Part shown: in pieces, positions 1 to 64,000 of the stretch
Layout: every line of letters starts with the position of its first letter
How positions within the stretch are numbered: position 1 is the first letter of the stretch
Assembly: GCA_964411375.1 (NCBI GenBank)
Contig: CAYPKR010000003.1
Span: 7,237-71,236 of the forward strand
Source: an uncultured Candidatus Saccharibacteria bacterium
GTDB taxonomy: Bacteria; Patescibacteriota; Minisyncoccia; Phycocordibacterales; UBA12088
DNA: 64,000 nt
Direction: 5' to 3'
Made by a program: the position numbers and the translations under genes
The notes under the pieces: generated by a model
Database searches by the model: none
Told to the model about the DNA's origin: nothing
Seen by the model: only the letters and a program-made list of their open reading frames with translations

Positions 1-13
1 TACTATTTTCCTG

Positions 14-775
14 ATGATCGGCATTTTTGATTCAGGATCCGGTGGGCTGACTGTTTTGAGAGCGATTCGAGAACGAGCGCCTGATTTGGATATTGTCTAT
101 TTTGGCGATACGAAAAATGCGCCGTATGGAAATAAAAGCAGGGAAGAACTCTCGGCACTCACTGCTCGTGGATTCCAGATTTTGAAAGATGCTGGGGCGA
201 CGCAATTTGTCAGTGCGTGCAACAGCATTTCTGCGTCGGTGACCGAAAGACTTCTACGCCCGCTCCGCATTGATATCGCAGAGGTGGTTGAAATGTCCGA
301 ACCATCAATTAAGTCGTTTGAGGATGAGACCGATCAAAAAATTCTCCTTGTTGCGACGACGGCGACTATTGAGTCAGGAATGTATCAAGATGGATTTACA
401 GAAATTGGAATGGATATCGAAACGTCTCCAATTCCTGATTTAGCAGGCGCGATTGAGCGAGGAGAATCAGCCGAGCTGATCGAAACAATTATTCGCAGAG
501 TTTTTGCGAAGAGGGATTTGTCCGAGATCGATTTTCTCTTTCTTGGCTGCACCCATTTTCCACTCGTTTCTGATGTATTCAAAAAAATACTTCGAGAAGA
601 GAAAAGTCACGCGATCGTATTTGATCCGGCGCTTCCGGTTGCTCGGGAGGCGACAAGACGCTTTGGGACAAAGGGGAACGATTCACTCACTTTTTTGCTC
701 TCTGCAGAATCAGATGCATTTTCAATGCGAGTATCAGCGCTTTTCGGGGAAGGACATTCCATGAAGATTGTATGA
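14..775 (+). CDS. murI: glutamate racemase
   Basis: 253-aa ORF; N-terminal IGIFDSGSGGLTV motif and overall length typical of MurI. Confidence 0.85.
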   Translation: MIGIFDSGSGGLTVLRAIRERAPDLDIVYFGDTKNAPYGNKSREELSALTARGFQILKDAGATQFVSACNSISASVTERLLRPLRIDIAEVVEMSEPSIKSFEDETDQKILLVATTATIESGMYQDGFTEIGMDIETSPIPDLAGAIERGESAELIETIIRRVFAKRDLSEIDFLFLGCTHFPLVSDVFKKILREEKSHAIVFDPALPVAREATRRFGTKGNDSLTFLLSAESDAFSMRVSALFGEGHSMKIV

Positions 776-814
776 ATTGCAAACTCTGTGCCCTTCATGT
801 ATGAATCATCTAGT

Positions 815-845
815 GGTAGTACACTACTAGGGAGTTTTTTAGTAA
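815..845 (+). terminator. weak hairpin followed by T-run (agttttttag) downstream of murI
   Basis: ctagtggtagtacactactag imperfect stem followed by gggagtttttt; seen in sequence. Confidence 0.3.
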
Positions 846-858
846 TTATATTGTATAT

Positions 859-1437
859 ATGAATAAGACAGTGGTGTGGATCGTTGCAATCGGAATCATT
901 GTGCTCGGTTTCTATATTTGGTGGTCGGGTATGCAAGAACCGCGTACATTAAATGAAAATCAAAACGCAACGACAACGACGGACACGACCTCTCCGGTTT
1001 CAGTTGGAAATGTTTCGCGGAAAGGATTTACGTCAAACGTCATTAGTAGCATCTCTGACGCGAGCTCGTTTGCGGCGTTTCTCTCAGCTTCGGGCGTTGA
1101 TGCAACACTTCGAGGTACTGGACCATATACCGTATTCGTTCCAATCAATGCCGCATTTGATCATGCACCAGAAGGCGTATTGTCAGTCACTGGAGCAGAA
1201 CGCAAGCGATTGGTGCAGTACCACGTAATCTCGGGAAAAAAGATCGATCCGAATCTGTTGGTATCGGGAACCGAAACAGCACTTTCGGGTGATCCGCTCA
1301 ATATGCAGATTTCTCAGCTTGATCATGTTGCGCGAGTAAACGGCGCACTTATTCTCTCAAGTTATTCTGCTTCAAACGGCGTCATATATCTCATTAACGG
1401 CGTGCTGATTCCCCCACAGAAGCCCAATTACCAATAA
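859..1437 (+). CDS. fasciclin (FAS1) domain protein with N-terminal membrane anchor/signal
   Basis: N-terminal hydrophobic segment; TVFVPINAAFDHAPEGVL and LVQYHVISGK motifs typical of FAS1 domains. Confidence 0.7.
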   Translation: MNKTVVWIVAIGIIVLGFYIWWSGMQEPRTLNENQNATTTTDTTSPVSVGNVSRKGFTSNVISSISDASSFAAFLSASGVDATLRGTGPYTVFVPINAAFDHAPEGVLSVTGAERKRLVQYHVISGKKIDPNLLVSGTETALSGDPLNMQISQLDHVARVNGALILSSYSASNGVIYLINGVLIPPQKPNYQ

Positions 1438-1466
1438 TTGGATCAGTAGGTTGGGGAAAAAGATTT

Positions 1467-1510
1467 AAATACGCACCGCCGCGCGAAGCGCGGCGGTGCG
1501 TATTTCGTCC
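1467..1510 (+). terminator. rho-independent terminator-like hairpin (18-bp perfect stem)
   Basis: aaatacgcaccgccgcgc-gaa-gcgcggcggtgcgtattt, perfect 18-bp GC-rich stem immediately after fasciclin gene stop. Confidence 0.6.
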
Positions 1511-1531
1511 TCTGTCCGATTATTCGCGCTC

Positions 1532-2884
1532 ATGGTATACCTGTCTTCAATGGCTGATTGGAAAACTTTCTTCAAGAACAAAAAAATTACCGTGATGGGC
1601 GCCGGGCTTCTTGGCGGTATTGGCGATATTCAATTCCTCGTGGAACAAGGGGCTGATTTGATCGTCACCGATCTTCAATCGGAAGAAGCGCTCAAAACAT
1701 CAATTGATCGCCTCAAAGATTTTCCGAATGTGCGATTTACGCTCGGAAAACACGAGCTTGCTGATTTCAAAGATCGCGATCTTGTTATCAAATCGCCTAC
1801 CACACCGCTCGATTCTCCGTTTACTGCGGAAGCAAGAAAAAATCATATTCCAGTTACGATGTGGGCGGCATTGTTTGCAAGGTTCGCACAGGAAGCCGGC
1901 GTGCCGATTGTAGGTGTTACTGGAACGCGTGGCAAAACAACTACGACTGCATGTATTGTTTCCATTGTTGAGGCGTCAGGCAAAAAAGTAATTACGGGGG
2001 GCAATGTTCAAAATATATCTATACTTTCACAGCTTCCTACACTTACTCGCGACTCAATCGCTGTCCTCGAGCTCGATTCGTGGAAACTCCAAGGATTTGC
2101 GGAAGAAAAAATCAGCCCACATATCGCCGTCTTCACTACCTTTTATCCCGATCATCTCAACTATTATCACGGCGATCTCGATCAATATCTTGCTGACAAA
2201 GCAAATATTTTTTTGAATCAGACGCCAGAAGACACGCTCGTTGTCGGGGAACAGGTTGCCGAACTTCTCCAGAAAAAATATGGAAAGAAAATCAAATCAC
2301 ATGTGGTAATCACAAAGACAAACGCAGTTCCAAAATCATGGAAACTCGGGATTCCAGGTGAGCATAATCGCTATAACGCAGCATGCGCAGCCGCAGCTGC
2401 TCGCGCACTTGGTATTGATGATGAAATTATTAAAGGCGCAGTCGAATCATTCAAAGGTGTTTCAGGACGGCTTGAATTTGTACGTGAACTTCGCGGCGTC
2501 AAAATTTATAACGACACAACTGCCACGACACCTGAAGCAACACTTGCGGCCCTCGAAGCAGTTGGAAATTCAGATACAAAAAATATCATCCTCATTATGG
2601 GCGGCGCCGACAAAGGACTCGATATGTCCATACTTCTCCAAGAAGTACAAGAAAAATGCAAAGCAGTCGTTTTGCTTCAGGGATCGGGAACCGAAAAAAT
2701 CGCTCCGGCATTTCCAGATGCTCCCGCGTTTGATTCACTACAATCGGCAATCGAGCAGGCTCAAAAATTTGCAAAAGAAGGGGATATCATTTTGTTTTCT
2801 CCCGCCTTCGCTTCGTTTGGTATGTTTAAAAATGAATACGATCGAGGAGATCAATTCATGGCACTCATACAAAATTTACAATAG
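1532..2884 (+). CDS. murD: UDP-N-acetylmuramoyl-L-alanine--D-glutamate ligase
   Basis: ITVMGAGLLGG Rossmann N-term, GVTGTRGKTTTT P-loop of Mur ligases, PGEHNRYNAACAAAA motif; ATG at 1532 chosen over upstream TTG at 1496 that overlaps the terminator. Confidence 0.8.
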   Translation: MVYLSSMADWKTFFKNKKITVMGAGLLGGIGDIQFLVEQGADLIVTDLQSEEALKTSIDRLKDFPNVRFTLGKHELADFKDRDLVIKSPTTPLDSPFTAEARKNHIPVTMWAALFARFAQEAGVPIVGVTGTRGKTTTTACIVSIVEASGKKVITGGNVQNISILSQLPTLTRDSIAVLELDSWKLQGFAEEKISPHIAVFTTFYPDHLNYYHGDLDQYLADKANIFLNQTPEDTLVVGEQVAELLQKKYGKKIKSHVVITKTNAVPKSWKLGIPGEHNRYNAACAAAAARALGIDDEIIKGAVESFKGVSGRLEFVRELRGVKIYNDTTATTPEATLAALEAVGNSDTKNIILIMGGADKGLDMSILLQEVQEKCKAVVLLQGSGTEKIAPAFPDAPAFDSLQSAIEQAQKFAKEGDIILFSPAFASFGMFKNEYDRGDQFMALIQNLQ

Positions 2885-2888
2885 GAAA

Positions 2889-2907
2889 GGGGGCGCTAGG
2901 CGCCCCC
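2889..2907 (+). terminator. GC hairpin gggggcgc-tag-gcgccccc directly after murD stop (no U-tract)
   Basis: perfect 8-bp G/C stem seen in sequence; lacks T-run so intrinsic-terminator function is uncertain. Confidence 0.35.
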
Positions 2908-2908
2908 T

Positions 2909-3228
2909 CGACCGTCGATTGGATTGTGTGTGGTTCCGCCCACGATTTGAAGTACGGGTCGGGAAGACCGAGGTACAACTGGTTTTCGACGAGGAACCTC
3001 TTCTTCTCGTGCGGCAGCAAAGCCACTTGCAACAACGCTATATGGACAGAAGCCCGGCATACCTCTTCCTGCACAATCGCAAGGCTCGTTTCTGTGAACA
3101 TAACAAGAGGCACCTTGATCGCCGTCCGGCATCCTTTCAGTCATGAGATCCTCACATTGTGTACTCGACTCATGGCAACGTATCACACTCTCCCAAAGTT
3201 TCAACCTTAGTGCTAGGATTGGAACCAC
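2909..3228. other. GC-rich (about 53%) 320-bp non-coding gap between murD and murC; candidate structured RNA or regulatory leader of unknown class
   Basis: no convincing ORF (only short overlapping six-frame ORFs), GC clearly above typical intergenic AT-richness in this window, several local hairpins; class not identified. Confidence 0.3.
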
Positions 3229-4503
3229 ATGGAAAAAATTCACCTAATCGGAATCGGCGGCATCGGTATGAGTGCGCTCGCACAGCTCTATGCCAAAGAG
3301 GGAAAGTTGGTTACGGGGTCTGATCGTGATCCGTCTCCAGCGGTACATGACCTCCTTCTCAAAAAAGGAATACAAGTATATGTCGGTCACCGCGCGGAGA
3401 ATGTCCCCGAGAATGCTAATCTCGTCATTTATTCTGACGCTGTTCCTGAAGATAATCCGGAGCGTGCGCGTGCGCGGGAACTCGGTATTTTGGAACAAAT
3501 GTATTTTGAAGCGCTCGGAGATGTTACCAAGGGTAGAAAGACAATCGCGATTGCGGGAACGCACGGAAAAACAACAACAACTGGAATGCTTACTAAAATC
3601 TTGATTGATGCAGGAGCAAATCCGACTGCGATTGTCGGTTCCATCGTCAAAGATTTTGAATCAAACTTCGTCGCCGGCTCGCCCGATCTTTTTGTTGTCG
3701 AAGCATGCGAATGGCGCGGGCACTTTTTGAATCTGTCACCATTTATTTTAGTTGTTACGAATATCGAATGGGATCACACGGATTTTTATCCAAATCTTCA
3801 GGCAGTCCAAAAAACATTTCGAGAGCTCATGGAACGAGTTCCAAAAGACGGTGCGATTGTGACTGACATGACTCATCAAAATATCGCGCCACTTCTTGTT
3901 GGACTTTCTTGTCGTGTGATTGATTACAAAACACTCACGGAAATCAAGACACCGCTTCTTGGTGAGTTTAATCAAGATAATGCACGTGCTGCGGCAGGAG
4001 GAGTGAACGCATTTTTGCCTGAAACCCAACTACGTGACATCAACACATCTCTCAAAAATTTTCACGGCACATGGCGACGTTTTGAATATAAAGGAAAAAC
4101 AGAAAACGGCGCCGAAGTGTGGGACGACTACGCACATCACCCAACTGCAGTTGCGGTAACACTGAAGGCCGCGCGGGAAAAATTTCCCGATACCAAAATC
4201 ACTGTCGCATTCCATCCACACTTGTACTCGAGAACGAAAGACTTATTGCCTGAATTCACCAATGCATTTACGGATGCCGATCATATTATCATTGCGCCGA
4301 TCTATGCCGCGCGTGAGGTTTCGGACGGTACAATCTCAAACCACATTCTCGCCGAAGCAATTGCTAAAACAGGGAAGGACGTCGTCGCGTTCGATTCGTT
4401 TGATTCAATTGAAGAAAAACTACGCACGCTTCCCGAGGGAAGCCTCATCATTACCATGGGCGCAGGAGATATCTATAAAGTCGGGGAGAGGTTACTTGGC
4501 TGA
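3229..4503 (+). CDS. murC: UDP-N-acetylmuramate--L-alanine ligase
   Basis: IHLIGIGGIGMSALA N-terminus, AIAGTHGKTTTTGM P-loop, length 424 aa. Confidence 0.85.
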   Translation: MEKIHLIGIGGIGMSALAQLYAKEGKLVTGSDRDPSPAVHDLLLKKGIQVYVGHRAENVPENANLVIYSDAVPEDNPERARARELGILEQMYFEALGDVTKGRKTIAIAGTHGKTTTTGMLTKILIDAGANPTAIVGSIVKDFESNFVAGSPDLFVVEACEWRGHFLNLSPFILVVTNIEWDHTDFYPNLQAVQKTFRELMERVPKDGAIVTDMTHQNIAPLLVGLSCRVIDYKTLTEIKTPLLGEFNQDNARAAAGGVNAFLPETQLRDINTSLKNFHGTWRRFEYKGKTENGAEVWDDYAHHPTAVAVTLKAAREKFPDTKITVAFHPHLYSRTKDLLPEFTNAFTDADHIIIAPIYAAREVSDGTISNHILAEAIAKTGKDVVAFDSFDSIEEKLRTLPEGSLIITMGAGDIYKVGERLLG

Positions 4504-6297
4504 TTCTCCGCTACACTGCTGCCTTGCGAGTTCGATCGGTTGAATCGGCGCGGTTGTATAATCGGGCAGCGTTTCTTCCAAGTAAAAGGTCATATTTGTT
4601 TGGATTAATTTTTCTCCGTCTTTGTGATGATCGTTCCAATCGCGGCAGAGATACGCGAGATAGTAATATCGAAGCGTCGAGAAATCGGCCGACCAGAGAT
4701 TCATCAGGTATTTCCGCCACCGCTCATCCGGATAGAGCGCGGAAACATTTTCTGGCTTTTCGATGGTTGGAATCTTCCATCCTGGATTTGCAAGATTTAC
4801 GCTCGCGCCATTTTGCTCAATCCCAGTAATCGCGTACCATCCATCATCTTTGAGAGGATACGGCGCAAACATATTCCACATCTGATCGAGTCCAAGTCCG
4901 CGCATCCATGTGTAATACGCGATTGGATAATTGAGACGAAAACGCGCGGACGGAATATTTGAATAATTCCAAGCTGATACTGCCACAATATATGAAAGCG
5001 CGAGGATAGTGGAGACAGTCCAGAGTAATTTGCAGATGATTTCTGGAAGCATCCATTTTGGTTTATCCGGCAGACATACGCGCTTGCGATGATCGGCGAT
5101 GAATCGATACACATGCTCGCCAATTGGTCTAAACATCGAAAGATTAAAAATCGGTGCAATCCAGTAGAGAAGTGGGGAAGCCGCAAGAAGCGCAATACCA
5201 GCGCCGTATGAAAAATGATGTGCGCCACCTTTGGTCACAATAACCCACGAATCCTTCGCTTCCATTTCTTTCAGTATCTCGGGATTTGTTTGTGCTGGCA
5301 GAATTTCGGTCTTCGGCAAAATCAAAAAGGTGCGGATCAGATGCGATGATTTTTTACAGAAGCCGCAATCGCCGTCGTAGTAGATTGTGAGGTTACCAAA
5401 GTGAGTGCTTGCCCAGCGTTCAACCGAATCCCAAAGTCTTGTGGTGAGGAATGCCGATACACCGGTCATTGAAATCCACGAAAATGGACCGAGGTTCATA
5501 TGGAGCGCAAAAGAGAAATGCATTACTAGAAGTCCAAATGTTGCAATTGAACGAGTGAGGAAGGTGAATACCGGACTAAAGAGGAGAAAGAATACTGACG
5601 CCTGAAGTGTCGTTACGCCAAACGTCAGAAACATCATGAATGCAGGAAACTGTCTGGTGAATTCTCCAATCGGCGTTGAAAATTGATCGAGCGAAAGCGC
5701 ATAATAGACCGCCGTTCCGTTGGTCGTCCATTCCACGCCAGTTTTAAGAAGAACTGCAGAGAAATATACAAACGATACTTGGAAGAGAAATGCTGCACTC
5801 CATGCGGAGAGAAAACGCTTTGGTACTTCTCTTCCGTATCGAAGCGCGGCGTCAACTGAAAACGCGCGTCCCCACGGCAAAAACATACCGATAAATAAAT
5901 AAACGCGAAGCATAATATCGCCGCCTTGAAGGATGATTGGATTGAGGAGTTGCATTATAAAAACCGCGAGCCATACGAATACCGACGCCACTCGCGTTTT
6001 CCAACCGATGAGGAGAAATACTGCCGCCACGATTCCAATCAGGAGCACAACAAGCGGAAGCGCCGGAAATTTGTCCATGAGATTGAAGAGCTCCGGATGC
6101 GGCGTGGTCCACACTCCAGAGTGAATGAGGCTGCTTGGAAAGACGCCGCCGTTTCCATAATGAGCGGTCAGATTGGCAAGACGCTCAAAGATAAAGTCGT
6201 ACAGGACAATGAGCGAAAAGCCGACACGCATGAGCGCGAGCGAGCGAACATCAATACCGAATAGCTCGTTGATCTTCGCCGAAATACGATTTTTCAT
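4492..6297 (-). CDS. HTTM (vitamin K-dependent gamma-carboxylase-like transmembrane) domain protein fused to DCC1-like thiol-disulfide oxidoreductase (DUF393) and a C-terminal domain
   Basis: N-terminal polytopic HTTM-like region; central YYDGDCGFCKKS motif diagnostic of DCC/DUF393 family; 601 aa; converges on murC with 12-bp overlap. Confidence 0.7.
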   Translation of the reverse strand: MKNRISAKINELFGIDVRSLALMRVGFSLIVLYDFIFERLANLTAHYGNGGVFPSSLIHSGVWTTPHPELFNLMDKFPALPLVVLLIGIVAAVFLLIGWKTRVASVFVWLAVFIMQLLNPIILQGGDIMLRVYLFIGMFLPWGRAFSVDAALRYGREVPKRFLSAWSAAFLFQVSFVYFSAVLLKTGVEWTTNGTAVYYALSLDQFSTPIGEFTRQFPAFMMFLTFGVTTLQASVFFLLFSPVFTFLTRSIATFGLLVMHFSFALHMNLGPFSWISMTGVSAFLTTRLWDSVERWASTHFGNLTIYYDGDCGFCKKSSHLIRTFLILPKTEILPAQTNPEILKEMEAKDSWVIVTKGGAHHFSYGAGIALLAASPLLYWIAPIFNLSMFRPIGEHVYRFIADHRKRVCLPDKPKWMLPEIICKLLWTVSTILALSYIVAVSAWNYSNIPSARFRLNYPIAYYTWMRGLGLDQMWNMFAPYPLKDDGWYAITGIEQNGASVNLANPGWKIPTIEKPENVSALYPDERWRKYLMNLWSADFSTLRYYYLAYLCRDWNDHHKDGEKLIQTNMTFYLEETLPDYTTAPIQPIELARQQCSGESAK

Positions 6298-6439
6298 TGG
6301 TAGTATTTTACCATGATAAAGTCGTACAGGACAATGAGCGAAAAGCCGACACGCATGAGCGCGAGCGAGCGAACATCAATACCGAATAGCTCGTTGATCT
6401 TCGCCGAAATACGATTTTTCATTGGTAGTATTTTACCAT
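6190..6439. repeat. perfect tandem duplication, 2 x 125 bp (6190-6314 and 6315-6439)
   Basis: identical 125-bp units seen directly; unit contains start codon plus first 36 codons of the HTTM gene and its upstream leader, so second copy creates a 74-aa pseudo-ORF (6294..6518, minus). Confidence 0.9.
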
Positions 6440-6487
6440 CCGAGCATATTTTCGGACTATAGGGCGGCATGGTATGGTTCGGAGGAT

Positions 6488-7168
6488 ATGGGAACATTAT
6501 CCGTCGTCGCAACGCCAATCGGTAACCTCGAAGATATGACGCTTCGAGCCATTCGCATCCTCAAAGAAGCGGACATTATTCTCTGCGAAGACACTCGAGT
6601 GACCAAGCGTCTCCTTTTTCACTACCAGATTGAGACGTCGACCATGAGCTACCACGAACATTCGGGCAAAATGAAGGTAGAAAAAATTGCCGATATGTTG
6701 GAGGAAGGGAAGAAAATCGCTCTGGTCTCTGACGCGGGAACGCCGGGCGTTTCTGATCCAGGAAGCTACTTGATCCAAGAACTCCGCTCAAAACTTGGCG
6801 ACGATCTAAGCGTTGAAACCATTCCCGGTCCTTCGGCGCTAACCTCTGCCATTGCGATTGCAGGGATCGACGCTGATGCGTTTGTATTCCTTGGATTTCT
6901 CCCGCACAAAAAGGGACGAGAGACGATGTTTGGAGAGATTGCGGAGACTTTGCGTGCCGTTATTTTTTACGAATCCCCACATCGGATCCTCCGGACACTC
7001 GAATCGCTCTCACGGCACATTGGCGAGCGCCAAATGCGTATCTGTCGCGAACTCACCAAGATTCACGAAGAGGTGTTGTCCGGTTCGGCATCCTCACTTC
7101 TCGACCAATTGAACGAAAAACCGGAAAAAGTACGGGGCGAATTTGTAGTCATTATTAATCCACTTTAG
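6488..7168 (+). CDS. rsmI: 16S rRNA (cytidine1402-2'-O)-methyltransferase
   Basis: LSVVATPIGNLEDMTLRA and tetrapyrrole-methylase-like fold motifs (ALVSDAGTPGVSDPG); ATG 6488 preferred to upstream alternative start. Confidence 0.8.
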   Translation: MGTLSVVATPIGNLEDMTLRAIRILKEADIILCEDTRVTKRLLFHYQIETSTMSYHEHSGKMKVEKIADMLEEGKKIALVSDAGTPGVSDPGSYLIQELRSKLGDDLSVETIPGPSALTSAIAIAGIDADAFVFLGFLPHKKGRETMFGEIAETLRAVIFYESPHRILRTLESLSRHIGERQMRICRELTKIHEEVLSGSASSLLDQLNEKPEKVRGEFVVIINPL

Positions 7169-7212
7169 ACAGTCAGAAAATCAGAGAGTATACTGTTTTG
7201 ACAAACCAGATT

Positions 7213-7425
7213 ATGCGAAAAGAAAACACTATTATTGCGCTTAGTATTCTAATCTTCCTCATCCCATTCCTGGGTGTGCCGGGGAGTCTCAAAACACTCG
7301 CGACTCTCACTTCCGCATTTCTTATCTGTATCTTTGGGATTATGGTCAGAAGTGATTTCAAAAAAATGGCAGTAGCAAAAGGGAAACACACGGATGCATT
7401 TGTTGAAAACGGTACCCATCAGTAA
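7213..7425 (+). CDS. small two-TM membrane protein (hypothetical)
   Basis: 70-aa ORF with two hydrophobic helices; TATACT -10-like hexamer 7190-7195 upstream. Confidence 0.35.
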   Translation: MRKENTIIALSILIFLIPFLGVPGSLKTLATLTSAFLICIFGIMVRSDFKKMAVAKGKHTDAFVENGTHQ

Positions 7426-7462
7426 TTAGCAGTTCAGGAGATTTGCTGAATAAATAGACACG

Positions 7463-7487
7463 CGCCGCGTGGCTAAGCCACGTGGCG
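7463..7487. terminator. bidirectional terminator hairpin between convergent small genes
   Basis: cgccgcgtggc-taa-gccacgtggcg 11-bp stem (one G-U); T-rich flank on minus strand side. Confidence 0.55.
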
Positions 7488-7496
7488 TCGGGGTAC

Positions 7497-7724
7497 CTAT
7501 TCAAGTTTCGTTCGAAGCCAGGCACCCACTTTTCTTTTTGAACCGGTAAGTATGCGGAGAGATGTTTCTTCCCAATCTCTAGACGCCTGTTCGAAAACAC
7601 GATCAATCAATGAGGCCGCTTCTTCTGGGGTTATGCCAGAACCCTCGGGAGATCTGCACAATGATACGATGAGTGCATCCCGAAGAGCCCTATCACGAAG
7701 CGCCAGTAGCTGTCGAAGGTTCAT
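7497..7724 (-). CDS. hypothetical small protein (75 aa)
   Basis: ORF only; ends just before terminator hairpin; no recognisable domain. Confidence 0.3.
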   Translation of the reverse strand: MNLRQLLALRDRALRDALIVSLCRSPEGSGITPEEAASLIDRVFEQASRDWEETSLRILTGSKRKVGAWLRTKLE

Positions 7725-7776
7725 GCGAACTCTCCTCTAGAACATTCCCCGAGAGAATACCATAGGAAAGGAGGAG

Positions 7777-7794
7777 TGGTATACTCTCTATAAT
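7777..7794 (+). promoter_or_regulatory. extended -10-like element TGgTATACT plus TATAAT immediately upstream of ATG 7796 (leaderless-type promoter candidate)
   Basis: tggtatactctctataatt ATG seen in sequence. Confidence 0.35.
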
Positions 7795-7795
7795 T

Positions 7796-9622
7796 ATGAA
7801 TCCCGATGAGCGAGTGACATATTTTGCAGAAACGGATGCGAGAGGAAAACGTGTTCGCTTCGGTATCAAAGCAAAGGATCGTTCGCGTCATATGTACGTG
7901 ATCGGCAAAACCGGTATGGGTAAATCGACCTTGCTTGAGAATATGGCGATTCAGGATATTCAAAATGGGGAAGGAATGACTTTCATCGATCCGCACGGTT
8001 CAACTGCCGAAAAATTACTTGATTACATTCCAGAAGATCGTATCAAGGATGTCTTATATTTTGCGCCATTCGACCTCGAATATCCGATTTCATTTAATGT
8101 GCTTGAACAAGTTGAGCCTGATAAGCGGCACTTGGTCGTCTCTGGTCTCATGGCGACGTTTGAAAAAATCTGGGTGGATGCATGGTCGGCGCGTATGGCG
8201 TACATTCTCCAAAATACGCTCTTGGCACTTCTCGAATATCCAGGTGCGACGATCCTTGGCGTTAATCGTATGTATTCTGACAAGGATTTTAGAAAGCGTG
8301 TGATTGAACATCTTACTGATCCGACCGCACGCTCATTTTGGGTTGATGAATATTCAAAATATACCGATCGCTATACGCAAGAAGCGACGCCAGCAATCCA
8401 AAACAAAATCGGTCAATTCGCATCAAATGCGCTTGTCCGTAATATCATCGGTCAGCCTCGATCGAGTTTTGATATTCGCAAATTAATGGACGAGAGAAAA
8501 ATCTTTATTGTTAACCTCTCAAAAGGACGAGTTGGTGAGGGAAATGCAAATCTCTTAGGCTCAATGCTTATCACTAAAATTTATCTCGCCGCAATGTCTC
8601 GTGCTGATTCGATTGGTCCAGTGCTTCGAGGACTTCCAAATTCGTATCTCTACGTAGACGAGTTTCAGTCATTTGCCAATCGATCGTTTGCAGATATTCT
8701 CTCCGAGGCGCGTAAATACAAATTGAATCTCACCATTGCGCATCAATATATCGAACAGATGGAAGAAGAAGTGCGTGCGGCAGTCTTCGGTAACGTCGGT
8801 ACCATGGTCGCATTCCGTGTTGGGTCATATGACGCAGAAACACTCGAGAAAGAATTCGCGCCAGTATTTACCATGGAAGACATTGTGAATCTCGGGTTCG
8901 CGCAGACGTATCTAAAACTCATGATTGACGGCGTTGCGTCCCAGCCGTTTTCTGCAGTTACGCTCGGTCCAATCGAAGCGCCAACAATCTCTAATCGCGA
9001 CCGGGCAATTGCGTATTCGCGCGCGCAATATGCGGCACGAAGGTCTGATACCGAAGAAACGATTCGCAAATGGCATGAGCCGGTTGTTCCAATAATCGGT
9101 GCGACTACTGCACCACCTTCTCAAAGAAGCGATGAGCGACGTTCGTTTGATAGTAATTCGCGACGAATGGAGCGTAGAGATGATTCTCCTCGTCCACCAA
9201 GAACTGATGATCGCCGACCTCGCGAAAACACGGAGCGACGAGAAGCTCCTCGAATAGAACGAGTTCCCGAACATCGCGATGCTCCGTCATCAGTTGTGCA
9301 AACTCCTGCGTCTCTCAAAGAAGTATTGGCGCGGATTGCAAATGCCGAAAAAGAAAAGCAGCAAGAAAAACAACAATCAAAAGAGCAGGCTCCTCGTGTT
9401 GAAAAAAATGATTCAAACGAACATCGCAAAAATACTTCTCATGCAAACCCTGATCAAAAAAGTGGCAACACCAATGAGCGAGAAAAACTCAAAGAAGCGC
9501 TCCAACATCTTGCAGAAAAAAAGCCGAATGGAGAGCATACAGAATCAAGACCGCACATGGCTCCAGAAGTATCAGAAGATGAACTTCGCAAATTACTGTA
9601 CGTCGAAGAACCTCCTAAATAG
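7796..9622 (+). CDS. VirD4/TraG/TraD-like type IV coupling-protein family P-loop ATPase with long low-complexity charged C-terminal tail
   Basis: Walker A IGKTGMGKST, Walker B-like YVDEFQSF, about 430-aa ATPase core then about 170 aa R/E/K/D/S-rich tail. Confidence 0.55.
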   Translation: MNPDERVTYFAETDARGKRVRFGIKAKDRSRHMYVIGKTGMGKSTLLENMAIQDIQNGEGMTFIDPHGSTAEKLLDYIPEDRIKDVLYFAPFDLEYPISFNVLEQVEPDKRHLVVSGLMATFEKIWVDAWSARMAYILQNTLLALLEYPGATILGVNRMYSDKDFRKRVIEHLTDPTARSFWVDEYSKYTDRYTQEATPAIQNKIGQFASNALVRNIIGQPRSSFDIRKLMDERKIFIVNLSKGRVGEGNANLLGSMLITKIYLAAMSRADSIGPVLRGLPNSYLYVDEFQSFANRSFADILSEARKYKLNLTIAHQYIEQMEEEVRAAVFGNVGTMVAFRVGSYDAETLEKEFAPVFTMEDIVNLGFAQTYLKLMIDGVASQPFSAVTLGPIEAPTISNRDRAIAYSRAQYAARRSDTEETIRKWHEPVVPIIGATTAPPSQRSDERRSFDSNSRRMERRDDSPRPPRTDDRRPRENTERREAPRIERVPEHRDAPSSVVQTPASLKEVLARIANAEKEKQQEKQQSKEQAPRVEKNDSNEHRKNTSHANPDQKSGNTNEREKLKEALQHLAEKKPNGEHTESRPHMAPEVSEDELRKLLYVEEPPK

Positions 9623-9668
9623 CTAGAATCAGATTTTTCCGAATTTGGTGTCTATTGTGTACGACGAT

Positions 9669-11159
9669 ATGCACAGTGGTAAAATCCATCACATATATTT
9701 GAGCGCGGCGCGGTGTTCGGCATTTGCCTTACTCCTTCTGCCGATTCATGCATCTGCCTCAGTTCTCATCAACGAAGTTGCGTGGATGGGAAGTCTAGTG
9801 TCCGCAAATGACGAATGGATCGAACTTCGAAATGTTGGAAGTAGCGCAGTCGATCTTTCTGGATATACGCTGACTTCTGGAAATGGATCGCTTCATGTAC
9901 CGATCTCGGGTTCAATCGCAGGAAGCGGATATTTTCTTTTGGAGCGAACTGACGATTCGACGGTACCAAATGTAGTTGCCGATCAAATTTATTCTGGCTC
10001 GCTCACGAATGTGGGCGATTCGCTGACACTTAAAAATGCATCGGGTTCAGTTGTTGATACTGTTTCTGGCGGAGAAAATTGGGGAAATATCGGCGGAGAC
10101 AATACTACCAAAGATACCGCGCAAAGAACCGAAAGTGGTTGGATTACTGCCGCAGGAACTCCGCGCCGAGATAACGCAACTAGTGGAGCCACACCAACTC
10201 CAGCACCTTCAAATTCAAGTGGGACGGCAACTGCATCTAAATCATCGGCAACTTCTCTAAAACAAAATGAACCAGAAGATCCCGGCATGACGGTTTCTGC
10301 GGGAGGCGATCGAATGGGACTTATCGGATCGGATATTTCATTTTCAGCGACTGCATACGGTAAAGAAAAGAAGCCGATCCTGAATGCGAATTACGCATGG
10401 ACGTTTGGTGACGGTACATCCAAAGAGGGAACACATGTCGTGCATCAATATTCGATTCCCGGTGATTACGCAGTTATGGTAAATGTCGGCAATATTGATT
10501 CAAAAACAATGGTGACGGATCGGATTATTGTTCATGTGCGTGAAGCATCATTTGTGCTCACGCCGAACAATGACGGTTCTCTCACACTTTCCAACCAAGA
10601 TGCGGATGATATCGACATTGGAGGATTCATACTCACCGGCTCAGGAAAACAATTCACTCTACCACTTCACACCATTATTCTTGGCGAAGGATTTATCAGG
10701 TTTATGCCGAGCATTCTTGGTTTTTCTGGAGATCAATCGAGTATGCTTTTGTATCAAAGTGGAGCAGTTGCAACTCGTGTCGAAGTTTCGGAAACTGCCT
10801 CTGGTAACCAATTGCCCGCAGGAATGGTTAGTGGAAAGATAGCGGATTTGCCAAAAGAGGAAATAATTTCGTCTAAAAAGACATCCGGCGCTAATACCGA
10901 AGGGATTCCTGCTCCTCAAAAAGGCAGTGCAAAAGTGAGTGAGGAAAAAATCCCGCCGCAAGCGGAGCTTGCGGCGGGAGCAGGGAATTCAATTTCCGAT
11001 TCTGGAAAATTCTCGTCATTATTGCTCTGGTTCTTGCTTCTCGTAGCACTTCTTGGTTCGGCGATCGCGGCGGTCATTATCGTTCGAAGACAACCGATCG
11101 AGTCCTTACTCACCGCTGATGCTTTTTCGATCGTCGAAGAAGAGGATCCGCTGGTGTAA
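9669..11159 (+). CDS. secreted/anchored surface protein with lamin-tail domain (LTD) and PKD domain, C-terminal TM anchor
   Basis: signal peptide; VLINEVAWMGS...DEWIELRN...DLSGYTL (LTD signature); YAWTFGDGT...GDYAVMVNV (PKD); C-terminal hydrophobic helix + RRQP. Confidence 0.7.
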   Translation: MHSGKIHHIYLSAARCSAFALLLLPIHASASVLINEVAWMGSLVSANDEWIELRNVGSSAVDLSGYTLTSGNGSLHVPISGSIAGSGYFLLERTDDSTVPNVVADQIYSGSLTNVGDSLTLKNASGSVVDTVSGGENWGNIGGDNTTKDTAQRTESGWITAAGTPRRDNATSGATPTPAPSNSSGTATASKSSATSLKQNEPEDPGMTVSAGGDRMGLIGSDISFSATAYGKEKKPILNANYAWTFGDGTSKEGTHVVHQYSIPGDYAVMVNVGNIDSKTMVTDRIIVHVREASFVLTPNNDGSLTLSNQDADDIDIGGFILTGSGKQFTLPLHTIILGEGFIRFMPSILGFSGDQSSMLLYQSGAVATRVEVSETASGNQLPAGMVSGKIADLPKEEIISSKKTSGANTEGIPAPQKGSAKVSEEKIPPQAELAAGAGNSISDSGKFSSLLLWFLLLVALLGSAIAAVIIVRRQPIESLLTADAFSIVEEEDPLV

Positions 11160-11197
11160 TTGACGGCATGCGAGTAATGCGCTTTTCTTAGTCTCTA

Positions 11198-12640
11198 ATG
11201 GATGTTTCGAAACAAAAACTTATTCTCGTAACAGGAGGAGCCGGCTTCATCGGCTCGAATTTGTGTGATCGGTTGGTTATAGGAGGTCACAAAGTTATCT
11301 CACTTGATAACTATTTCGCTGGCTCCAAAGAAAATCATGTCGACGGAGTCGAATATCGTGAAGGACACACCAAAGATATCGAAAAATTAATCCCTGAAAC
11401 GCCAGATATTATTTATCATCTTGGTGAATATTCGAGAGTTGAACAGAGTGTACTTGAGCCGGAAGTTGTTGAAGATTTAAATACTGTCGGCACCACCGCA
11501 GTCATTGAATTTTGGAAGCAGAGAAAATCGAAATTGGTATATGCAGGGTCATCTACGAAATTTGGCGATAACGGCAAGGCACGTGAGGCAACGCCGTATG
11601 CACGAACCAAGGCAGACAATACGGAACGAGTGAAAGCAGTGGGAGAGCGGGAAAAATTACCGTACGCAATTACTTATTTTTACAACGTATACGGTCCCCG
11701 CGAACGCTCCGGCATGTACGGCACCGTTATTGAAATATTCAAACAGATGTATCTCTCCGGTGCGCCACTCACGGTTACGACTCCGGGCACTCAAGAGCGG
11801 AATTTCACTCACGTCGATGATATCGTCGACGGACTCATTGTTGTTGGAGAGAAAGGGGAAGGAGATGAGTTTGGGCTCGGAAACAGTGAACGGTTTACCA
11901 TACTCGAAGTTGCGCATCTTTTTTCCGCTTCGGTCGTGATGCTTCCTCCGCGCGAAGGGAATCGGATGATGAGCGCACTCGATACAACCAAATCATTGTC
12001 CCTTGGATGGCGCGCGAAGAGAACACTTCGAGAATATATTGGCGCGTTTGTATCGGAAAACCACAAAGCAGTCACGCACGACATCCGCATTTTGATATTT
12101 TCAACGACGTTCTATCCAACCATCGGTCCCGCAGAAGAAGCATTGATTACGCTTATGCAAAAAATGCCGCACGTGCAATTTGATGTAATTACTGCTGCAT
12201 TCGATGCTCGGCATTCCGAAACATTGGCACTGCCAATTTCTAATGCAACAGTATATCGGGTGGGATTTGGTAATCGGTTCGATAAATTTTTACTTCCGAT
12301 ACTTGGTGCAAGAAAAGCACGATCGCTTGTCAAGAAACATCGGTACTTATTTGCATGGTCTTTGATGGCAAGCTATGCGACACTTGCTGCGATTTTTTCA
12401 GGGCGCAGAAAAGACTTGCCACTCCTCGTCACGCTCGCCGATCAGCGAATCACCTGGTATACACGCCTCTTTCTCTCGTTTGTACTTACTGGAGCCGATC
12501 AAGTGTATGCAACAATTTCGTCCCACGAAAAATATGTTGCCGGAAAGGCACGTCAGCGTTCTATGGGGCATGGTGACGATTTTGCCAATCAAATCCGCTT
12601 TTCATACCAAAGCATTTTGGCGAAAAATAATACTATATGA
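11198..12640 (+). CDS. NAD-dependent epimerase/dehydratase (UXS-like extended SDR) fused in-frame to an orphan GT-B N-terminal (Glyco_trans_4-like) domain
   Basis: VTGGAGFIGSNL + LDNYFAGSKEN (UXS-like); residues about 300-480 align with N-terminus of downstream GT4 (ILIFSxTYYP...GGAEVA...RIGF). Confidence 0.7.
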   Translation: MDVSKQKLILVTGGAGFIGSNLCDRLVIGGHKVISLDNYFAGSKENHVDGVEYREGHTKDIEKLIPETPDIIYHLGEYSRVEQSVLEPEVVEDLNTVGTTAVIEFWKQRKSKLVYAGSSTKFGDNGKAREATPYARTKADNTERVKAVGEREKLPYAITYFYNVYGPRERSGMYGTVIEIFKQMYLSGAPLTVTTPGTQERNFTHVDDIVDGLIVVGEKGEGDEFGLGNSERFTILEVAHLFSASVVMLPPREGNRMMSALDTTKSLSLGWRAKRTLREYIGAFVSENHKAVTHDIRILIFSTTFYPTIGPAEEALITLMQKMPHVQFDVITAAFDARHSETLALPISNATVYRVGFGNRFDKFLLPILGARKARSLVKKHRYLFAWSLMASYATLAAIFSGRRKDLPLLVTLADQRITWYTRLFLSFVLTGADQVYATISSHEKYVAGKARQRSMGHGDDFANQIRFSYQSILAKNNTI

Positions 12641-13851
12641 AAAAAATTCTTATTTTTTCCCTCACCTATTACCCAAAATTTGTGGGTGGTGCGGAAGTCG
12701 CTATTAAAGAAATCACGAACCGAATTGACCCTTCTGAAATCGAATTTCATATGGTAACGCTTCGGATGGATTCGACGCTTCCCAGGGAAGAAAAGATCGG
12801 CAATGTCATTGTCCACCGGATCGGATTTTCAAAACCGAATCCGACGATGGCGGATTTGAAGCGGTTTCCACTTCATTTCAATAAATTTCTATTTCAGTTC
12901 ACCGCTTTTTTTGCCGCGGCCTCGCTCCACCGTACATATCATTTCGATGCCGTGTGGGGAATGATGGCGCATTCGACGGGCGTGCCTGCCGGTATCTTCA
13001 AAACTTTTTTCCCCAAGGTTTCGTACATCCTGACTTTGCAGGAGGGGGATCCGATTCCGCATATCGAAAAAACCATGCGTCCTCTCTGGCCCCTCTTCAC
13101 CCGCGGTTTCTCAAAGGCCGATGTCATTCAGCCGATTTCGACATTTCTTGGAAAATGGGCAGAAGCGCGCGGATTCAAAGGTAGACTCGAAATTATTCCG
13201 AATGCAGTTAACATCGCGCATTTTTCAAAAGAATATTCGGACGCTGAACTCAAACTGATCAAAGAAGCACTCGAAAAAAAAGACGGTGATATTTTCCTGA
13301 TCACCACTTCAAGGCTCGTGCACAAAAATGCGGTTGATGATGTGATAAATGCATTGCCATCTTTACCAACCCATGTGCATTTTGCAGTACTCGGGATCGG
13401 TCCTGACGAAGAAATGCTTCGCTCGCTGGCAAAAGAAAAGGGCGTGGAGACCCGCGTGCACTTCTTAGGGCAGATTGGCCACGCCGATCTTCCTAAATAT
13501 TTGAAAGCATCCGACATTTTTATTCGGCCAAGTCGATCGGAAGGAATGGGGAATTCATTCATAGAGGCGATGGCATCGGGAGTGCCGGTTATTGCAACGC
13601 AGGAAGGCGGCATTGCAGATTTTCTGTTTGATCCTGAAAAAAATCCTGAACAAAATGCAACTGGTTTTGCGGTTGCCGCAGATTCTCCTGAAGAAATCGC
13701 AAAAAAAACGCGCTGGATTTTGGAACATCCGATTAAAGTATCGAAAATCGGTGAGACTGCTCGAACCATGGTATTTGAAAAATACGATTGGAATCTAATC
13801 GCAAAAAATATGGAAGAGCGAGTGTTCAAACCGGTGTTGACGAAGAAATAA
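12637..13851 (+). CDS. glycosyltransferase family 4 (GT-B)
   Basis: N-terminal Glyco_trans_4-like domain and C-terminal GT1/4 motif SRSEGMGNSFIEAMASGVPVIAT; start overlaps previous stop (ATGA). Confidence 0.8.
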   Translation: MKKILIFSLTYYPKFVGGAEVAIKEITNRIDPSEIEFHMVTLRMDSTLPREEKIGNVIVHRIGFSKPNPTMADLKRFPLHFNKFLFQFTAFFAAASLHRTYHFDAVWGMMAHSTGVPAGIFKTFFPKVSYILTLQEGDPIPHIEKTMRPLWPLFTRGFSKADVIQPISTFLGKWAEARGFKGRLEIIPNAVNIAHFSKEYSDAELKLIKEALEKKDGDIFLITTSRLVHKNAVDDVINALPSLPTHVHFAVLGIGPDEEMLRSLAKEKGVETRVHFLGQIGHADLPKYLKASDIFIRPSRSEGMGNSFIEAMASGVPVIATQEGGIADFLFDPEKNPEQNATGFAVAADSPEEIAKKTRWILEHPIKVSKIGETARTMVFEKYDWNLIAKNMEERVFKPVLTKK

Positions 13852-14290
13852 AAAGGAATATTGTTTTGACAGCTAGTTTGAACATCGGCAATCCCGTCGA
13901 AAAATCTTCGAGGAATCTAGCAATGCAAGCCATGATGCCGGCCACGGGGCGTTGGTTTTGTGAGGGAGATCCTCTGGTAGAATTTACGCCCCCCAGCCTT
14001 CGGCAAGTCGTACCCTTGTTCTAGCGATGCCGGTGGAGGAAGCCCCAGCTCGGATGCGGCCACTCATTCCGCTCGAGGCATTTCCGCCCGGCGTAAAGCA
14101 GTTGGCGGAGATCGGGATCGCCATGACCAAAATGACGATCACACTCGCCCTCCTTGGCAGCAAGACTCTCGAGATGAATGCCATGTTCTGGCTCACTGGT
14201 AAGGTGGTACCACGTTGATCATCGCGCGCCCTGTCCCTCTCTGGACGGGGCGCTGCATCGTTTTCGGAGAAAGATGAGTATACTAAGAAT
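13852..14290. other. GC-rich (about 57%) 439-bp non-coding region with multiple hairpins/palindromes; possible structured RNA or regulatory region
   Basis: no credible ORF; hairpin gcgccctgtcc-ctctct-ggacggggcgc at 14227-14256; 10-bp palindrome gtggtaccac; minus strand contains UUCGACGGGAUU (tmRNA D-loop-like 12-mer) but geometry does not fit a canonical tmRNA. Confidence 0.3.
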
Positions 14291-15403
14291 ATGAAGATTC
14301 TTCTGGCAACCCCCCTGTATCCTCCCGAAATTGGTGGTCCGGCAACGCATGCGGAAATTGTAGTCCGCGAGTTTCCCAAACATGGAATCAAGGTGAGGTT
14401 GCTCCCATTTTCTCGCGTGCGATTTCTTCCTAAAATCATCCGACACTTTGCATATTTTATTCTGTGCGTTTGGCATGCAATTGGCGTGGATATTGTGTAT
14501 GCGCTTGATCCGGTGTCAGTCGGATTTCCTGCGTCTCTTGCCGCAAGACTGCTTCGGAAAAAATTGTATCTTCGTGTTCCCGGCGATTATGCATGGGAGC
14601 AAGGTCAACAGCGATATCGCATTATTTTGCCGCTGGATGAATTTGTAGTTGCAAAAAATTTGCCACAAGGAGTTCAGCGACTTCAAAAAATTCAAACCTC
14701 TGTTGCGACAAAGGCAGATGGTGTCATCGTCCCATCAAAATATTTGGGCGGAATCGTAGAAAAATGGGGAATTAATCCTGCAAAAATTAAAGTAGTGTAT
14801 AGTTCCATTCATTTTCCTGAAGCACTTCCAGACAAAAAAGCAGTGCGCGAGAAACTCGGCATCAATGGCCCATACATTGTAAGTGCTGGCAGACTTGTTC
14901 CGTGGAAAGGATTTTCTGCTTTGATTGAGACGATTTCACAACTCAAGGAATCATTTCCAAATAGTATGCTTGGCATTGCTGGAGATGGGCCCGACGCGAC
15001 AATTTTGCGTCAAGGTGCCCTCGATCGGAACGTACAGGACAATGTCCAATTTCTTGGGCGAGTTCCATCTGCTGAACTTCTCGAACATATTGTCGCCGCT
15101 GATATTTTTATTCTGAATACAAATTATGAAGGATTGTCGCACCAGCTAATCGAAGTAATGCATGCAGGAACACCAATCATCACGACCAATGTTGGTGGGA
15201 ACACCGAGCTTATAGAAAACGGTACCGAGGGAACACTCGTAGCGTATAATGATACAAAGGCATTGCAATCGGTGGTTCAATCCATCCTTGCGGATCCGCG
15301 TACTGCAGAGCAAATGGCGAAAGCTGCAAAAGTACATGCTGCTTCGTTTACTGAAGCAAATATGATCCAAGCACTCGTTCCGTTATTCCAATATTCAAAA
15401 TAA
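14291..15403 (+). CDS. glycosyltransferase family 4
   Basis: GT-B architecture; ILNTNYEGLSHQLIEVMHAGTPIITTNVGG C-terminal motif. Confidence 0.8.
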   Translation: MKILLATPLYPPEIGGPATHAEIVVREFPKHGIKVRLLPFSRVRFLPKIIRHFAYFILCVWHAIGVDIVYALDPVSVGFPASLAARLLRKKLYLRVPGDYAWEQGQQRYRIILPLDEFVVAKNLPQGVQRLQKIQTSVATKADGVIVPSKYLGGIVEKWGINPAKIKVVYSSIHFPEALPDKKAVREKLGINGPYIVSAGRLVPWKGFSALIETISQLKESFPNSMLGIAGDGPDATILRQGALDRNVQDNVQFLGRVPSAELLEHIVAADIFILNTNYEGLSHQLIEVMHAGTPIITTNVGGNTELIENGTEGTLVAYNDTKALQSVVQSILADPRTAEQMAKAAKVHAASFTEANMIQALVPLFQYSK

Positions 15404-15407
15404 TTCT

Positions 15408-16544
15408 ATGCGCGTTCTCATGATTTCAACTGACCGAGGTATCTTCGATCCGAAGAGTGTCGTCCGCGCGCGAATGATCCAGTACGGGGGCATTGTTGAA
15501 TCGCTGCATATCGTTGTGCTCGCAACAGCAGCGGGACATTTCAAAGATGGGGCGATTGCAGAAAATGTGTTTGTGTATTCGACCAATTCATTCAGTCGAT
15601 ATTTCTATCCGTTTGATGCGATGTGGAAGGCAAAACAACTGCAACTCAAATTTGATATGGTGACTGCCCAAGATCCCTTTGAATGCGGACTCGCTGCGTG
15701 GCGAATTGCAAAGCGAGCGCGCGTACCGTTTGAGCTTCAAGTCCATACTGATTTTGGGAGCAAATATTTTAAACGCGAAAGTGGGCTCAATCGCACTCGC
15801 GTACGAATTGCGAAGATTACGCTTCCGCGCGCAAACGCGGTTCGCGTTGTTTCAGAGCGTGTTGCGGAGGCAGTGCGTCCACTGACGAAAGCATCAGTCA
15901 CGATTCTTCCGATTTTTGTTGATATCAATCAGATAAGTACCACCAATCCATCGTTCTCACTTCGCACCCATTTTCCCGATTTTACATTTATTATTTTGAT
16001 GGCATCAAGATTGGAGCCGGAAAAAAATATTCCGATCGCACTTCGTGCACTCAAAACAGTGATCCAAAAATATCCGAGAACCGGTCTCGTTATTCTCGGC
16101 GAAGGATTTAAAAGAGCGGGACTCGAAGCGGAAGCAAAATCACTCGGAATAGAAGATCATGTGAAATTTCTTGGCTGGCAAAATGATCTGATTTCATATT
16201 ACAAAGGTGCAAGTATGTTTCTTCTGACATCGACATACGAAGGGTACGGTCAGGTATTAGTTGAAGCGGCGGCGGCGAATTGCCCAATTGTTTCAACTGA
16301 TGTTGGAATTGTGGGCAGTATTTTGAAAGACAATGAATCGGTGCTCGTCGTGCCGACCGGGGATGCCGACGCCACCGCCGAGAAAATCGCCGCATTTTTG
16401 ACCAATAACGATCTCCGCCGGAAACTCGCTGTAGGTGCCAGAGACGCTGTTTTTGCCGCAATTCCGGGCAGTTTTGGCGACTCTGTTGCACAAATGAAAT
16501 CCTCATGGGAGCAGATGATTGCGCCCAAAACAGGGACAAAGTAG
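15408..16544 (+). CDS. glycosyltransferase family 4
   Basis: LLTSTYEGYGQVLVEAAAANCPIVSTDVG motif; 378 aa. Confidence 0.8.
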   Translation: MRVLMISTDRGIFDPKSVVRARMIQYGGIVESLHIVVLATAAGHFKDGAIAENVFVYSTNSFSRYFYPFDAMWKAKQLQLKFDMVTAQDPFECGLAAWRIAKRARVPFELQVHTDFGSKYFKRESGLNRTRVRIAKITLPRANAVRVVSERVAEAVRPLTKASVTILPIFVDINQISTTNPSFSLRTHFPDFTFIILMASRLEPEKNIPIALRALKTVIQKYPRTGLVILGEGFKRAGLEAEAKSLGIEDHVKFLGWQNDLISYYKGASMFLLTSTYEGYGQVLVEAAAANCPIVSTDVGIVGSILKDNESVLVVPTGDADATAEKIAAFLTNNDLRRKLAVGARDAVFAAIPGSFGDSVAQMKSSWEQMIAPKTGTK

Positions 16545-16664
16545 GTCTTGACACCAAGGTAATTAGCTGGCTTTCTGCTTCAGGGTAGCTTCACGTACAG
16601 TAACTTAGACTGGCGGAGGATCGTTCTGTTCTCTAGGGCTTATGCCAAGAGGGAGTTCTTTGCC

Positions 16665-17666
16665 ATGACGAATGGAATCAATGTCGTGTCAGTCGGAGGA
16701 GGAGGTGCTCATGTCCGCATCGCTCAAGCTGTAAAACTGGTTGGTGAACGATCAGGTTTGCCAATCAACTATGCTGCTGTCGTGGGTTCACTAGATAGTG
16801 GTGGCTCTTCTGGAGAGCGTCGAAAGTACACCGGATGGTGCCTAGGCGATACTCGTCGGGTAGCGTCAGGGCTTATGCCGCCTGGAGTCGCGAAAGAATT
16901 CGAACTCCGTGATTCTGACGGAATAGCCGCTGGACAACTTATCCTTGAGAAATACCTCAAGGGAAGAGATCCTCGAGAAGCAATTCGATTGTTCTGTGAG
17001 GAATATGCGCTTCCAGGTCAGGTTTTCCCCGCAACGTTTACAGACGCGCATGTATTTTTGGAGTGCAACGATCGTACTCGTTTCAACGGTGAAGACGAAA
17101 TTTATAATGCCGATGTCGTCGCTCATGACGGCGTTTGCCGGTTGTGGATTTCTCCCGATACTGTGCCGAATCCTGATGCAGTCGCTGCAATAGGGCAGGC
17201 TGACGTAATCATCATTCCTCCCGGGACACTTCTGTGTTCCCTGAAGCCAACGATTATGACTGTGCGAGACGCGCTTCTTGCAAGCGATGCAACGTTCATC
17301 TGCTTTCCAAATCTATTCAATCGACAGAAGCACATGTTGCATAGCGCAACCGTTGACGATCACCTCGCGCTCATCGAAGAAGATTTGCGTCCAGGGATCA
17401 TTGATCATGTGTGCATTAATACCGCACCGTTTCCGGATGAGATCCTGCGTCTATATGGCGACGAGGCAAAAGCGCCGTCGTATGTGCTGAGCGCTGCCGG
17501 ACGGAATGTCCATGGCGCCGACCTCGTTGACGGGGAAGTAAATGTCTACCAACAAAGTGATGTTATCGCTGGGCTCCGCTCTCCGATGTCGCATCACTTC
17601 CCGTCAGTAGCACAAATACTCGATTCTATCTTCCGGCAAATTCTTACTCCGGGAGTGTACCAATGA
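16665..17666 (+). CDS. YvcK/CofD (UPF0052, 2-phospho-L-lactate transferase-like) family protein
   Basis: VVSVGGGGAH N-terminus and DSGGSSGERR motif matching the DDGGSSGRLR signature of YvcK/CofD; higher GC than neighbours. Confidence 0.6.
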   Translation: MTNGINVVSVGGGGAHVRIAQAVKLVGERSGLPINYAAVVGSLDSGGSSGERRKYTGWCLGDTRRVASGLMPPGVAKEFELRDSDGIAAGQLILEKYLKGRDPREAIRLFCEEYALPGQVFPATFTDAHVFLECNDRTRFNGEDEIYNADVVAHDGVCRLWISPDTVPNPDAVAAIGQADVIIIPPGTLLCSLKPTIMTVRDALLASDATFICFPNLFNRQKHMLHSATVDDHLALIEEDLRPGIIDHVCINTAPFPDEILRLYGDEAKAPSYVLSAAGRNVHGADLVDGEVNVYQQSDVIAGLRSPMSHHFPSVAQILDSIFRQILTPGVYQ

Positions 17667-18190
17667 ACACCCAATTACTCATCGACTTCGATTGCACTCT
17701 CTTCGACACCGATGCGATGAAAGTCGCACTCGGTGAGGAGCGGATCCGACGTGTTATCGCCGGTCTTGAATTCTTCAGGCGAGATGAACTCTCTAAGTTC
17801 ATCTATTCAGACGCACGCGCATTTTTAGCGAGTGACTCGTCTCGACACACCTTGATTTCGTTGGTCGCACCGACCACTACAATGCCGACCAGCCTTTCGT
17901 TTCAAAGCGCGAAGATTTCGGCATCCGGCATTCTTAGCTATTTCTCACTCCGCATTATTGCGGATGAAGCGTATAAGGGACCGATCGTTTCGCGGCACTG
18001 CGCTTCGCTCGGTATCGACCCCCAGCATGTCGTCGTTATAGACGATAGGCAGGACCAGCTTGATTCAGTGACCGAGCATTGTCCCGATGCGCGAACTGTC
18101 CGAATTGACCGGACTAGATCTTTTGGTAACGAATGCAACGTAATTGCTTCGTTTGCCGACCTTCCGAGATTGCTTCGGAGGATACACTGA
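17663..18190 (+). CDS. HAD-superfamily hydrolase-like protein
   Basis: LIDFDCTLFDTD (DxDxT motif I) and VVVIDDRQD (motif IV-like); overlaps upstream gene by 4 bp. Confidence 0.45.
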   Translation: MNTQLLIDFDCTLFDTDAMKVALGEERIRRVIAGLEFFRRDELSKFIYSDARAFLASDSSRHTLISLVAPTTTMPTSLSFQSAKISASGILSYFSLRIIADEAYKGPIVSRHCASLGIDPQHVVVIDDRQDQLDSVTEHCPDARTVRIDRTRSFGNECNVIASFADLPRLLRRIH

Positions 18191-18209
18191 TGTTCTTTCA
18201 CCTAGCCGT

Positions 18210-18245
18210 GGCCGGCCCGTATACTCGGGCCGGCCTTTTCTCTTT
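18210..18245 (+). terminator. rho-independent terminator
   Basis: ggccggcccg-tatact-cgggccggcc followed by ttttctcttt. Confidence 0.85.
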
Positions 18246-18324
18246 GAAACATCACCATTGTTCTTCGTGTTGTATTAGGTATCGCACGGGGCGCCTTTTT
18301 ATGAGAGTATAACCACAACAAGCC

Positions 18325-19161
18325 ATGAAAATTGGGTTTATCGGGCAGGGATTTGTGGGGAAGAGTTATGCGGATGATTTTGAATCTCGCGGCTTTTCGG
18401 TTGTGCGGTACTCGCTCGAGCCGGCATATTCAATAAACAAAGATGCAATCGCTGATTGCGACATTGTTTCCATTTCGGTACCAACACCAACGACCCCAAA
18501 AGGTCAGGACATTTCAATTCTTGAAGCAGTACTTCCTCTCGTTGGCGTTGGTAAAACTGCGGTCATCCGTTCAACTGTACTTCCTGGGACCACTGAAAAA
18601 CTCCAAGAAAAATTTTCAAAAATTATTGTCCTGCACGCACCAGAATTTTTGCTTGAAGCGGGAGCTGCATACGATGCAGCACGACCGGCGATGAATATCG
18701 TTGGATGTACGCTCAATTCTGCAGTGCATCGAGAAAAAGCAGCAGAAGTGCTATCAATCCTACCAACCGCGCGTTTCTCATTTATGATGACTTCGCGTGA
18801 AGCGGAAATGGCGAAGTATATTCACAATACGCACGGTTACATGCGCATCATTTATACAAATCTAATGTATGAACTCGCTGAAAAACTTGATTGTGATTGG
18901 GGGAAAATCCAATCGATGATGGAAGCCGATCCAATGATGAGCCCATATTACAATAAGCCCGTTCACAAGGGTGGACGAGGAGCCGGTGGCGCATGTTTCA
19001 TAAAAGATTTTGCGGCGTTTCGACAGTTTTATGAATCAAATATTGCTGACCCCGCATACCGTACGATTTTGGATACTCTTGAAAAGAAAAATCTTGAACT
19101 CTTGAAACAGTCGGGAAAGAATCAGGACATCGTGCAGGCCGTGTATGGAAACAATGTGTAG
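18325..19161 (+). CDS. compact UDP-glucose/GDP-mannose dehydrogenase-family (nucleotide-sugar dehydrogenase-like) protein
   Basis: MKIGFIGQGFVGKS Rossmann N-term; GGACFIKD resembles catalytic GGxCFxKD motif; only 278 aa (short for family). Confidence 0.6.
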   Translation: MKIGFIGQGFVGKSYADDFESRGFSVVRYSLEPAYSINKDAIADCDIVSISVPTPTTPKGQDISILEAVLPLVGVGKTAVIRSTVLPGTTEKLQEKFSKIIVLHAPEFLLEAGAAYDAARPAMNIVGCTLNSAVHREKAAEVLSILPTARFSFMMTSREAEMAKYIHNTHGYMRIIYTNLMYELAEKLDCDWGKIQSMMEADPMMSPYYNKPVHKGGRGAGGACFIKDFAAFRQFYESNIADPAYRTILDTLEKKNLELLKQSGKNQDIVQAVYGNNV

Positions 19162-19163
19162 CT

Positions 19164-20213
19164 ATGCGTATTCTCATCTGTACGCAGAAGGTAGATAAAA
19201 ACGATTCGGTGTTGGGATTTTTCCACCGATATCTTGTTGAGTTTGCAAAACATTTTGATCAAGTCACCGTAATCGCACTCGGGGTTGGCGAATATGATCT
19301 TCCTAAAAATGTTCGCGTCTTTTCGCTCGGCAAAGAAAATGGCGCAGGAACTTTTTCATATGTTCGCCGATTTGTACCACTCATCATTCGCGAGAGAAAA
19401 AACTATGATGCGGTTTTCGTCCACATGAGTGTTGAATTTGCGATGCTCGGCGGTCTCATCTGGAAATTTATGCGAAAGCGCATTGTCATGTGGTACACGC
19501 ATCGGCAGGGAAGCATGCGCCTTAAGATCGGGTCGTTTTTTGCCGATTCGATTCTCACTGCTGCAGAAGAAAGCTATCCGTATCAAACGCCAAAGCGCCG
19601 AGTGATTGGGCATGGAATCGAAACTGCAAGGTTTCAGTGTCTGACTGATTTGGAGCCGCATATTCATCTTGAAATTCTCACTGCTGGGCGAATTACCCGA
19701 ATCAAAAATTGCGATACGCTTCTTGAAGCAGTTGCAAAATTGCGAGATCAAGGGCTTACCGTACACGCGACATTTCTTGGTTCGCCAGTAACCCCCGACG
19801 ATAAAAAATACGAGGAAGAACTTCTTGTGCTCATTAAAAAATTGGATATCGCGGATCTCGTGTCATTTCCCGGCTCCATTCCGAATGCAGAAATCTCGTC
19901 GTGGTATTGCAAATCAGACATTGTGACCAATATGACGCCAACAGGCGGTCTTGATAAAACAGTGATTGAGGCAATGGCAGCAGAGCGTATTGTGATTGTG
20001 TCGAATGAAGCCTACAAACCCCATTTTGGTACTCACGCCCCCGATCTGATTTTTAAAGAACGTAACAGCGACAGTCTTGCCTCAAAAATAAAATCATTTG
20101 TCGATCCTGAAGCGCGTGCGCCGATTGTAGAGTATCTCCATAAGTATGCACTGGATAATTTTGACGTAGTGGCAATTGTTCAAAAGATAAGTAGCGCGCT
20201 CAAAAATGGATAA
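19164..20213 (+). CDS. glycosyltransferase (GT-B, family 4-like)
   Basis: C-terminal GLDKTVIEAMAAERIVIVSNE motif, GT-B two-domain length. Confidence 0.65.
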   Translation: MRILICTQKVDKNDSVLGFFHRYLVEFAKHFDQVTVIALGVGEYDLPKNVRVFSLGKENGAGTFSYVRRFVPLIIRERKNYDAVFVHMSVEFAMLGGLIWKFMRKRIVMWYTHRQGSMRLKIGSFFADSILTAAEESYPYQTPKRRVIGHGIETARFQCLTDLEPHIHLEILTAGRITRIKNCDTLLEAVAKLRDQGLTVHATFLGSPVTPDDKKYEEELLVLIKKLDIADLVSFPGSIPNAEISSWYCKSDIVTNMTPTGGLDKTVIEAMAAERIVIVSNEAYKPHFGTHAPDLIFKERNSDSLASKIKSFVDPEARAPIVEYLHKYALDNFDVVAIVQKISSALKNG

Positions 20214-21348
20214 GCCTGACATTATGTACCTCGCTGCGATGCGCTTTCCTTCGGAGCGTGCACACTCCGCACAGGTGGCGATGACTTCCGCCGCGTTTGC
20301 GACCCTTGGACAGAAAGTCGAAATTGTTATTCCATCGAGACGGGGAGCTGTCAAAGGAGATCCATTTGAGTATTTTAAAATCCCGAAAAACGAAAACCTC
20401 ACCGTTACTACGCTCAAAGTACCTGACACCATTCGCTTCGGTCGGTTTGGATTTTGGTTTCACCATGTATGTTTTGCGCTTCGAGCACGAGCACATGCGC
20501 GCATTCGAAATCCACACGTCCTGTATTCTCGGGACGAATCAGTACTATTTTTTTTCCGTAATTTCGGAATCCCGTTTGTATGGGAATCACATCTTGGTAA
20601 ATGGAATATACTCGCACACTCGGTTGCAGAGAAATGTAAAACACTTATTGTCATCAGCCGCGGACTTCAGAATTTTTACAGAGATCGAGGCATTTCACTT
20701 GCAAAAATAACTGTCGCGCCAGATGGCGTATCACTTGAATCATTTGAAACAACGGAAAGTAAAGAAACTGCACGCGGACGACTTGGTTTGCCGATCGATG
20801 GGGTCATCGTCATGTACATCGGTTCACTTGAAAAATGGAAAGGATACGATACGTTTGCACGTGCGGCAAAATTTTCCACTGCACGATTTGTGGTGATTGG
20901 TGGAAAAGATCATGAGGTAGAGAGGCTGCGTAAAGAATTTCCAAGCGTACTATTTCTTGGTGCGCGTCCATATGCCGAACTTCCGGGGAATCAGAGGGCT
21001 GCTGATGTTTTGGTTATACCGAATACCGCAAAAGACATCGTATCGCTCCAATTTACTTCGCCGCTCAAATTATTTACTTCACTTGCGTCGCATGTGCCGA
21101 TTGTTGCAAGTGATATTCCCTCAATCCGCGAGATCGCTAATGCAGGTGAAGTATTCTATGTGCGCCCTGATGACCCGGAAGCACTTGCGAAGGGTGTGAA
21201 CGAAGCGCTGCATCCACTGGAAGGTAAAAAACGCGCAGACGCAGCGTACCAAAAGTCACGATCATTTTCATGGGAAGCAAGGGGGAGGACGATTCTTGAA
21301 GCCGTCGGTCTTTTGCCTGAGCACGCTATTGCGTCAAATCAGCCATAA
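20206..21348 (+). CDS. glycosyltransferase family 4
   Basis: GSLEKWKGYD and GT-B C-domain motifs; 380 aa; overlaps previous gene by 8 bp. Confidence 0.8.
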   Translation: MDKPDIMYLAAMRFPSERAHSAQVAMTSAAFATLGQKVEIVIPSRRGAVKGDPFEYFKIPKNENLTVTTLKVPDTIRFGRFGFWFHHVCFALRARAHARIRNPHVLYSRDESVLFFFRNFGIPFVWESHLGKWNILAHSVAEKCKTLIVISRGLQNFYRDRGISLAKITVAPDGVSLESFETTESKETARGRLGLPIDGVIVMYIGSLEKWKGYDTFARAAKFSTARFVVIGGKDHEVERLRKEFPSVLFLGARPYAELPGNQRAADVLVIPNTAKDIVSLQFTSPLKLFTSLASHVPIVASDIPSIREIANAGEVFYVRPDDPEALAKGVNEALHPLEGKKRADAAYQKSRSFSWEARGRTILEAVGLLPEHAIASNQP

Positions 21349-21352
21349 CTCT

Positions 21353-21802
21353 ATGATGCCGAGAAGCTTATCTATGCAGATTCCTCACATTCTACAAAAA
21401 CCGCTCAATCTACTCCTTGCGCTCCCACTCGGCATACGCTTTATTATTGCTGGCGGCACTGGTACCGTATTCAATCTATGCGTTCTCTACGTTCTGACGG
21501 ATTTCTTCGGAGTTTGGTATCTGGCATCGACTACAATTTCGTTTTTGGTTGGATCGGTGTTTAGTTTCACTCTGCAGAAATTTCTAACCTTTAGACATAC
21601 AAACGCTTCGGGACTTCAACGCGAATTCCCAATCTTTCTTACGGTCGGTGGAATCAACTTGTTCTTAAATAGTGCGCTTATGTACACGCTCGTCGATATT
21701 GTTGGAGTATGGTACATGCTTGCGCAAATTATTTCGACCGGCATTATTTCAATTGAAAGCTTCATTACCTATCGCTATATTGTCTTCAAAAAGCCGCAAT
21801 GA
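21353..21802 (+). CDS. GtrA-family small membrane protein (polyprenol-linked sugar flippase-like)
   Basis: 4-TM 150-aa protein with GtrA-like RFIIAGGTGTVFNLCVLYVLTDFFGVWY motif; immediately upstream of GtrB-like GT2. Confidence 0.65.
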   Translation: MMPRSLSMQIPHILQKPLNLLLALPLGIRFIIAGGTGTVFNLCVLYVLTDFFGVWYLASTTISFLVGSVFSFTLQKFLTFRHTNASGLQREFPIFLTVGGINLFLNSALMYTLVDIVGVWYMLAQIISTGIISIESFITYRYIVFKKPQ

Positions 21803-22749
21803 ATCCAATGAAACTCTCCATCGTCATTCCACTCTTCAATGAAGCACCGAGCGTTTCACATCTTGTTGATGCGCTCAAAAATGCGCTAGCGAAGCAGTCA
21901 AAATATGAAATCATCATCGTCGATGACGGTTCAAAAGACGCAACATGGAACGAACTTTCGAAATGCGGAGAAACATTTCCTGAACTTAAGAGTATTCGGT
22001 TATTCCGAAATGCCGGTCAGACAACCGCGCTGCAAGCAGGTATTGATGCATCCTCCGGCGAAATTGTCGTGACGCTTGATGGCGATCTCGAAAATAACCC
22101 AGCGGATATTGATCGACTGCTCGAAAAACTAGATGAAGGATACGATGTTGTTTCTGGATGGCGTAAAGATCGATGGAAGGGAAATACATTCACTCGCCGA
22201 ATCCCCTCAAAAATAGCAAATGCACTCATTTCATACATGACGGGACTGAAGCTTCATGATTATGGATGCACCCTAAAAGCGTACCGAAGGGAATATCTCA
22301 CCCCGCTTCGCTTGTATGGCGAAATGCATCGATTCATTCCGGCATACGCATCATGGTACGGTGCACGTATTGCAGAGATTCCTGTTCGATACACGCCACG
22401 GCGATTTGGTAAAAGTCATTACGGCATGGGTCGAATCTTCCGCGTACTTCTCGATCTTCTTTTAATTCGATTCCTTGAGAAGTATATGCATCGCCCGATT
22501 CACTTTTTTGGCGGTGCAGGAGCAATTTCACTTGCAATCGGAGGTGTTGCAGGTTTTCTCGCAATTGTTCTGAAGATCATTCATTTGAGAGATTTTGTAT
22601 CGACACCGCTTCCAATTTTCTCGGCCATGTTTTTAATCATCGGCATACAATTTATTCTGATGGGTATTCTTGCCGAAATATTGATGCGAACATATTTTGA
22701 ATCACAAGGACGAACCACCTATATCATTCGAGAAAAAATTAATTTTTAA
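21799..22749 (+). CDS. GT2 polyprenyl-phosphate glycosyltransferase (GtrB/DPM1-like) with C-terminal TM helices
   Basis: LSIVIPLFNEA...EIIIVDDGSKD...TLDGDLENNP motifs; two C-terminal TM helices. Confidence 0.85.
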   Translation: MNPMKLSIVIPLFNEAPSVSHLVDALKNALAKQSKYEIIIVDDGSKDATWNELSKCGETFPELKSIRLFRNAGQTTALQAGIDASSGEIVVTLDGDLENNPADIDRLLEKLDEGYDVVSGWRKDRWKGNTFTRRIPSKIANALISYMTGLKLHDYGCTLKAYRREYLTPLRLYGEMHRFIPAYASWYGARIAEIPVRYTPRRFGKSHYGMGRIFRVLLDLLLIRFLEKYMHRPIHFFGGAGAISLAIGGVAGFLAIVLKIIHLRDFVSTPLPIFSAMFLIIGIQFILMGILAEILMRTYFESQGRTTYIIREKINF

Positions 22750-22759
22750 TGTAAAGCCC

Positions 22760-24631
22760 ATGTGCGGCATTGCCGGATTTAAAGGAGTTGGAAATGCTGC
22801 ATTCCTCGAGGAAGCGGTACGTCGATTGAAACATCGCGGACCCGACGACAGCGGCACATCGCTAATACAGGATGTTGGCTTTGCATTTGCGAGGCTTGCC
22901 ATAATTGACCTTTCACCGCTTGGCGCACAGCCAATGTGGAATGCTGAAAAAACGGTCGGGATTGTTTTTAACGGCGAGATATATAATTTTGAAGAGCTGC
23001 GAGTCGACCTTGAAAAATGTGGGCACACATTTCAGGGACATTCTGATACGGAAGTACTCCTTCATGCGTACATGGAATATGGTACGGAGTGTTTCAAAAA
23101 GTTGAATGGAATGTTTGGGCTTGCGATTTATGATCAGAAAAAAGACGCACTTATTCTTGCACGCGATCGATTTGGTAAAAAACCACTCTATTGGAGTAGA
23201 ATGAGCGACACAATCGTATTTGGATCCGAACTCAAGGCAATACTCGCACATCCCAAAGTGCAGCGGGAGCTCGATCCTGATGCACTTTCAGCATATCTTT
23301 TTTATGAATATGTGCCGACTCCGGGATCCATTTTTAAAAACATTCATAAACTTGAGCCAGGTTCTGTACTTACCTTTGAGAAGGGAAATATAACCATCAA
23401 TTCATTTTGGGAGCCACCGAAAACTATCGCCCCACTTTCATTCGATGAAGCGCTTAAAGAATTTGATCGCCGTCTCTCGGAGAGTGTACAGCGACGTATG
23501 GTATCGGATGTTCCGCTTGGCGTGTTTCTCTCCGGCGGAATTGATAGCTCGACGATCGCGTATTATGCGCGTCAGCATACCGATAAGCCACTTCAAACAT
23601 TTTCAATCGGATTTGATGAAAAATCATTCGATGAATCATCCTATGCGCGTGAGGTAGCAAGACATCTTGGCACTGATCATCATGAAATGACCGTCCACTC
23701 ATCTGATATTCTTCGTGCAGTCACCGAAAAACTCCCTGACGTTCTTGATGAACCATTGGCAGACGCATCCATTCTCCCCACACTCTTTTTGTCGGAGTGT
23801 GCTAGAAAAAATGTCACCGTCACTTTGGGTGGCGATGGCGCTGACGAACTTTTGTTCGGGTATCCGACATTTACGGCAGAACGATTTGCTTCGCTGTATT
23901 CAACTCTTCCACATCCCGTACATTCAATATTTTCGGGAATGGTGGGGATGATGCCAGCTTCTGATTCGTACCTCAACCTCAAATTCAAAGGAGCACAATT
24001 TTTGAAAGGTTTTAATGGGGACGCTAGATATCGACATGAGAGATGGTTGTCGGCATTTGACGAATCATTGATTCAAACTACTTTGAAAAATGCGCCATCA
24101 AACGAAACACTCGGACATCTACTATTTGATCATATCGATTCCATTAGAAAACGAGTAAGTGAAATGGAGAGCTGGAATTTGCTTAGTTTTGAGTACGCTT
24201 TTACGTACCTGATGGACAAAGTATTAGTGAAAGTCGATCGAGCAAGCATGGCACAGTCGCTTGAAGTTCGTGCGCCATTTCTCGACTACACACTTGCTGA
24301 ATTTTTATTCACCCTTCCTTCCTCATATAAATATCGTGGCGGCACCGGTAAATATATTCTTCGAAAATTAATGCAGGATCGCTTACCTCATTCTGCAACT
24401 ACGCGGAAGAAGCAAGGATTTGCGATGCCAGTAAGTGCCTGGCTTCGAAGCGAACTTCGTCCGCTCCTCACTGAACTTCTCGAACCTACCAGGATTCAGA
24501 AGCAAGGATTATTTGATCCAAAGATGATACAAAAAATGGTTGAGAGACATGTCGAGCGGCAGAGAGACTGGCACAAAGAACTTTGGACACTTCTTATCTT
24601 CCAATTATGGTACGACCGATGGTATTCGTAG
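22760..24631 (+). CDS. asparagine synthase (glutamine-hydrolysing)-family amidotransferase (copy 1)
   Basis: MCGIAG N-terminal nucleophile, GVFLSGGIDSS PP-loop; in glycan cluster context likely sugar amidotransferase (WbpS-like) rather than housekeeping AsnB. Confidence 0.8.
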   Translation: MCGIAGFKGVGNAAFLEEAVRRLKHRGPDDSGTSLIQDVGFAFARLAIIDLSPLGAQPMWNAEKTVGIVFNGEIYNFEELRVDLEKCGHTFQGHSDTEVLLHAYMEYGTECFKKLNGMFGLAIYDQKKDALILARDRFGKKPLYWSRMSDTIVFGSELKAILAHPKVQRELDPDALSAYLFYEYVPTPGSIFKNIHKLEPGSVLTFEKGNITINSFWEPPKTIAPLSFDEALKEFDRRLSESVQRRMVSDVPLGVFLSGGIDSSTIAYYARQHTDKPLQTFSIGFDEKSFDESSYAREVARHLGTDHHEMTVHSSDILRAVTEKLPDVLDEPLADASILPTLFLSECARKNVTVTLGGDGADELLFGYPTFTAERFASLYSTLPHPVHSIFSGMVGMMPASDSYLNLKFKGAQFLKGFNGDARYRHERWLSAFDESLIQTTLKNAPSNETLGHLLFDHIDSIRKRVSEMESWNLLSFEYAFTYLMDKVLVKVDRASMAQSLEVRAPFLDYTLAEFLFTLPSSYKYRGGTGKYILRKLMQDRLPHSATTRKKQGFAMPVSAWLRSELRPLLTELLEPTRIQKQGLFDPKMIQKMVERHVERQRDWHKELWTLLIFQLWYDRWYS

Positions 24632-24699
24632 GTAGTCACTCGATTGCTTGACGGAGAGGGAATTGGTTGAAAGAATGAATCATCATCAAGAGAACCGGC

Positions 24700-26499
24700 A
24701 TGCATCCCTTCCTATTTTCTCGGCTTAAGACCGGTACTCGAATCCATATTCTCGGGATCGTATTTTCGCTCCTCGCGGGAGCTGTTATCGTTGCTCCACA
24801 CTTGTGGTTTATCGTCCATTCCGGAAGTGCGTATCAAGGTATTCAACTCTTTGGAGCAGATGCTGAGACGAGCTATCTCACCCGCATCCAGGAAGCCGCG
24901 GAGACGGGAGATGTAGCTAACCCGTATATCTTCGAAGAAAAGGGAACGTTGCCGTCATCCTACGATACCTATATCGAATATGCGCTCGCACTTCCGACTA
25001 TTTTCTTCCATGTTCCGGTTGCAACAATGAATCTGTGGTACAAGTTTTTGCTTCCTGCAATCGCATTTTTCCTCGCGTATCTTCTTGCGTATCGTGTAAC
25101 TGGGCGGAGAAGCGCCTCTCTCCTTGCCGCTTCGCTTGGGATTCTTGGACTTCAATTATTTTCAGTCAGCGATATTCGATTTTTTCTCGGACATGCGCCA
25201 GTGGGGTATGAACCGTTTACCAATTTTGTGAATTACGGACGTCCAGTAAATCCAGAAGCAAGCGGCATTGTTTTCTTCGTCTACCTGCATTTGTTGTGGT
25301 CATTCTGGACTGCGGCAAGTGGATGGACGCTTCCCCTAATGCGTCGAAAGTTCTTCCTCATTATGGCGCTCGCAACGGTATACGCTGCATCGTTCTACGT
25401 CTATTTTTATACGTGGACATTTTTTACAGTTCTGAATGGTCTCTTCTTCCTCGCATGTATCATAGAGCGTCGATTTCGAGACGCGGTGCATTATTTGTTC
25501 ATAACCGCTCTCGGACTTCTCGCCGCGATTCCGTATTTTTTGAATCTCATCGCGTTCACTTCACATCCGTACTACGCCGATATTTCAAAGACATTTGGGT
25601 TTGTCATCTCCCATACGCCAAGAATAAGTACCGGTGGACTCGCAACTATCATTCTATTTACGTGTGTTGCGCTCTGGTGTGATCGAAGGCAATTGATGAA
25701 ACCTCGTGGTACCGCAATGTATTTGGGAGTTCTACTTCTCACAACGGTTATTGTTATCAATCAGCAAATTCTTACGGGTCGGTTGCTGCAAGAAGGGCAT
25801 TATCATTGGTATTTCAACACCCCAATTTTTGCGCTCGCAATCGCGTGGTCATTTTCAAAGATTTCGGAACGTATTCGGATTCGTCACTTATTGTCAGGTA
25901 TCACGCTTTTCGTTATTCTTGCCGCGTTTGGAACAACGATATACATTCAAATTTTAAGTTATCGCGCGCAGGAAGCGGTGGCGCTTTCTGACCAAGTCTA
26001 TGCGCCACTATTTACATGGTTGAATAAAAATGCCGCGCCTGAATCAGTACTTCTTGCTGATCACCGTATTTCGGAATGGACACCAGTGTATACGCATTTA
26101 AATGTGTATTGGAGTGATTACAACTTTACGTATTTGACTCCGCGATTCCGTGTCATGCATGCGCTCTTTATGTATCTTAAACTCTACGATATTCCGCCAT
26201 CTGCGATGCCAGAGTCTGCATTCCATCCACCTACCGATACTGCCGAGGCCGCGTTTGCACACAAAGAAACAGCAATTTTGGTAGGGAACCATCGCGAGTA
26301 TCTCTACGGATTTTATCCAGACGGCATGGCATACTTGAATACGCTCTTTTGGAATGGGCCGTTTGAGAAGCGTCTCCATGATTATCGAATTGACTATATT
26401 GCGGTCGACATGCGGTTTGAATCAAATTGGATTTCCAAAATACCTCCGAGTGCAAAGAAAGTTTTCGAAGAAGGTCCAATCGTACTCTACCAACTCTAA
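24700..26499 (+). CDS. large polytopic membrane protein (about 12 TM), possible GT-C-type glycosyltransferase/polymerase; paralog of 27384-29129
   Basis: hydrophobicity pattern; shared N-terminal loop motif with paralog; no confident family. Confidence 0.5.
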   Translation: MHPFLFSRLKTGTRIHILGIVFSLLAGAVIVAPHLWFIVHSGSAYQGIQLFGADAETSYLTRIQEAAETGDVANPYIFEEKGTLPSSYDTYIEYALALPTIFFHVPVATMNLWYKFLLPAIAFFLAYLLAYRVTGRRSASLLAASLGILGLQLFSVSDIRFFLGHAPVGYEPFTNFVNYGRPVNPEASGIVFFVYLHLLWSFWTAASGWTLPLMRRKFFLIMALATVYAASFYVYFYTWTFFTVLNGLFFLACIIERRFRDAVHYLFITALGLLAAIPYFLNLIAFTSHPYYADISKTFGFVISHTPRISTGGLATIILFTCVALWCDRRQLMKPRGTAMYLGVLLLTTVIVINQQILTGRLLQEGHYHWYFNTPIFALAIAWSFSKISERIRIRHLLSGITLFVILAAFGTTIYIQILSYRAQEAVALSDQVYAPLFTWLNKNAAPESVLLADHRISEWTPVYTHLNVYWSDYNFTYLTPRFRVMHALFMYLKLYDIPPSAMPESAFHPPTDTAEAAFAHKETAILVGNHREYLYGFYPDGMAYLNTLFWNGPFEKRLHDYRIDYIAVDMRFESNWISKIPPSAKKVFEEGPIVLYQL

Positions 26500-26508
26500 G
26501 TACTCCGT

Positions 26509-27387
26509 ATGAAAATAACAGTTACACTTCCGTCAAAATGCCCGCTCTGTCTCCATCCGCATACCACTTTTTATGCGAGACGACGTGGGTACGATCTGTT
26601 CAGATGCGACTCCTGTAGAGTAATTTTTGTATTTCCGCCGCCAGAGCATGTCGAAGAAGTCTACAGTGCTGATTATTTTACCGGCGCGGTTAATGGACAT
26701 GGCTACGTCGATTATGAGCGAGAAAAACTCGCGATGATCGACACATTTAAGGAATATTTGAGGCGGATTAAAAATCGAAAACCAACTCCTGCCCATCTTC
26801 TTGATATTGGCGCGGCAACTGGCACCTTTATAGAACTTGCAATTGAAGCGGGATATACCGCAGAAGGAGTGGAACTTTCTGCATATGCGGCTGAAGCAGC
26901 AAGACAAAAGGGTCTCAAGGTGCAGACGGGAAAAATCGAGGACGCATCATTTTCACCTGAATCCTTTGACATCATCACGATGTTCGATGTGTTCGAACAC
27001 ATCAGCAATCCGATCGAAGTACTCGGGGCGGCAAAAAAACTCCTGAAGCCGGGAGGTATTATTGTCGTCAACACGGTTGATGCAGATAGTTTGTATGCAC
27101 GAGTCCTTGGAAAATATTGGCATCTCATCGTGCCTCCAGAACATTTGTTGTATGTAAGCGTCTCAAATTTTGGAGCATTCCTTACGCGGAATGGATTTCA
27201 ACCACTTGAATCTGCAAAAATTGGAAAATCATTTCCGTTTCCATATGTCCTCTCAACATTTGCCCGTTGGGTTCGCATAGAGTTTCTCGAATCCCTCGCA
27301 AGAAAAAGTGGCAAAACACCGCTCCAAAAATTACGCCTTCCGATACATCTCCGCGATCTTTTCTTTATGATTGCTGAAAAAAAATGA
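26509..27387 (+). CDS. class I SAM-dependent methyltransferase with N-terminal Cys4 zinc-ribbon
   Basis: CPLC...CDSC ribbon; LLDIGAATGTF (motif I), IITMFDVFEH motif. Confidence 0.75.
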   Translation: MKITVTLPSKCPLCLHPHTTFYARRRGYDLFRCDSCRVIFVFPPPEHVEEVYSADYFTGAVNGHGYVDYEREKLAMIDTFKEYLRRIKNRKPTPAHLLDIGAATGTFIELAIEAGYTAEGVELSAYAAEAARQKGLKVQTGKIEDASFSPESFDIITMFDVFEHISNPIEVLGAAKKLLKPGGIIVVNTVDADSLYARVLGKYWHLIVPPEHLLYVSVSNFGAFLTRNGFQPLESAKIGKSFPFPYVLSTFARWVRIEFLESLARKSGKTPLQKLRLPIHLRDLFFMIAEKK

Positions 27388-29129
27388 TTCGCCTCGTTTT
27401 ACTATTTTCTCTCTCCTCGATTGTATTGACGCTTTTTCCAGCGGCATTGGTCTATCGTGCTGCAGGAGGGAATTGGCAAGGAGTGCCGCCAGAGCTTATC
27501 ACTGATAGTCTCTACTATTACGCCCAAATCCATGAAGTTCGAGACGGTTACCCAAAAGTCGGTAATCCATTTTTTAAGGAGCATCAAAATGAAATTGCTC
27601 CTGCATTTTTCCTTCCAGTCGATATTGCCGCAATCCCTATGTATTTTGGTGCGTCCATCACAGCGACGGCACTCATTGATTTATTCTTCTTTACTGGTGT
27701 ATTTTTATTTCTCGCATACTTGATTCTTCGCGCATGTGAACTCCCACGAATGTTTGCATATCTGGGGTCGCTCATCGCGTATCTTGGCGCGTATATGTTT
27801 ATGGTACGGCCGGTTGCGATGCAGATCGTATTTCCAACCTTTCTGTTTTTCCTTCTTTCATACCTGTATTTTCTCCGCGCTCCCGGAAGAAAATCAGCAG
27901 TCATCCTTGGGCTCGGCATTCTACTCGCACCGTACACCTACACGTATCTTGCGTACATCGTGATTGGAACAATGGCGAGTGGGGTCATTTCATTTTTGAT
28001 TTGGAGAAAGTGGAACGAACTCAAATGGCTTTTTGTCTCTGGTCTCATTTCAATAATCGGAGCAATTCCATTTCTATTTGGCATTTTCTTGCCTGAAATA
28101 CATCACCCACTGTATCCAGAAACGATTGTTCGAATCGGTATGGTCATGACTCATATTCCTGCGAATGAATTTTTCTATTACGGTCGTTGGGTACTACTCG
28201 TTCTGGTAGCGCTTCTTCTCGTACTGCGTGGAGCATTCCGTGACCGAATCCGTTCATTAGGGGATGATCCGCAAAATATATTCCTGCTCTCCAGTGGAGC
28301 GGGACTGCTTATTGCGGCGGGAAGCAATATCATAACCGGCGTTGAATTATCGCTCGCAATTCATATTGGCCGATTCATTATTTTGTGGCTCTCGCTTGCG
28401 GTAGCTATTCTTGGGTTCCGTTTCCTTATGCTTCCTAGATGGGAAATGCGCACACCAGTTCGAATTCTCGGTGCTCTCCTTATCATAATTATGGGAGTCA
28501 GTCTTATCCGAAATATTCCGCGTTCATTTGCTTTTGCAACAAAAGATAATCTTTCGCCAACTGCCGAGCTTCAAACATACGCCGAGCCACTCCGAGCACT
28601 GACACTTGGCACCGCGCCCGGAGCAGTTGTTTGGAGTAATGATACGCTCGCACGCTACATTCCGATCATGACAAATGATTATGTTCTGTATACCGAAGCG
28701 GGCGGACTTCAGCTTGTTGGAGACACCGAGATGATTGATCGCTATTTAGTATCCCGAATGGGAACTTCAAGCGAGGAAACACTTCGCAGTTCAATCGGCA
28801 AATATTTAGGCGCTGGTATTGGAAAAGAGCAACCAATCGCAATAAATCGAAGTGTCGCATGGTGCCTTCGTCTCAAAAAAATAATTCATAATCACGTTTG
28901 TGCAGAGCCGACAAGTGGTGAGCAAATTCTTGGTGATCAATTTTTTACTGAGTTGTTAGCACAATCAAAACAAATACAAAGTAACCGAATCGATACCCTC
29001 CGTAGATTCAATGTCGAGTATCTTCTTCTCGACAGTACCGTTGATCCGACGTTTAGTTCGTTTGGAGTTTCAGGAGAGCTCAAATGGAGCAATGATCGGT
29101 TCTCAATCTATCGTTTGAGCGATGAGTAA
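27384..29129 (+). CDS. large polytopic membrane protein, paralog of 24700-26499
   Basis: similar length/topology and N-terminal loop (E..TDSLYYYAQIHEVRDGYPKVGNPFFKE vs AETSYLTRIQEAAETGDVANPYIFEE). Confidence 0.5.
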   Translation: MIRLVLLFSLSSIVLTLFPAALVYRAAGGNWQGVPPELITDSLYYYAQIHEVRDGYPKVGNPFFKEHQNEIAPAFFLPVDIAAIPMYFGASITATALIDLFFFTGVFLFLAYLILRACELPRMFAYLGSLIAYLGAYMFMVRPVAMQIVFPTFLFFLLSYLYFLRAPGRKSAVILGLGILLAPYTYTYLAYIVIGTMASGVISFLIWRKWNELKWLFVSGLISIIGAIPFLFGIFLPEIHHPLYPETIVRIGMVMTHIPANEFFYYGRWVLLVLVALLLVLRGAFRDRIRSLGDDPQNIFLLSSGAGLLIAAGSNIITGVELSLAIHIGRFIILWLSLAVAILGFRFLMLPRWEMRTPVRILGALLIIIMGVSLIRNIPRSFAFATKDNLSPTAELQTYAEPLRALTLGTAPGAVVWSNDTLARYIPIMTNDYVLYTEAGGLQLVGDTEMIDRYLVSRMGTSSEETLRSSIGKYLGAGIGKEQPIAINRSVAWCLRLKKIIHNHVCAEPTSGEQILGDQFFTELLAQSKQIQSNRIDTLRRFNVEYLLLDSTVDPTFSSFGVSGELKWSNDRFSIYRLSDE

Positions 29130-29863
29130 CGCTGACGAAGTCGCCACGGCATAATGAGTACTTCGTAAATGTAGCGATGTAATCCGCTCGATATTTTTGA
29201 ATACCCATTTTCTCGATTTTTGAATGTAATCGGTACTTCAAGAATTCGCGCACCTAAATAATGCGCGATAAGTTTCATTTCCATTTGAAAAGCAAATCCC
29301 GTTGCAGATACATCCTTGAATGCTTCGTGGCGAAGGAGTGGTGCGCGGAATGCTTGGAATCCCGCAGTCAAATCGCGAATGCCGGTTCCGGAAGCAGTTG
29401 TTGCATATATATTTCCGACACGACTTAAAATGATTCGACCAATTGGCCAATTCTCAAGTCTACCACCGCGTACATAGCGTGATCCGATCACCATTTCATG
29501 CCGTTTGATTTCTTCAAGAAAAACATCAATGACTGACGGATTATGTGAAAAATCAGAATCCATAGTAATGATCACGCTGGCTCTGGGATCATTTTCCAAA
29601 ATAGCTCCGAATGATTCGAGGTAGGCGCTTGCGAGCCCGAGTTTTTTTGGTCGGCTGTGAAGGCGAATATTCGGATTCTTAGCTGCCATTAGAGAAACGA
29701 GCGCTCCCGTTCCGTCAGGGGAATTATCATCGACAACAACGATTCCGATCGTGGGATAGAGTTTTGTTACGGCAGTAATCATCCGCTCGATATTTTCTCG
29801 TTCGTTATATGTGGGGATCACAACATATACGCCCCTTTCCGTATCGATCGACTGTTCCTGCAT
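29108..29863 (-). CDS. GT2 dolichyl/polyprenyl-phosphate mannosyltransferase (DPM1-like) synthase
   Basis: VVIPTYNEREN, VVVDDNSPDGT, ITMDSDFSHNP motifs. Confidence 0.85.
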   Translation of the reverse strand: MQEQSIDTERGVYVVIPTYNERENIERMITAVTKLYPTIGIVVVDDNSPDGTGALVSLMAAKNPNIRLHSRPKKLGLASAYLESFGAILENDPRASVIITMDSDFSHNPSVIDVFLEEIKRHEMVIGSRYVRGGRLENWPIGRIILSRVGNIYATTASGTGIRDLTAGFQAFRAPLLRHEAFKDVSATGFAFQMEMKLIAHYLGARILEVPITFKNRENGYSKISSGLHRYIYEVLIMPWRLRQRYSSLKR

Positions 29864-29867
29864 AGAA

Positions 29868-30515
29868 TTATTTACGAAGCTCGAGAATGGCGAGCCCGAG
29901 GGGAAGGGGCTGAATAAGAAATGCGCGTGCCTTCGGGGTCACTTGCATTCCGATTCGACGAAGTTGTTTTTTGTTATAAAACACCTGATCAGTCCATGGC
30001 CAAAATGGGCGAAGGATTTTTGGTCGAGTCAAAATGTACCACACATGATGATATGAATAGCGATAAGGAACGCTGATGAGCGCAACGCCTCCTGGCTTCA
30101 GCGCACGAAAATGGCTTTTTGCGATATCAACCGGATTTTGAAAATGTTCCATAAGGCCTTGGCTCCAGACGACATCATATTCTTCCTTAAATGGATAGGT
30201 GAGACAATCGCCCAAGATAAAATGTGCGTTGGTCACCCCATTTCGTTTCGCAACATCTTCTGAAAGACGAATAGACGCTTCGGTGATATCAAGTCCAACC
30301 GCCTCCTTGATCTTTGGTGCAATCTGAATGAGTAGCGATGATGTTCCAGAGCCAAGCTCTAAAAATCGACTTTCCGGCTTCAAATAGCGGCGAAACATCC
30401 GCAAAAAGAAATAGTTATAGACATGGCGGCCGGCATTAACCATTCGGGTAAGGAGCCCTTCGCGGACCCATATTCTCTGCCATTCCGCCTCCTGATCTAG
30501 TTTTCGTAACTCCAT
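29868..30515 (-). CDS. class I SAM-dependent methyltransferase
   Basis: FLELGSGTSSL motif I, LKPGGVALISVP motif. Confidence 0.75.
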   Translation of the reverse strand: MELRKLDQEAEWQRIWVREGLLTRMVNAGRHVYNYFFLRMFRRYLKPESRFLELGSGTSSLLIQIAPKIKEAVGLDITEASIRLSEDVAKRNGVTNAHFILGDCLTYPFKEEYDVVWSQGLMEHFQNPVDIAKSHFRALKPGGVALISVPYRYSYHHVWYILTRPKILRPFWPWTDQVFYNKKQLRRIGMQVTPKARAFLIQPLPLGLAILELRK

Positions 30516-30620
30516 GATATTTACGGTATACTCACGAATAGTAACAGTCCTCTACCGAAACCTCAAACCATCTACCATTGTTACTCACTAGCTGTCGGAT
30601 TCTCACTATCATCAATCATC

Positions 30621-32447
30621 ATGTGCGGCATTAACGGTTTTACTTTTGAAGATGTACGCCTCATCAAGAAGATGAATGCGACGACCGCACATCGCGGTCC
30701 GGACGGCGAAGGAGCGCTCGCTGAAGAGGGAATTTCTTTGGGACATAATCGACTCGCAATTATCGATCTTGATCCGAGGGCTAAGCAGCCGATGGAAAGC
30801 GCGGATCATACACTCGCAATCGTCTTCAATGGTGAAATTTATAATTTTAAGGAGCTCAAGCGCGAGCTAACTGAATATACATTCAAAACAGAAAGCGATA
30901 CTGAAGTCATTCTTGCGGCGTATCAAAAGTGGGGAAGAATGTGTGTTGAAAAAATGAATGGTATGTTTGCCTTCGCGATTTGGGATCGTAATCGTCATGA
31001 ATTATTTTTGGCGCGCGATCATATTGGCATCAAACCGCTCTACTACTACACGGACGGAAAGAAGTTTATTTTTTCTTCCGAAATAAAAGCGATACTCGCG
31101 CATAATATTCCACGCACGGTAAATAAAACTGCATTCTCTGAATATCTGCGACTTCTCTATGTTCCTGAACCGCAAACGATGTTTGAAGGTATTTTTAAAT
31201 TTCCTCCGGCACACCGAGGTGTTGTTCGCGGTGGTACGCTCCGCATGGAGCGATATTGGAGCGTCGATCCACTCACTAAAAATACTGATGGAGTAGAAGA
31301 ACAAAAAGAAACAATTCGTGATCTAGTTGATTCCGCAGTGGAGCGTCAATTGGTATCGGACCGACCCCTCGGCGTATTTCTCTCTGGTGGAATTGATTCG
31401 AGCATTGTTGTCGATTCGATGTCCAGGCTCGGTGGATCGATTGAAACTTTTTCAGTTGGATTTGATCTTTCTGAATCCGAACAATCAGAAAAATTTAACG
31501 CCGATGTTTCCCTCGCCAAACGCACCGCTGAACACTACGGTACGAAACATCACGAGGTCTATTTGAAAGGAGATGATGTTGTGTCTCTTCTCACTAAAAG
31601 TGTCGTCAGTATGGACGAGCCAATTGCGAATGCGACTGCCCTCACACAATTTAAACTTGCAGAATTTGCACGTCAGTCGGTTGTTGTCGCGCTCGGCGGG
31701 GACGGAGGAGATGAACTATTTGGCGGATACGATCGCTATCGACTCGCATATATTTCATCCAAATACCACTTGGCTCCGTCTTTTTTGCGGAATATTTTAG
31801 GATCAATCGTTCCGTCGCTCAAAAAACTGGAAACTGATCCAGACATTTCTCGTTTCGCAAGGTTTTTATTTCAAAAAGATGAAACACTCCAGTCCGTCGT
31901 TCGACCAGAATATAGTACGGATGCGGCATCAATACTCTTCGCTCCACAATTTAAGGGAGCAAGCGAAGAAACATTTCTTGATTTATTCATGGATGTCGAT
32001 CGCCAAAGTTGGCTCGTTGATGAATCGCTTATGCGCTCTGACAAAATGAGTATGGCATCGGGACTTGAAATGCGTGTGCCACTTCTTGATATCGACATCG
32101 TTGAATACGCCGCTTCAATTAAGGCGACTGACAAAGTATCGTTTCGAGATACCAAGCGCATTTTGAAGGACGCATTTCGTGATCGACTTCCTGGATATTT
32201 ATTTACCGAGCCAAAACGCGGTTGGTTTTCTCCTGCAGCGAAGTGGCTCCGCCGTCCCGAAGTATCGCGCTTTGTCGACGAAGTACTCAATCCGTCCTAT
32301 TATCCGCCCACTTCCAGGCTCTTTCAGTTTGACGGTGTTCGTGAAATGCTTGATCGTCACCGTGACGGAAAGGCATATAATCTGACCATGCTCTGGGCGA
32401 TCATTGTTTTCCAGATTTGGGCGAAAGAATATAAGGTCACGATCTAA
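30621..32447 (+). CDS. asparagine synthase (glutamine-hydrolysing)-family amidotransferase (copy 2)
   Basis: MCGINGF, GVFLSGGIDSS; 608 aa; paralog of 22760-24631. Confidence 0.8.
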   Translation: MCGINGFTFEDVRLIKKMNATTAHRGPDGEGALAEEGISLGHNRLAIIDLDPRAKQPMESADHTLAIVFNGEIYNFKELKRELTEYTFKTESDTEVILAAYQKWGRMCVEKMNGMFAFAIWDRNRHELFLARDHIGIKPLYYYTDGKKFIFSSEIKAILAHNIPRTVNKTAFSEYLRLLYVPEPQTMFEGIFKFPPAHRGVVRGGTLRMERYWSVDPLTKNTDGVEEQKETIRDLVDSAVERQLVSDRPLGVFLSGGIDSSIVVDSMSRLGGSIETFSVGFDLSESEQSEKFNADVSLAKRTAEHYGTKHHEVYLKGDDVVSLLTKSVVSMDEPIANATALTQFKLAEFARQSVVVALGGDGGDELFGGYDRYRLAYISSKYHLAPSFLRNILGSIVPSLKKLETDPDISRFARFLFQKDETLQSVVRPEYSTDAASILFAPQFKGASEETFLDLFMDVDRQSWLVDESLMRSDKMSMASGLEMRVPLLDIDIVEYAASIKATDKVSFRDTKRILKDAFRDRLPGYLFTEPKRGWFSPAAKWLRRPEVSRFVDEVLNPSYYPPTSRLFQFDGVREMLDRHRDGKAYNLTMLWAIIVFQIWAKEYKVTI

Positions 32448-32448
32448 T

Positions 32449-33663
32449 ATGAAAATTCTTGCGGTCACTCCGCCATTTCATCAAAAAAGCACTGGTGCGG
32501 CGGAACACGATATTATTGCCGGTATCAAATTACTTACGGAAATGGGTCACGACGTTTCGGTGGCAGTTTTGAGTCCTTCCTATTATGATTCTGCTCGCGC
32601 ACTCGAATTAGTTCCAAAAGGAGTAGCAGTATTTCCATACACGCCGCCTGCGGGCAATTTTTCAAAGTGGCTTGTTGCGTCTATTCGAAAGCCTGCGCTA
32701 TTCGATCGTGCCGCGTATAGTTTTTGGCAGATGACTGAAGATTCGAATTTCCAGAAATTTTTTGACACACAAAATCCAGACCTTGTCATTTCGTGGTGTT
32801 CGTATTCATGGCCAGCGCTGTATTTTGGAAGAAAGAAAAAAATTACAACCGTATTTCGTTCGCATAATTACGAACCGAGCTTCTTCTTCGAAGCGCTGAC
32901 GGGATTTGAAGTCTACTCACCCCTAAACTGGATTCGCCGAATTGCAAAGTGGATGGGGGAACGAAGTGCTGTTCGTTTTGCTGATTCAGTTGCGACTATT
33001 CCATTTGCGCAAGCGTCACTCTACAAGGAGTGGCGAAATCCAAGGGACATTGAAATACTCACTCTTATTTTTTTAGGAAGTCGGTTACAATCATCATTTG
33101 TTCATGCGAGCAAAAAGCCGCTCGACGTTTTTTATCTTGGTGCCAATTACAATGTTGCATTTCATCTTCGTGGAGTTGAATCGATCATCTCGCATATTGC
33201 GCCTGAAGTGATTGCACGCGCTCCTGGCGCATTTCGTTTCCATATTTGCGGATCAAAACTGCCCGAACGGTTAGTGAAACAGTGCGATGGAGTGAATATT
33301 ATCTACGAAGGATATGTCGATGATTTTAATGAATTTATGAGTCGTATGGATATTGGCGCATTTCCAGTCCGTACCGGAAAATCGATGAAGGGAAAAGTAT
33401 TTGAAACGATCTCGCGTGCGTTCCCCGTTGTCATTGCACCGAATTGCCTCGGCGGCTACGATATACAAAACGGAGAAGAAGCGTTGGTGCGGGAATCGAA
33501 TGAAGAATTTGCTGATGCAATTATCTCTCTTCAGGATGATGCGCTTCGAAAAAAACTTTCTGAAGGTGCGGCAGCATTTGCGAGACGGGAATTTGGAGAA
33601 ACACACATTCGAAGTGTTATGGAACGATCAATTACACGAGCAGTCGAAAATCACACAAACTAA
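32449..33663 (+). CDS. glycosyltransferase (GT-B-like), hypothetical family
   Basis: two-domain length, MKILAVTPPF N-terminus typical of GT-B; weak C-terminal motifs. Confidence 0.55.
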   Translation: MKILAVTPPFHQKSTGAAEHDIIAGIKLLTEMGHDVSVAVLSPSYYDSARALELVPKGVAVFPYTPPAGNFSKWLVASIRKPALFDRAAYSFWQMTEDSNFQKFFDTQNPDLVISWCSYSWPALYFGRKKKITTVFRSHNYEPSFFFEALTGFEVYSPLNWIRRIAKWMGERSAVRFADSVATIPFAQASLYKEWRNPRDIEILTLIFLGSRLQSSFVHASKKPLDVFYLGANYNVAFHLRGVESIISHIAPEVIARAPGAFRFHICGSKLPERLVKQCDGVNIIYEGYVDDFNEFMSRMDIGAFPVRTGKSMKGKVFETISRAFPVVIAPNCLGGYDIQNGEEALVRESNEEFADAIISLQDDALRKKLSEGAAAFARREFGETHIRSVMERSITRAVENHTN

Positions 33664-33664
33664 T

Positions 33665-34270
33665 ATGTCGCATTGGGAACAATTCATGCGTGAAAAACTC
33701 ACGCGTATCTTTTCGGAGAATACGGAAGTCATCGATATCGGCGGGAGTCTTCGTATTCGTGGCAATTGGATCACTAATGATTACGAATGGCTGAAGCCTG
33801 CGGTCGAAAAAGTGACGTATAAAATTCTCGATCCCGTTCCTGATTACCATCCAGATATTGTGGGCGATATTCACGCGCTTCCGTTTAAGGATAACGAGGT
33901 TTCCGCGTTTCTTTGTATCGCAGTCATGGAGCATATTGAAAATCCGCATGTTGCTGCGCATGAACTCTATCGCACCCTAAAGAAGGGTGGCATGTGCTAC
34001 GTGTATGTTCCTTTTTTGTATCCATATCATGCTGAGCGCGGATATTACGGTGATTTCTGGCGCTACACCGAAGAAGCGCTTCGACATATTTTTAAAGAAT
34101 TTCCGACAATTGAAATCGTTAATGTGCGAGGTGCTTTGGAAACATGGATTTATTTGTCACCATTTCGCAGGATTCCCGGCATCCAACCACTCTCGCGGTT
34201 TTTGGATAGAATCCTGGGCAAATCGAGGAGCAAACAAACCAGCGGCTACCAAGTATTTTTACAAAAGTAG
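33665..34270 (+). CDS. class I SAM-dependent methyltransferase (Methyltransf_11-like)
   Basis: VIDIGGS motif I, LKKGGMCYVYVP motif; ATG 33665 chosen (upstream ORF extension overlaps previous gene). Confidence 0.7.
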   Translation: MSHWEQFMREKLTRIFSENTEVIDIGGSLRIRGNWITNDYEWLKPAVEKVTYKILDPVPDYHPDIVGDIHALPFKDNEVSAFLCIAVMEHIENPHVAAHELYRTLKKGGMCYVYVPFLYPYHAERGYYGDFWRYTEEALRHIFKEFPTIEIVNVRGALETWIYLSPFRRIPGIQPLSRFLDRILGKSRSKQTSGYQVFLQK

Positions 34271-34335
34271 AAAAGTGTTTTCTACTGTCGCACCTTTTAG
34301 GCAGAAATCCAGTTTCTGATAGTATTAGGCATTCT

Positions 34336-35292
34336 ATGAATGAGCAGATAGTCATTGTTGGCTTCGGATGGGTTGGTCAGGCAAACGCGCTCGCGCTCCG
34401 GTTGATGGGCTATTCGGTATCCTATTTTGATCCGGGTACGCCACCGCTCCACTATGAAAAAAAATATAAAGACACGTATGCCGAGCTCAAGCGAATTTCT
34501 AGGGTTACTGAAAAAGATTCACCGAAGACTGTCTATGTCGTCTGCGTGGGTGACCGAGTTTCAGAAGAAGGCGTACAAGATATCTCTCTCATCGTAAGTG
34601 CACTCAACTCTTTGAAAGGTACAAAGGGGCGCGTGGTACTTCGTTCAACCATTATTCCCGCAACACTCAAATCCCTCGACTTCGATTTTTATGTTCCTGA
34701 ATTTTTGCACGAGAAAAAAGCAGTCGAAGAATGCATCACTCCGTATTATTTTGTGATTGGACGAGATACTCCAAATATTCTCGAACCAAACTTCTTCGGT
34801 GAATGGGAGAAGCGCGCGCTTCGCACATTCCGTGGAACACCCAAGGAGGCATCTCATATCAAATATCTCTCCAACTTGTGGAACGCGCTTCGTATTGCCT
34901 TTGTTAACGAATATGGTTCGACCACTACTGAACCTTCTTCAAAAGAAGCGGTCGAAGAAATAGAACACATCATCGGTTATCTATTTGAAGACAAACCATA
35001 TCTTCGCTACGGCCGATCATTCGGTGGACATTGTTTGCCAAAAGATACGCGCGCGTATGCACACTGGCAGGAGAGCGAAGGAAAGAATGTGCCACTCATT
35101 AAAAGCATGCTTGCATCAAACGCGCTTCATATTGAACGTGAGAAAAAGTTCTCCAATCTTACTGAATGGTTTTCAGAATGGCAGCGTCCCGCGCTCTCTG
35201 GCTGGGTAGCGCTGCAGAGTCTCGCGCTCTCAATTAAGCGCAATATTACCCACCCGGGGAAGACGCTTGCAGGAAATCACCGTGTCGATTGA
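34336..35292 (+). CDS. compact UDP-glucose/GDP-mannose dehydrogenase-family protein (second copy)
   Basis: IVIVGFGWVGQ Rossmann, GGHCLPKD catalytic-Cys motif. Confidence 0.6.
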   Translation: MNEQIVIVGFGWVGQANALALRLMGYSVSYFDPGTPPLHYEKKYKDTYAELKRISRVTEKDSPKTVYVVCVGDRVSEEGVQDISLIVSALNSLKGTKGRVVLRSTIIPATLKSLDFDFYVPEFLHEKKAVEECITPYYFVIGRDTPNILEPNFFGEWEKRALRTFRGTPKEASHIKYLSNLWNALRIAFVNEYGSTTTEPSSKEAVEEIEHIIGYLFEDKPYLRYGRSFGGHCLPKDTRAYAHWQESEGKNVPLIKSMLASNALHIEREKKFSNLTEWFSEWQRPALSGWVALQSLALSIKRNITHPGKTLAGNHRVD

Positions 35293-35325
35293 CTACTTGG
35301 TACAGATACGTAAAATCGGAACACT

Positions 35326-36312
35326 ATGACTAAAGTATTAGTAACCGGCGGCTCAGGTTTTGTTGGTGGGCACCTCGCGAATCACCTCCTCGATCGCGGG
35401 TATGAGGTTGTGATCACTGACAATTTTTTTCGTGGCCGAAGGGATGCTGATTTTGAGACACTTCTCAAGCGTCCCGGCGTTTCGTTTATCGAAGCAGATT
35501 TAACTAAACGCGAAGACTGGAACAAGCTCGGCGGTGGATACGAACACGTCTATCATCTTGCGGCAGTAAATGGCACCGGACTTTTTTATGAAATTCCGCA
35601 CGAAGTTTTGCGCATCAACATTCAGACAATGTTCAACGTCGTTGAGTGGATGCATGAAATGAATCGTGGCGGAAAACTCCTATTCACTTCGTCAAACGAA
35701 CTCTATGCAGGTGCGAGGGAAGCATTCGATATCTTGCCGATTCCAACGAACGAAAATGTGCCGGCAGTTATTCCTGATATCCAAAATCCGCGCTGGACCT
35801 ACGCAAGCTCCAAACTGATTGGTGAGCAGATCTGTATTCACTATGCGAAGGCATACAATTTTCGAATGGTCATTGTGCGTCCGCACAATTTTTACGGTCC
35901 GCGTGCCGGCTATAATCATGTTATTCCGCAATTCATCGAACGCATCGGCAAAAAGATGGATCCGTTTCCTGTCTACGGTCTCCATGACAAACGATCGTTT
36001 TGTTATATCGATGATGCAGTTCGCGCGATGCGGCTTGTAATGGAGAGTCCGCGAACTGATGGCGGCACCTACCACATCGGATCGGAAGAAGAGCGAAAGA
36101 TTTTGAATATTGCCGAAGTGCTTTTTACTGCGATGCAATTTATTCCGAAGCAGATCATCGCGCATCCGTCTCCCGCAGGAAGCGTGAAGCGTCGCCTTCC
36201 CGACATCTCGAAACTAAAGCGCGATATCGATTGGGAACACGAAACAACCTTTGAAGAGGGAATCAGAAAAACGATTGATTGGTATCTTGCCAATCCGAAG
36301 TCGGATAAGTAA
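35326..36312 (+). CDS. UDP-glucuronate decarboxylase-like (UXS family) NAD-dependent epimerase/dehydratase
   Basis: VTGGSGFVGGHL, ITDNFFRGRR (UXS-type DNFFTGR motif), YASSK catalytic motif; directly downstream of UGDH-like gene. Confidence 0.75.
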   Translation: MTKVLVTGGSGFVGGHLANHLLDRGYEVVITDNFFRGRRDADFETLLKRPGVSFIEADLTKREDWNKLGGGYEHVYHLAAVNGTGLFYEIPHEVLRINIQTMFNVVEWMHEMNRGGKLLFTSSNELYAGAREAFDILPIPTNENVPAVIPDIQNPRWTYASSKLIGEQICIHYAKAYNFRMVIVRPHNFYGPRAGYNHVIPQFIERIGKKMDPFPVYGLHDKRSFCYIDDAVRAMRLVMESPRTDGGTYHIGSEEERKILNIAEVLFTAMQFIPKQIIAHPSPAGSVKRRLPDISKLKRDIDWEHETTFEEGIRKTIDWYLANPKSDK

Positions 36313-36340
36313 AAACTGCGCACGAGGCGCAGTTTTTATA
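36312..36340. terminator. bidirectional rho-independent terminator
   Basis: aaaactgcgc-acgag-gcgcagtttt 10-bp stem flanked by A/T runs on both strands, between convergent genes. Confidence 0.75.
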
Positions 36341-36977
36341 TACCCGAAACTAATTTTTCTTCCCCGTCTTTTATCGAAACAATATCGCCGCTTTTGTAGG
36401 CGCTTTCTTCAGAGATGATTTTATGCGCGATATCTGCAATGAGTGCCGGACTCTGTTTAGTGGAGGAATCATGCGCGAGGCGTTCGCGCATTTGTGTGTT
36501 CGTCGGACCCGGACAAATGGAGATAAACGAAAATTCGGAGCGGTTGCGCGCCAAGCCTTGCGCCAAATTATTCACCGCGGCTTTAGATGCGGAATATGCG
36601 GCAGTTCTGCCATTCGCCTCCACACCTGCGGAAGATGAAAGAAAAATCATTCCACCGCCTTGGTTTAAATCTTTTAGAAAATATTTAGCGATGTAGATGA
36701 GGGATAGGGAATTGATCTTGAATGTTGTTTCAATTGCTTCGACTGATTGTTTCTCTAAATCAGTTTCGGTGTCGATATATCCATGCGCGCAAACAATCCA
36801 GTCAATTTTTGTCCCTTCGGCTGAGATTTTTTGCTCCAATTTTTCAATATCGGAATATGACGAAAGATCGGCGTCAGCGCGGGTAATCGGTATCACCTCG
36901 TTTCCTGCTGTTTCGAGCGTTTCTTTAATTGCGCTCCCGATTCCACCATCCGCACCGGTCAGAAGAATTGTTTTCAT
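36336..36977 (-). CDS. short-chain dehydrogenase/reductase (SDR)
   Basis: MKTILLTGADGGIGSAI, YSASKAA catalytic motif; start at ATG 36977 rather than upstream in-frame extension. Confidence 0.75.
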   Translation of the reverse strand: MKTILLTGADGGIGSAIKETLETAGNEVIPITRADADLSSYSDIEKLEQKISAEGTKIDWIVCAHGYIDTETDLEKQSVEAIETTFKINSLSLIYIAKYFLKDLNQGGGMIFLSSSAGVEANGRTAAYSASKAAVNNLAQGLARNRSEFSFISICPGPTNTQMRERLAHDSSTKQSPALIADIAHKIISEESAYKSGDIVSIKDGEEKLVSGI

Positions 36978-36990
36978 GTTGTCAGTATGC

Positions 36991-37002
36991 CAGAAATTTC
37001 TG
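36991..37002. promoter_or_regulatory. 12-bp perfect palindrome cagaaatttctg in promoter region of SDR gene
   Basis: seen in sequence; possible operator. Confidence 0.25.
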
Positions 37003-37004
37003 CT

Positions 37005-37039
37005 AATAAAAAAGTAGCCCGGTCGCGCGAGCGACCGGG
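37005..37039 (-). terminator. rho-independent terminator for minus-strand NUDIX-like gene
   Basis: cccggtcgc-gcga-gcgaccggg stem; on minus strand followed by cttttttatt. Confidence 0.65.
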
Positions 37040-37060
37040 GACTTTGTGAAAGAGATAAGA

Positions 37061-37618
37061 TTAAAGACCGTGTGGCCGACTTTCTCCCCACCGAATGCAG
37101 GCGGCAACCAATTCACGTTGGTCATAACCGAATTCAGATACGGAAGGAAGTTTGTCGATTGTATACCACTCGGTACTCGTCGCTTCTTGTCCGCCGTGGG
37201 CGGTTGCACCGAACAGAAAATCTTCGCTCAAGATTTCAACTGGGTAATAGAGCGAGATTGCATGTTTCCCCCCAGGAACTTCTGGAAGAAAACCCGTAGG
37301 CGGCTCCCCACCAGGTTGGGTCGGAATCCACTGGCCGACGGTGATTGGTTTGGACCAAGGAACCAGTAACTGAATATCAACCCCGAGATCAATCTTAAAC
37401 TGACGCCGAAGACAATCTTTCACACCCTCGCCGTGCCTTACCTTTCCGCCAATAGAACAGAGCTTCCCCGCGAAGTGGCCAGTACCGCGTCGAATCACCA
37501 TACCTTCGATTTTACCGCGGTTATTCCGCCGAACCGGAACTCCATCGGTGCAGATGATGGGCTGGATAGCTTCCACAACCTTGTAGACAGGAAAGGAAGG
37601 GATCCTGCCGTCGGGCAT
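37061..37618 (-). CDS. NUDIX-like hydrolase (degenerate Nudix box)
   Basis: GKVRHGEGVKDCLRRQFKIDLG approximates Gx5Ex7REUxEExGU with substitutions. Confidence 0.4.
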   Translation of the reverse strand: MPDGRIPSFPVYKVVEAIQPIICTDGVPVRRNNRGKIEGMVIRRGTGHFAGKLCSIGGKVRHGEGVKDCLRRQFKIDLGVDIQLLVPWSKPITVGQWIPTQPGGEPPTGFLPEVPGGKHAISLYYPVEILSEDFLFGATAHGGQEATSTEWYTIDKLPSVSEFGYDQRELVAACIRWGESRPHGL

Positions 37619-37816
37619 CGATCAATGTGCGATAGCGAAGTTCGTTGGCGAGGTCGTCGGTCGAAACTCCACTCAGATCCATTGGATTTCCTCCACTTTC
37701 GATCTATCTGGTTAGATTAACGCCTTCGCGAAAGTACCATACAATACATGTATCGTCAATAGAATGGCGAAACGCACTCCGTTGTGATTCTCGAATCAGT
37801 TCGTTATAGTGAGCGC

Positions 37817-39019
37817 ATGCCAACAACTCGCTGTCTCTTGTGCAATTCACTCAATCTTGCTCCGATTATTAATCTCGGTTTTCATCCGCTTGCCGACACC
37901 TTTCTCAAACAGGAACAGCTCTCCGCAATGGAGCCGACGTATCCTTTGACCGTATCGCTCTGTATGAATTGCGGACATGCGATGGAAGGATTCATCGTGC
38001 CGCCTGAAGTTCGCTACCAAGAAAACGACTACAGCTACGACTCGGGAAATTCAAAAGTCTCGATTAACCATTTCAATGAATTCGCTAAAGAAGTCGGTGA
38101 GAAATATTCTCTGACCGACAAAGATCTCGTCGTCGATATCGGCAGCAATGTCGGCACGCTGCTCGAAGGATTCCGCTCGCAGTTTAATACGCCGGTTCTC
38201 GGCGTCGAGCCAGCGCCGAACATGGCGAACATTGCGGATGAGCGAAACGTTCCGACCATCCACGGATTTTTTGACGCGAAAGCGGCTGCCGAAATACAGA
38301 GCAAAGGCGGTGCAAAAGTAATAACCGCGACCAATGTCTACAATCATATCGGTGATCTCGACACCTTTATGAACGATATCAAAACCGCGCTTCGTCCCGA
38401 CGGCGTATTTATTTTTGAAGCACCCTACCTGAAACTGTTGGTAGACAAGATGGCGTTCGACACGATCTATCTCGAACACACGTCATACTTTGCTGTGAAG
38501 CCTCTCGCCGCGTTTTATGCGAAGCGCGGATTTGCGATTACCGATGTCATTACGAATGATTATATGGGCGGCTCAATGCGCATGACGGTTGCGCTTGGAG
38601 ATACTCACGCACCGATTGTCGCCGAGATGGTAACTAATGAAGAAGCGATGCAGTTATTTAGTGTAGAAATGTACAAAGGATTTCAGGAAAAGGTTAATGC
38701 GTTTAAAGTGGATCTTTTGGATCAGCTCATTACTGCAAAGAAGGCAGGTGGAAAAATTATCGGCATCGGTGCGGCGACTAAAGGAAACACGTTGCTTAAT
38801 TTTTGCGAAATTGATTCAACACTCCTTGAGTTCGTTACCGATTCTTCTCCGTACAAAATTGGAAAGTATACGCCGGGCTCGCATATTCCGATCAAGCCGG
38901 ACGAAGCGATTACGTCGGAGATTACCCACGCACTTATTTTGCCGTGGAATATCGCAGAATTTTTGAAAGGGAAACTCGGGCACTCAAATCTCAAGTTTAT
39001 TACGCCGCACATGGATTAA
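37817..39019 (+). CDS. sugar C-methyltransferase (TylC3/NovU-like class I SAM MTase with N-terminal zinc ribbon)
   Basis: CLLCNS...CMNCGH ribbon; VVDIGSNVGTL motif I; C-terminal C-methyltransferase-like domain (about 400 aa total). Confidence 0.7.
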   Translation: MPTTRCLLCNSLNLAPIINLGFHPLADTFLKQEQLSAMEPTYPLTVSLCMNCGHAMEGFIVPPEVRYQENDYSYDSGNSKVSINHFNEFAKEVGEKYSLTDKDLVVDIGSNVGTLLEGFRSQFNTPVLGVEPAPNMANIADERNVPTIHGFFDAKAAAEIQSKGGAKVITATNVYNHIGDLDTFMNDIKTALRPDGVFIFEAPYLKLLVDKMAFDTIYLEHTSYFAVKPLAAFYAKRGFAITDVITNDYMGGSMRMTVALGDTHAPIVAEMVTNEEAMQLFSVEMYKGFQEKVNAFKVDLLDQLITAKKAGGKIIGIGAATKGNTLLNFCEIDSTLLEFVTDSSPYKIGKYTPGSHIPIKPDEAITSEITHALILPWNIAEFLKGKLGHSNLKFITPHMD

Positions 39020-39047
39020 CATAGTAATAATTACGTAATTAACGATT

Positions 39048-39443
39048 ATGAAGTTAGAGAAAAAGCCGGTAAATTTTGAAGATGCGCGCGGCACGATTAT
39101 GGACATTATTGTCGGTGAGCCGCGCGAACACTGCACGATTATTTTCACCAAAGTAGGAGGAGTTCGCGGCAATCATTACCACAAACAATCTCAGCAATCA
39201 GACTTTTTGGTTTCTGGTCATATGAAGGTATACGGTCGCAAAAATAACGAAGGCGAAATTGTTGAAGCAGATTTTATGCCGAACGATTACGTCGAATGGG
39301 ATGCAGGTGAATCCCACGAATTTGTTGCGGTTGAGGATTCAGTCTTTATCACATTCGTAAACGGTCCGCGTGGTGGCGAGGCATTTGAGTCGGATACCTT
39401 CCGTCTCGATGTGCCCCTCCATGAAGAATTTGCCAAACAGTAA
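39048..39443 (+). CDS. WxcM/FdtA-like cupin (sugar 3,4-ketoisomerase-like)
   Basis: 131-aa cupin with VRGNHYH and ESHEF His-containing motifs. Confidence 0.6.
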   Translation: MKLEKKPVNFEDARGTIMDIIVGEPREHCTIIFTKVGGVRGNHYHKQSQQSDFLVSGHMKVYGRKNNEGEIVEADFMPNDYVEWDAGESHEFVAVEDSVFITFVNGPRGGEAFESDTFRLDVPLHEEFAKQ

Positions 39444-39467
39444 GGCACCAAGTAGTATCGAACCACA

Positions 39468-40589
39468 ATGAAAGATTCTGCTCGTCCGCTCCGGGTGCTC
39501 GCGCTCGCTCCGACCAACGTACCAATGTCGGGGTGGGGTCGCTATGCCCATGCGGTGGGGCGAGAACTCACTAAGCAAGGAATCGAATACACGCTCCTTG
39601 CAGAAATGCCTGACCCCGAACATCCTGAGCGTCCATATCTTTTGAAGCGCACCAAGTTTTCTCTTTTCAGAAATATTTTGACGGTACGACGAGCTGTTAA
39701 AAATGTCGACATCGTTCATGCATTCGATATCTGGCCGTACGGCATCTACGGTTTTTTTGCCGTTTTAGGGTCCAAGAAAAAATTGTTTATGACCGGTGTC
39801 GCGACGTATTCAATTGCGCCTGCTCGGAAAGGATTGAAATGGTTCCTCATGTGGCTTGCGAGTAAAAAGGCACGGGCGATTTTTTCGGTCAGCGCGTACA
39901 CCAAATCGAGAATCTATAAGCGCATGCCGACTGACAACAATGTTGTCGTATACTGGGGCGCTTCGTCGATTCCAACAATTACGCCTGAAAAAGTCGCTGA
40001 GTATCGAATCAAATACAATATTCACGATACGAAAACCCCGATTCTTTTAACGGTTGGCGAGATCAAACATCGCAAGGGGCAGTTTGATGTTGTTCGCGCA
40101 ATTCCAGAACTCAAGAAGCAATATCCGAATATTCTCTACTGCATTGTTGGTTCCGACAAAAAATATCTTGAATACACCGACGCTATCCGCGAATACGCAA
40201 AGCAAGAAGGAATCGAAGCGAATGTCAAAGTAATCACCGATGCAAAAACGGACGAATCACTCGCATTCTTCTACACGATTGCTAATATATTCCTTTTGAC
40301 TTCAAACAATGAAGGCGACCATTTCGAAGGATTCGGACTCGTTTTCCTCGAAGCAGAACAATTCGGCAAGCCAGTCATCGGCACTCTTGGATGCGGCGTT
40401 GAAGAAGCACAGCAACCCGGCTACAATGGCTATCTGGTGAGGCAGAGCGATCCAAAGGATATTGCAGAAAAAGTAGAAAAGACTGTAAGTGGTAATAAGG
40501 AACTGCTTGGCGAACATTCGAAAGATTTTGCGAGTCGATTTACATGGGAGAAGACAGTGAAGGAATATATCAAGCACTACAGAAAATAA
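39468..40589 (+). CDS. glycosyltransferase family 4
   Basis: FLLTSNNEGDHFEGFGLVFLEAEQFGKPVIGT motif. Confidence 0.8.
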   Translation: MKDSARPLRVLALAPTNVPMSGWGRYAHAVGRELTKQGIEYTLLAEMPDPEHPERPYLLKRTKFSLFRNILTVRRAVKNVDIVHAFDIWPYGIYGFFAVLGSKKKLFMTGVATYSIAPARKGLKWFLMWLASKKARAIFSVSAYTKSRIYKRMPTDNNVVVYWGASSIPTITPEKVAEYRIKYNIHDTKTPILLTVGEIKHRKGQFDVVRAIPELKKQYPNILYCIVGSDKKYLEYTDAIREYAKQEGIEANVKVITDAKTDESLAFFYTIANIFLLTSNNEGDHFEGFGLVFLEAEQFGKPVIGTLGCGVEEAQQPGYNGYLVRQSDPKDIAEKVEKTVSGNKELLGEHSKDFASRFTWEKTVKEYIKHYRK

Positions 40590-40604
40590 TCATACAATAA
40601 AATT

Positions 40605-41249
40605 ATGCGCGCATTTGTTTTCTCCGTCTTTTCTTTTATACGCAAAACATTCGGTATCTATCAGCGCCCGACTCGCTACGATCATTTGTATGAGTATGCG
40701 AACAAGCTACAGGCAAAGCGCATTATGGAAATCGGCACGTGGAAAGGGGAGCGTGCGCGTCAAATGATTGCCGTTGCAAAAAAGTATCACAAACCGGAAG
40801 AAGTCGAATACTATGGATTCGATCTCTTCCAGACGATGGATAAGGACACGTACGCGTACGAAATTTCCAAGCAGCCGCCAAGCCGTGCAGAAATAGAAAA
40901 AGAACTCGCGACAACCGGAGCAAAGATCAATCTCTTTGAAGGCGATACAACGAAGACGCTTCCGGGAGTTGTCTCGACACTTCCCAAGATGGACATCATC
41001 TATATCGACGGTGGACACAGCTACGACACTATTCTTTCTGACTGGGAAAATTCCGCAAAACTCATGCATGAAAAAACCGTCGTCATCTTTGACGATTACT
41101 GGCAAAATCGCGCTGATGGCGCAAAGCCGATTGTCGATAAAATTGATCAGAATAAATACCGAGTCGTGCTGCTTCCTGCGATGGACGTCTTCTTCAATCC
41201 CGATTTCGGCCGTCTCGTCATTCGCTTCGCGATGGTAACGAAGAAGTAG
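40605..41249 (+). CDS. class I SAM-dependent methyltransferase (TylF/CmcI-like)
   Basis: MEIGTWKGERA (motif I), IYIDGGHSYD motif typical of TylF/CmcI family. Confidence 0.6.
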   Translation: MRAFVFSVFSFIRKTFGIYQRPTRYDHLYEYANKLQAKRIMEIGTWKGERARQMIAVAKKYHKPEEVEYYGFDLFQTMDKDTYAYEISKQPPSRAEIEKELATTGAKINLFEGDTTKTLPGVVSTLPKMDIIYIDGGHSYDTILSDWENSAKLMHEKTVVIFDDYWQNRADGAKPIVDKIDQNKYRVVLLPAMDVFFNPDFGRLVIRFAMVTKK

Positions 41250-41253
41250 CTAC

Positions 41254-42111
41254 TTATAGCTTCGCCATCACTTCAAACGCATCTTTGCGTACATGTCCTT
41301 TTGCGATTTCGTCCTTGACCATCGCTTCGGTGATCGCGCCGTCTTTGATTGCGTCACGCACTAATTCGAAAAAGAATTTCTCAACATTTGGATCGGCGTG
41401 CGGCTGGTAGGTGCGCGACACTTTGCCAGTCATTACGAGAATTGGTTCACGCGGAATAAATCCAAGTATCGGCTTCATATTGCGCTCAAAATCGATCGGA
41501 AGTCCGGTGCGCCATGGTTGGGTTTCGCGCTTTGAAGTATGAAGCATTTTTGTTTCTGATGTCAGTACGTCGATCGAGTTCCAAATGCGGGGGAGTTCTT
41601 TAACCGTTTCTGGATCAATTTTTCGCATGCGAATGATATCGGCGTAATCGATTTCTTTTTTGTGAAGTTTGTCGAGATAATTTCCGACATTCCAGTCGGT
41701 GAGTTTGGCGCAATCAAGAAGCATCATACTCGATTCAAACGAACCTTGCTTTGCCTTGCATGCCGCAAGCGATTTTCCTTCAAGATCCATATCGAAGAGT
41801 TCGTGAATGTCGACTCTAGCAAAAATATCTGGATCAATTACCACCGCACGTCCTTGGTAACCCATTCGCTCCGGCGGCAGGAATCTTGTCAAAGTAAACG
41901 ACTGCAAGTCTTCCGGATCATACTTCGTCAAAATACCGTCCCGAATATATTCTGCGCCAACAAAATTCTTAAACATCGGGTCGTCGTCGACATTGAGAAA
42001 TTCGACCCGAATATCCTTCGGTTTCTCTAGTCTCTCGATCGCGTACTTCGCGATGTGGGCGCCTAAAATCTGTTTGTTATTTGCTTGTATAAATACCGCG
42101 CGTGTTTCCAT
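41254..42111 (-). CDS. hypothetical protein, possible GT-A-fold nucleotide-sugar transferase (DPD motif)
   Basis: 285-aa ORF with good coding character; GRAVVIDPDIF DxD-like; no confident family. Confidence 0.45.
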   Translation of the reverse strand: METRAVFIQANNKQILGAHIAKYAIERLEKPKDIRVEFLNVDDDPMFKNFVGAEYIRDGILTKYDPEDLQSFTLTRFLPPERMGYQGRAVVIDPDIFARVDIHELFDMDLEGKSLAACKAKQGSFESSMMLLDCAKLTDWNVGNYLDKLHKKEIDYADIIRMRKIDPETVKELPRIWNSIDVLTSETKMLHTSKRETQPWRTGLPIDFERNMKPILGFIPREPILVMTGKVSRTYQPHADPNVEKFFFELVRDAIKDGAITEAMVKDEIAKGHVRKDAFEVMAKL

Positions 42112-42251
42112 GAAAATGTGGCTATTATTGGACTCCTAGCTACTTCCTTGCGGCAGAGGCTCGAAGAGCGTTTAATAATGACGTTATCGATATTGAAACA
42201 TTTTGGCGTCCAGAATAGTTTCAAGGATATTATAGGACATTTCCCTCATAC

Positions 42252-43226
42252 ATGTTGAAAAAAACCCTGATTGGAATTATCCAGCGAAAACCCTCGATGT
42301 ACACCGGATCGGTCGTTTTAAACGTGCTCGGCGCACAGCCGATCCGCACCTTCTATCTCTGGTGCCGTCGGTCCTTTCATTTCCCGATCGTTCTTAAAAG
42401 CCAGTTTCGACCCTATCTTGCCGAACTCGAAGAAAACGGGGCAGTCATCATTCCAAATTTTCTCTCACCCGAGGAGTATACAAAGTTCAAGGCAGAGTTC
42501 GACTCGCTCTCGCCAAATTTTCCTCCGGACTATTCAGAGATCGCACTTCCACACGTTGATCGCTTGAGTCTCCATGACGGTCGCGTTTCGGGATTTGCCA
42601 AGCACCTCTTCTTGGACAGTCCGCTCATTCGTGCGCTCACGATTGGATACTTGAAGCGCGAATATCATTTCCCCTACAACGCCTATCTCACCAAGATTTA
42701 TCTGAATCAGGAAGAACTCGACAAGCCCAAAAACGGCGGCACCAACAATATTCATTTCGATGCGCCTACTCGCGTGCTCAAATTCTTCTATTATGTCACT
42801 GACACCAACGAACAAAACTCGGCGCTCTATTACTGCATGGGCACCAACAAGCGCGGAAAACTTTCGCGTCTCTGGTTTGAATATAAGTTGTCGATTCGAT
42901 TCGCGATGAACAAATGGAATCCAAACAACGAAGGGGAATATCTCGCGGCAGATCCATGGGTAAAGCTCACACCTGAAGAAGTCAAAAAATATCACCTCAC
43001 CGAAAAGCCAATCAATGTAAAAGGGAATACGCTCGTTGCGGCGGATGTCGGTGCGTTCCATCGTCGTGGGGCATTCTTGAAGCCGGGCGTTCGAGAAACC
43101 GTTGAAATCAATTTCCGTGAAATCGAAACGCTTCGCCACACGTTCTACCCACTTGAACGATTTGCTCGGAAGCTTTTGAAAAAAGAAAAACCACTGAAGG
43201 CTCCGCTCACCGCTTCGACGATGTAA
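42252..43226 (+). CDS. PhyH-like Fe(II)/2-oxoglutarate-dependent oxygenase
   Basis: NIHFDAP (HxD) and distal His (GAFHRRG) arranged like PhyH/2OG oxygenases. Confidence 0.55.
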   Translation: MLKKTLIGIIQRKPSMYTGSVVLNVLGAQPIRTFYLWCRRSFHFPIVLKSQFRPYLAELEENGAVIIPNFLSPEEYTKFKAEFDSLSPNFPPDYSEIALPHVDRLSLHDGRVSGFAKHLFLDSPLIRALTIGYLKREYHFPYNAYLTKIYLNQEELDKPKNGGTNNIHFDAPTRVLKFFYYVTDTNEQNSALYYCMGTNKRGKLSRLWFEYKLSIRFAMNKWNPNNEGEYLAADPWVKLTPEEVKKYHLTEKPINVKGNTLVAADVGAFHRRGAFLKPGVRETVEINFREIETLRHTFYPLERFARKLLKKEKPLKAPLTASTM

Positions 43227-43239
43227 TCGGCTATACAGA

Positions 43240-43995
43240 ATGAAACACGAGCGAATCCTCGGGATAATCCCCGCACGACTTAATTCAACAAGACTTCCCG
43301 GCAAAATGCTTCTCGATATGCTCGGGAAGCCTTTGATTGTGCGCACCTACGAGCAAGCAAAAAAAGCGTCGATGCTTGATGACGTAGTCGTTGCGACTGA
43401 TTCTCCGGAAATCAAAGCGGCAGTTCACGCATTTGGCGGGAAGGTACTCCTTACTTCATCAAAACCAAAAACGGGGAGTGATCGAGTCGCAGAAGCCGCA
43501 GCAAAATTTCGTGACTTCAGACCCGACATCGTACTTAATATCCAAGGCGATGAACCTTTGATGCCGTCTGCCGCAATAAATACGACTGCAAAACTCCTCC
43601 TTGGCGAAAAGCGCGCAGTCATGTCGACTGTTGCGTCGCGTTTCACAAAGGAGAGTGAGCTTTTGGAACCTGGACTCGTCAAAGTCGTCATCGACAAAAA
43701 TGGATACGCACTCTACTTTTCCCGCTCGGTAATTCCACATCCTCGCGTCCCGGTGCCAATTGAAAACTACTTCAATCACATCGGTATTTACGGATACAAA
43801 GCTGATTTTTTGAAACAATATGTGAAGCTTAAACAAACACCGCTCGAGCTTGCGGAATCCTTGGAACAACTTCGCGCGCTTGAAAATGGATTTGAAATAA
43901 AAGTCGGCGTGGGGAAGTTTGAACGCGCGGAAGTGAACGAAGCGCATGAATTCAAACGAGCGCTTGAGATGATGCGAGGGCGCGGACGCGTATAA
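43240..43995 (+). CDS. KdsB-family CMP-sugar synthetase (3-deoxy-manno-octulosonate cytidylyltransferase-like)
   Basis: GIIPARLNSTRLPGKML, NIQGDEPL motifs diagnostic of KdsB/NeuA cytidylyltransferases. Confidence 0.8.
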   Translation: MKHERILGIIPARLNSTRLPGKMLLDMLGKPLIVRTYEQAKKASMLDDVVVATDSPEIKAAVHAFGGKVLLTSSKPKTGSDRVAEAAAKFRDFRPDIVLNIQGDEPLMPSAAINTTAKLLLGEKRAVMSTVASRFTKESELLEPGLVKVVIDKNGYALYFSRSVIPHPRVPVPIENYFNHIGIYGYKADFLKQYVKLKQTPLELAESLEQLRALENGFEIKVGVGKFERAEVNEAHEFKRALEMMRGRGRV

Positions 43996-43996
43996 T
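43991..43996 (+). promoter_or_regulatory. consensus -10 hexamer TATAAT 7 bp upstream of ATG 44003 (leaderless-type)
   Basis: gcgcgtataatagcagaATG seen in sequence. Confidence 0.35.
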
Positions 43997-44002
43997 AGCA
44001 GA

Positions 44003-45463
44003 ATGGAATTCGGAAAGCCTGATGTCTGGGACTATAAAGCACACCAAGTGCTGATTGCCAAAATAAACGCGCTCACTATTCGGGGAGTACCGCTTAGGGA
44101 TGCATTCGAAATCGGTGGGTATAATGCGTGGCAGTGGTATCAAGGACTATTGTTTGAGTCGATAAAATGGCGCGTCGTTGACGGGGTGACGCCTTCGTAT
44201 GATCTGCTTTCGTATAAGCGAATGCTCTATGAAATAGCAAAACTCAAAATTTTTTTCTACATTTCACTTCTTGGATTCCTCGGGGCACTCATTCGCCGAC
44301 CGAAAGCCCTCCTCTACAGCATTGATCTTAAAAATTCTCGCTTTAAAGGAGATCAGCGAATTACTCCGGTGTATGACGCATTCTTGCGCACTCATACGCG
44401 ATTTGTGGAATGCTTTCATGTCGGAAGAGGAAGGAAGACATTCTATAATTGGATAGGTCGGGGACGACTATCCCTCTATCTCGAAGGGATCGATGCATTC
44501 TTTTTATTTTGGAGTATGCTCCGCCAATCTCCTATGCGTTCCGAATTTGCCGCAATTGATTTTTCTTCCATTCCTGAACGTGATCGCCCGCTTGCGCAAA
44601 AAGTTGTACGGAATCTGATCTATCGAATTGAACTTTCCAAAATGCGGATCCGCGTCTTCCGCCGCATCTTTCGTGCTCTCCGACTTCAAAAAATATTTTT
44701 GATTGATGACCCGCGCCATTTTTGGGAATTGATTGCCGCAGGGAAAGCAGAGGGAATTGAAACGATCGCACTTGAGCACGGACATTACACCCGCTATCAA
44801 CTTGGCCTCTTTCAATTTCCTCAAAGTCGCTACCCATACCTATCACCTGACATGCTATTGGTGTGGAGTGAATATTGGAAGCATGAACTCGAAAAATATC
44901 ATTCGGTATTTTCAAATATCACGGTTGCCGGATACAAAAGTCCAATTCCAGATGAAGTGCACCACAGACCAATCGGCGAAAAACTTCGAGTACTCGTGCC
45001 ATATGAAAGTGTAGCGCCAAAAGAGGCTGTGCGTACCTATCTCAAATTACTTTCGGCAGATCCTACGGTTTCAATCGTATTTAAACCAAGACCTGATTCT
45101 TCTGTAGATGAACAAATTCGCGACTATGTGCTCAACTCGGATTTAGTAACGGTTCTCGAAGCTCTTCCCAAAAATCCGCGCGATGTGTGTGATATTGCAA
45201 TTGGCACCTACACGACTCTGTTGTCGGAATTGGTTATGCAGGGTGTTCCGGTCGCTCTCCTTGAAACCCCAATGGATTATGGAGATGGTCTTGTGGAAAA
45301 TGGGATTGCGGGACGACTTCAGTTTGAACCTGTCTCATCTCTTACAGAAAGACTTCGCGTACTTGCTGCAATTGATCCCGCAGAAATTGCGCGCCGCAGA
45401 ACTGTGATTACGGGAAACGCAAATCAGATGATGGCAGATGAAATTGTCCGTATCCTTAGATAG
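44003..45463 (+). CDS. hypothetical protein with N-terminal TM segment; possible CMP-sugar/phosphosugar transferase (GT-B-like)
   Basis: 486 aa, one hydrophobic helix (FFYISLLGFLGALI), downstream of KdsB-like gene; family not identified. Confidence 0.4.
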   Translation: MEFGKPDVWDYKAHQVLIAKINALTIRGVPLRDAFEIGGYNAWQWYQGLLFESIKWRVVDGVTPSYDLLSYKRMLYEIAKLKIFFYISLLGFLGALIRRPKALLYSIDLKNSRFKGDQRITPVYDAFLRTHTRFVECFHVGRGRKTFYNWIGRGRLSLYLEGIDAFFLFWSMLRQSPMRSEFAAIDFSSIPERDRPLAQKVVRNLIYRIELSKMRIRVFRRIFRALRLQKIFLIDDPRHFWELIAAGKAEGIETIALEHGHYTRYQLGLFQFPQSRYPYLSPDMLLVWSEYWKHELEKYHSVFSNITVAGYKSPIPDEVHHRPIGEKLRVLVPYESVAPKEAVRTYLKLLSADPTVSIVFKPRPDSSVDEQIRDYVLNSDLVTVLEALPKNPRDVCDIAIGTYTTLLSELVMQGVPVALLETPMDYGDGLVENGIAGRLQFEPVSSLTERLRVLAAIDPAEIARRRTVITGNANQMMADEIVRILR

Positions 45464-46733
45464 ATTCTGCGGAAATATCTTTGTACGTTGCAAAGAGTAC
45501 AATAACCACGATAAGTTTAAATGCTTCACTCACAATGCGGGAAATAATCATTCCCATAAATCCGCCGAGCATAATCCCCGTAAACAAAATGCCAATCGTG
45601 CCGATCTGTGCAATTACATTGTATACATAGAGTCGCGGATGATTTTTGGTTACTTGAAGCGATGTCATCGGAATAATTCCCGCAGTTGAAAAAATAATCA
45701 TGATCGCATAAATCTGCGAGTAGGGGATTGCCTCAATATATTTGGGAAAAAATGCGTGGAAAATAATGGGCGCGACCAATGCATACGCGACCACCGCGCT
45801 CACGGTGAGGAACGTCACTTGGAGCAGTCGTCGGGGAAGAGCGGTCTTGGTTTCGGTAACACTGCGTGCTGACAATTTAGGAAGCATCAGTGAATAACTA
45901 TTTTTGAGAACTCCGCGAATTTGTTCAGGGAGCGCCGTCGCAAAGGTGTAGAGCGCAAGTTCCGCCGCACCCAAATAATGAAACACCAAAATTGAATCGA
46001 TTTGTTCCGCGAGTCCGCCCAAAATCCCCATGATACTCAAATGCGTGCCGAAGCGGATGGATTCACCACCTGTTAACACCGTTGCGGGATAGCGTTTCAG
46101 TGTACGGAGATACAGATAGAGTGAAATGAGTGCATTTGTTGTATAGTAGGTGAAAATAATCGCGACGACATTGTGGGTGATAAGCACAATGCCGATCAAA
46201 AATGGAATTGGAAAAACAGTTCGCGCAATTGCGTAGGTTGTGAGCGAAAAGAAATCGCGAATACCATTTAAGAATGATTGATAGAGTAGTGATGCGTTCC
46301 AAAAAGGAAGCGCGATCGCGGTGATGAGGAGACTCAAGCCTAATGTGTGGTTTCCGTGGACAAAATAGTAGGCGCCGCTTAAGAAGCCTACGATCGCCAT
46401 TGGAATCGAGCCTTTGAGACTTGCACGAAACGCGATTGGCATTTCCCCGTGATTTCCTTCAGCGACTGATTGCACTACAGAGATTGCAAGTCCAGTTAGA
46501 GAAAAAGTGGTAAGAAGTCCTGCGAGACTCAAAATATATTTGTACTGTCCGTACACTTCCTTGGGAACTAGATTGGCGAAGACAACCGCAAGTGCGAGCA
46601 TGGCAAGGGCGCTCACCACTTGGTTGATAAATAAAAGTGACCCGCCTTTAGCGAGATAGACGAGGTCAGTTTTGACGTAGGGTTCGAGGGCTCGAAGCAC
46701 GCGATAGAGCCATGATTTCGGATCGGCTTCCAT
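45456..46733 (-). CDS. Wzx-like polysaccharide/oligosaccharide flippase (MOP superfamily)
   Basis: about 12 TM, about 425 aa, typical Wzx N-terminal (LAKGGSLLFINQVVSAL); start at internal ATG (MEADPKSW) to avoid overlap with divergent gene. Confidence 0.7.
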   Translation of the reverse strand: MEADPKSWLYRVLRALEPYVKTDLVYLAKGGSLLFINQVVSALAMLALAVVFANLVPKEVYGQYKYILSLAGLLTTFSLTGLAISVVQSVAEGNHGEMPIAFRASLKGSIPMAIVGFLSGAYYFVHGNHTLGLSLLITAIALPFWNASLLYQSFLNGIRDFFSLTTYAIARTVFPIPFLIGIVLITHNVVAIIFTYYTTNALISLYLYLRTLKRYPATVLTGGESIRFGTHLSIMGILGGLAEQIDSILVFHYLGAAELALYTFATALPEQIRGVLKNSYSLMLPKLSARSVTETKTALPRRLLQVTFLTVSAVVAYALVAPIIFHAFFPKYIEAIPYSQIYAIMIIFSTAGIIPMTSLQVTKNHPRLYVYNVIAQIGTIGILFTGIMLGGFMGMIISRIVSEAFKLIVVIVLFATYKDISAESI

Positions 46734-46838
46734 GAATAGTACAACTATACCGTAGACACGGGCGTTTCCAGAGCAAGGTAAGGTGTAATATCGGCACGGA
46801 GGAAGCCATCTGTCTAGTTCGCTGAAGGCCGAGCCTTC

Positions 46839-49052
46839 ATGGTATATTTCGCCCATATGGACACAACGCGATTCCTTCGCTACAGCATCTTCACGATGCT
46901 CTTTTGTATACCCTTTATCCCTCTTATCGTTCTTAACGGCACTTTCTTCCCATTTATCGTAGGGAAAAATTTCGCGTTCCGTATCTTTGTTGAAATCGCG
47001 CTCGGGCTATGGGTTGCGCTCATGCTCGTTGATCGCTCATACCGTCCAAAACTTTCTCCGGTCTTCTGGTCGGTCGTCGCCTTTGCGGTCGCGATTTTTG
47101 TGGCCGATCTTTTCGGAATGAATTTCTGGAAGAGTTTCTGGAGCAATTTCGAGCGCATGGAAGGGTACATCACGATACTCCATCTTTTCGCATACTTCGT
47201 CGTTGCCTCATCGGTATTTAATACCGAAAAACTCTGGCATCGATTCTTCAATACGAACCTCGCGGTGTCAGTTTTGATCTCGATCTTCGGACTCTTTCAG
47301 CTTGCTGGCTGGTTTACGATCAACCAAGGCGGTGTGCGTCTCGACGGTACGTTCGGCAACGCAACATATCTCGCGATTTATATGGTCTTCAACCTTTTTA
47401 TTGCTGCATGGCTCATGCTTTCCTACAAAGGGAAGAGTCTCAAGTGGGTGCGCGGCATTTACGGAGCAATTATTCTTCTTGAATTGGTCATTCTCTTCTA
47501 CACCGCAACGCGTGGTGCGATCCTCGGTCTCATCGGTGGTGTATTTCTATCGGCAATTCTCCTTGCGCTCACCATGCGAGGCAATCCGCATATTCGAAAA
47601 ATTTCCTACGGCACCATAATCGGACTCGTCGTTTTGGTTGGTGGCTTTATGCTCATCAAAAATACGAGCTTTGTTCAGCACAACGAAGTACTCAGTCGTC
47701 TTGCAACCATTTCGCTCGAAGGTGGTCAGACGCGTTTCGAAGTTTGGAACACCGCGTGGCAGGGAGTAAAAGAGCATCCAATTTTTGGATGGGGACAGGA
47801 AAACTTCATCTATGTTTTCAACGAGCATTACAATCCGAACATGTACGCCCAGGAAGCGTGGTTTGATCGCGTGCATGACGTCGTTCTTGATTGGCTGATT
47901 GCCGGAGGCCTTGTCGGACTCATTGCGTATCTCTCGATGTTTGGCGCAGCGCTCTTTGGGCTGTGGTTTTCGAAACGATCAAAGGATGCATTTTCGCCAC
48001 TTGAACGCAATTTGATCACCGGTCTTTTTGCAGGGTATTTCTTCCACAATATCTTCGTCTTCGACAACATCTTGAGTTATATCCTCTTCTTCTCTCTGCT
48101 CGCCTTCATTCATTATCGTCTGACGACCAAAGGTTTGGATCCTGATCTTTCCGATAAGCGTGCGAAGGGAACTGGTCTTCCAGCCCAGGTAGTATTGCCA
48201 GTCTCGCTGGTACTCACCGTGGTCATATTCTATTTCGCAAACTGGAACGGCATCATGACGAACGTAACCTTGATCAAGGCAATCTCTCCGGCAGAAGGTG
48301 GTGTCGCACAAAATCTCGAATACTTCAAAAAAGCAATTTCCTACCACGGCCTCGGTATGCAGGAAGTGAAAGAGCAGCTTTTGCAGACTGGCATTACGGT
48401 GTCGCGTGCAAACGGTGTTGATGCAAAACTCAAACAAGATTTCCTCACCTACGCAAGAACACAGATGGATGAAGAGCTGGTAAGCAATCCAAATGACGCA
48501 CGCCTCCAGGTCTTCATGGGCTCATTCCTAAGCGGTGCTGGAAGTCCTGAAGAAGCGCTTCCATATCTCCAAAAAGCAATCGAGCAATCACCATCAAAGC
48601 AGATCATTCTCTTCGAGCTCGGTCAGACACAAATTCAGCTTGGCAAGTACCAAGATGCAGTCGCGACCTTCAAAAAAGCATACGAGCTCGCGCCAGCTTT
48701 CCAACAAGCAGCGGTTAATTACGCAGCAGCGCTCATTTATGCAGGGAATCTGGATGGTGCATCGAAGATTTTGACCCCGCTTTTCGGTACGATGGCAGTC
48801 AACAACGATCAATTGCTTGCCGCATACTACGCAAGCAAGCATTACGATCTTGTTCTCCAGATTTGGCAGGCGCGTGTTGCGTCAGATCCAAACAATCTTC
48901 AATATCACGTCTCACTTGCTGCCGCATACTTAGTTTCTAATCGCCGCGCAGACGCAATTTCTGAACTTCAGAAGGCAGAAGCACTTGATGCGACATTCAA
49001 ACAGCAAGCAGATTATTACATCTCGGAAATTCGCGCCGGCAGAAACCCGTAA
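46839..49052 (+). CDS. O-antigen ligase/Wzy-like domain membrane protein with C-terminal TPR repeats
   Basis: Wzy_C-like segment (FYTATRGAILGLIGG, multiple TM) then TPR-like helical repeats (ALPYLQKAIEQSP..., AVATFKKAYELAP...). Confidence 0.7.
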   Translation: MVYFAHMDTTRFLRYSIFTMLFCIPFIPLIVLNGTFFPFIVGKNFAFRIFVEIALGLWVALMLVDRSYRPKLSPVFWSVVAFAVAIFVADLFGMNFWKSFWSNFERMEGYITILHLFAYFVVASSVFNTEKLWHRFFNTNLAVSVLISIFGLFQLAGWFTINQGGVRLDGTFGNATYLAIYMVFNLFIAAWLMLSYKGKSLKWVRGIYGAIILLELVILFYTATRGAILGLIGGVFLSAILLALTMRGNPHIRKISYGTIIGLVVLVGGFMLIKNTSFVQHNEVLSRLATISLEGGQTRFEVWNTAWQGVKEHPIFGWGQENFIYVFNEHYNPNMYAQEAWFDRVHDVVLDWLIAGGLVGLIAYLSMFGAALFGLWFSKRSKDAFSPLERNLITGLFAGYFFHNIFVFDNILSYILFFSLLAFIHYRLTTKGLDPDLSDKRAKGTGLPAQVVLPVSLVLTVVIFYFANWNGIMTNVTLIKAISPAEGGVAQNLEYFKKAISYHGLGMQEVKEQLLQTGITVSRANGVDAKLKQDFLTYARTQMDEELVSNPNDARLQVFMGSFLSGAGSPEEALPYLQKAIEQSPSKQIILFELGQTQIQLGKYQDAVATFKKAYELAPAFQQAAVNYAAALIYAGNLDGASKILTPLFGTMAVNNDQLLAAYYASKHYDLVLQIWQARVASDPNNLQYHVSLAAAYLVSNRRADAISELQKAEALDATFKQQADYYISEIRAGRNP

Positions 49053-49173
49053 AACCTTTCGAGAAAGCCCACCTCCTTCGTTACGGAGCCCTGAAAAATA
49101 CCAAGCAGTATATTTAATACAGCTTGGTATTTTTCTTTCCCGTGCCTCGGATCTGCATCTTTCTCGAAAGGTT
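49053..49173. repeat. nested palindromic element: outer 15-bp inverted repeat (aacctttcgagaaag / ctttctcgaaaggtt) enclosing inner 13-bp hairpin terminator
   Basis: seen in sequence; outer IR 49053-49067 and 49159-49173 followed by TTTTTT. Confidence 0.6.
49094..49140 (+). terminator. rho-independent terminator after ligase/TPR gene
   Basis: aaaaataccaagc-(14 nt loop)-gcttggtattttt then ctttcc. Confidence 0.65.
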
Positions 49174-49443
49174 TTTTCATCACAACACTTGCATTTTTCT
49201 GGATAGTCTGCTATATTCTTTCTTGTGAGCGCCCGCGATCTGCGAGCCCCTCCGAAGATTTACGAAAGCACCACCCCCAAAGGGGTGTTTTCGTTTATGA
49301 ACGACTCTCCAATTCTTCATTTGCTGTCCATACATCGTTGTGTACTATATATGTATTCCTCCAAGAGATGGGGGGCGGCGGCACTCACAAATAAATCTTT
49401 GGAGCTCGCACCCGCTCCCCATCTTTCGGCGGAATACTATTCC

Positions 49444-50472
49444 ATGGAGTTTTTAGAACAAGTGTCTCTTGCAAATAAAACAACGCTCCACCTTGGCGGA
49501 GCGGCTTTGTTTTTTGTAGAAGTTTCAAGTATTGAAGAGTTACGAGAAGCAATCAAAAAAGCAAAAAATGGCGGACTTCGATTTAGAGTAATCGGAGGTG
49601 GATCAAATATTCTCGTTCCAGATGAGGGTTTCGATGGGCTCATCATCAAAAACTCGATACCAGGCATCCAATATGAGGAGATGGGGGAGAAAATACATGC
49701 AACGGTTGGTGCAGGAGAGGTGTGGGATCAATTTGTCGAAGACACCACTATGCGTGGATTCTATGGACTTGAAAACCTTTCAGGAATCCCGGGAACAGTT
49801 GGCGGAACGCCTATTCAAAATGTCGGTGCGTACGGAGTCGAAGTTGCCAATCTAATTGAATGGGTTGAAGTATATGATGCAAATACTGATTCAGTGCGTA
49901 AAATGTCGAATGACAAGTGTGCCTTTGGATATCGCGACAGTATTTTTAAAGGGCACGAAGAAGGAAAAGGTTTGTGCGTGACACGAGTACAATTTGTTCT
50001 TAGTAAAAATAAAATATTGTCACTTGAATACAAAGATATTCAAGCGGCACTTCAAGAGCAGGGAATTATCGATCCAACACTCAAGGATATTCGAAAAATA
50101 ATTCTTGCTATTCGAAGCAGAAAATTTCCTAATCTCAAGGAATTCGGCACCGCAGGATCATTCTTCAAAAATCCATTTATTACTAAGGAACAACTCTCTC
50201 TGGTGCAGGAATTCTATCCAGATATTCCAACGTACCCAGGACCCGATTCTCTCATAAAAATACCGATTGCGTATGTGCTTGAGCGCTTACCTGAAGGGTA
50301 TAAAGGAAAACGATTTGGGAATGTTGGTCTCTATAAAAATCATTCGCTGGTTGTTATTAACTATGGAGATGCAACCGGAGATGAAACACTTTCATTCGCA
50401 CAAAAAATAATTAGTGAAGTGAAAGAAAAAATTCAAATTGAAATGGAAATGGAAGTACAAATACTAAAATAA
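49444..50472 (+). CDS. murB: UDP-N-acetylenolpyruvoylglucosamine reductase
   Basis: FAD-binding NTLHLGGAA...VIGGGSNIL motifs, C-terminal MurB domain; ATG 49444 chosen (upstream part of six-frame ORF is non-homologous). Confidence 0.8.
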   Translation: MEFLEQVSLANKTTLHLGGAALFFVEVSSIEELREAIKKAKNGGLRFRVIGGGSNILVPDEGFDGLIIKNSIPGIQYEEMGEKIHATVGAGEVWDQFVEDTTMRGFYGLENLSGIPGTVGGTPIQNVGAYGVEVANLIEWVEVYDANTDSVRKMSNDKCAFGYRDSIFKGHEEGKGLCVTRVQFVLSKNKILSLEYKDIQAALQEQGIIDPTLKDIRKIILAIRSRKFPNLKEFGTAGSFFKNPFITKEQLSLVQEFYPDIPTYPGPDSLIKIPIAYVLERLPEGYKGKRFGNVGLYKNHSLVVINYGDATGDETLSFAQKIISEVKEKIQIEMEMEVQILK

Positions 50473-50665
50473 AAATAAAAAAATATTTTTCAAAAATAAA
50501 AAAATAAAAAGTTATCCACATATATTTTTAAAAATGATTGTATATACATCATTCATTCGCAATAATAGTGATACAGCGTTAGTCATCTTGCATAAAAAAT
50601 ATTTCGCAAAAATATTTGGTCGAAGATGAAACTACACGCCCATACTAATTAAAACAAAATCTATC

Positions 50666-50728
50666 ATGGCAAAGAAAAAGAAGGCTGCAAAGAAGACCAA
50701 GAAGAAGGCTTCGAAGAAGAAGCGATAA
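50666..50728 (+). CDS. putative micro-ORF encoding 20-aa Lys-rich peptide MAKKKKAAKKTKKKASKKKR
   Basis: ATG...TAA seen in sequence; preceded by about 190 bp of >75% AT promoter-like DNA; stop codon 22 nt upstream of a strong intrinsic terminator; too short for ORF track. Confidence 0.3.
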   Translation: MAKKKKAAKKTKKKASKKKR

Positions 50729-50750
50729 TCTCTCTATCGCATCTCCCACA

Positions 50751-50786
50751 ACAAGGGCTCCCACTGGAGCCCTTGTTTCTTTTTTC
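50751..50786 (+). terminator. strong rho-independent terminator
   Basis: acaagggctcc-cact-ggagcccttgt followed by ttcttttttc. Confidence 0.85.
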
Positions 50787-50909
50787 ATAACTAATATAAA
50801 AAAGCCATCTACTTTGTTGCGGGTCTCGAAAAAATCCTTCGCCGTATTGTCATACGTCTACGGATTTTTTCTCCCTGCGCCTCGTATCTGATCTTTTTAT
50901 ATTAGTTAT
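50787..50909. repeat. nested palindromic element upstream of secA: outer 16-bp perfect IR (ataactaatataaaaa / tttttatattagttat) enclosing inner 10-bp IR (gaaaaaatcc / ggattttttc)
   Basis: seen in sequence; architecture resembles element at 49053-49173 but sequences unrelated. Confidence 0.6.
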
Positions 50910-50955
50910 GAATACTCTCGAATAGCTCCTGTTTTTGTGTTATCCTGCGGTACGT

Positions 50956-53487
50956 ATGTCATTTCTAAAGTCACTATTAGGGGGCGACGAAAACGGCAAG
51001 GCGCTTAGGAAAATGGCGCCTATTGTGGCTGAGATAAATGCTTTTGAGGCTAAAATCCAACCCCTAACAGATGAGGAGCTCAAAGGAAAAACTGCTGAAT
51101 TTAGGGCGCGTCTCGAGAAGGGCGAAACCCTCGATCAGATCCTTCCCGAAGCCTTTGCAGTCGTTCGCGAGGCTTCTCGTCGCGTATCGGGTCAGCGCCA
51201 TTACGATGTTCAGCTCATGGGCGGTCTCGCTCTCCATCAAGGCAATATTTCTGAAATGCGCACTGGAGAAGGAAAGACCTTGGTCGCAACGCTTCCTGCA
51301 TATTTGAATGCACTGACGGGGAAGGGAGTGCATGTCGTCACCGTCAACGATTACCTCTCTCGCCGCGACGGCGTATGGATGGGGCAAGTATATTCGGCGC
51401 TCGGTCTTTCCCTTGGCGTTATCACAAGTGACGCATCATATATATATGATGGTTCGCACAAAGAAGTTGAAGTGGAGGATACAGAACGCGATGAGCTCGG
51501 TTCGTTCAAAGTTTTTTACGATTTTCTCCGTCCATCAACGCGCCAAGATTCATACAATGCCGACATTACGTACGGTACCTCGAATGAATTTGGATTTGAT
51601 TATCTTCGCGACAATATTGCGTATGAAAAACGTGATCTTCGTCAACGCGGATTCCACTATGCAATCGTTGACGAAGTCGACTCGATTTTGATCGACGAAG
51701 CGCGCACCCCGCTCATCATTTCGGCTCCCGCGGCACAATCTGAATCTCTCTACGCAACGTTTGCAAAAATTGCCGCAACGTTAAACGTCGGCGAGGATTT
51801 TGAACTTGAAGAAAAGCATCGACAGATTTTGATGAAAGATTCTGGTATCGAAAAAGCAGAAAAGATGCTCGGCATGGGAAATATTTATACTGACGGCGGT
51901 ATCAAATATGTGCATCACCTCGAAACTGCTGTTCGTGCGAAGGCACTCTTTAACAAAGACAAAGAATACGTCGTGAAGGACGGACAGATCGTCATTGTCG
52001 ATGAATTCACCGGTCGTCTTCAGCCAGGACGACGTTGGTCAGAGGGGCTCCATCAAGCAGTCGAAGCAAAGGAAGGCGTGCCGGTACAAAACGAAACACG
52101 TACATTCGCGTCGGTGACATTCCAAAATTATTTCCGCATGTATGCGAAACTCTCTGGAATGACGGGAACTGCCGTAACTTCCGCCGAAGAATTCCGTACG
52201 GTCTACAATCTCGATACGATAATCATTCCAACCAACAAGCCGATCGCGCGCAAAGACAATGATGATCTTATTTTCCGAACCGAAAAAGGAAAGTTCACCG
52301 CAATCGCCAGAAAGGTAAAAGAACTCACCGAAAAGGGAACGCCGGTTCTCATCGGTACGGTTTCGATTGAGAAAAACGAACTTCTGGCAGAATATCTCTC
52401 AAAGGAAGGTGTAGCGCATGAAATGTTGAATGCAAAAAATCACGAGCGTGAAGGAGAAATCATTGCACAGGCAGGTCATCAAAAGCGCGTAACGATTGCA
52501 ACCAACATGGCGGGTCGCGGCGTCGATATTAAACTTGGAGGAAATCCCGCAACGCTTGAACAATATGACGCAGTCAAAAACCTTGGCGGACTCTTTGTCC
52601 TCGGTACCGAGCGCCACGAAGCACGTCGCATCGACAACCAGCTTCGTGGTCGTGCCGGACGTCAGGGCGATCCGGGTGAGACGCAATTTTTCGTCTCTCT
52701 CGAAGACTCTCTTATGCGTGTCTTTGCATCGGACACAATAAAAGGAATGATGGAGCGTTTGAACATTCCGGAAGACGAGCCAATTCAAAACAAGCTCATC
52801 ACGCGTTCGCTTGAATCTGCACAAACCAAGATCGAAGGATTCCATTTCGATTCTCGTAAACAAGTGCTCGCATACGACAATGTGCTAAACACCCAGCGCC
52901 ACTCGCTCTACGCAACTCGCTCGAGAATACTTCTTGGCGAACAATCCGACATTGAAGAATATCTAAATGAACAGGTTGCGGGCGATGCCGAAGCAATGAA
53001 AATCATTGGATCAAAGAAAGCAGAGCTTGGAGAAGAAGCGTTTATTGAAAGTTTCCGCCGACTCGCACTCCAAACGATCGACATGTTCTGGATGGATCAT
53101 TTGGAAGCGATGGACTATCTTCGCTCGAGCGTCAATCTTCGCGCCTATGGTCAGCGCGATCCGCTTGTTGAATATCGCAAAGAAGGTCTCCTGCAGTTTC
53201 GTCAGCTTGAGGAATCAATTAGTGCAAATCTCATTCGTCTCCTTCCATCAATCGGTGGAAGCGCAATAGTTACAGAAGAAAAGAAGATGCAGAACGTACA
53301 GAAGAGCGCAGTACTTCTTGGCGGCAGTCAGAGTGCATCAAATGCAAAGAGTGTGAACGGGGGAGTGAAGTCTTCTAAAATTGGCCGCAATGACATGGTC
53401 ACGATCACGGATGGTACTAAGACCGAAACAATGAAATACAAAAAAGCGGAACCCTTGATTGAAAGCGGCGTTTGGAAGATTGTATAA
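50956..53487 (+). CDS. secA: preprotein translocase ATPase SecA
   Basis: DEAD-like motor motifs (MRTGEGKTLVATLPAYLNAL, VDEVDSILIDEARTPLIIS, MAGRGVDIKLGG); ATG 50956 (MSFLKSLLGG) preferred over TTG 50935. Confidence 0.9.
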   Translation: MSFLKSLLGGDENGKALRKMAPIVAEINAFEAKIQPLTDEELKGKTAEFRARLEKGETLDQILPEAFAVVREASRRVSGQRHYDVQLMGGLALHQGNISEMRTGEGKTLVATLPAYLNALTGKGVHVVTVNDYLSRRDGVWMGQVYSALGLSLGVITSDASYIYDGSHKEVEVEDTERDELGSFKVFYDFLRPSTRQDSYNADITYGTSNEFGFDYLRDNIAYEKRDLRQRGFHYAIVDEVDSILIDEARTPLIISAPAAQSESLYATFAKIAATLNVGEDFELEEKHRQILMKDSGIEKAEKMLGMGNIYTDGGIKYVHHLETAVRAKALFNKDKEYVVKDGQIVIVDEFTGRLQPGRRWSEGLHQAVEAKEGVPVQNETRTFASVTFQNYFRMYAKLSGMTGTAVTSAEEFRTVYNLDTIIIPTNKPIARKDNDDLIFRTEKGKFTAIARKVKELTEKGTPVLIGTVSIEKNELLAEYLSKEGVAHEMLNAKNHEREGEIIAQAGHQKRVTIATNMAGRGVDIKLGGNPATLEQYDAVKNLGGLFVLGTERHEARRIDNQLRGRAGRQGDPGETQFFVSLEDSLMRVFASDTIKGMMERLNIPEDEPIQNKLITRSLESAQTKIEGFHFDSRKQVLAYDNVLNTQRHSLYATRSRILLGEQSDIEEYLNEQVAGDAEAMKIIGSKKAELGEEAFIESFRRLALQTIDMFWMDHLEAMDYLRSSVNLRAYGQRDPLVEYRKEGLLQFRQLEESISANLIRLLPSIGGSAIVTEEKKMQNVQKSAVLLGGSQSASNAKSVNGGVKSSKIGRNDMVTITDGTKTETMKYKKAEPLIESGVWKIV

Positions 53488-53488
53488 T
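53481..53488 (+). promoter_or_regulatory. extended -10 promoter element TGTATAAT 8 bp upstream of ATG 53497 (inside secA 3' end)
   Basis: tgtataattacgtcATATG seen in sequence; implies leaderless transcript. Confidence 0.4.
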
Positions 53489-53496
53489 TACGTCAT

Positions 53497-53841
53497 ATGA
53501 AAATTCTCGCAAAATTACTCGTATCCATACTCGCTATTCTCCTCGCGTCTAAGTACGTGCCTGGGATTCATGTCGAAAGCATCTACACCGCGATCATCGT
53601 GGCACTTGTGCTCGGACTTTTGAATCTCACGGTGAAGCCGATTCTTTTTGTCCTTACACTTCCAATCACAATCCTCACGTTTGGACTATTTGCGTTTGTT
53701 TTAAACGCGCTCATGCTCTGGTTTGTCGGCTCTTTTGTAGAAGGCTTTGCAGTCGACGGATTTATTCCGGCTTTGATCGCGTCTCTCTTCATTTCGGTCG
53801 TTTCGTGGTTCGGAAACCATCTCCTTAAAGACGCAAAGTAA
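53497..53841 (+). CDS. DUF360/phage-holin_4-like small membrane protein (YvlD-like)
   Basis: 114 aa, 3-4 TM, ILFVLTLPITILTFGLFAFVLNALML pattern typical of this family. Confidence 0.6.
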   Translation: MKILAKLLVSILAILLASKYVPGIHVESIYTAIIVALVLGLLNLTVKPILFVLTLPITILTFGLFAFVLNALMLWFVGSFVEGFAVDGFIPALIASLFISVVSWFGNHLLKDAK

Positions 53842-53897
53842 TCGGGGATTCAAAATCCTTGCCGATTCACCAACCCTAGCGTAGGCTCATACTACAT

Positions 53898-54869
53898 ATG
53901 GCATTTGTCGACGAAATACGAATACACGCAAAGGCAGGTGACGGCGGAAACGGCGTCGAGCGTTGGCGTCATGAAAAATTCCACGAATATGGGGGACCGT
54001 CTGGCGGTAACGGTGGACAGGGCGGCGACATATATATGACAGCGACCCGCGATCGCGGTGTCCTCTCCGACTACCGGCACGATCCGGAATTTTTTGCTGA
54101 AAAGGGAGAGCCCGGAGGTGGCCGAAGCATGCACGGCGCAAACGGGGCGGATACAACAATCAAGATTCCTGTCGGCTCCATAATCACCAATGTCGAAACA
54201 GGTAAGTCATTCGAACTTTTAACTGAAGGCGAAACCGTAAAGGTTTTAACCGGTGGTCGTGGAGGTCTGGGCAATGAGCATTTCAAAAGCTCTATCAATC
54301 GCGCACCAAAAGAAACAACCGACGGTAAGCCGGGTGAAGAAGCGCATTTTGATATTGAACTTCGCCTTATCGCAGATCTCGGGTTCATCGGACTGCCGAA
54401 TGCAGGGAAGACCAGTCTTTTAAACGCACTCACTCGCTCACAGGCAAAAACGGGAAACTACGCCTTCACGACGCTTGAGCCAAATCTCGGCGACATGATG
54501 GGCTATATTCTTGCTGATATTCCGGGACTCATTGAAGGCGCATCCGAAGGGAAGGGGCTGGGACACAAATTCCTCAGGCACGTAGCACGCACGAGACTGT
54601 TGGTACACTGCGTCTCGCTCGAAAGCGAAGATCCGCTTAGAGACTACGAAACCGTCCGTGCTGAGCTTGGTGCATTTGATAAGTCACTTCTAGAAAAGAA
54701 GGAAATCATCGCGCTCACCAAATCGGACATGGTCACACAAGAGACAATCAAAAAAGTAATCAAAGACTTTGAAAAGCTCGCCGAGAAGGTAACGCCAATT
54801 ACCATCCTCGACGACTCAGTTATGAAAACCTTCCGCGAAACGCTGATGAAGTTTTTGGAAGAAAAATAA
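53898..54869 (+). CDS. obg: GTPase Obg/CgtA
   Basis: Obg fold N-terminus (FVDEIRIHAKAGDGGNG...GGNGGQGGDIY), G-domain motifs GLPNAGKTSLL, DIPGLIEGA, TKSD. Confidence 0.9.
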   Translation: MAFVDEIRIHAKAGDGGNGVERWRHEKFHEYGGPSGGNGGQGGDIYMTATRDRGVLSDYRHDPEFFAEKGEPGGGRSMHGANGADTTIKIPVGSIITNVETGKSFELLTEGETVKVLTGGRGGLGNEHFKSSINRAPKETTDGKPGEEAHFDIELRLIADLGFIGLPNAGKTSLLNALTRSQAKTGNYAFTTLEPNLGDMMGYILADIPGLIEGASEGKGLGHKFLRHVARTRLLVHCVSLESEDPLRDYETVRAELGAFDKSLLEKKEIIALTKSDMVTQETIKKVIKDFEKLAEKVTPITILDDSVMKTFRETLMKFLEEK

Positions 54870-54871
54870 CC

Positions 54872-55339
54872 ATGACCCACATCCATGAAAAGATTGATTT
54901 TACGGCAAGTGTGTATATCGTGCATGAGAACAAAGTACTTCTCCATTTACATCAAAAGACCAATCTCTGGCTTCCGCCAGGCGGCCATGTCGAGCTCGAC
55001 GAAGATCCGAATGAAACCGCGATCCGTGAAGCAAAAGAAGAATGCGGACTCGACATTAATCTTATAGGCAATCCGGTAGGATCGGGAGGAGTCACGGGAA
55101 ACTCACGCGAACTTATCCCACCAAAATTTTTGAACCGCCATTTCTTTATTGGTGGAAGCGGACATGAACATATTGATCATGTGTATTTTGGAGAGGTGAG
55201 TGGTGGAATACTTACACCTGAAAATGTAGATGAAGATTGGCGATGGGTAAGTAGGGAAGAGATCGAGTCCGACACAATCCCACTAAAAGCAGATATCCGC
55301 GCGTACGCACTCGCGGCACTCCGAGAACTTTCAAAATAA
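54872..55339 (+). CDS. NUDIX hydrolase
   Basis: canonical Nudix box GGHVELDEDPNETAIREAKEECGL. Confidence 0.85.
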   Translation: MTHIHEKIDFTASVYIVHENKVLLHLHQKTNLWLPPGGHVELDEDPNETAIREAKEECGLDINLIGNPVGSGGVTGNSRELIPPKFLNRHFFIGGSGHEHIDHVYFGEVSGGILTPENVDEDWRWVSREEIESDTIPLKADIRAYALAALRELSK

Positions 55340-55344
55340 AACTA

Positions 55345-55373
55345 TCGCCTTGCCGAGAATCTCGGCAAGGCGA
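55345..55373. terminator. bidirectional terminator hairpin between convergent genes
   Basis: tcgccttgccgag-aat-ctcggcaaggcga 13-bp stem. Confidence 0.6.
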
Positions 55374-55379
55374 CTTCGT

Positions 55380-55871
55380 TTAGCGGTGCCACGGTTGTCG
55401 GGCACGAATATCGATTTCTTCGTTTCGACGCCCCTGTTTCAGTATCTGGATTATTCTGTAGATACATTCAAACAGAAACATCACTAGAGTTCCGAGCGTA
55501 AGCCCTATATTTGTCCAGGCGTCAGTAACTTCCGCTACATAATTGCTGTCATCAGAGAGTCCGCCGATTGAATACAGCGACCAGTAGTCCAATATGAATC
55601 TGGTCAACAAACTAGTTGCAGCAAGACACATGACCCCGAGAACCACCACATCCCATTTTCTTGGGATAGAAGGGTACATGATTTTTCCAATTACCATGTA
55701 CATTACTACCGATCCGCCAACGGTGCCCGCTAAAAGGTGCATGAATATCTGGTACTCGAGCCACCATGGCTTGGGGGTGAGAAGGTAGGCTATTCCGCCG
55801 ATTGCGAAACTGCATAAGCAGGGAACAAAAAATTGCCACAACCTCTGCTTGATCATCAGGTCAGTCTCCAC
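55380..55871 (-). CDS. hypothetical polytopic small membrane protein (163 aa)
   Basis: 4 hydrophobic helices; no recognisable domain. Confidence 0.5.
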   Translation of the reverse strand: METDLMIKQRLWQFFVPCLCSFAIGGIAYLLTPKPWWLEYQIFMHLLAGTVGGSVVMYMVIGKIMYPSIPRKWDVVVLGVMCLAATSLLTRFILDYWSLYSIGGLSDDSNYVAEVTDAWTNIGLTLGTLVMFLFECIYRIIQILKQGRRNEEIDIRARQPWHR

Positions 55872-55956
55872 TGTGTTGCGCTTCCGTCACTATAAAGTAG
55901 AAAAGTCTACTGTCAATTTTTGAGCCTTCAGGGATAATCTGTTAGGATAGCGGGAC

Positions 55957-57369
55957 ATGGCAACCTATCGCCCTACCATCGGACTCGAGATCCACGCAGA
56001 GCTTCGTACAAATACGAAGATGTTCTGCAACTCCAAAAATGACCCAGACGAGACTCGTCCGAACGTGAATATTTGCCCAGTCTGTATGGGGCATCCAGGG
56101 ACACTCCCGACGATCAATAAGGAGGCTGTAAAGCACGTCCTCAAGGTTGGACTCGCGCTCGGCGGAACTATTGCCGACTACACCGAATTTGATCGTAAAA
56201 ACTATTTCTACCCAGATATTCCAAAAGGCTATCAAATCAGCCAATACAAATATCCGCTTGTTGCCGGTGGGGAACTTGCGGGGATCTCGGTTACCCGAGT
56301 TCATCTCGAAGAAGATACTGCGCGCTCACAGCACGAAGGGGAAGGCAGTATCGTTGATTTCAATCGTGCAGGAGTTCCTTTGATGGAGCTGGTGACTGAA
56401 CCAGTTATTCATGACGCAGAGACTGCAGGAAAATTTGCAAAAGAATTACAACTCTTACTTCGAACACTTGGCGTTTCAAATGCCAACATGGAAAAAGGGG
56501 AAATGCGGGTCGAAGCAAATATCTCAATCTCGGCTAGCGAAGAATTCGGGACGAAAGTCGAGGTCAAAAACTTGAACTCCTTTAAGTCAGTCGAAAAGGC
56601 GATCGCGTACGAGCTGACTCGTCAGGCCGAGATCTTGGATAGGGGAGAAAAGGTGATTCAGGAAACGCGCGGTTGGGATGAAATCAAACAAGTAACATTT
56701 TCACAGCGTCTCAAAGAGACCAGTGAGGACTATCGATATTTTCCAGATCCTGATTTGCCAAAACTCATAATCTCAGAAGTGCCAGAATTTTCTGGAACAA
56801 ATCTTCGCGGAGAGATGCCGGAACTTCCGAATACAAAACGCGAACGCTACCAAAAAGAATTTGGACTGAAAGTTAGTGATATCGAAATATTTGTTACTGA
56901 TACAACGCTCGGAAACTTTTTTGAATCAACAATCGAAAAAATTTCTGACAAGAAAAATATTCAACTCGCGGCAAATTATATTACTTCCGACCTCGTCGGT
57001 CTTTTGAAGGGAAGTTCGGTCAAAGAATCAAAGTTAATTCCAGGTTCTTTTGCAGAACTAATCCAGATGAATGGTGAGGGGTTGCTATCATCGCGCGGCA
57101 CCAAAGACCTCCTTGCTGTCCTGGTCGCGGAAGGAGGCGAGCCAAGAGTCGTAGCTGAAGAAAGAGGACTCATTCAGGAAAATGATGAGGTGGCACTCCG
57201 GGGAGCAGTGGAGAAGGTGATAGCGGGGAATAGCGGGGCCGTAGAGGAGTTTAGAAATGGAAAAAAATCGTCGATTCAATTCCTCGTTGGACAAGTTATG
57301 AAAGAAACAAAAGGCTCGGCTAATCCAACTGCAGTCCAAAAGATACTCCGAGAAGTTCTCGGCAAGTAG
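55957..57369 (+). CDS. gatB: aspartyl/glutamyl-tRNA(Asn/Gln) amidotransferase subunit B
   Basis: PTIGLEIHAELRT, CPVCMGHPGTLP, GatB/YqeY C-terminal domain; 470 aa. Confidence 0.9.
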   Translation: MATYRPTIGLEIHAELRTNTKMFCNSKNDPDETRPNVNICPVCMGHPGTLPTINKEAVKHVLKVGLALGGTIADYTEFDRKNYFYPDIPKGYQISQYKYPLVAGGELAGISVTRVHLEEDTARSQHEGEGSIVDFNRAGVPLMELVTEPVIHDAETAGKFAKELQLLLRTLGVSNANMEKGEMRVEANISISASEEFGTKVEVKNLNSFKSVEKAIAYELTRQAEILDRGEKVIQETRGWDEIKQVTFSQRLKETSEDYRYFPDPDLPKLIISEVPEFSGTNLRGEMPELPNTKRERYQKEFGLKVSDIEIFVTDTTLGNFFESTIEKISDKKNIQLAANYITSDLVGLLKGSSVKESKLIPGSFAELIQMNGEGLLSSRGTKDLLAVLVAEGGEPRVVAEERGLIQENDEVALRGAVEKVIAGNSGAVEEFRNGKKSSIQFLVGQVMKETKGSANPTAVQKILREVLGK

Positions 57370-57387
57370 CTGGACGAAATAGGTAAT

Positions 57388-57420
57388 AAAAAGAATCTCG
57401 GCTAGCCGAGATTCTTTTTA
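57388..57420 (+). terminator. rho-independent terminator after gatB
   Basis: aaaaagaatctcggc-tag-ccgagattcttttt (stem about 13-15 bp plus T-run). Confidence 0.8.
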
Positions 57421-57712
57421 TTTAAAGGATATTTCAACGATTACTACCCTTGAGATTTAGGTACTCGCAAGACTATTAATGTCGAATTCCATGCCCTGCT
57501 CCCCTGTTTTACGACCCAGGATCTAGATGGTCGGGAAAGATAATGTATTTAAAAATAGAAAGCTAAATTAGCTCCGATTCGGAAGACTAGGGAACTCAAA
57601 CCTAAAACGACCAGCAATTAATTCTTTAAAGGGTTACTGATTTCTACTTGACCACAGATTTTTAATAAAATCGGCTAGCTCGATTTAACTAGTCTCGTGT
57701 AGAATAGCAGTA

Positions 57713-58546
57713 ATGGACGAACTCATAATTGGAGGAAAACAATATATCTCGTCAAGGCGAGCGGCTGAAATAACCGGCTATGCAAAAGACTATATCGGTC
57801 AACTTTGTCGGGGGAAACGTATCGAAGGGAAATTAGTCGGTCGTAATTGGTACGTTGAGCCGAGATCCCTACTCCATCTATCGGCAAAGAAAGGCAACAA
57901 CTCGCTTAGCGGAGATCAAGGCATCTCTCGTAGAGAAGAGGCTTCAAAAGGAGCAGAAATTCTCGCTGAGAGCACATTCGCGTATGAACCAGAAAATGTA
58001 GCATACGAAAACGACGAGTCTCCCTTAGTTCCTGTACTGAAAATAGCAAGGAAAGAAAGTGTGCAAGCTCAGGTCACTTCTACAGACACAGCTCTGGAGT
58101 CAGAAGAATTACCCAGTAACATAGCAATCGATTCTGCCGAGCAAAGGGAGTCTATTGATGAGCCTGTAAAGGTACGCAAGGTTTCAGTTAAGCCATCGGC
58201 TAATGCTGTCGATTTACGCATAATGGGACTTATAAGCGATACCAAGCGAAGGAAGCAAGAGACAGCGGAAAGAGTAGAGAGTCGCGCAGAGACAGAATTA
58301 CAAGCAGTTGAGAAGGTAGTTCAGCCTAAGGTCATAAAGAAGCGGGGGGTCTTTGTCCCAAAGCTATCTCTCGTTCCAGCCCTAAAATTTGCAGTAGTAA
58401 CAGCCAGTCTAATGTTTATACTAGGATCTGTTACAGACAGGACTCACGTTTACCCGAGTGGCAACAATCAGTACTCTATTTCTAGCGCTGCAAGCCTGAC
58501 TGCATCTGTCGAAGAGGGGATTAAAAATCTCGTTAAAACGAGATAA
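57713..58546 (+). CDS. membrane-anchored protein with N-terminal excisionase/MerR-like HTH_17 DNA-binding domain, charged linker and C-terminal TM helix
   Basis: YISSRRAAEITGYAKDYIGQLCRGKRIEGKLVGRNWYVEPRSL fits HTH_17 pattern (AAE..G.S...IY.L...G.L.A.KIGR.W.I...DLE.FL); TM at about aa 225-245. Confidence 0.6.
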   Translation: MDELIIGGKQYISSRRAAEITGYAKDYIGQLCRGKRIEGKLVGRNWYVEPRSLLHLSAKKGNNSLSGDQGISRREEASKGAEILAESTFAYEPENVAYENDESPLVPVLKIARKESVQAQVTSTDTALESEELPSNIAIDSAEQRESIDEPVKVRKVSVKPSANAVDLRIMGLISDTKRRKQETAERVESRAETELQAVEKVVQPKVIKKRGVFVPKLSLVPALKFAVVTASLMFILGSVTDRTHVYPSGNNQYSISSAASLTASVEEGIKNLVKTR

Positions 58547-58874
58547 TCTTATTTTAAAGCAAATAATGGGTACAAAAAGATTCCGTATCGCGGAGTCTTT
58601 TTTCTTGCATTAGGAATATTTGGGCTAGAAAGGAGGTAAATAAATATTTAGTCGGTGTTAGTAATCGAGGTAACCTATCCTCAGGAGGACAGAGGTTTGA
58701 TTCGAATGGATTCGTCGGATCATCGGAAAGTAAGGAATAGCGACTAGATGGGTGAGTCACTTCAAATTTCTTAAGATCTATCTTGTAGATAGAGGCGGTT
58801 GTTGCTGGAATCAGTCACAGATATTTGGAAGTAAGAATATCTATAATACGTTTTAAAATAAGATTATCTCGTTT
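58535..58874. repeat. 24-bp perfect inverted repeats (58535-58558 aaaacgagataatcttattttaaa / 58851-58874) flanking a 292-bp segment; candidate invertible promoter switch or MITE-like element
   Basis: IRs seen directly; left IR overlaps the stop codon of the upstream gene; consensus TATAAT at 58841-58846 oriented toward downstream genes lies just inside the right IR. Confidence 0.6.
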
Positions 58875-59102
58875 TGCCGAGATATATTTTTAAGCTAAAT
58901 AATTTTAAATAACCTATAACCGCCTTCAAATAATTTTTTGAGTCAATGCGAGTAAAATACCGTGGAAGCGATCCAATTGAGTCAAAAATCGATCTCAATA
59001 GGGAAATAAAGGCTAGATTTTGCTATTTTGAGGGGTTTTAGATCGGAAAGTTTCATTATTTCTATCCAAAATATTCTTTCTATCTTGATATATAGCCATC
59101 TT

Positions 59103-59868
59103 TTTTATTTTAAGAAAAAATAACCTCAAAAAAGATTCGTTGGAAGCTAAAAAAGTAACGAAAAAATCGAACCATCCGAGATTTTAGATTTGTTGAAAAA
59201 CCTAGTGATTCCGGATATCAAAGAAAGTCGATTTTATCCACAGAAATAGTTAGGTCGATGTCGATTTTATCTTGTAAAATATAAGTAATTCGTTCAAACG
59301 GATTAGCCATGAGCACTGTTCTTTTATTCGAAAATAGGGAATACATCGCATCTCGCGATGCAGCGCTCGATTCCGGGTATTCGCTTGATTACATTTCAAA
59401 ACTTTGTCGTTCAAAAAAATTGAACGCAAAGTTGATCGGAAAAAGTTGGTTTGTTGAAAAAGATTCGCTCGAACTTTTTCTTCAATTTTATTTTAAGAAA
59501 AAATAACCTCAAAAAAGATTCGTTGGAAGCTAAAAAAGTAACGAAAAAATCGAACCATCCGAGATTTTAGATTTGTTGAAAAACCTAGTGATTCCGGATA
59601 TCAAAGAAAGTCGATTTTATCCACAGAAATAGTTAGGTCGATGTCGATTTTATCTTGTAAAATATAAGTAATTCGTTCAAACGGATTAGCCATGAGCACT
59701 GTTCTTTTATTCGAAAATAGGGAATACATCGCATCTCGCGATGCAGCGCTCGATTCCGGGTATTCGCTTGATTACATTTCAAAACTTTGTCGTTCAAAAA
59801 AATTGAACGCAAAGTTGATCGGAAAAAGTTGGTTTGTTGAAAAAGATTCGCTCGAACTTTTTCTTCAA
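59103..59868. repeat. perfect tandem duplication, 2 x 383 bp (59103-59485 and 59486-59868)
   Basis: units identical on inspection; each contains promoter-like region, direct repeats GTCGATTTTATC x2, and first 59 codons of the HTH_17 gene. Confidence 0.9.
59309..59506 (+). pseudogene. truncated duplicate (65 aa) of N-terminal HTH_17 domain created by the 383-bp tandem duplication
   Basis: first 59 aa identical to gene 59692-60789, then 6 aa read into next repeat unit and stop. Confidence 0.5.
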
Positions 59869-60789
59869 TCACAAGAAAGAATCAAAATTGAAAATCAGAA
59901 GCGCCTTTCGCGTGAACGCCGCTCTGATTACCGCACCATTCGACTTCAGGAGAGTGTGGTCAAACTTCGAGAGAACATTTCAGAAACTGCATCGAATTCT
60001 GCCAAGGGAATTTTTTCACGTTTCCCTGCAATCGCCTCTACCCTCACTCTCGCAGTACTTCTCTATGCAGTCGTAAGCGGTACTATATCGATTTCGAACA
60101 TTTCAAATCGTGCACAGTCGGCACTTGCTGATGCGGCAAATACCATTGGTTTTATCGGTGATCTTGCGAGTCAAAATCAAACTGCATGGAATGCATTTAA
60201 TGCAAATATGCAGACTGCAATGATCGGTGTTTCAGAAGCGACAACTGATTTGCAAAAAAATATTGGATTTTTTGTAAACGAGATGAATCACGAGACAATG
60301 GTTAGTCACCGAGCAATTGGAGCATCAGCAAATACTGCAATCAGTGCGCTTACTACTACGGGTAAAAATATCGGATCGAACATCTACGCAGTGTTGCTTA
60401 CTCTCCATGACACTGCAATCGTATACGTGAATGGGCTCTGGGGTCACATGGCATTTGTCGCACCACAATCTCGAGAAATTTCTGAAGCACCAAAATCGAA
60501 TACGAACACAAATACAAACACGCCGACAACTGAAGATTCTGGCTCGCCGCAAGGAATGGTTGTGGTCCCATCGAACGGAACACCGAGTGCAGATGCCGAA
60601 CAAATTTCAAGAATTCAAAAGACGTTCTCTGACAAAGTTTCTGTGATACCGGCAGAAGACGGAGAAAGCGGAATTATTAGACCTGAATTTAAAGACACGA
60701 AAGGCAGTGATTATGTCTACGTGCTCGTTCCTGTTGGCGGCGGCGAACAAAATTCAGGAAGCGTAAATACTGGCGGTACGAAGCCATAA
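59692..60789 (+). CDS. membrane-anchored protein with N-terminal HTH_17 DNA-binding domain, one TM helix and about 230-aa extracytoplasmic C-terminal domain
   Basis: EYIASRDAALDSGYSLDYISKLCRSKKLNAKLIGKSWFVEKDSLELFL (HTH_17-like); TM FPAIASTLTLAVLLYAVVSG; paralogous N-domain to 57713-58546. Confidence 0.65.
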   Translation: MSTVLLFENREYIASRDAALDSGYSLDYISKLCRSKKLNAKLIGKSWFVEKDSLELFLQSQERIKIENQKRLSRERRSDYRTIRLQESVVKLRENISETASNSAKGIFSRFPAIASTLTLAVLLYAVVSGTISISNISNRAQSALADAANTIGFIGDLASQNQTAWNAFNANMQTAMIGVSEATTDLQKNIGFFVNEMNHETMVSHRAIGASANTAISALTTTGKNIGSNIYAVLLTLHDTAIVYVNGLWGHMAFVAPQSREISEAPKSNTNTNTNTPTTEDSGSPQGMVVVPSNGTPSADAEQISRIQKTFSDKVSVIPAEDGESGIIRPEFKDTKGSDYVYVLVPVGGGEQNSGSVNTGGTKP

Positions 60790-60806
60790 TTTTTGTTTGT
60801 TCCTGG

Positions 60807-60846
60807 TTTCCCACCACTTCTCTGGACGTGCGGTGGTGGGAAACTG
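60807..60846 (+). terminator. 11-bp hairpin tttcccaccac-(15 nt loop)-gtggtgggaaa after HTH_17 gene (no U-tract)
   Basis: seen in sequence. Confidence 0.3.
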
Positions 60847-60878
60847 GGCGGAAACGCACGGTACTAGGTCGAAAAAAT

Positions 60879-61817
60879 ATGTTCACACTGAATTCATCAC
60901 AACAGAAAAAAATTGCAGGAATTGCTCTTGGAGCACTTTCGATTTTCTTGGTGAATGGACTTAGTGCAATCGCAGCAGCACCGGAAGGCGCATTCATGGT
61001 GACACCGGCGAAAGTGGAAATCGACATCAATCCGGGAGAGACGGTGAGTCGAGACATCACGATCGAAAACAATACGGGAAGTGAAACAACATTTACGATG
61101 ACCGCAGAAAATATTTCAGGAACTCACAGTGGGAGTGAGACCGTCGTATTTTCAAATGCAACTGACACAGCATCATCGCTCAAAGAAAATATTTCGTTTG
61201 AAAAAAATACATTCACGATTGCAAACGGAGGAAAAATTTCACTTCCTGTTACGATCACCATTCCGCAAAACGCAGAACCATCGGGACGCTACGCGGCAGT
61301 GTTAGTTAAAGCGATTCCATCTGGATCAGCGAGCGGCGCATCAGTTGCATCGCAAATCGGCGTACTCTTTTTCGTACGCGTCGCAGGAGACACTGGTGCA
61401 AACGCAACGCTCAAAAAATTCGGGACAAAAAATGATGCATATCTGTTTGCAAATGCTGACGTGCCATTTCGAGTGACGTTTGAAAATACCGGAAACGTAC
61501 ACGTAAATCCGTATGGAAAAATCTGGATTCGAAATATGCTCGGACAAAAAGTTGGAGAAATTATTCTCGACCCATGGTTCGTGCTTCCAAATTCAGTACG
61601 CACACGTGACGCTGAGTGGAAAATGTCTGGCGCATTCGGCGTATACCGCGCAGTACTTGAAGTGAATCGCGGATACGAAAATATTGTTGAAAGCGCATCG
61701 GTCTCGTTTGTCGTGTTGCCGTGGTATGTTCTGCCAACCTTGCTTATTTTCCTCGGTGCAATTGTGTGGGTTCTGTCAGTTCGACAAGCACGCAAAAAAA
61801 CAGAGCAAACAATATGA
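60879..61817 (+). CDS. secreted cell-surface protein with signal peptide and C-terminal TM anchor + basic tail (DUF916/DUF3324-like architecture)
   Basis: N-terminal signal (IAGIALGALSIFLVNGLSAIAAA), C-terminal WYVLPTLLIFLGAIVWVLSVRQARKK; ATG 60879 preferred over upstream GTG. Confidence 0.5.
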   Translation: MFTLNSSQQKKIAGIALGALSIFLVNGLSAIAAAPEGAFMVTPAKVEIDINPGETVSRDITIENNTGSETTFTMTAENISGTHSGSETVVFSNATDTASSLKENISFEKNTFTIANGGKISLPVTITIPQNAEPSGRYAAVLVKAIPSGSASGASVASQIGVLFFVRVAGDTGANATLKKFGTKNDAYLFANADVPFRVTFENTGNVHVNPYGKIWIRNMLGQKVGEIILDPWFVLPNSVRTRDAEWKMSGAFGVYRAVLEVNRGYENIVESASVSFVVLPWYVLPTLLIFLGAIVWVLSVRQARKKTEQTI

Positions 61818-62560
61818 CGACTCGCAGAGTAAAAATCGCAGTCATGTTTGTACTTGGACTCGCACTCACTGCATCAGCAGACACCATGCAAAGTAGTAAC
61901 TATCGAATTCAGCAAGACAGCATGAACGCTGGTGGCGTTCGCTCAACTTCAGGAACCTACTCGATGGAAGATACCGTTGGCGAACAAGCAACTGGCTATT
62001 CAGGTAGCGCTTCGTACAACCTCAAAGCGGGATATCAGCAGATGGATAGCGTCGGATTAGCCCTGACTGGAGCCGCAAATGTGACGCTCTTGCCTGCACT
62101 TCAGACAACCGGCGGAGGAACTTCAACTGGTTCATTGCCACTTACTGCAACAACCGATAACACCACTGGCTACCAGATGTCGATCAAGGTTTCGAACAAT
62201 CCAGCGATGCAGTCGAATTCAGCATCGATTCCGAACTATGCACCAGTTGGGGCAGACCCTGATTTCGAATTCATTACACCAGTTGCCGCTGCAGCATTCG
62301 CTTTTTCTCCGGAGGGAACAGAGATTGTACAGAAATACAAAGATGACGGCACTGCATGCAATATCGGTACATTCGATACGACTGGCGCTTGTTGGAATTT
62401 GCTTTCAACGATTGACGATGTCATTGCAACGCGCGGAACGGCAAACAATCCTTTGGGAACAGTGACAACACTTAAATTCCAAGTTGCGGCAGATGCAGCG
62501 ACAACGCTTTCGGCCGGATCGTACATTGCAACAACTACCGTGACACTGATCGCACTCTAA
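61814..62560 (+). CDS. secreted Thr/Ser/Gly-rich beta-rich protein with signal peptide (WxL-like? single CWNL motif)
   Basis: signal peptide MTTRRVKIAVMFVLGLALTASA; start overlaps previous stop (ATGA). Confidence 0.55.
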   Translation: MTTRRVKIAVMFVLGLALTASADTMQSSNYRIQQDSMNAGGVRSTSGTYSMEDTVGEQATGYSGSASYNLKAGYQQMDSVGLALTGAANVTLLPALQTTGGGTSTGSLPLTATTDNTTGYQMSIKVSNNPAMQSNSASIPNYAPVGADPDFEFITPVAAAAFAFSPEGTEIVQKYKDDGTACNIGTFDTTGACWNLLSTIDDVIATRGTANNPLGTVTTLKFQVAADAATTLSAGSYIATTTVTLIAL

Positions 62561-62564
62561 TCGT

Positions 62565-63905
62565 ATGCGAACGTTTCTCTCACTCATCTTCCTCGCAACA
62601 TTCATGGCACTTCCACTCCTCACTCTTCGCGCAGCTGAAACCGGAACCTTCACGGTCGGTCTTTCGGTTACTGCACCAACTGGAGGTAGTACGACTGGCA
62701 CGACAGGAACAGGGACGACTGGGGGAACAACGGGAGGAAACGGCGCACCACCAGAACATCAGCTTCCAAAAATTCTAAACGTGATCGTAACTCCTGATAT
62801 TCATTCATCACTCATCACGTATACGACTGATCCACATGCACTTGGTTCGATTCAATATGGAAAAACAATCGACTACGAGGCAGGAACCATTTCTGAATCC
62901 TTCTATGTCACGAGTCACGCGACACAAATTTCTGGACTTGAAGCAGATACACTCTACTACTTCAAAATTTCAGTCATTGATGGGTTTGGTGGAATCGCTA
63001 CATATATAGGTACGTTCCACACCACCGAAGTCGCGACAACTCCAACTCCAGTTACTCCGGCAAACCCAACAACATTCACTGCAACGCCGCACGCAAAAGA
63101 GATTGATCTTAATTGGATTACTCCGGGCGTCGTAAATCCAGAAGTGCGCATCATGAAATCAGATTCGTTCTATCCGAATGATCCAAGTGACGGCACACTT
63201 CTTTTTGAAGGATACGGTAATTCATTTCCTGATACCGATGTTGTCCCTGGAAAAACCTACTACTACACGCTCTTCGTAAAACAGGGAGACGAATATTCTT
63301 CCGGAGTTATTGCAAAAGCAACCGTTCCAAATGTTGGTGTTGAACCACTTCCACCTTCTTCAAATCCGTTCGAAGGATTGCCAACCTCATCAAACATCGA
63401 TCCAAAAATTCAATCGCTCACGCTTGAAGATTTCCTCTTCATTCAAGATGGAAAAATTCTTTCTTCGCATAACGGACAGATCAACATCGATGGAGAAAAG
63501 AATTTGACCGTTATCTTGCCGTACGATCGCGTGCCGGAAATCTTGAAGACCATCGGTATCACACTCCACGACCCAGAAGATCCTGCAAAAACATTCACGT
63601 TCTTGCTTCGAGTGAATGAAGATAAAAGCGGATATGTTGCAACAATCGCCCCACTTGGTCGCTCAGGAATCTACAATCTCGCGATCATCATCCTCGACTA
63701 CAAAAATCAAGGACTCAAGGAACTCAAAGGTGCGCTTCTTGCCGAAGTACAAACTGCGCTCCCAATAGTCGGCGGACTCCTTGGCCGAATTTCAAACCTA
63801 CTTGATTGCCCACCGTTCTTCCTCGCTATTTTCCTTTCGGTCATTTTGGCAGGCGCGCTACCACGTCGCCGCAAAGACCATGGGGTAATCGCCGCTTCTG
63901 CCTGA
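62565..63905 (+). CDS. surface protein with signal peptide, TG-rich linker, fibronectin type III-like domains and C-terminal TM anchor
   Basis: ISGLEADTLYYFKISV and VVPGKTYYYTLFV FN3-like strands; C-terminal PFFLAIFLSVILAGALPRRRK anchor. Confidence 0.6.
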   Translation: MRTFLSLIFLATFMALPLLTLRAAETGTFTVGLSVTAPTGGSTTGTTGTGTTGGTTGGNGAPPEHQLPKILNVIVTPDIHSSLITYTTDPHALGSIQYGKTIDYEAGTISESFYVTSHATQISGLEADTLYYFKISVIDGFGGIATYIGTFHTTEVATTPTPVTPANPTTFTATPHAKEIDLNWITPGVVNPEVRIMKSDSFYPNDPSDGTLLFEGYGNSFPDTDVVPGKTYYYTLFVKQGDEYSSGVIAKATVPNVGVEPLPPSSNPFEGLPTSSNIDPKIQSLTLEDFLFIQDGKILSSHNGQINIDGEKNLTVILPYDRVPEILKTIGITLHDPEDPAKTFTFLLRVNEDKSGYVATIAPLGRSGIYNLAIIILDYKNQGLKELKGALLAEVQTALPIVGGLLGRISNLLDCPPFFLAIFLSVILAGALPRRRKDHGVIAASA

Positions 63906-63914
63906 TACATATAT

Positions 63915-64000
63915 ATGTACGTTTCGACGACAATCTCATTTTTGAAAAAGATACTTGCAGGCGCGGGCATGTTGCTCTTGCTTGCGTTGCCACTTCTTTC
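63915..64000 (+). CDS. 5' end of another secreted/membrane protein (partial, runs off window)
   Basis: MYVSTTISFLKKILAGAGMLLLLALPLL signal-peptide-like start. Confidence 0.3.
   Translation, partial: MYVSTTISFLKKILAGAGMLLLLALPLL

Follow-up and report, generated by a model that had tools for sequence, protein, structure and literature searches.

Short tandem duplications of the spontaneous kind in bacteria are reportedly formed by illegitimate joining and are said to be RecA-unstable. Perfect repeats, once present, reportedly serve as substrates for homologous recombination. Such duplications consist of identical copies arranged head to tail, with one novel junction and 0–1 nt of microhomology. 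The locus described here has these same traits, and it resembles them further in having single-copy relatives, in its expected instability, and in a placement that spares the gene. It differs from them in that the duplication is found at assembly-level frequency in an uncultured Saccharibacteria population, and in that two such duplications lie within 64 kb. A related comparison is with promoter-duplication up-mutations and tandem promoters. Here too there are two copies of the complete conserved upstream block, both facing the same way and with no predicted terminator separating them; the difference is that a 65-aa ORF sits between the two putative promoters.

The product of the duplicated gene also has described counterparts. 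ToxR, CadC and TcpP have a cytoplasmic N-terminal DNA-binding domain, a single transmembrane (TM) segment and a C-terminal domain on the outside, and they are encoded beside surface-structure genes, all of which is the predicted arrangement here. Their DNA-binding domain is of the OmpR type, whereas that of the present 365-aa protein appears to be of the excisionase/MerR type. Xis and BldC bind direct repeats head to tail, and the duplicated promoter has two direct repeats 33 nt apart. With Xis (4J2N), BldC (6AMA) and RdfS (8DGL), the 65-aa product shares its size class and predicted fold, sequence identity being 9–26%; these three are evolved genes, whereas the 65-aa product is a truncation with a 6-residue foreign tail.

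The Pam pilus of CPR bacteria has recently been described (Troman et al., bioRxiv 10.64898/2026.03.03.709456). The operon downstream of the duplicated gene resembles the Pam operon in its Saccharibacteria host, in its predicted secreted Ig-like and FnIII proteins with a C-terminal TM segment, in a weak match to PamT, and in the adjacent fibre-like protein. It differs in that its PamT score is far under the cutoff, and an HTH protein is mentioned nowhere in the preprint (0 occurrences; 10.64898/2026.03.03.709456).

The window, that is, the whole 64-kb stretch of DNA that was analysed, contains a perfect 383-bp tandem duplication, duplication 1, across the 5′ end of a gene for a protein with a helix-turn-helix (HTH) domain and a TM segment. 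In our judgement this is probably a genuine, evolutionarily recent, gene-sparing tandem duplication in the Candidatus Saccharibacteria population of sequencing run SRR12487045. Duplication 1 is an ordinary structural variant of an already known kind. The features of the locus are as follows.

57713..58546, + strand: HTH-TM paralogue of 277 aa with its TM at 218-241, a conserved neighbour that precedes the duplicated gene
59103..59485, + strand: duplication 1 copy 1, 383 bp, 100% identical to copy 2; boundary ambiguity 1 nt (T)
59227..59271, + strand: GTCGATTTTATC direct-repeat pair, copy 1; candidate operator
59271..59305, + strand: 35-nt block CTTGTAAAATATAAGTAATTCGTTCAAACGGATTA, copy 1, stopping 4 nt short of the ATG; presumed core promoter / 5′ UTR
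59309..59506, + strand: truncated ORF, 65 aa, with the winged-HTH core (residues 1-50) complete plus 9 residues of the long helix
59478..59506, + strand: novel junction TTCTTCAA|TTTTATTTT, together with six non-native codons (FYFKKK) and TAA
59486..59868, + strand: duplication 1 copy 2, 383 bp, running on into the remainder of the intact gene
59610..59654, + strand: GTCGATTTTATC direct-repeat pair, copy 2
59654-59688, + strand: 35-nt block CTTGTAAAATATAAGTAATTCGTTCAAACGGATTA, copy 2
59692..60789, + strand: intact gene, 365 aa; winged HTH, long helix, TM 110-138, helical outside region and C-terminal conserved block of ~70 aa
60879..63905, + strand: Pam-like CPR pilus genes, encoding a 312-aa Ig-like, a 248-aa PamT-like and a 446-aa FnIII protein
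61814-62560, + strand: PamT-like protein, 248 aa

In the window, Tandem Repeats Finder reports 59103-59869 with period 383, 2.0 copies, 100% matches, 0 indels and a score of 1534. Base-by-base extension gives an identity run of 384 nt, that is, 383-bp units plus one ambiguous T, and microhomology at the junction is 1 nt only. Each unit combines 206 nt of upstream sequence with exactly 59 codons, and none of its 30-mers occurs a third time in the window on either strand. A perfect 383-bp repeat cannot be of chance origin. Read-through of the junction produces the 65-aa ORF, which has 59 native residues, FYFKKK and a stop, is without a TM anchor, and is annotated as a CDS in the NCBI record (P0010). 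The first-pass annotation of this DNA had claimed a perfect head-to-tail 383-bp duplication of an upstream region and the first 59 codons of a membrane-protein gene, giving ORFs of 65 and 365 aa. Its coordinates are exact to the base by both methods, its unit and ORFs are as described, and the membrane protein has one TM helix, at residues 110-138.

A further perfect tandem duplication in the window was overlooked in that annotation, and it alters the interpretation of duplication 1.

6190..6439, - strand: duplication 2, perfect 2 x 125 bp, 0 nt of microhomology
4492-6297, - strand: gene for a 601-aa DCC1-like membrane protein

In duplication 2 the unit takes in the 601-aa protein gene's first 36 codons, preceded by 17 nt of upstream sequence. 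It yields a truncated ORF of 42 aa, the TGA of which overlaps the ATG of the intact copy (ATGA). Thus each duplication spans the 5′ end of a gene and spares the intact gene. Under random placement, a 125-bp segment would fall inside a gene in 82% of cases and a 383-bp segment in 60%; the probability is ~0.07 that both are non-disruptive and ~0.03 that both lie across a 5′ end, as judged with a crude ORF-based gene model (93% coding) and n = 2 events. At n = 2, this placement speaks for real mutations that passed through selection rather than for artefacts blind to position. A stable bacterial genome would be expected to carry fewer than two perfect duplications in 64 kb.

Whether a perfect repeat in a deposited contig is real can be asked of Logan, an independent per-run assembly of public reads, from which run SRR12487045 was used. 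Logan is assembled at k=31, k-mers seen once are discarded, and every 31-mer is kept once (PMC12424806). Because every 31-mer is kept once, a tandem repeat longer than k breaks contigs at predictable bases. The Logan contig SRR12487045_66365 corresponds to window positions 57393-59132 and ends 30 nt (k-1) into the unit. On the other side, contig SRR12487045_133828 starts at 59840 and continues with 0 mismatches to window position 64000; its start is 30 nt before the first base that distinguishes the right flank from the junction. Contigs that end 30 nt inside the unit indicate that two contexts enter the unit and two leave it. Duplication 2 behaves in the same way: contig _193934 ends at 6219 on the left and contig _32747 starts at 6410 on the right, both as predicted. 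Positions 59840, 6219 and 6410 were forecast before look-up, and 59132 came from a simulated graph. That simulated k=31 graph of the window reproduces five of the five observed contig ends (6219, 6410, 57393, 59132 and 59840), and the same graph built from the de-duplicated window has no break at either duplication site. Contig _32747 is unbranched over 45.6 kb, most of the window, which argues against a co-occurring close strain as the cause of the four breaks.

The protein look-ups are in keeping with this picture. The intact products of both duplicated genes are absent from Logan, which does contain GatB, Obg, the paralogue and the proteins encoded downstream. Exact-product look-ups for the 365-aa product, the 65-aa product, the P0001 protein and a 226-aa RsmI call returned no match. 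For the 365-aa and 65-aa products an empty result is to be expected, because Logan cannot carry a tandem repeat; that for the 226-aa RsmI call arose because the gene callers placed the start elsewhere. Searching genome_contigs, a set of GTDB species representatives, with an exact DNA pattern taken from the 3′ breakpoint gave 0 matches, so the source genome is not one of those representatives. A literature search for SRR12487045 found nothing.

Duplication 1 is present in the raw reads, and an assembly artefact, an option left standing by the first-pass annotation, is strongly disfavoured, the k=31 assembly having broken at the four bases predicted for tandem loops. The read-level support consists of contig ends that match the loop graph, rather than of junction 31-mers or abundances. 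The graph topology is alike for two fixed copies, for a mixture of one, two and three copies, and for a minority variant in at least two reads. SRR12487045 may be the source run of the deposited contig, so the check is independent in algorithm, perhaps not in data. More generally, a suspicious perfect repeat in a MAG can be checked without reads, by forecasting the Logan k=31 breaks to the base; here five of five ends matched.

Two other origins of the graph breaks were considered and rejected. With a deletion allele, the left contig would end at 59103, not 59132. An extrachromosomal circle of 383 bp or 125 bp has an identical loop topology and is implausible, there being no recombinase sites and 125 bp being too small.

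In the closest relative, L005 (DRR274965), the locus is single-copy. DNA identity to L005 is 90% from about -120 to +240 and ~76% elsewhere, and 822 bp separate the paralogue from the gene in L005, versus 763 bp in the window minus one unit. In a second relative, L001, the sequence is continuous straight across the 3′ breakpoint. The syntenic Saccharibacteria MAG (L002/L008) likewise lacks a repeat at this locus, and no tandem repeat with a period of 40-1500 was found in any relative locus examined, including L002, L005 and L001. The left boundary of duplication 1 lies in AT-rich intergenic DNA that is not alignable even with the closest relative. The single copy in three relatives (L005, L001 and L002) marks the event as derived and recent, in agreement with the earlier proposal of a very recent event.

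The upstream region carries the candidate control elements. Exactly four exact matches to GTCGATTTTATC are present in the 64-kb window, at 59227, 59260, 59610 and 59643, that is, two per unit spaced 33 nt start to start; the chance expectation is 0.77 matches at ≤1 mismatch. The two direct repeats per unit that had been claimed earlier are thus found. In alignments, relatives have degenerate versions in equivalent positions (GTTCACTTTATC / GATCATTTTGTC), and the 35-nt CTTGTAAAATATAAGTAATTCGTTCAAACGGATTA block is 100% conserved in L005/L001. The conserved upstream region, from ~-135 to -1, is entirely within the unit, as are both direct-repeat boxes. The −10-like elements of the first-pass annotation fared less well: the hexamers TAAAAT and TATAAG in the conserved block have some resemblance, and a consensus scan found no sigma-70-type −35/−10 pair on the + strand within the unit. 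No terminator or unusually stable structure is predicted across the duplication 1 junction, and a search of JGI metagenomes with the conserved promoter pattern gave 0 matches. Since the entire conserved upstream block is inside the unit, the locus now has two complete tandem promoter regions, as presumed from conservation. Since no terminator is predicted across the junction, promoter 1 should contribute transcription on top of what promoter 2 provides.

The intact 365-aa protein consists of an HTH domain (residues 1-60), a TM segment (110-138) and 227 residues beyond it. With the HTH_17 model (PF12728) of the label given earlier, the 365-aa protein scores 20.3 bits and the 65-aa ORF 22.0 bits, under the gathering score of 27, but members of the family exceed it (29.1 bits for P0018, 29.4 for P0020, 50.9 for P0107 and 61.3 for P0101). 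The AlphaFold model, built from a 6-sequence alignment, has a mean pLDDT of 48 and is confident for residues 1-80 only, where pLDDT is 70-89 and the order is beta-beta-alpha-alpha-beta-beta, then a long helix. Structurally, it is closest to stand-alone winged-HTH proteins of the excisionase/MerR type, namely Xis of phage Pukovnik (4J2N; TM 0.72, rmsd 1.4 Å), BldC, RacA and RdfS, with weak E-values, the query being the whole low-confidence model. The N-terminal domain is thus predicted to be an excisionase/MerR-type winged HTH with the winged-helix fold. Judging from this model, a RacA-like DNA-tethering role and a putative regulator role are equally compatible with the protein.

Apart from the HTH, the C-terminal block of ~70 residues is the most conserved portion. 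No Pfam model covers this block (GMVVVP...DGESGIIRPEF...DYLYVLVP), and a PDB sequence-profile search gave only matches to coiled-coil adhesin composition. At E ≤ 1e-3, the HTH-TM family numbers 6,219 cluster representatives (clusters at 50% identity). When JGI metagenomes were scanned with a protein pattern, 230 candidates came up, 0 of them confirmed.

The duplicated gene lies immediately upstream of the same set of genes for secreted, TM-anchored Ig-like and FnIII proteins in four of the four loci with context. The HTH-TM gene pair is found elsewhere (5832-6761 and 8001-9122 in L002; 355-1194 and 2016-3119 in L005); the pair is conserved upstream of the pilus-like operon, with 0.8-1.2 kb of non-coding DNA between the two genes. 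A similar Pam-like gene set is present in L004 at 4076-6352. The 312-aa Ig-like protein has a signal peptide, a C-terminal TM segment and weak fn3_5/WxLIP_PGBD matches. The 446-aa protein has an FnIII-type domain, a signal peptide and a C-terminal TM segment, and the large fibre-like protein encoded after it has a weak Bdello_MAT_N match. No other NCBIfam family matched the 312-aa or the 446-aa protein. The segment 61721-62560 matches NCBIfam PamT with 40 bits (E = 2.8e-10), well short of the equivalog cutoff of 240. Given 40 bits versus 240, the operon is named Pam-like, not Pam.

We now weigh the other accounts of duplication 1. In an assembly, scaffolding or gap-closing artefact, single-copy reads would have been turned into a repeat through a false loop or through concatenated contig ends. 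Perfect identity and the occurrence of two such repeats in one contig do resemble merge artefacts, and the NCBI record is the sole source of the exact 365-aa, 601-aa and 65-aa products. Set against this, a single-copy k=31 graph is unbranched in simulation, yet Logan breaks at 59132, 59840, 6219 and 6410, three of these positions having been predicted before look-up. An artefact is therefore very unlikely. It is just as improbable that the 383-bp and 125-bp segments also occur with other flanks, as a dispersed repeat or in a second strain, and were mis-placed in tandem. The unit does overlap an island of conservation (the 90% identity to L005 noted above), and Logan contigs can break on k-mers shared within a community, as one probably does at ~52023. 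Such an account needs two occurrences, each mis-joined as an exact tandem, and a de Bruijn assembler cannot produce the unit-to-unit adjacency without junction k-mers. The unalignable AT-rich left boundary and the 45.6-kb unbranched contig likewise oppose a dispersed element and a co-occurring close strain, respectively.

The remaining accounts accept the duplication. One is a selected regulatory variant, which would have become more frequent because the doubled promoter/operator or the free HTH product changes how strongly the HTH-TM gene and the Pam-like operon (host-attachment machinery) are expressed. Both direct-repeat boxes and all of the conserved upstream block lie in the unit, the fragment has a complete predicted winged-HTH fold and is as large as relatives that naturally stand alone, the gene's place at the head of the operon is conserved in each of the four loci with context, and an unstable 383-bp repeat at assembly-level frequency hints at recency or selection. 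The duplication is found in no relative examined, however, and duplication 2, with its alike geometry in an unrelated gene, favours neutral survivorship; we regard selection as unlikely. Still more doubtful, and given little credence here, is the broader proposal that both duplications are the output of an active promoter-proximal duplication process in this Saccharibacteria lineage, instead of having survived from random events. Such a process would double promoters and split N-terminal domains off as mini-ORFs; here, a winged-HTH factor tethered to the membrane would become a free regulator, similar to Xis and BldC, of a Pam-type pilus operon for host attachment. Copy-number phase variation, suggested in the first-pass annotation, would make this a contingency locus with programmed switching of the gene or operon. 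Perfect tandem repeats can recombine reversibly, but the gene and full promoter are intact in the one-copy and two-copy states alike, so nothing is switched; there are only two copies, with no recurrence among relatives, no site-specific recombinase sites and no simple-sequence tract. We consider this extremely unlikely.

The preferred reading, a genuine and recent gene-sparing duplication, suggests the following course of events. Duplication 1 would have arisen through illegitimate joining, with scarcely any microhomology (1 nt). It would have persisted as harmless: the left breakpoint falls in non-conserved intergenic DNA and the right one at codon 59, so that the intact gene and its complete conserved promoter/operator region are retained. 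Placement at a 5′ end is what would be expected of duplications that survive purifying selection in a ~90% coding genome. The 383 bp of perfect homology would then permit collapse and expansion by homologous recombination, and the population is probably mixed in copy number.

As to function, two tandem promoters would feed the intact gene and probably also the downstream Pam-like pilus operon. Promoter 1 would drive the 65-aa ORF, giving a soluble, anchor-less HTH protein of the size of Xis or BldC that could occupy the four GTCGATTTTATC boxes. The earlier idea of a dominant-negative or co-regulator is structurally plausible, since the 65-aa product is predicted to retain the full winged-HTH core, with the size and fold of Xis, BldC and RdfS. 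The product lacks the outside domain as well as the TM anchor and most of the long helix. At the four boxes it might be a competitor of the full-length protein; alternatively, it might be inert. Promoter doubling and a free HTH protein are plausible consequences, as read from sequence and model, and the net effect of duplication 1 is most likely neutral to mildly regulatory.

Biologically, the consequence is a modest one: small-scale structural variation still under way in an uncultured episymbiont with a reduced genome. The duplication further draws attention to the gene that heads a conserved Pam-like pilus operon and belongs to a very large uncharacterised HTH-TM family. It is a natural variant in which a promoter region is doubled and a DNA-binding domain becomes a separate predicted product. 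If this strain or a relative is cultured, the one-copy and two-copy alleles would be a ready-made experiment on the putative regulator.

Several further elements lie in the window. A perfect 38-nt palindrome (AATAAAAAGAATCTCGGCT/AGCCGAGATTCTTTTTATT) at 57385-57422, just past gatB, resembles a bidirectional terminator, and the Logan contig start at 57393 falls in it, in agreement with the simulated graph. At ~52023 the 45.6-kb Logan contig stops within the best-conserved motif of SecA (VDEFTGR...GRRWSEGLHQAVEAKE), where the window has no repeat; this break is likely due to a 31-mer common to other community members. Neither Rfam (gathering threshold) nor ARAGORN gave a match in the window. Between the HTH-TM gene and the first pilus-like gene, at 60795-60855, there is a stem-loop of ~25 bp (GGTTTCCCACCAC...GTGGTGGGAAACTGG), with counterparts at ~3118-3185 in L005 and ~9125-9190 in L002. 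It has three compensatory pairs in three sequences and no Rfam match, and is almost invariant even where the flanking protein is only 34% identical. This element could be an operon leader/attenuator RNA or a protein-binding palindrome. A 46-nt inverted-repeat pair at 58527-58572 and 58838-58883 is 83% complementary, with a terminator-like hairpin in each arm. The arms are 88-90% conserved in L005, and the ~270 nt between them is unalignable and has no conserved ORF. The arms may be paired terminators that act in both directions, or a MITE-like element, with an unannotated small transcript in between.
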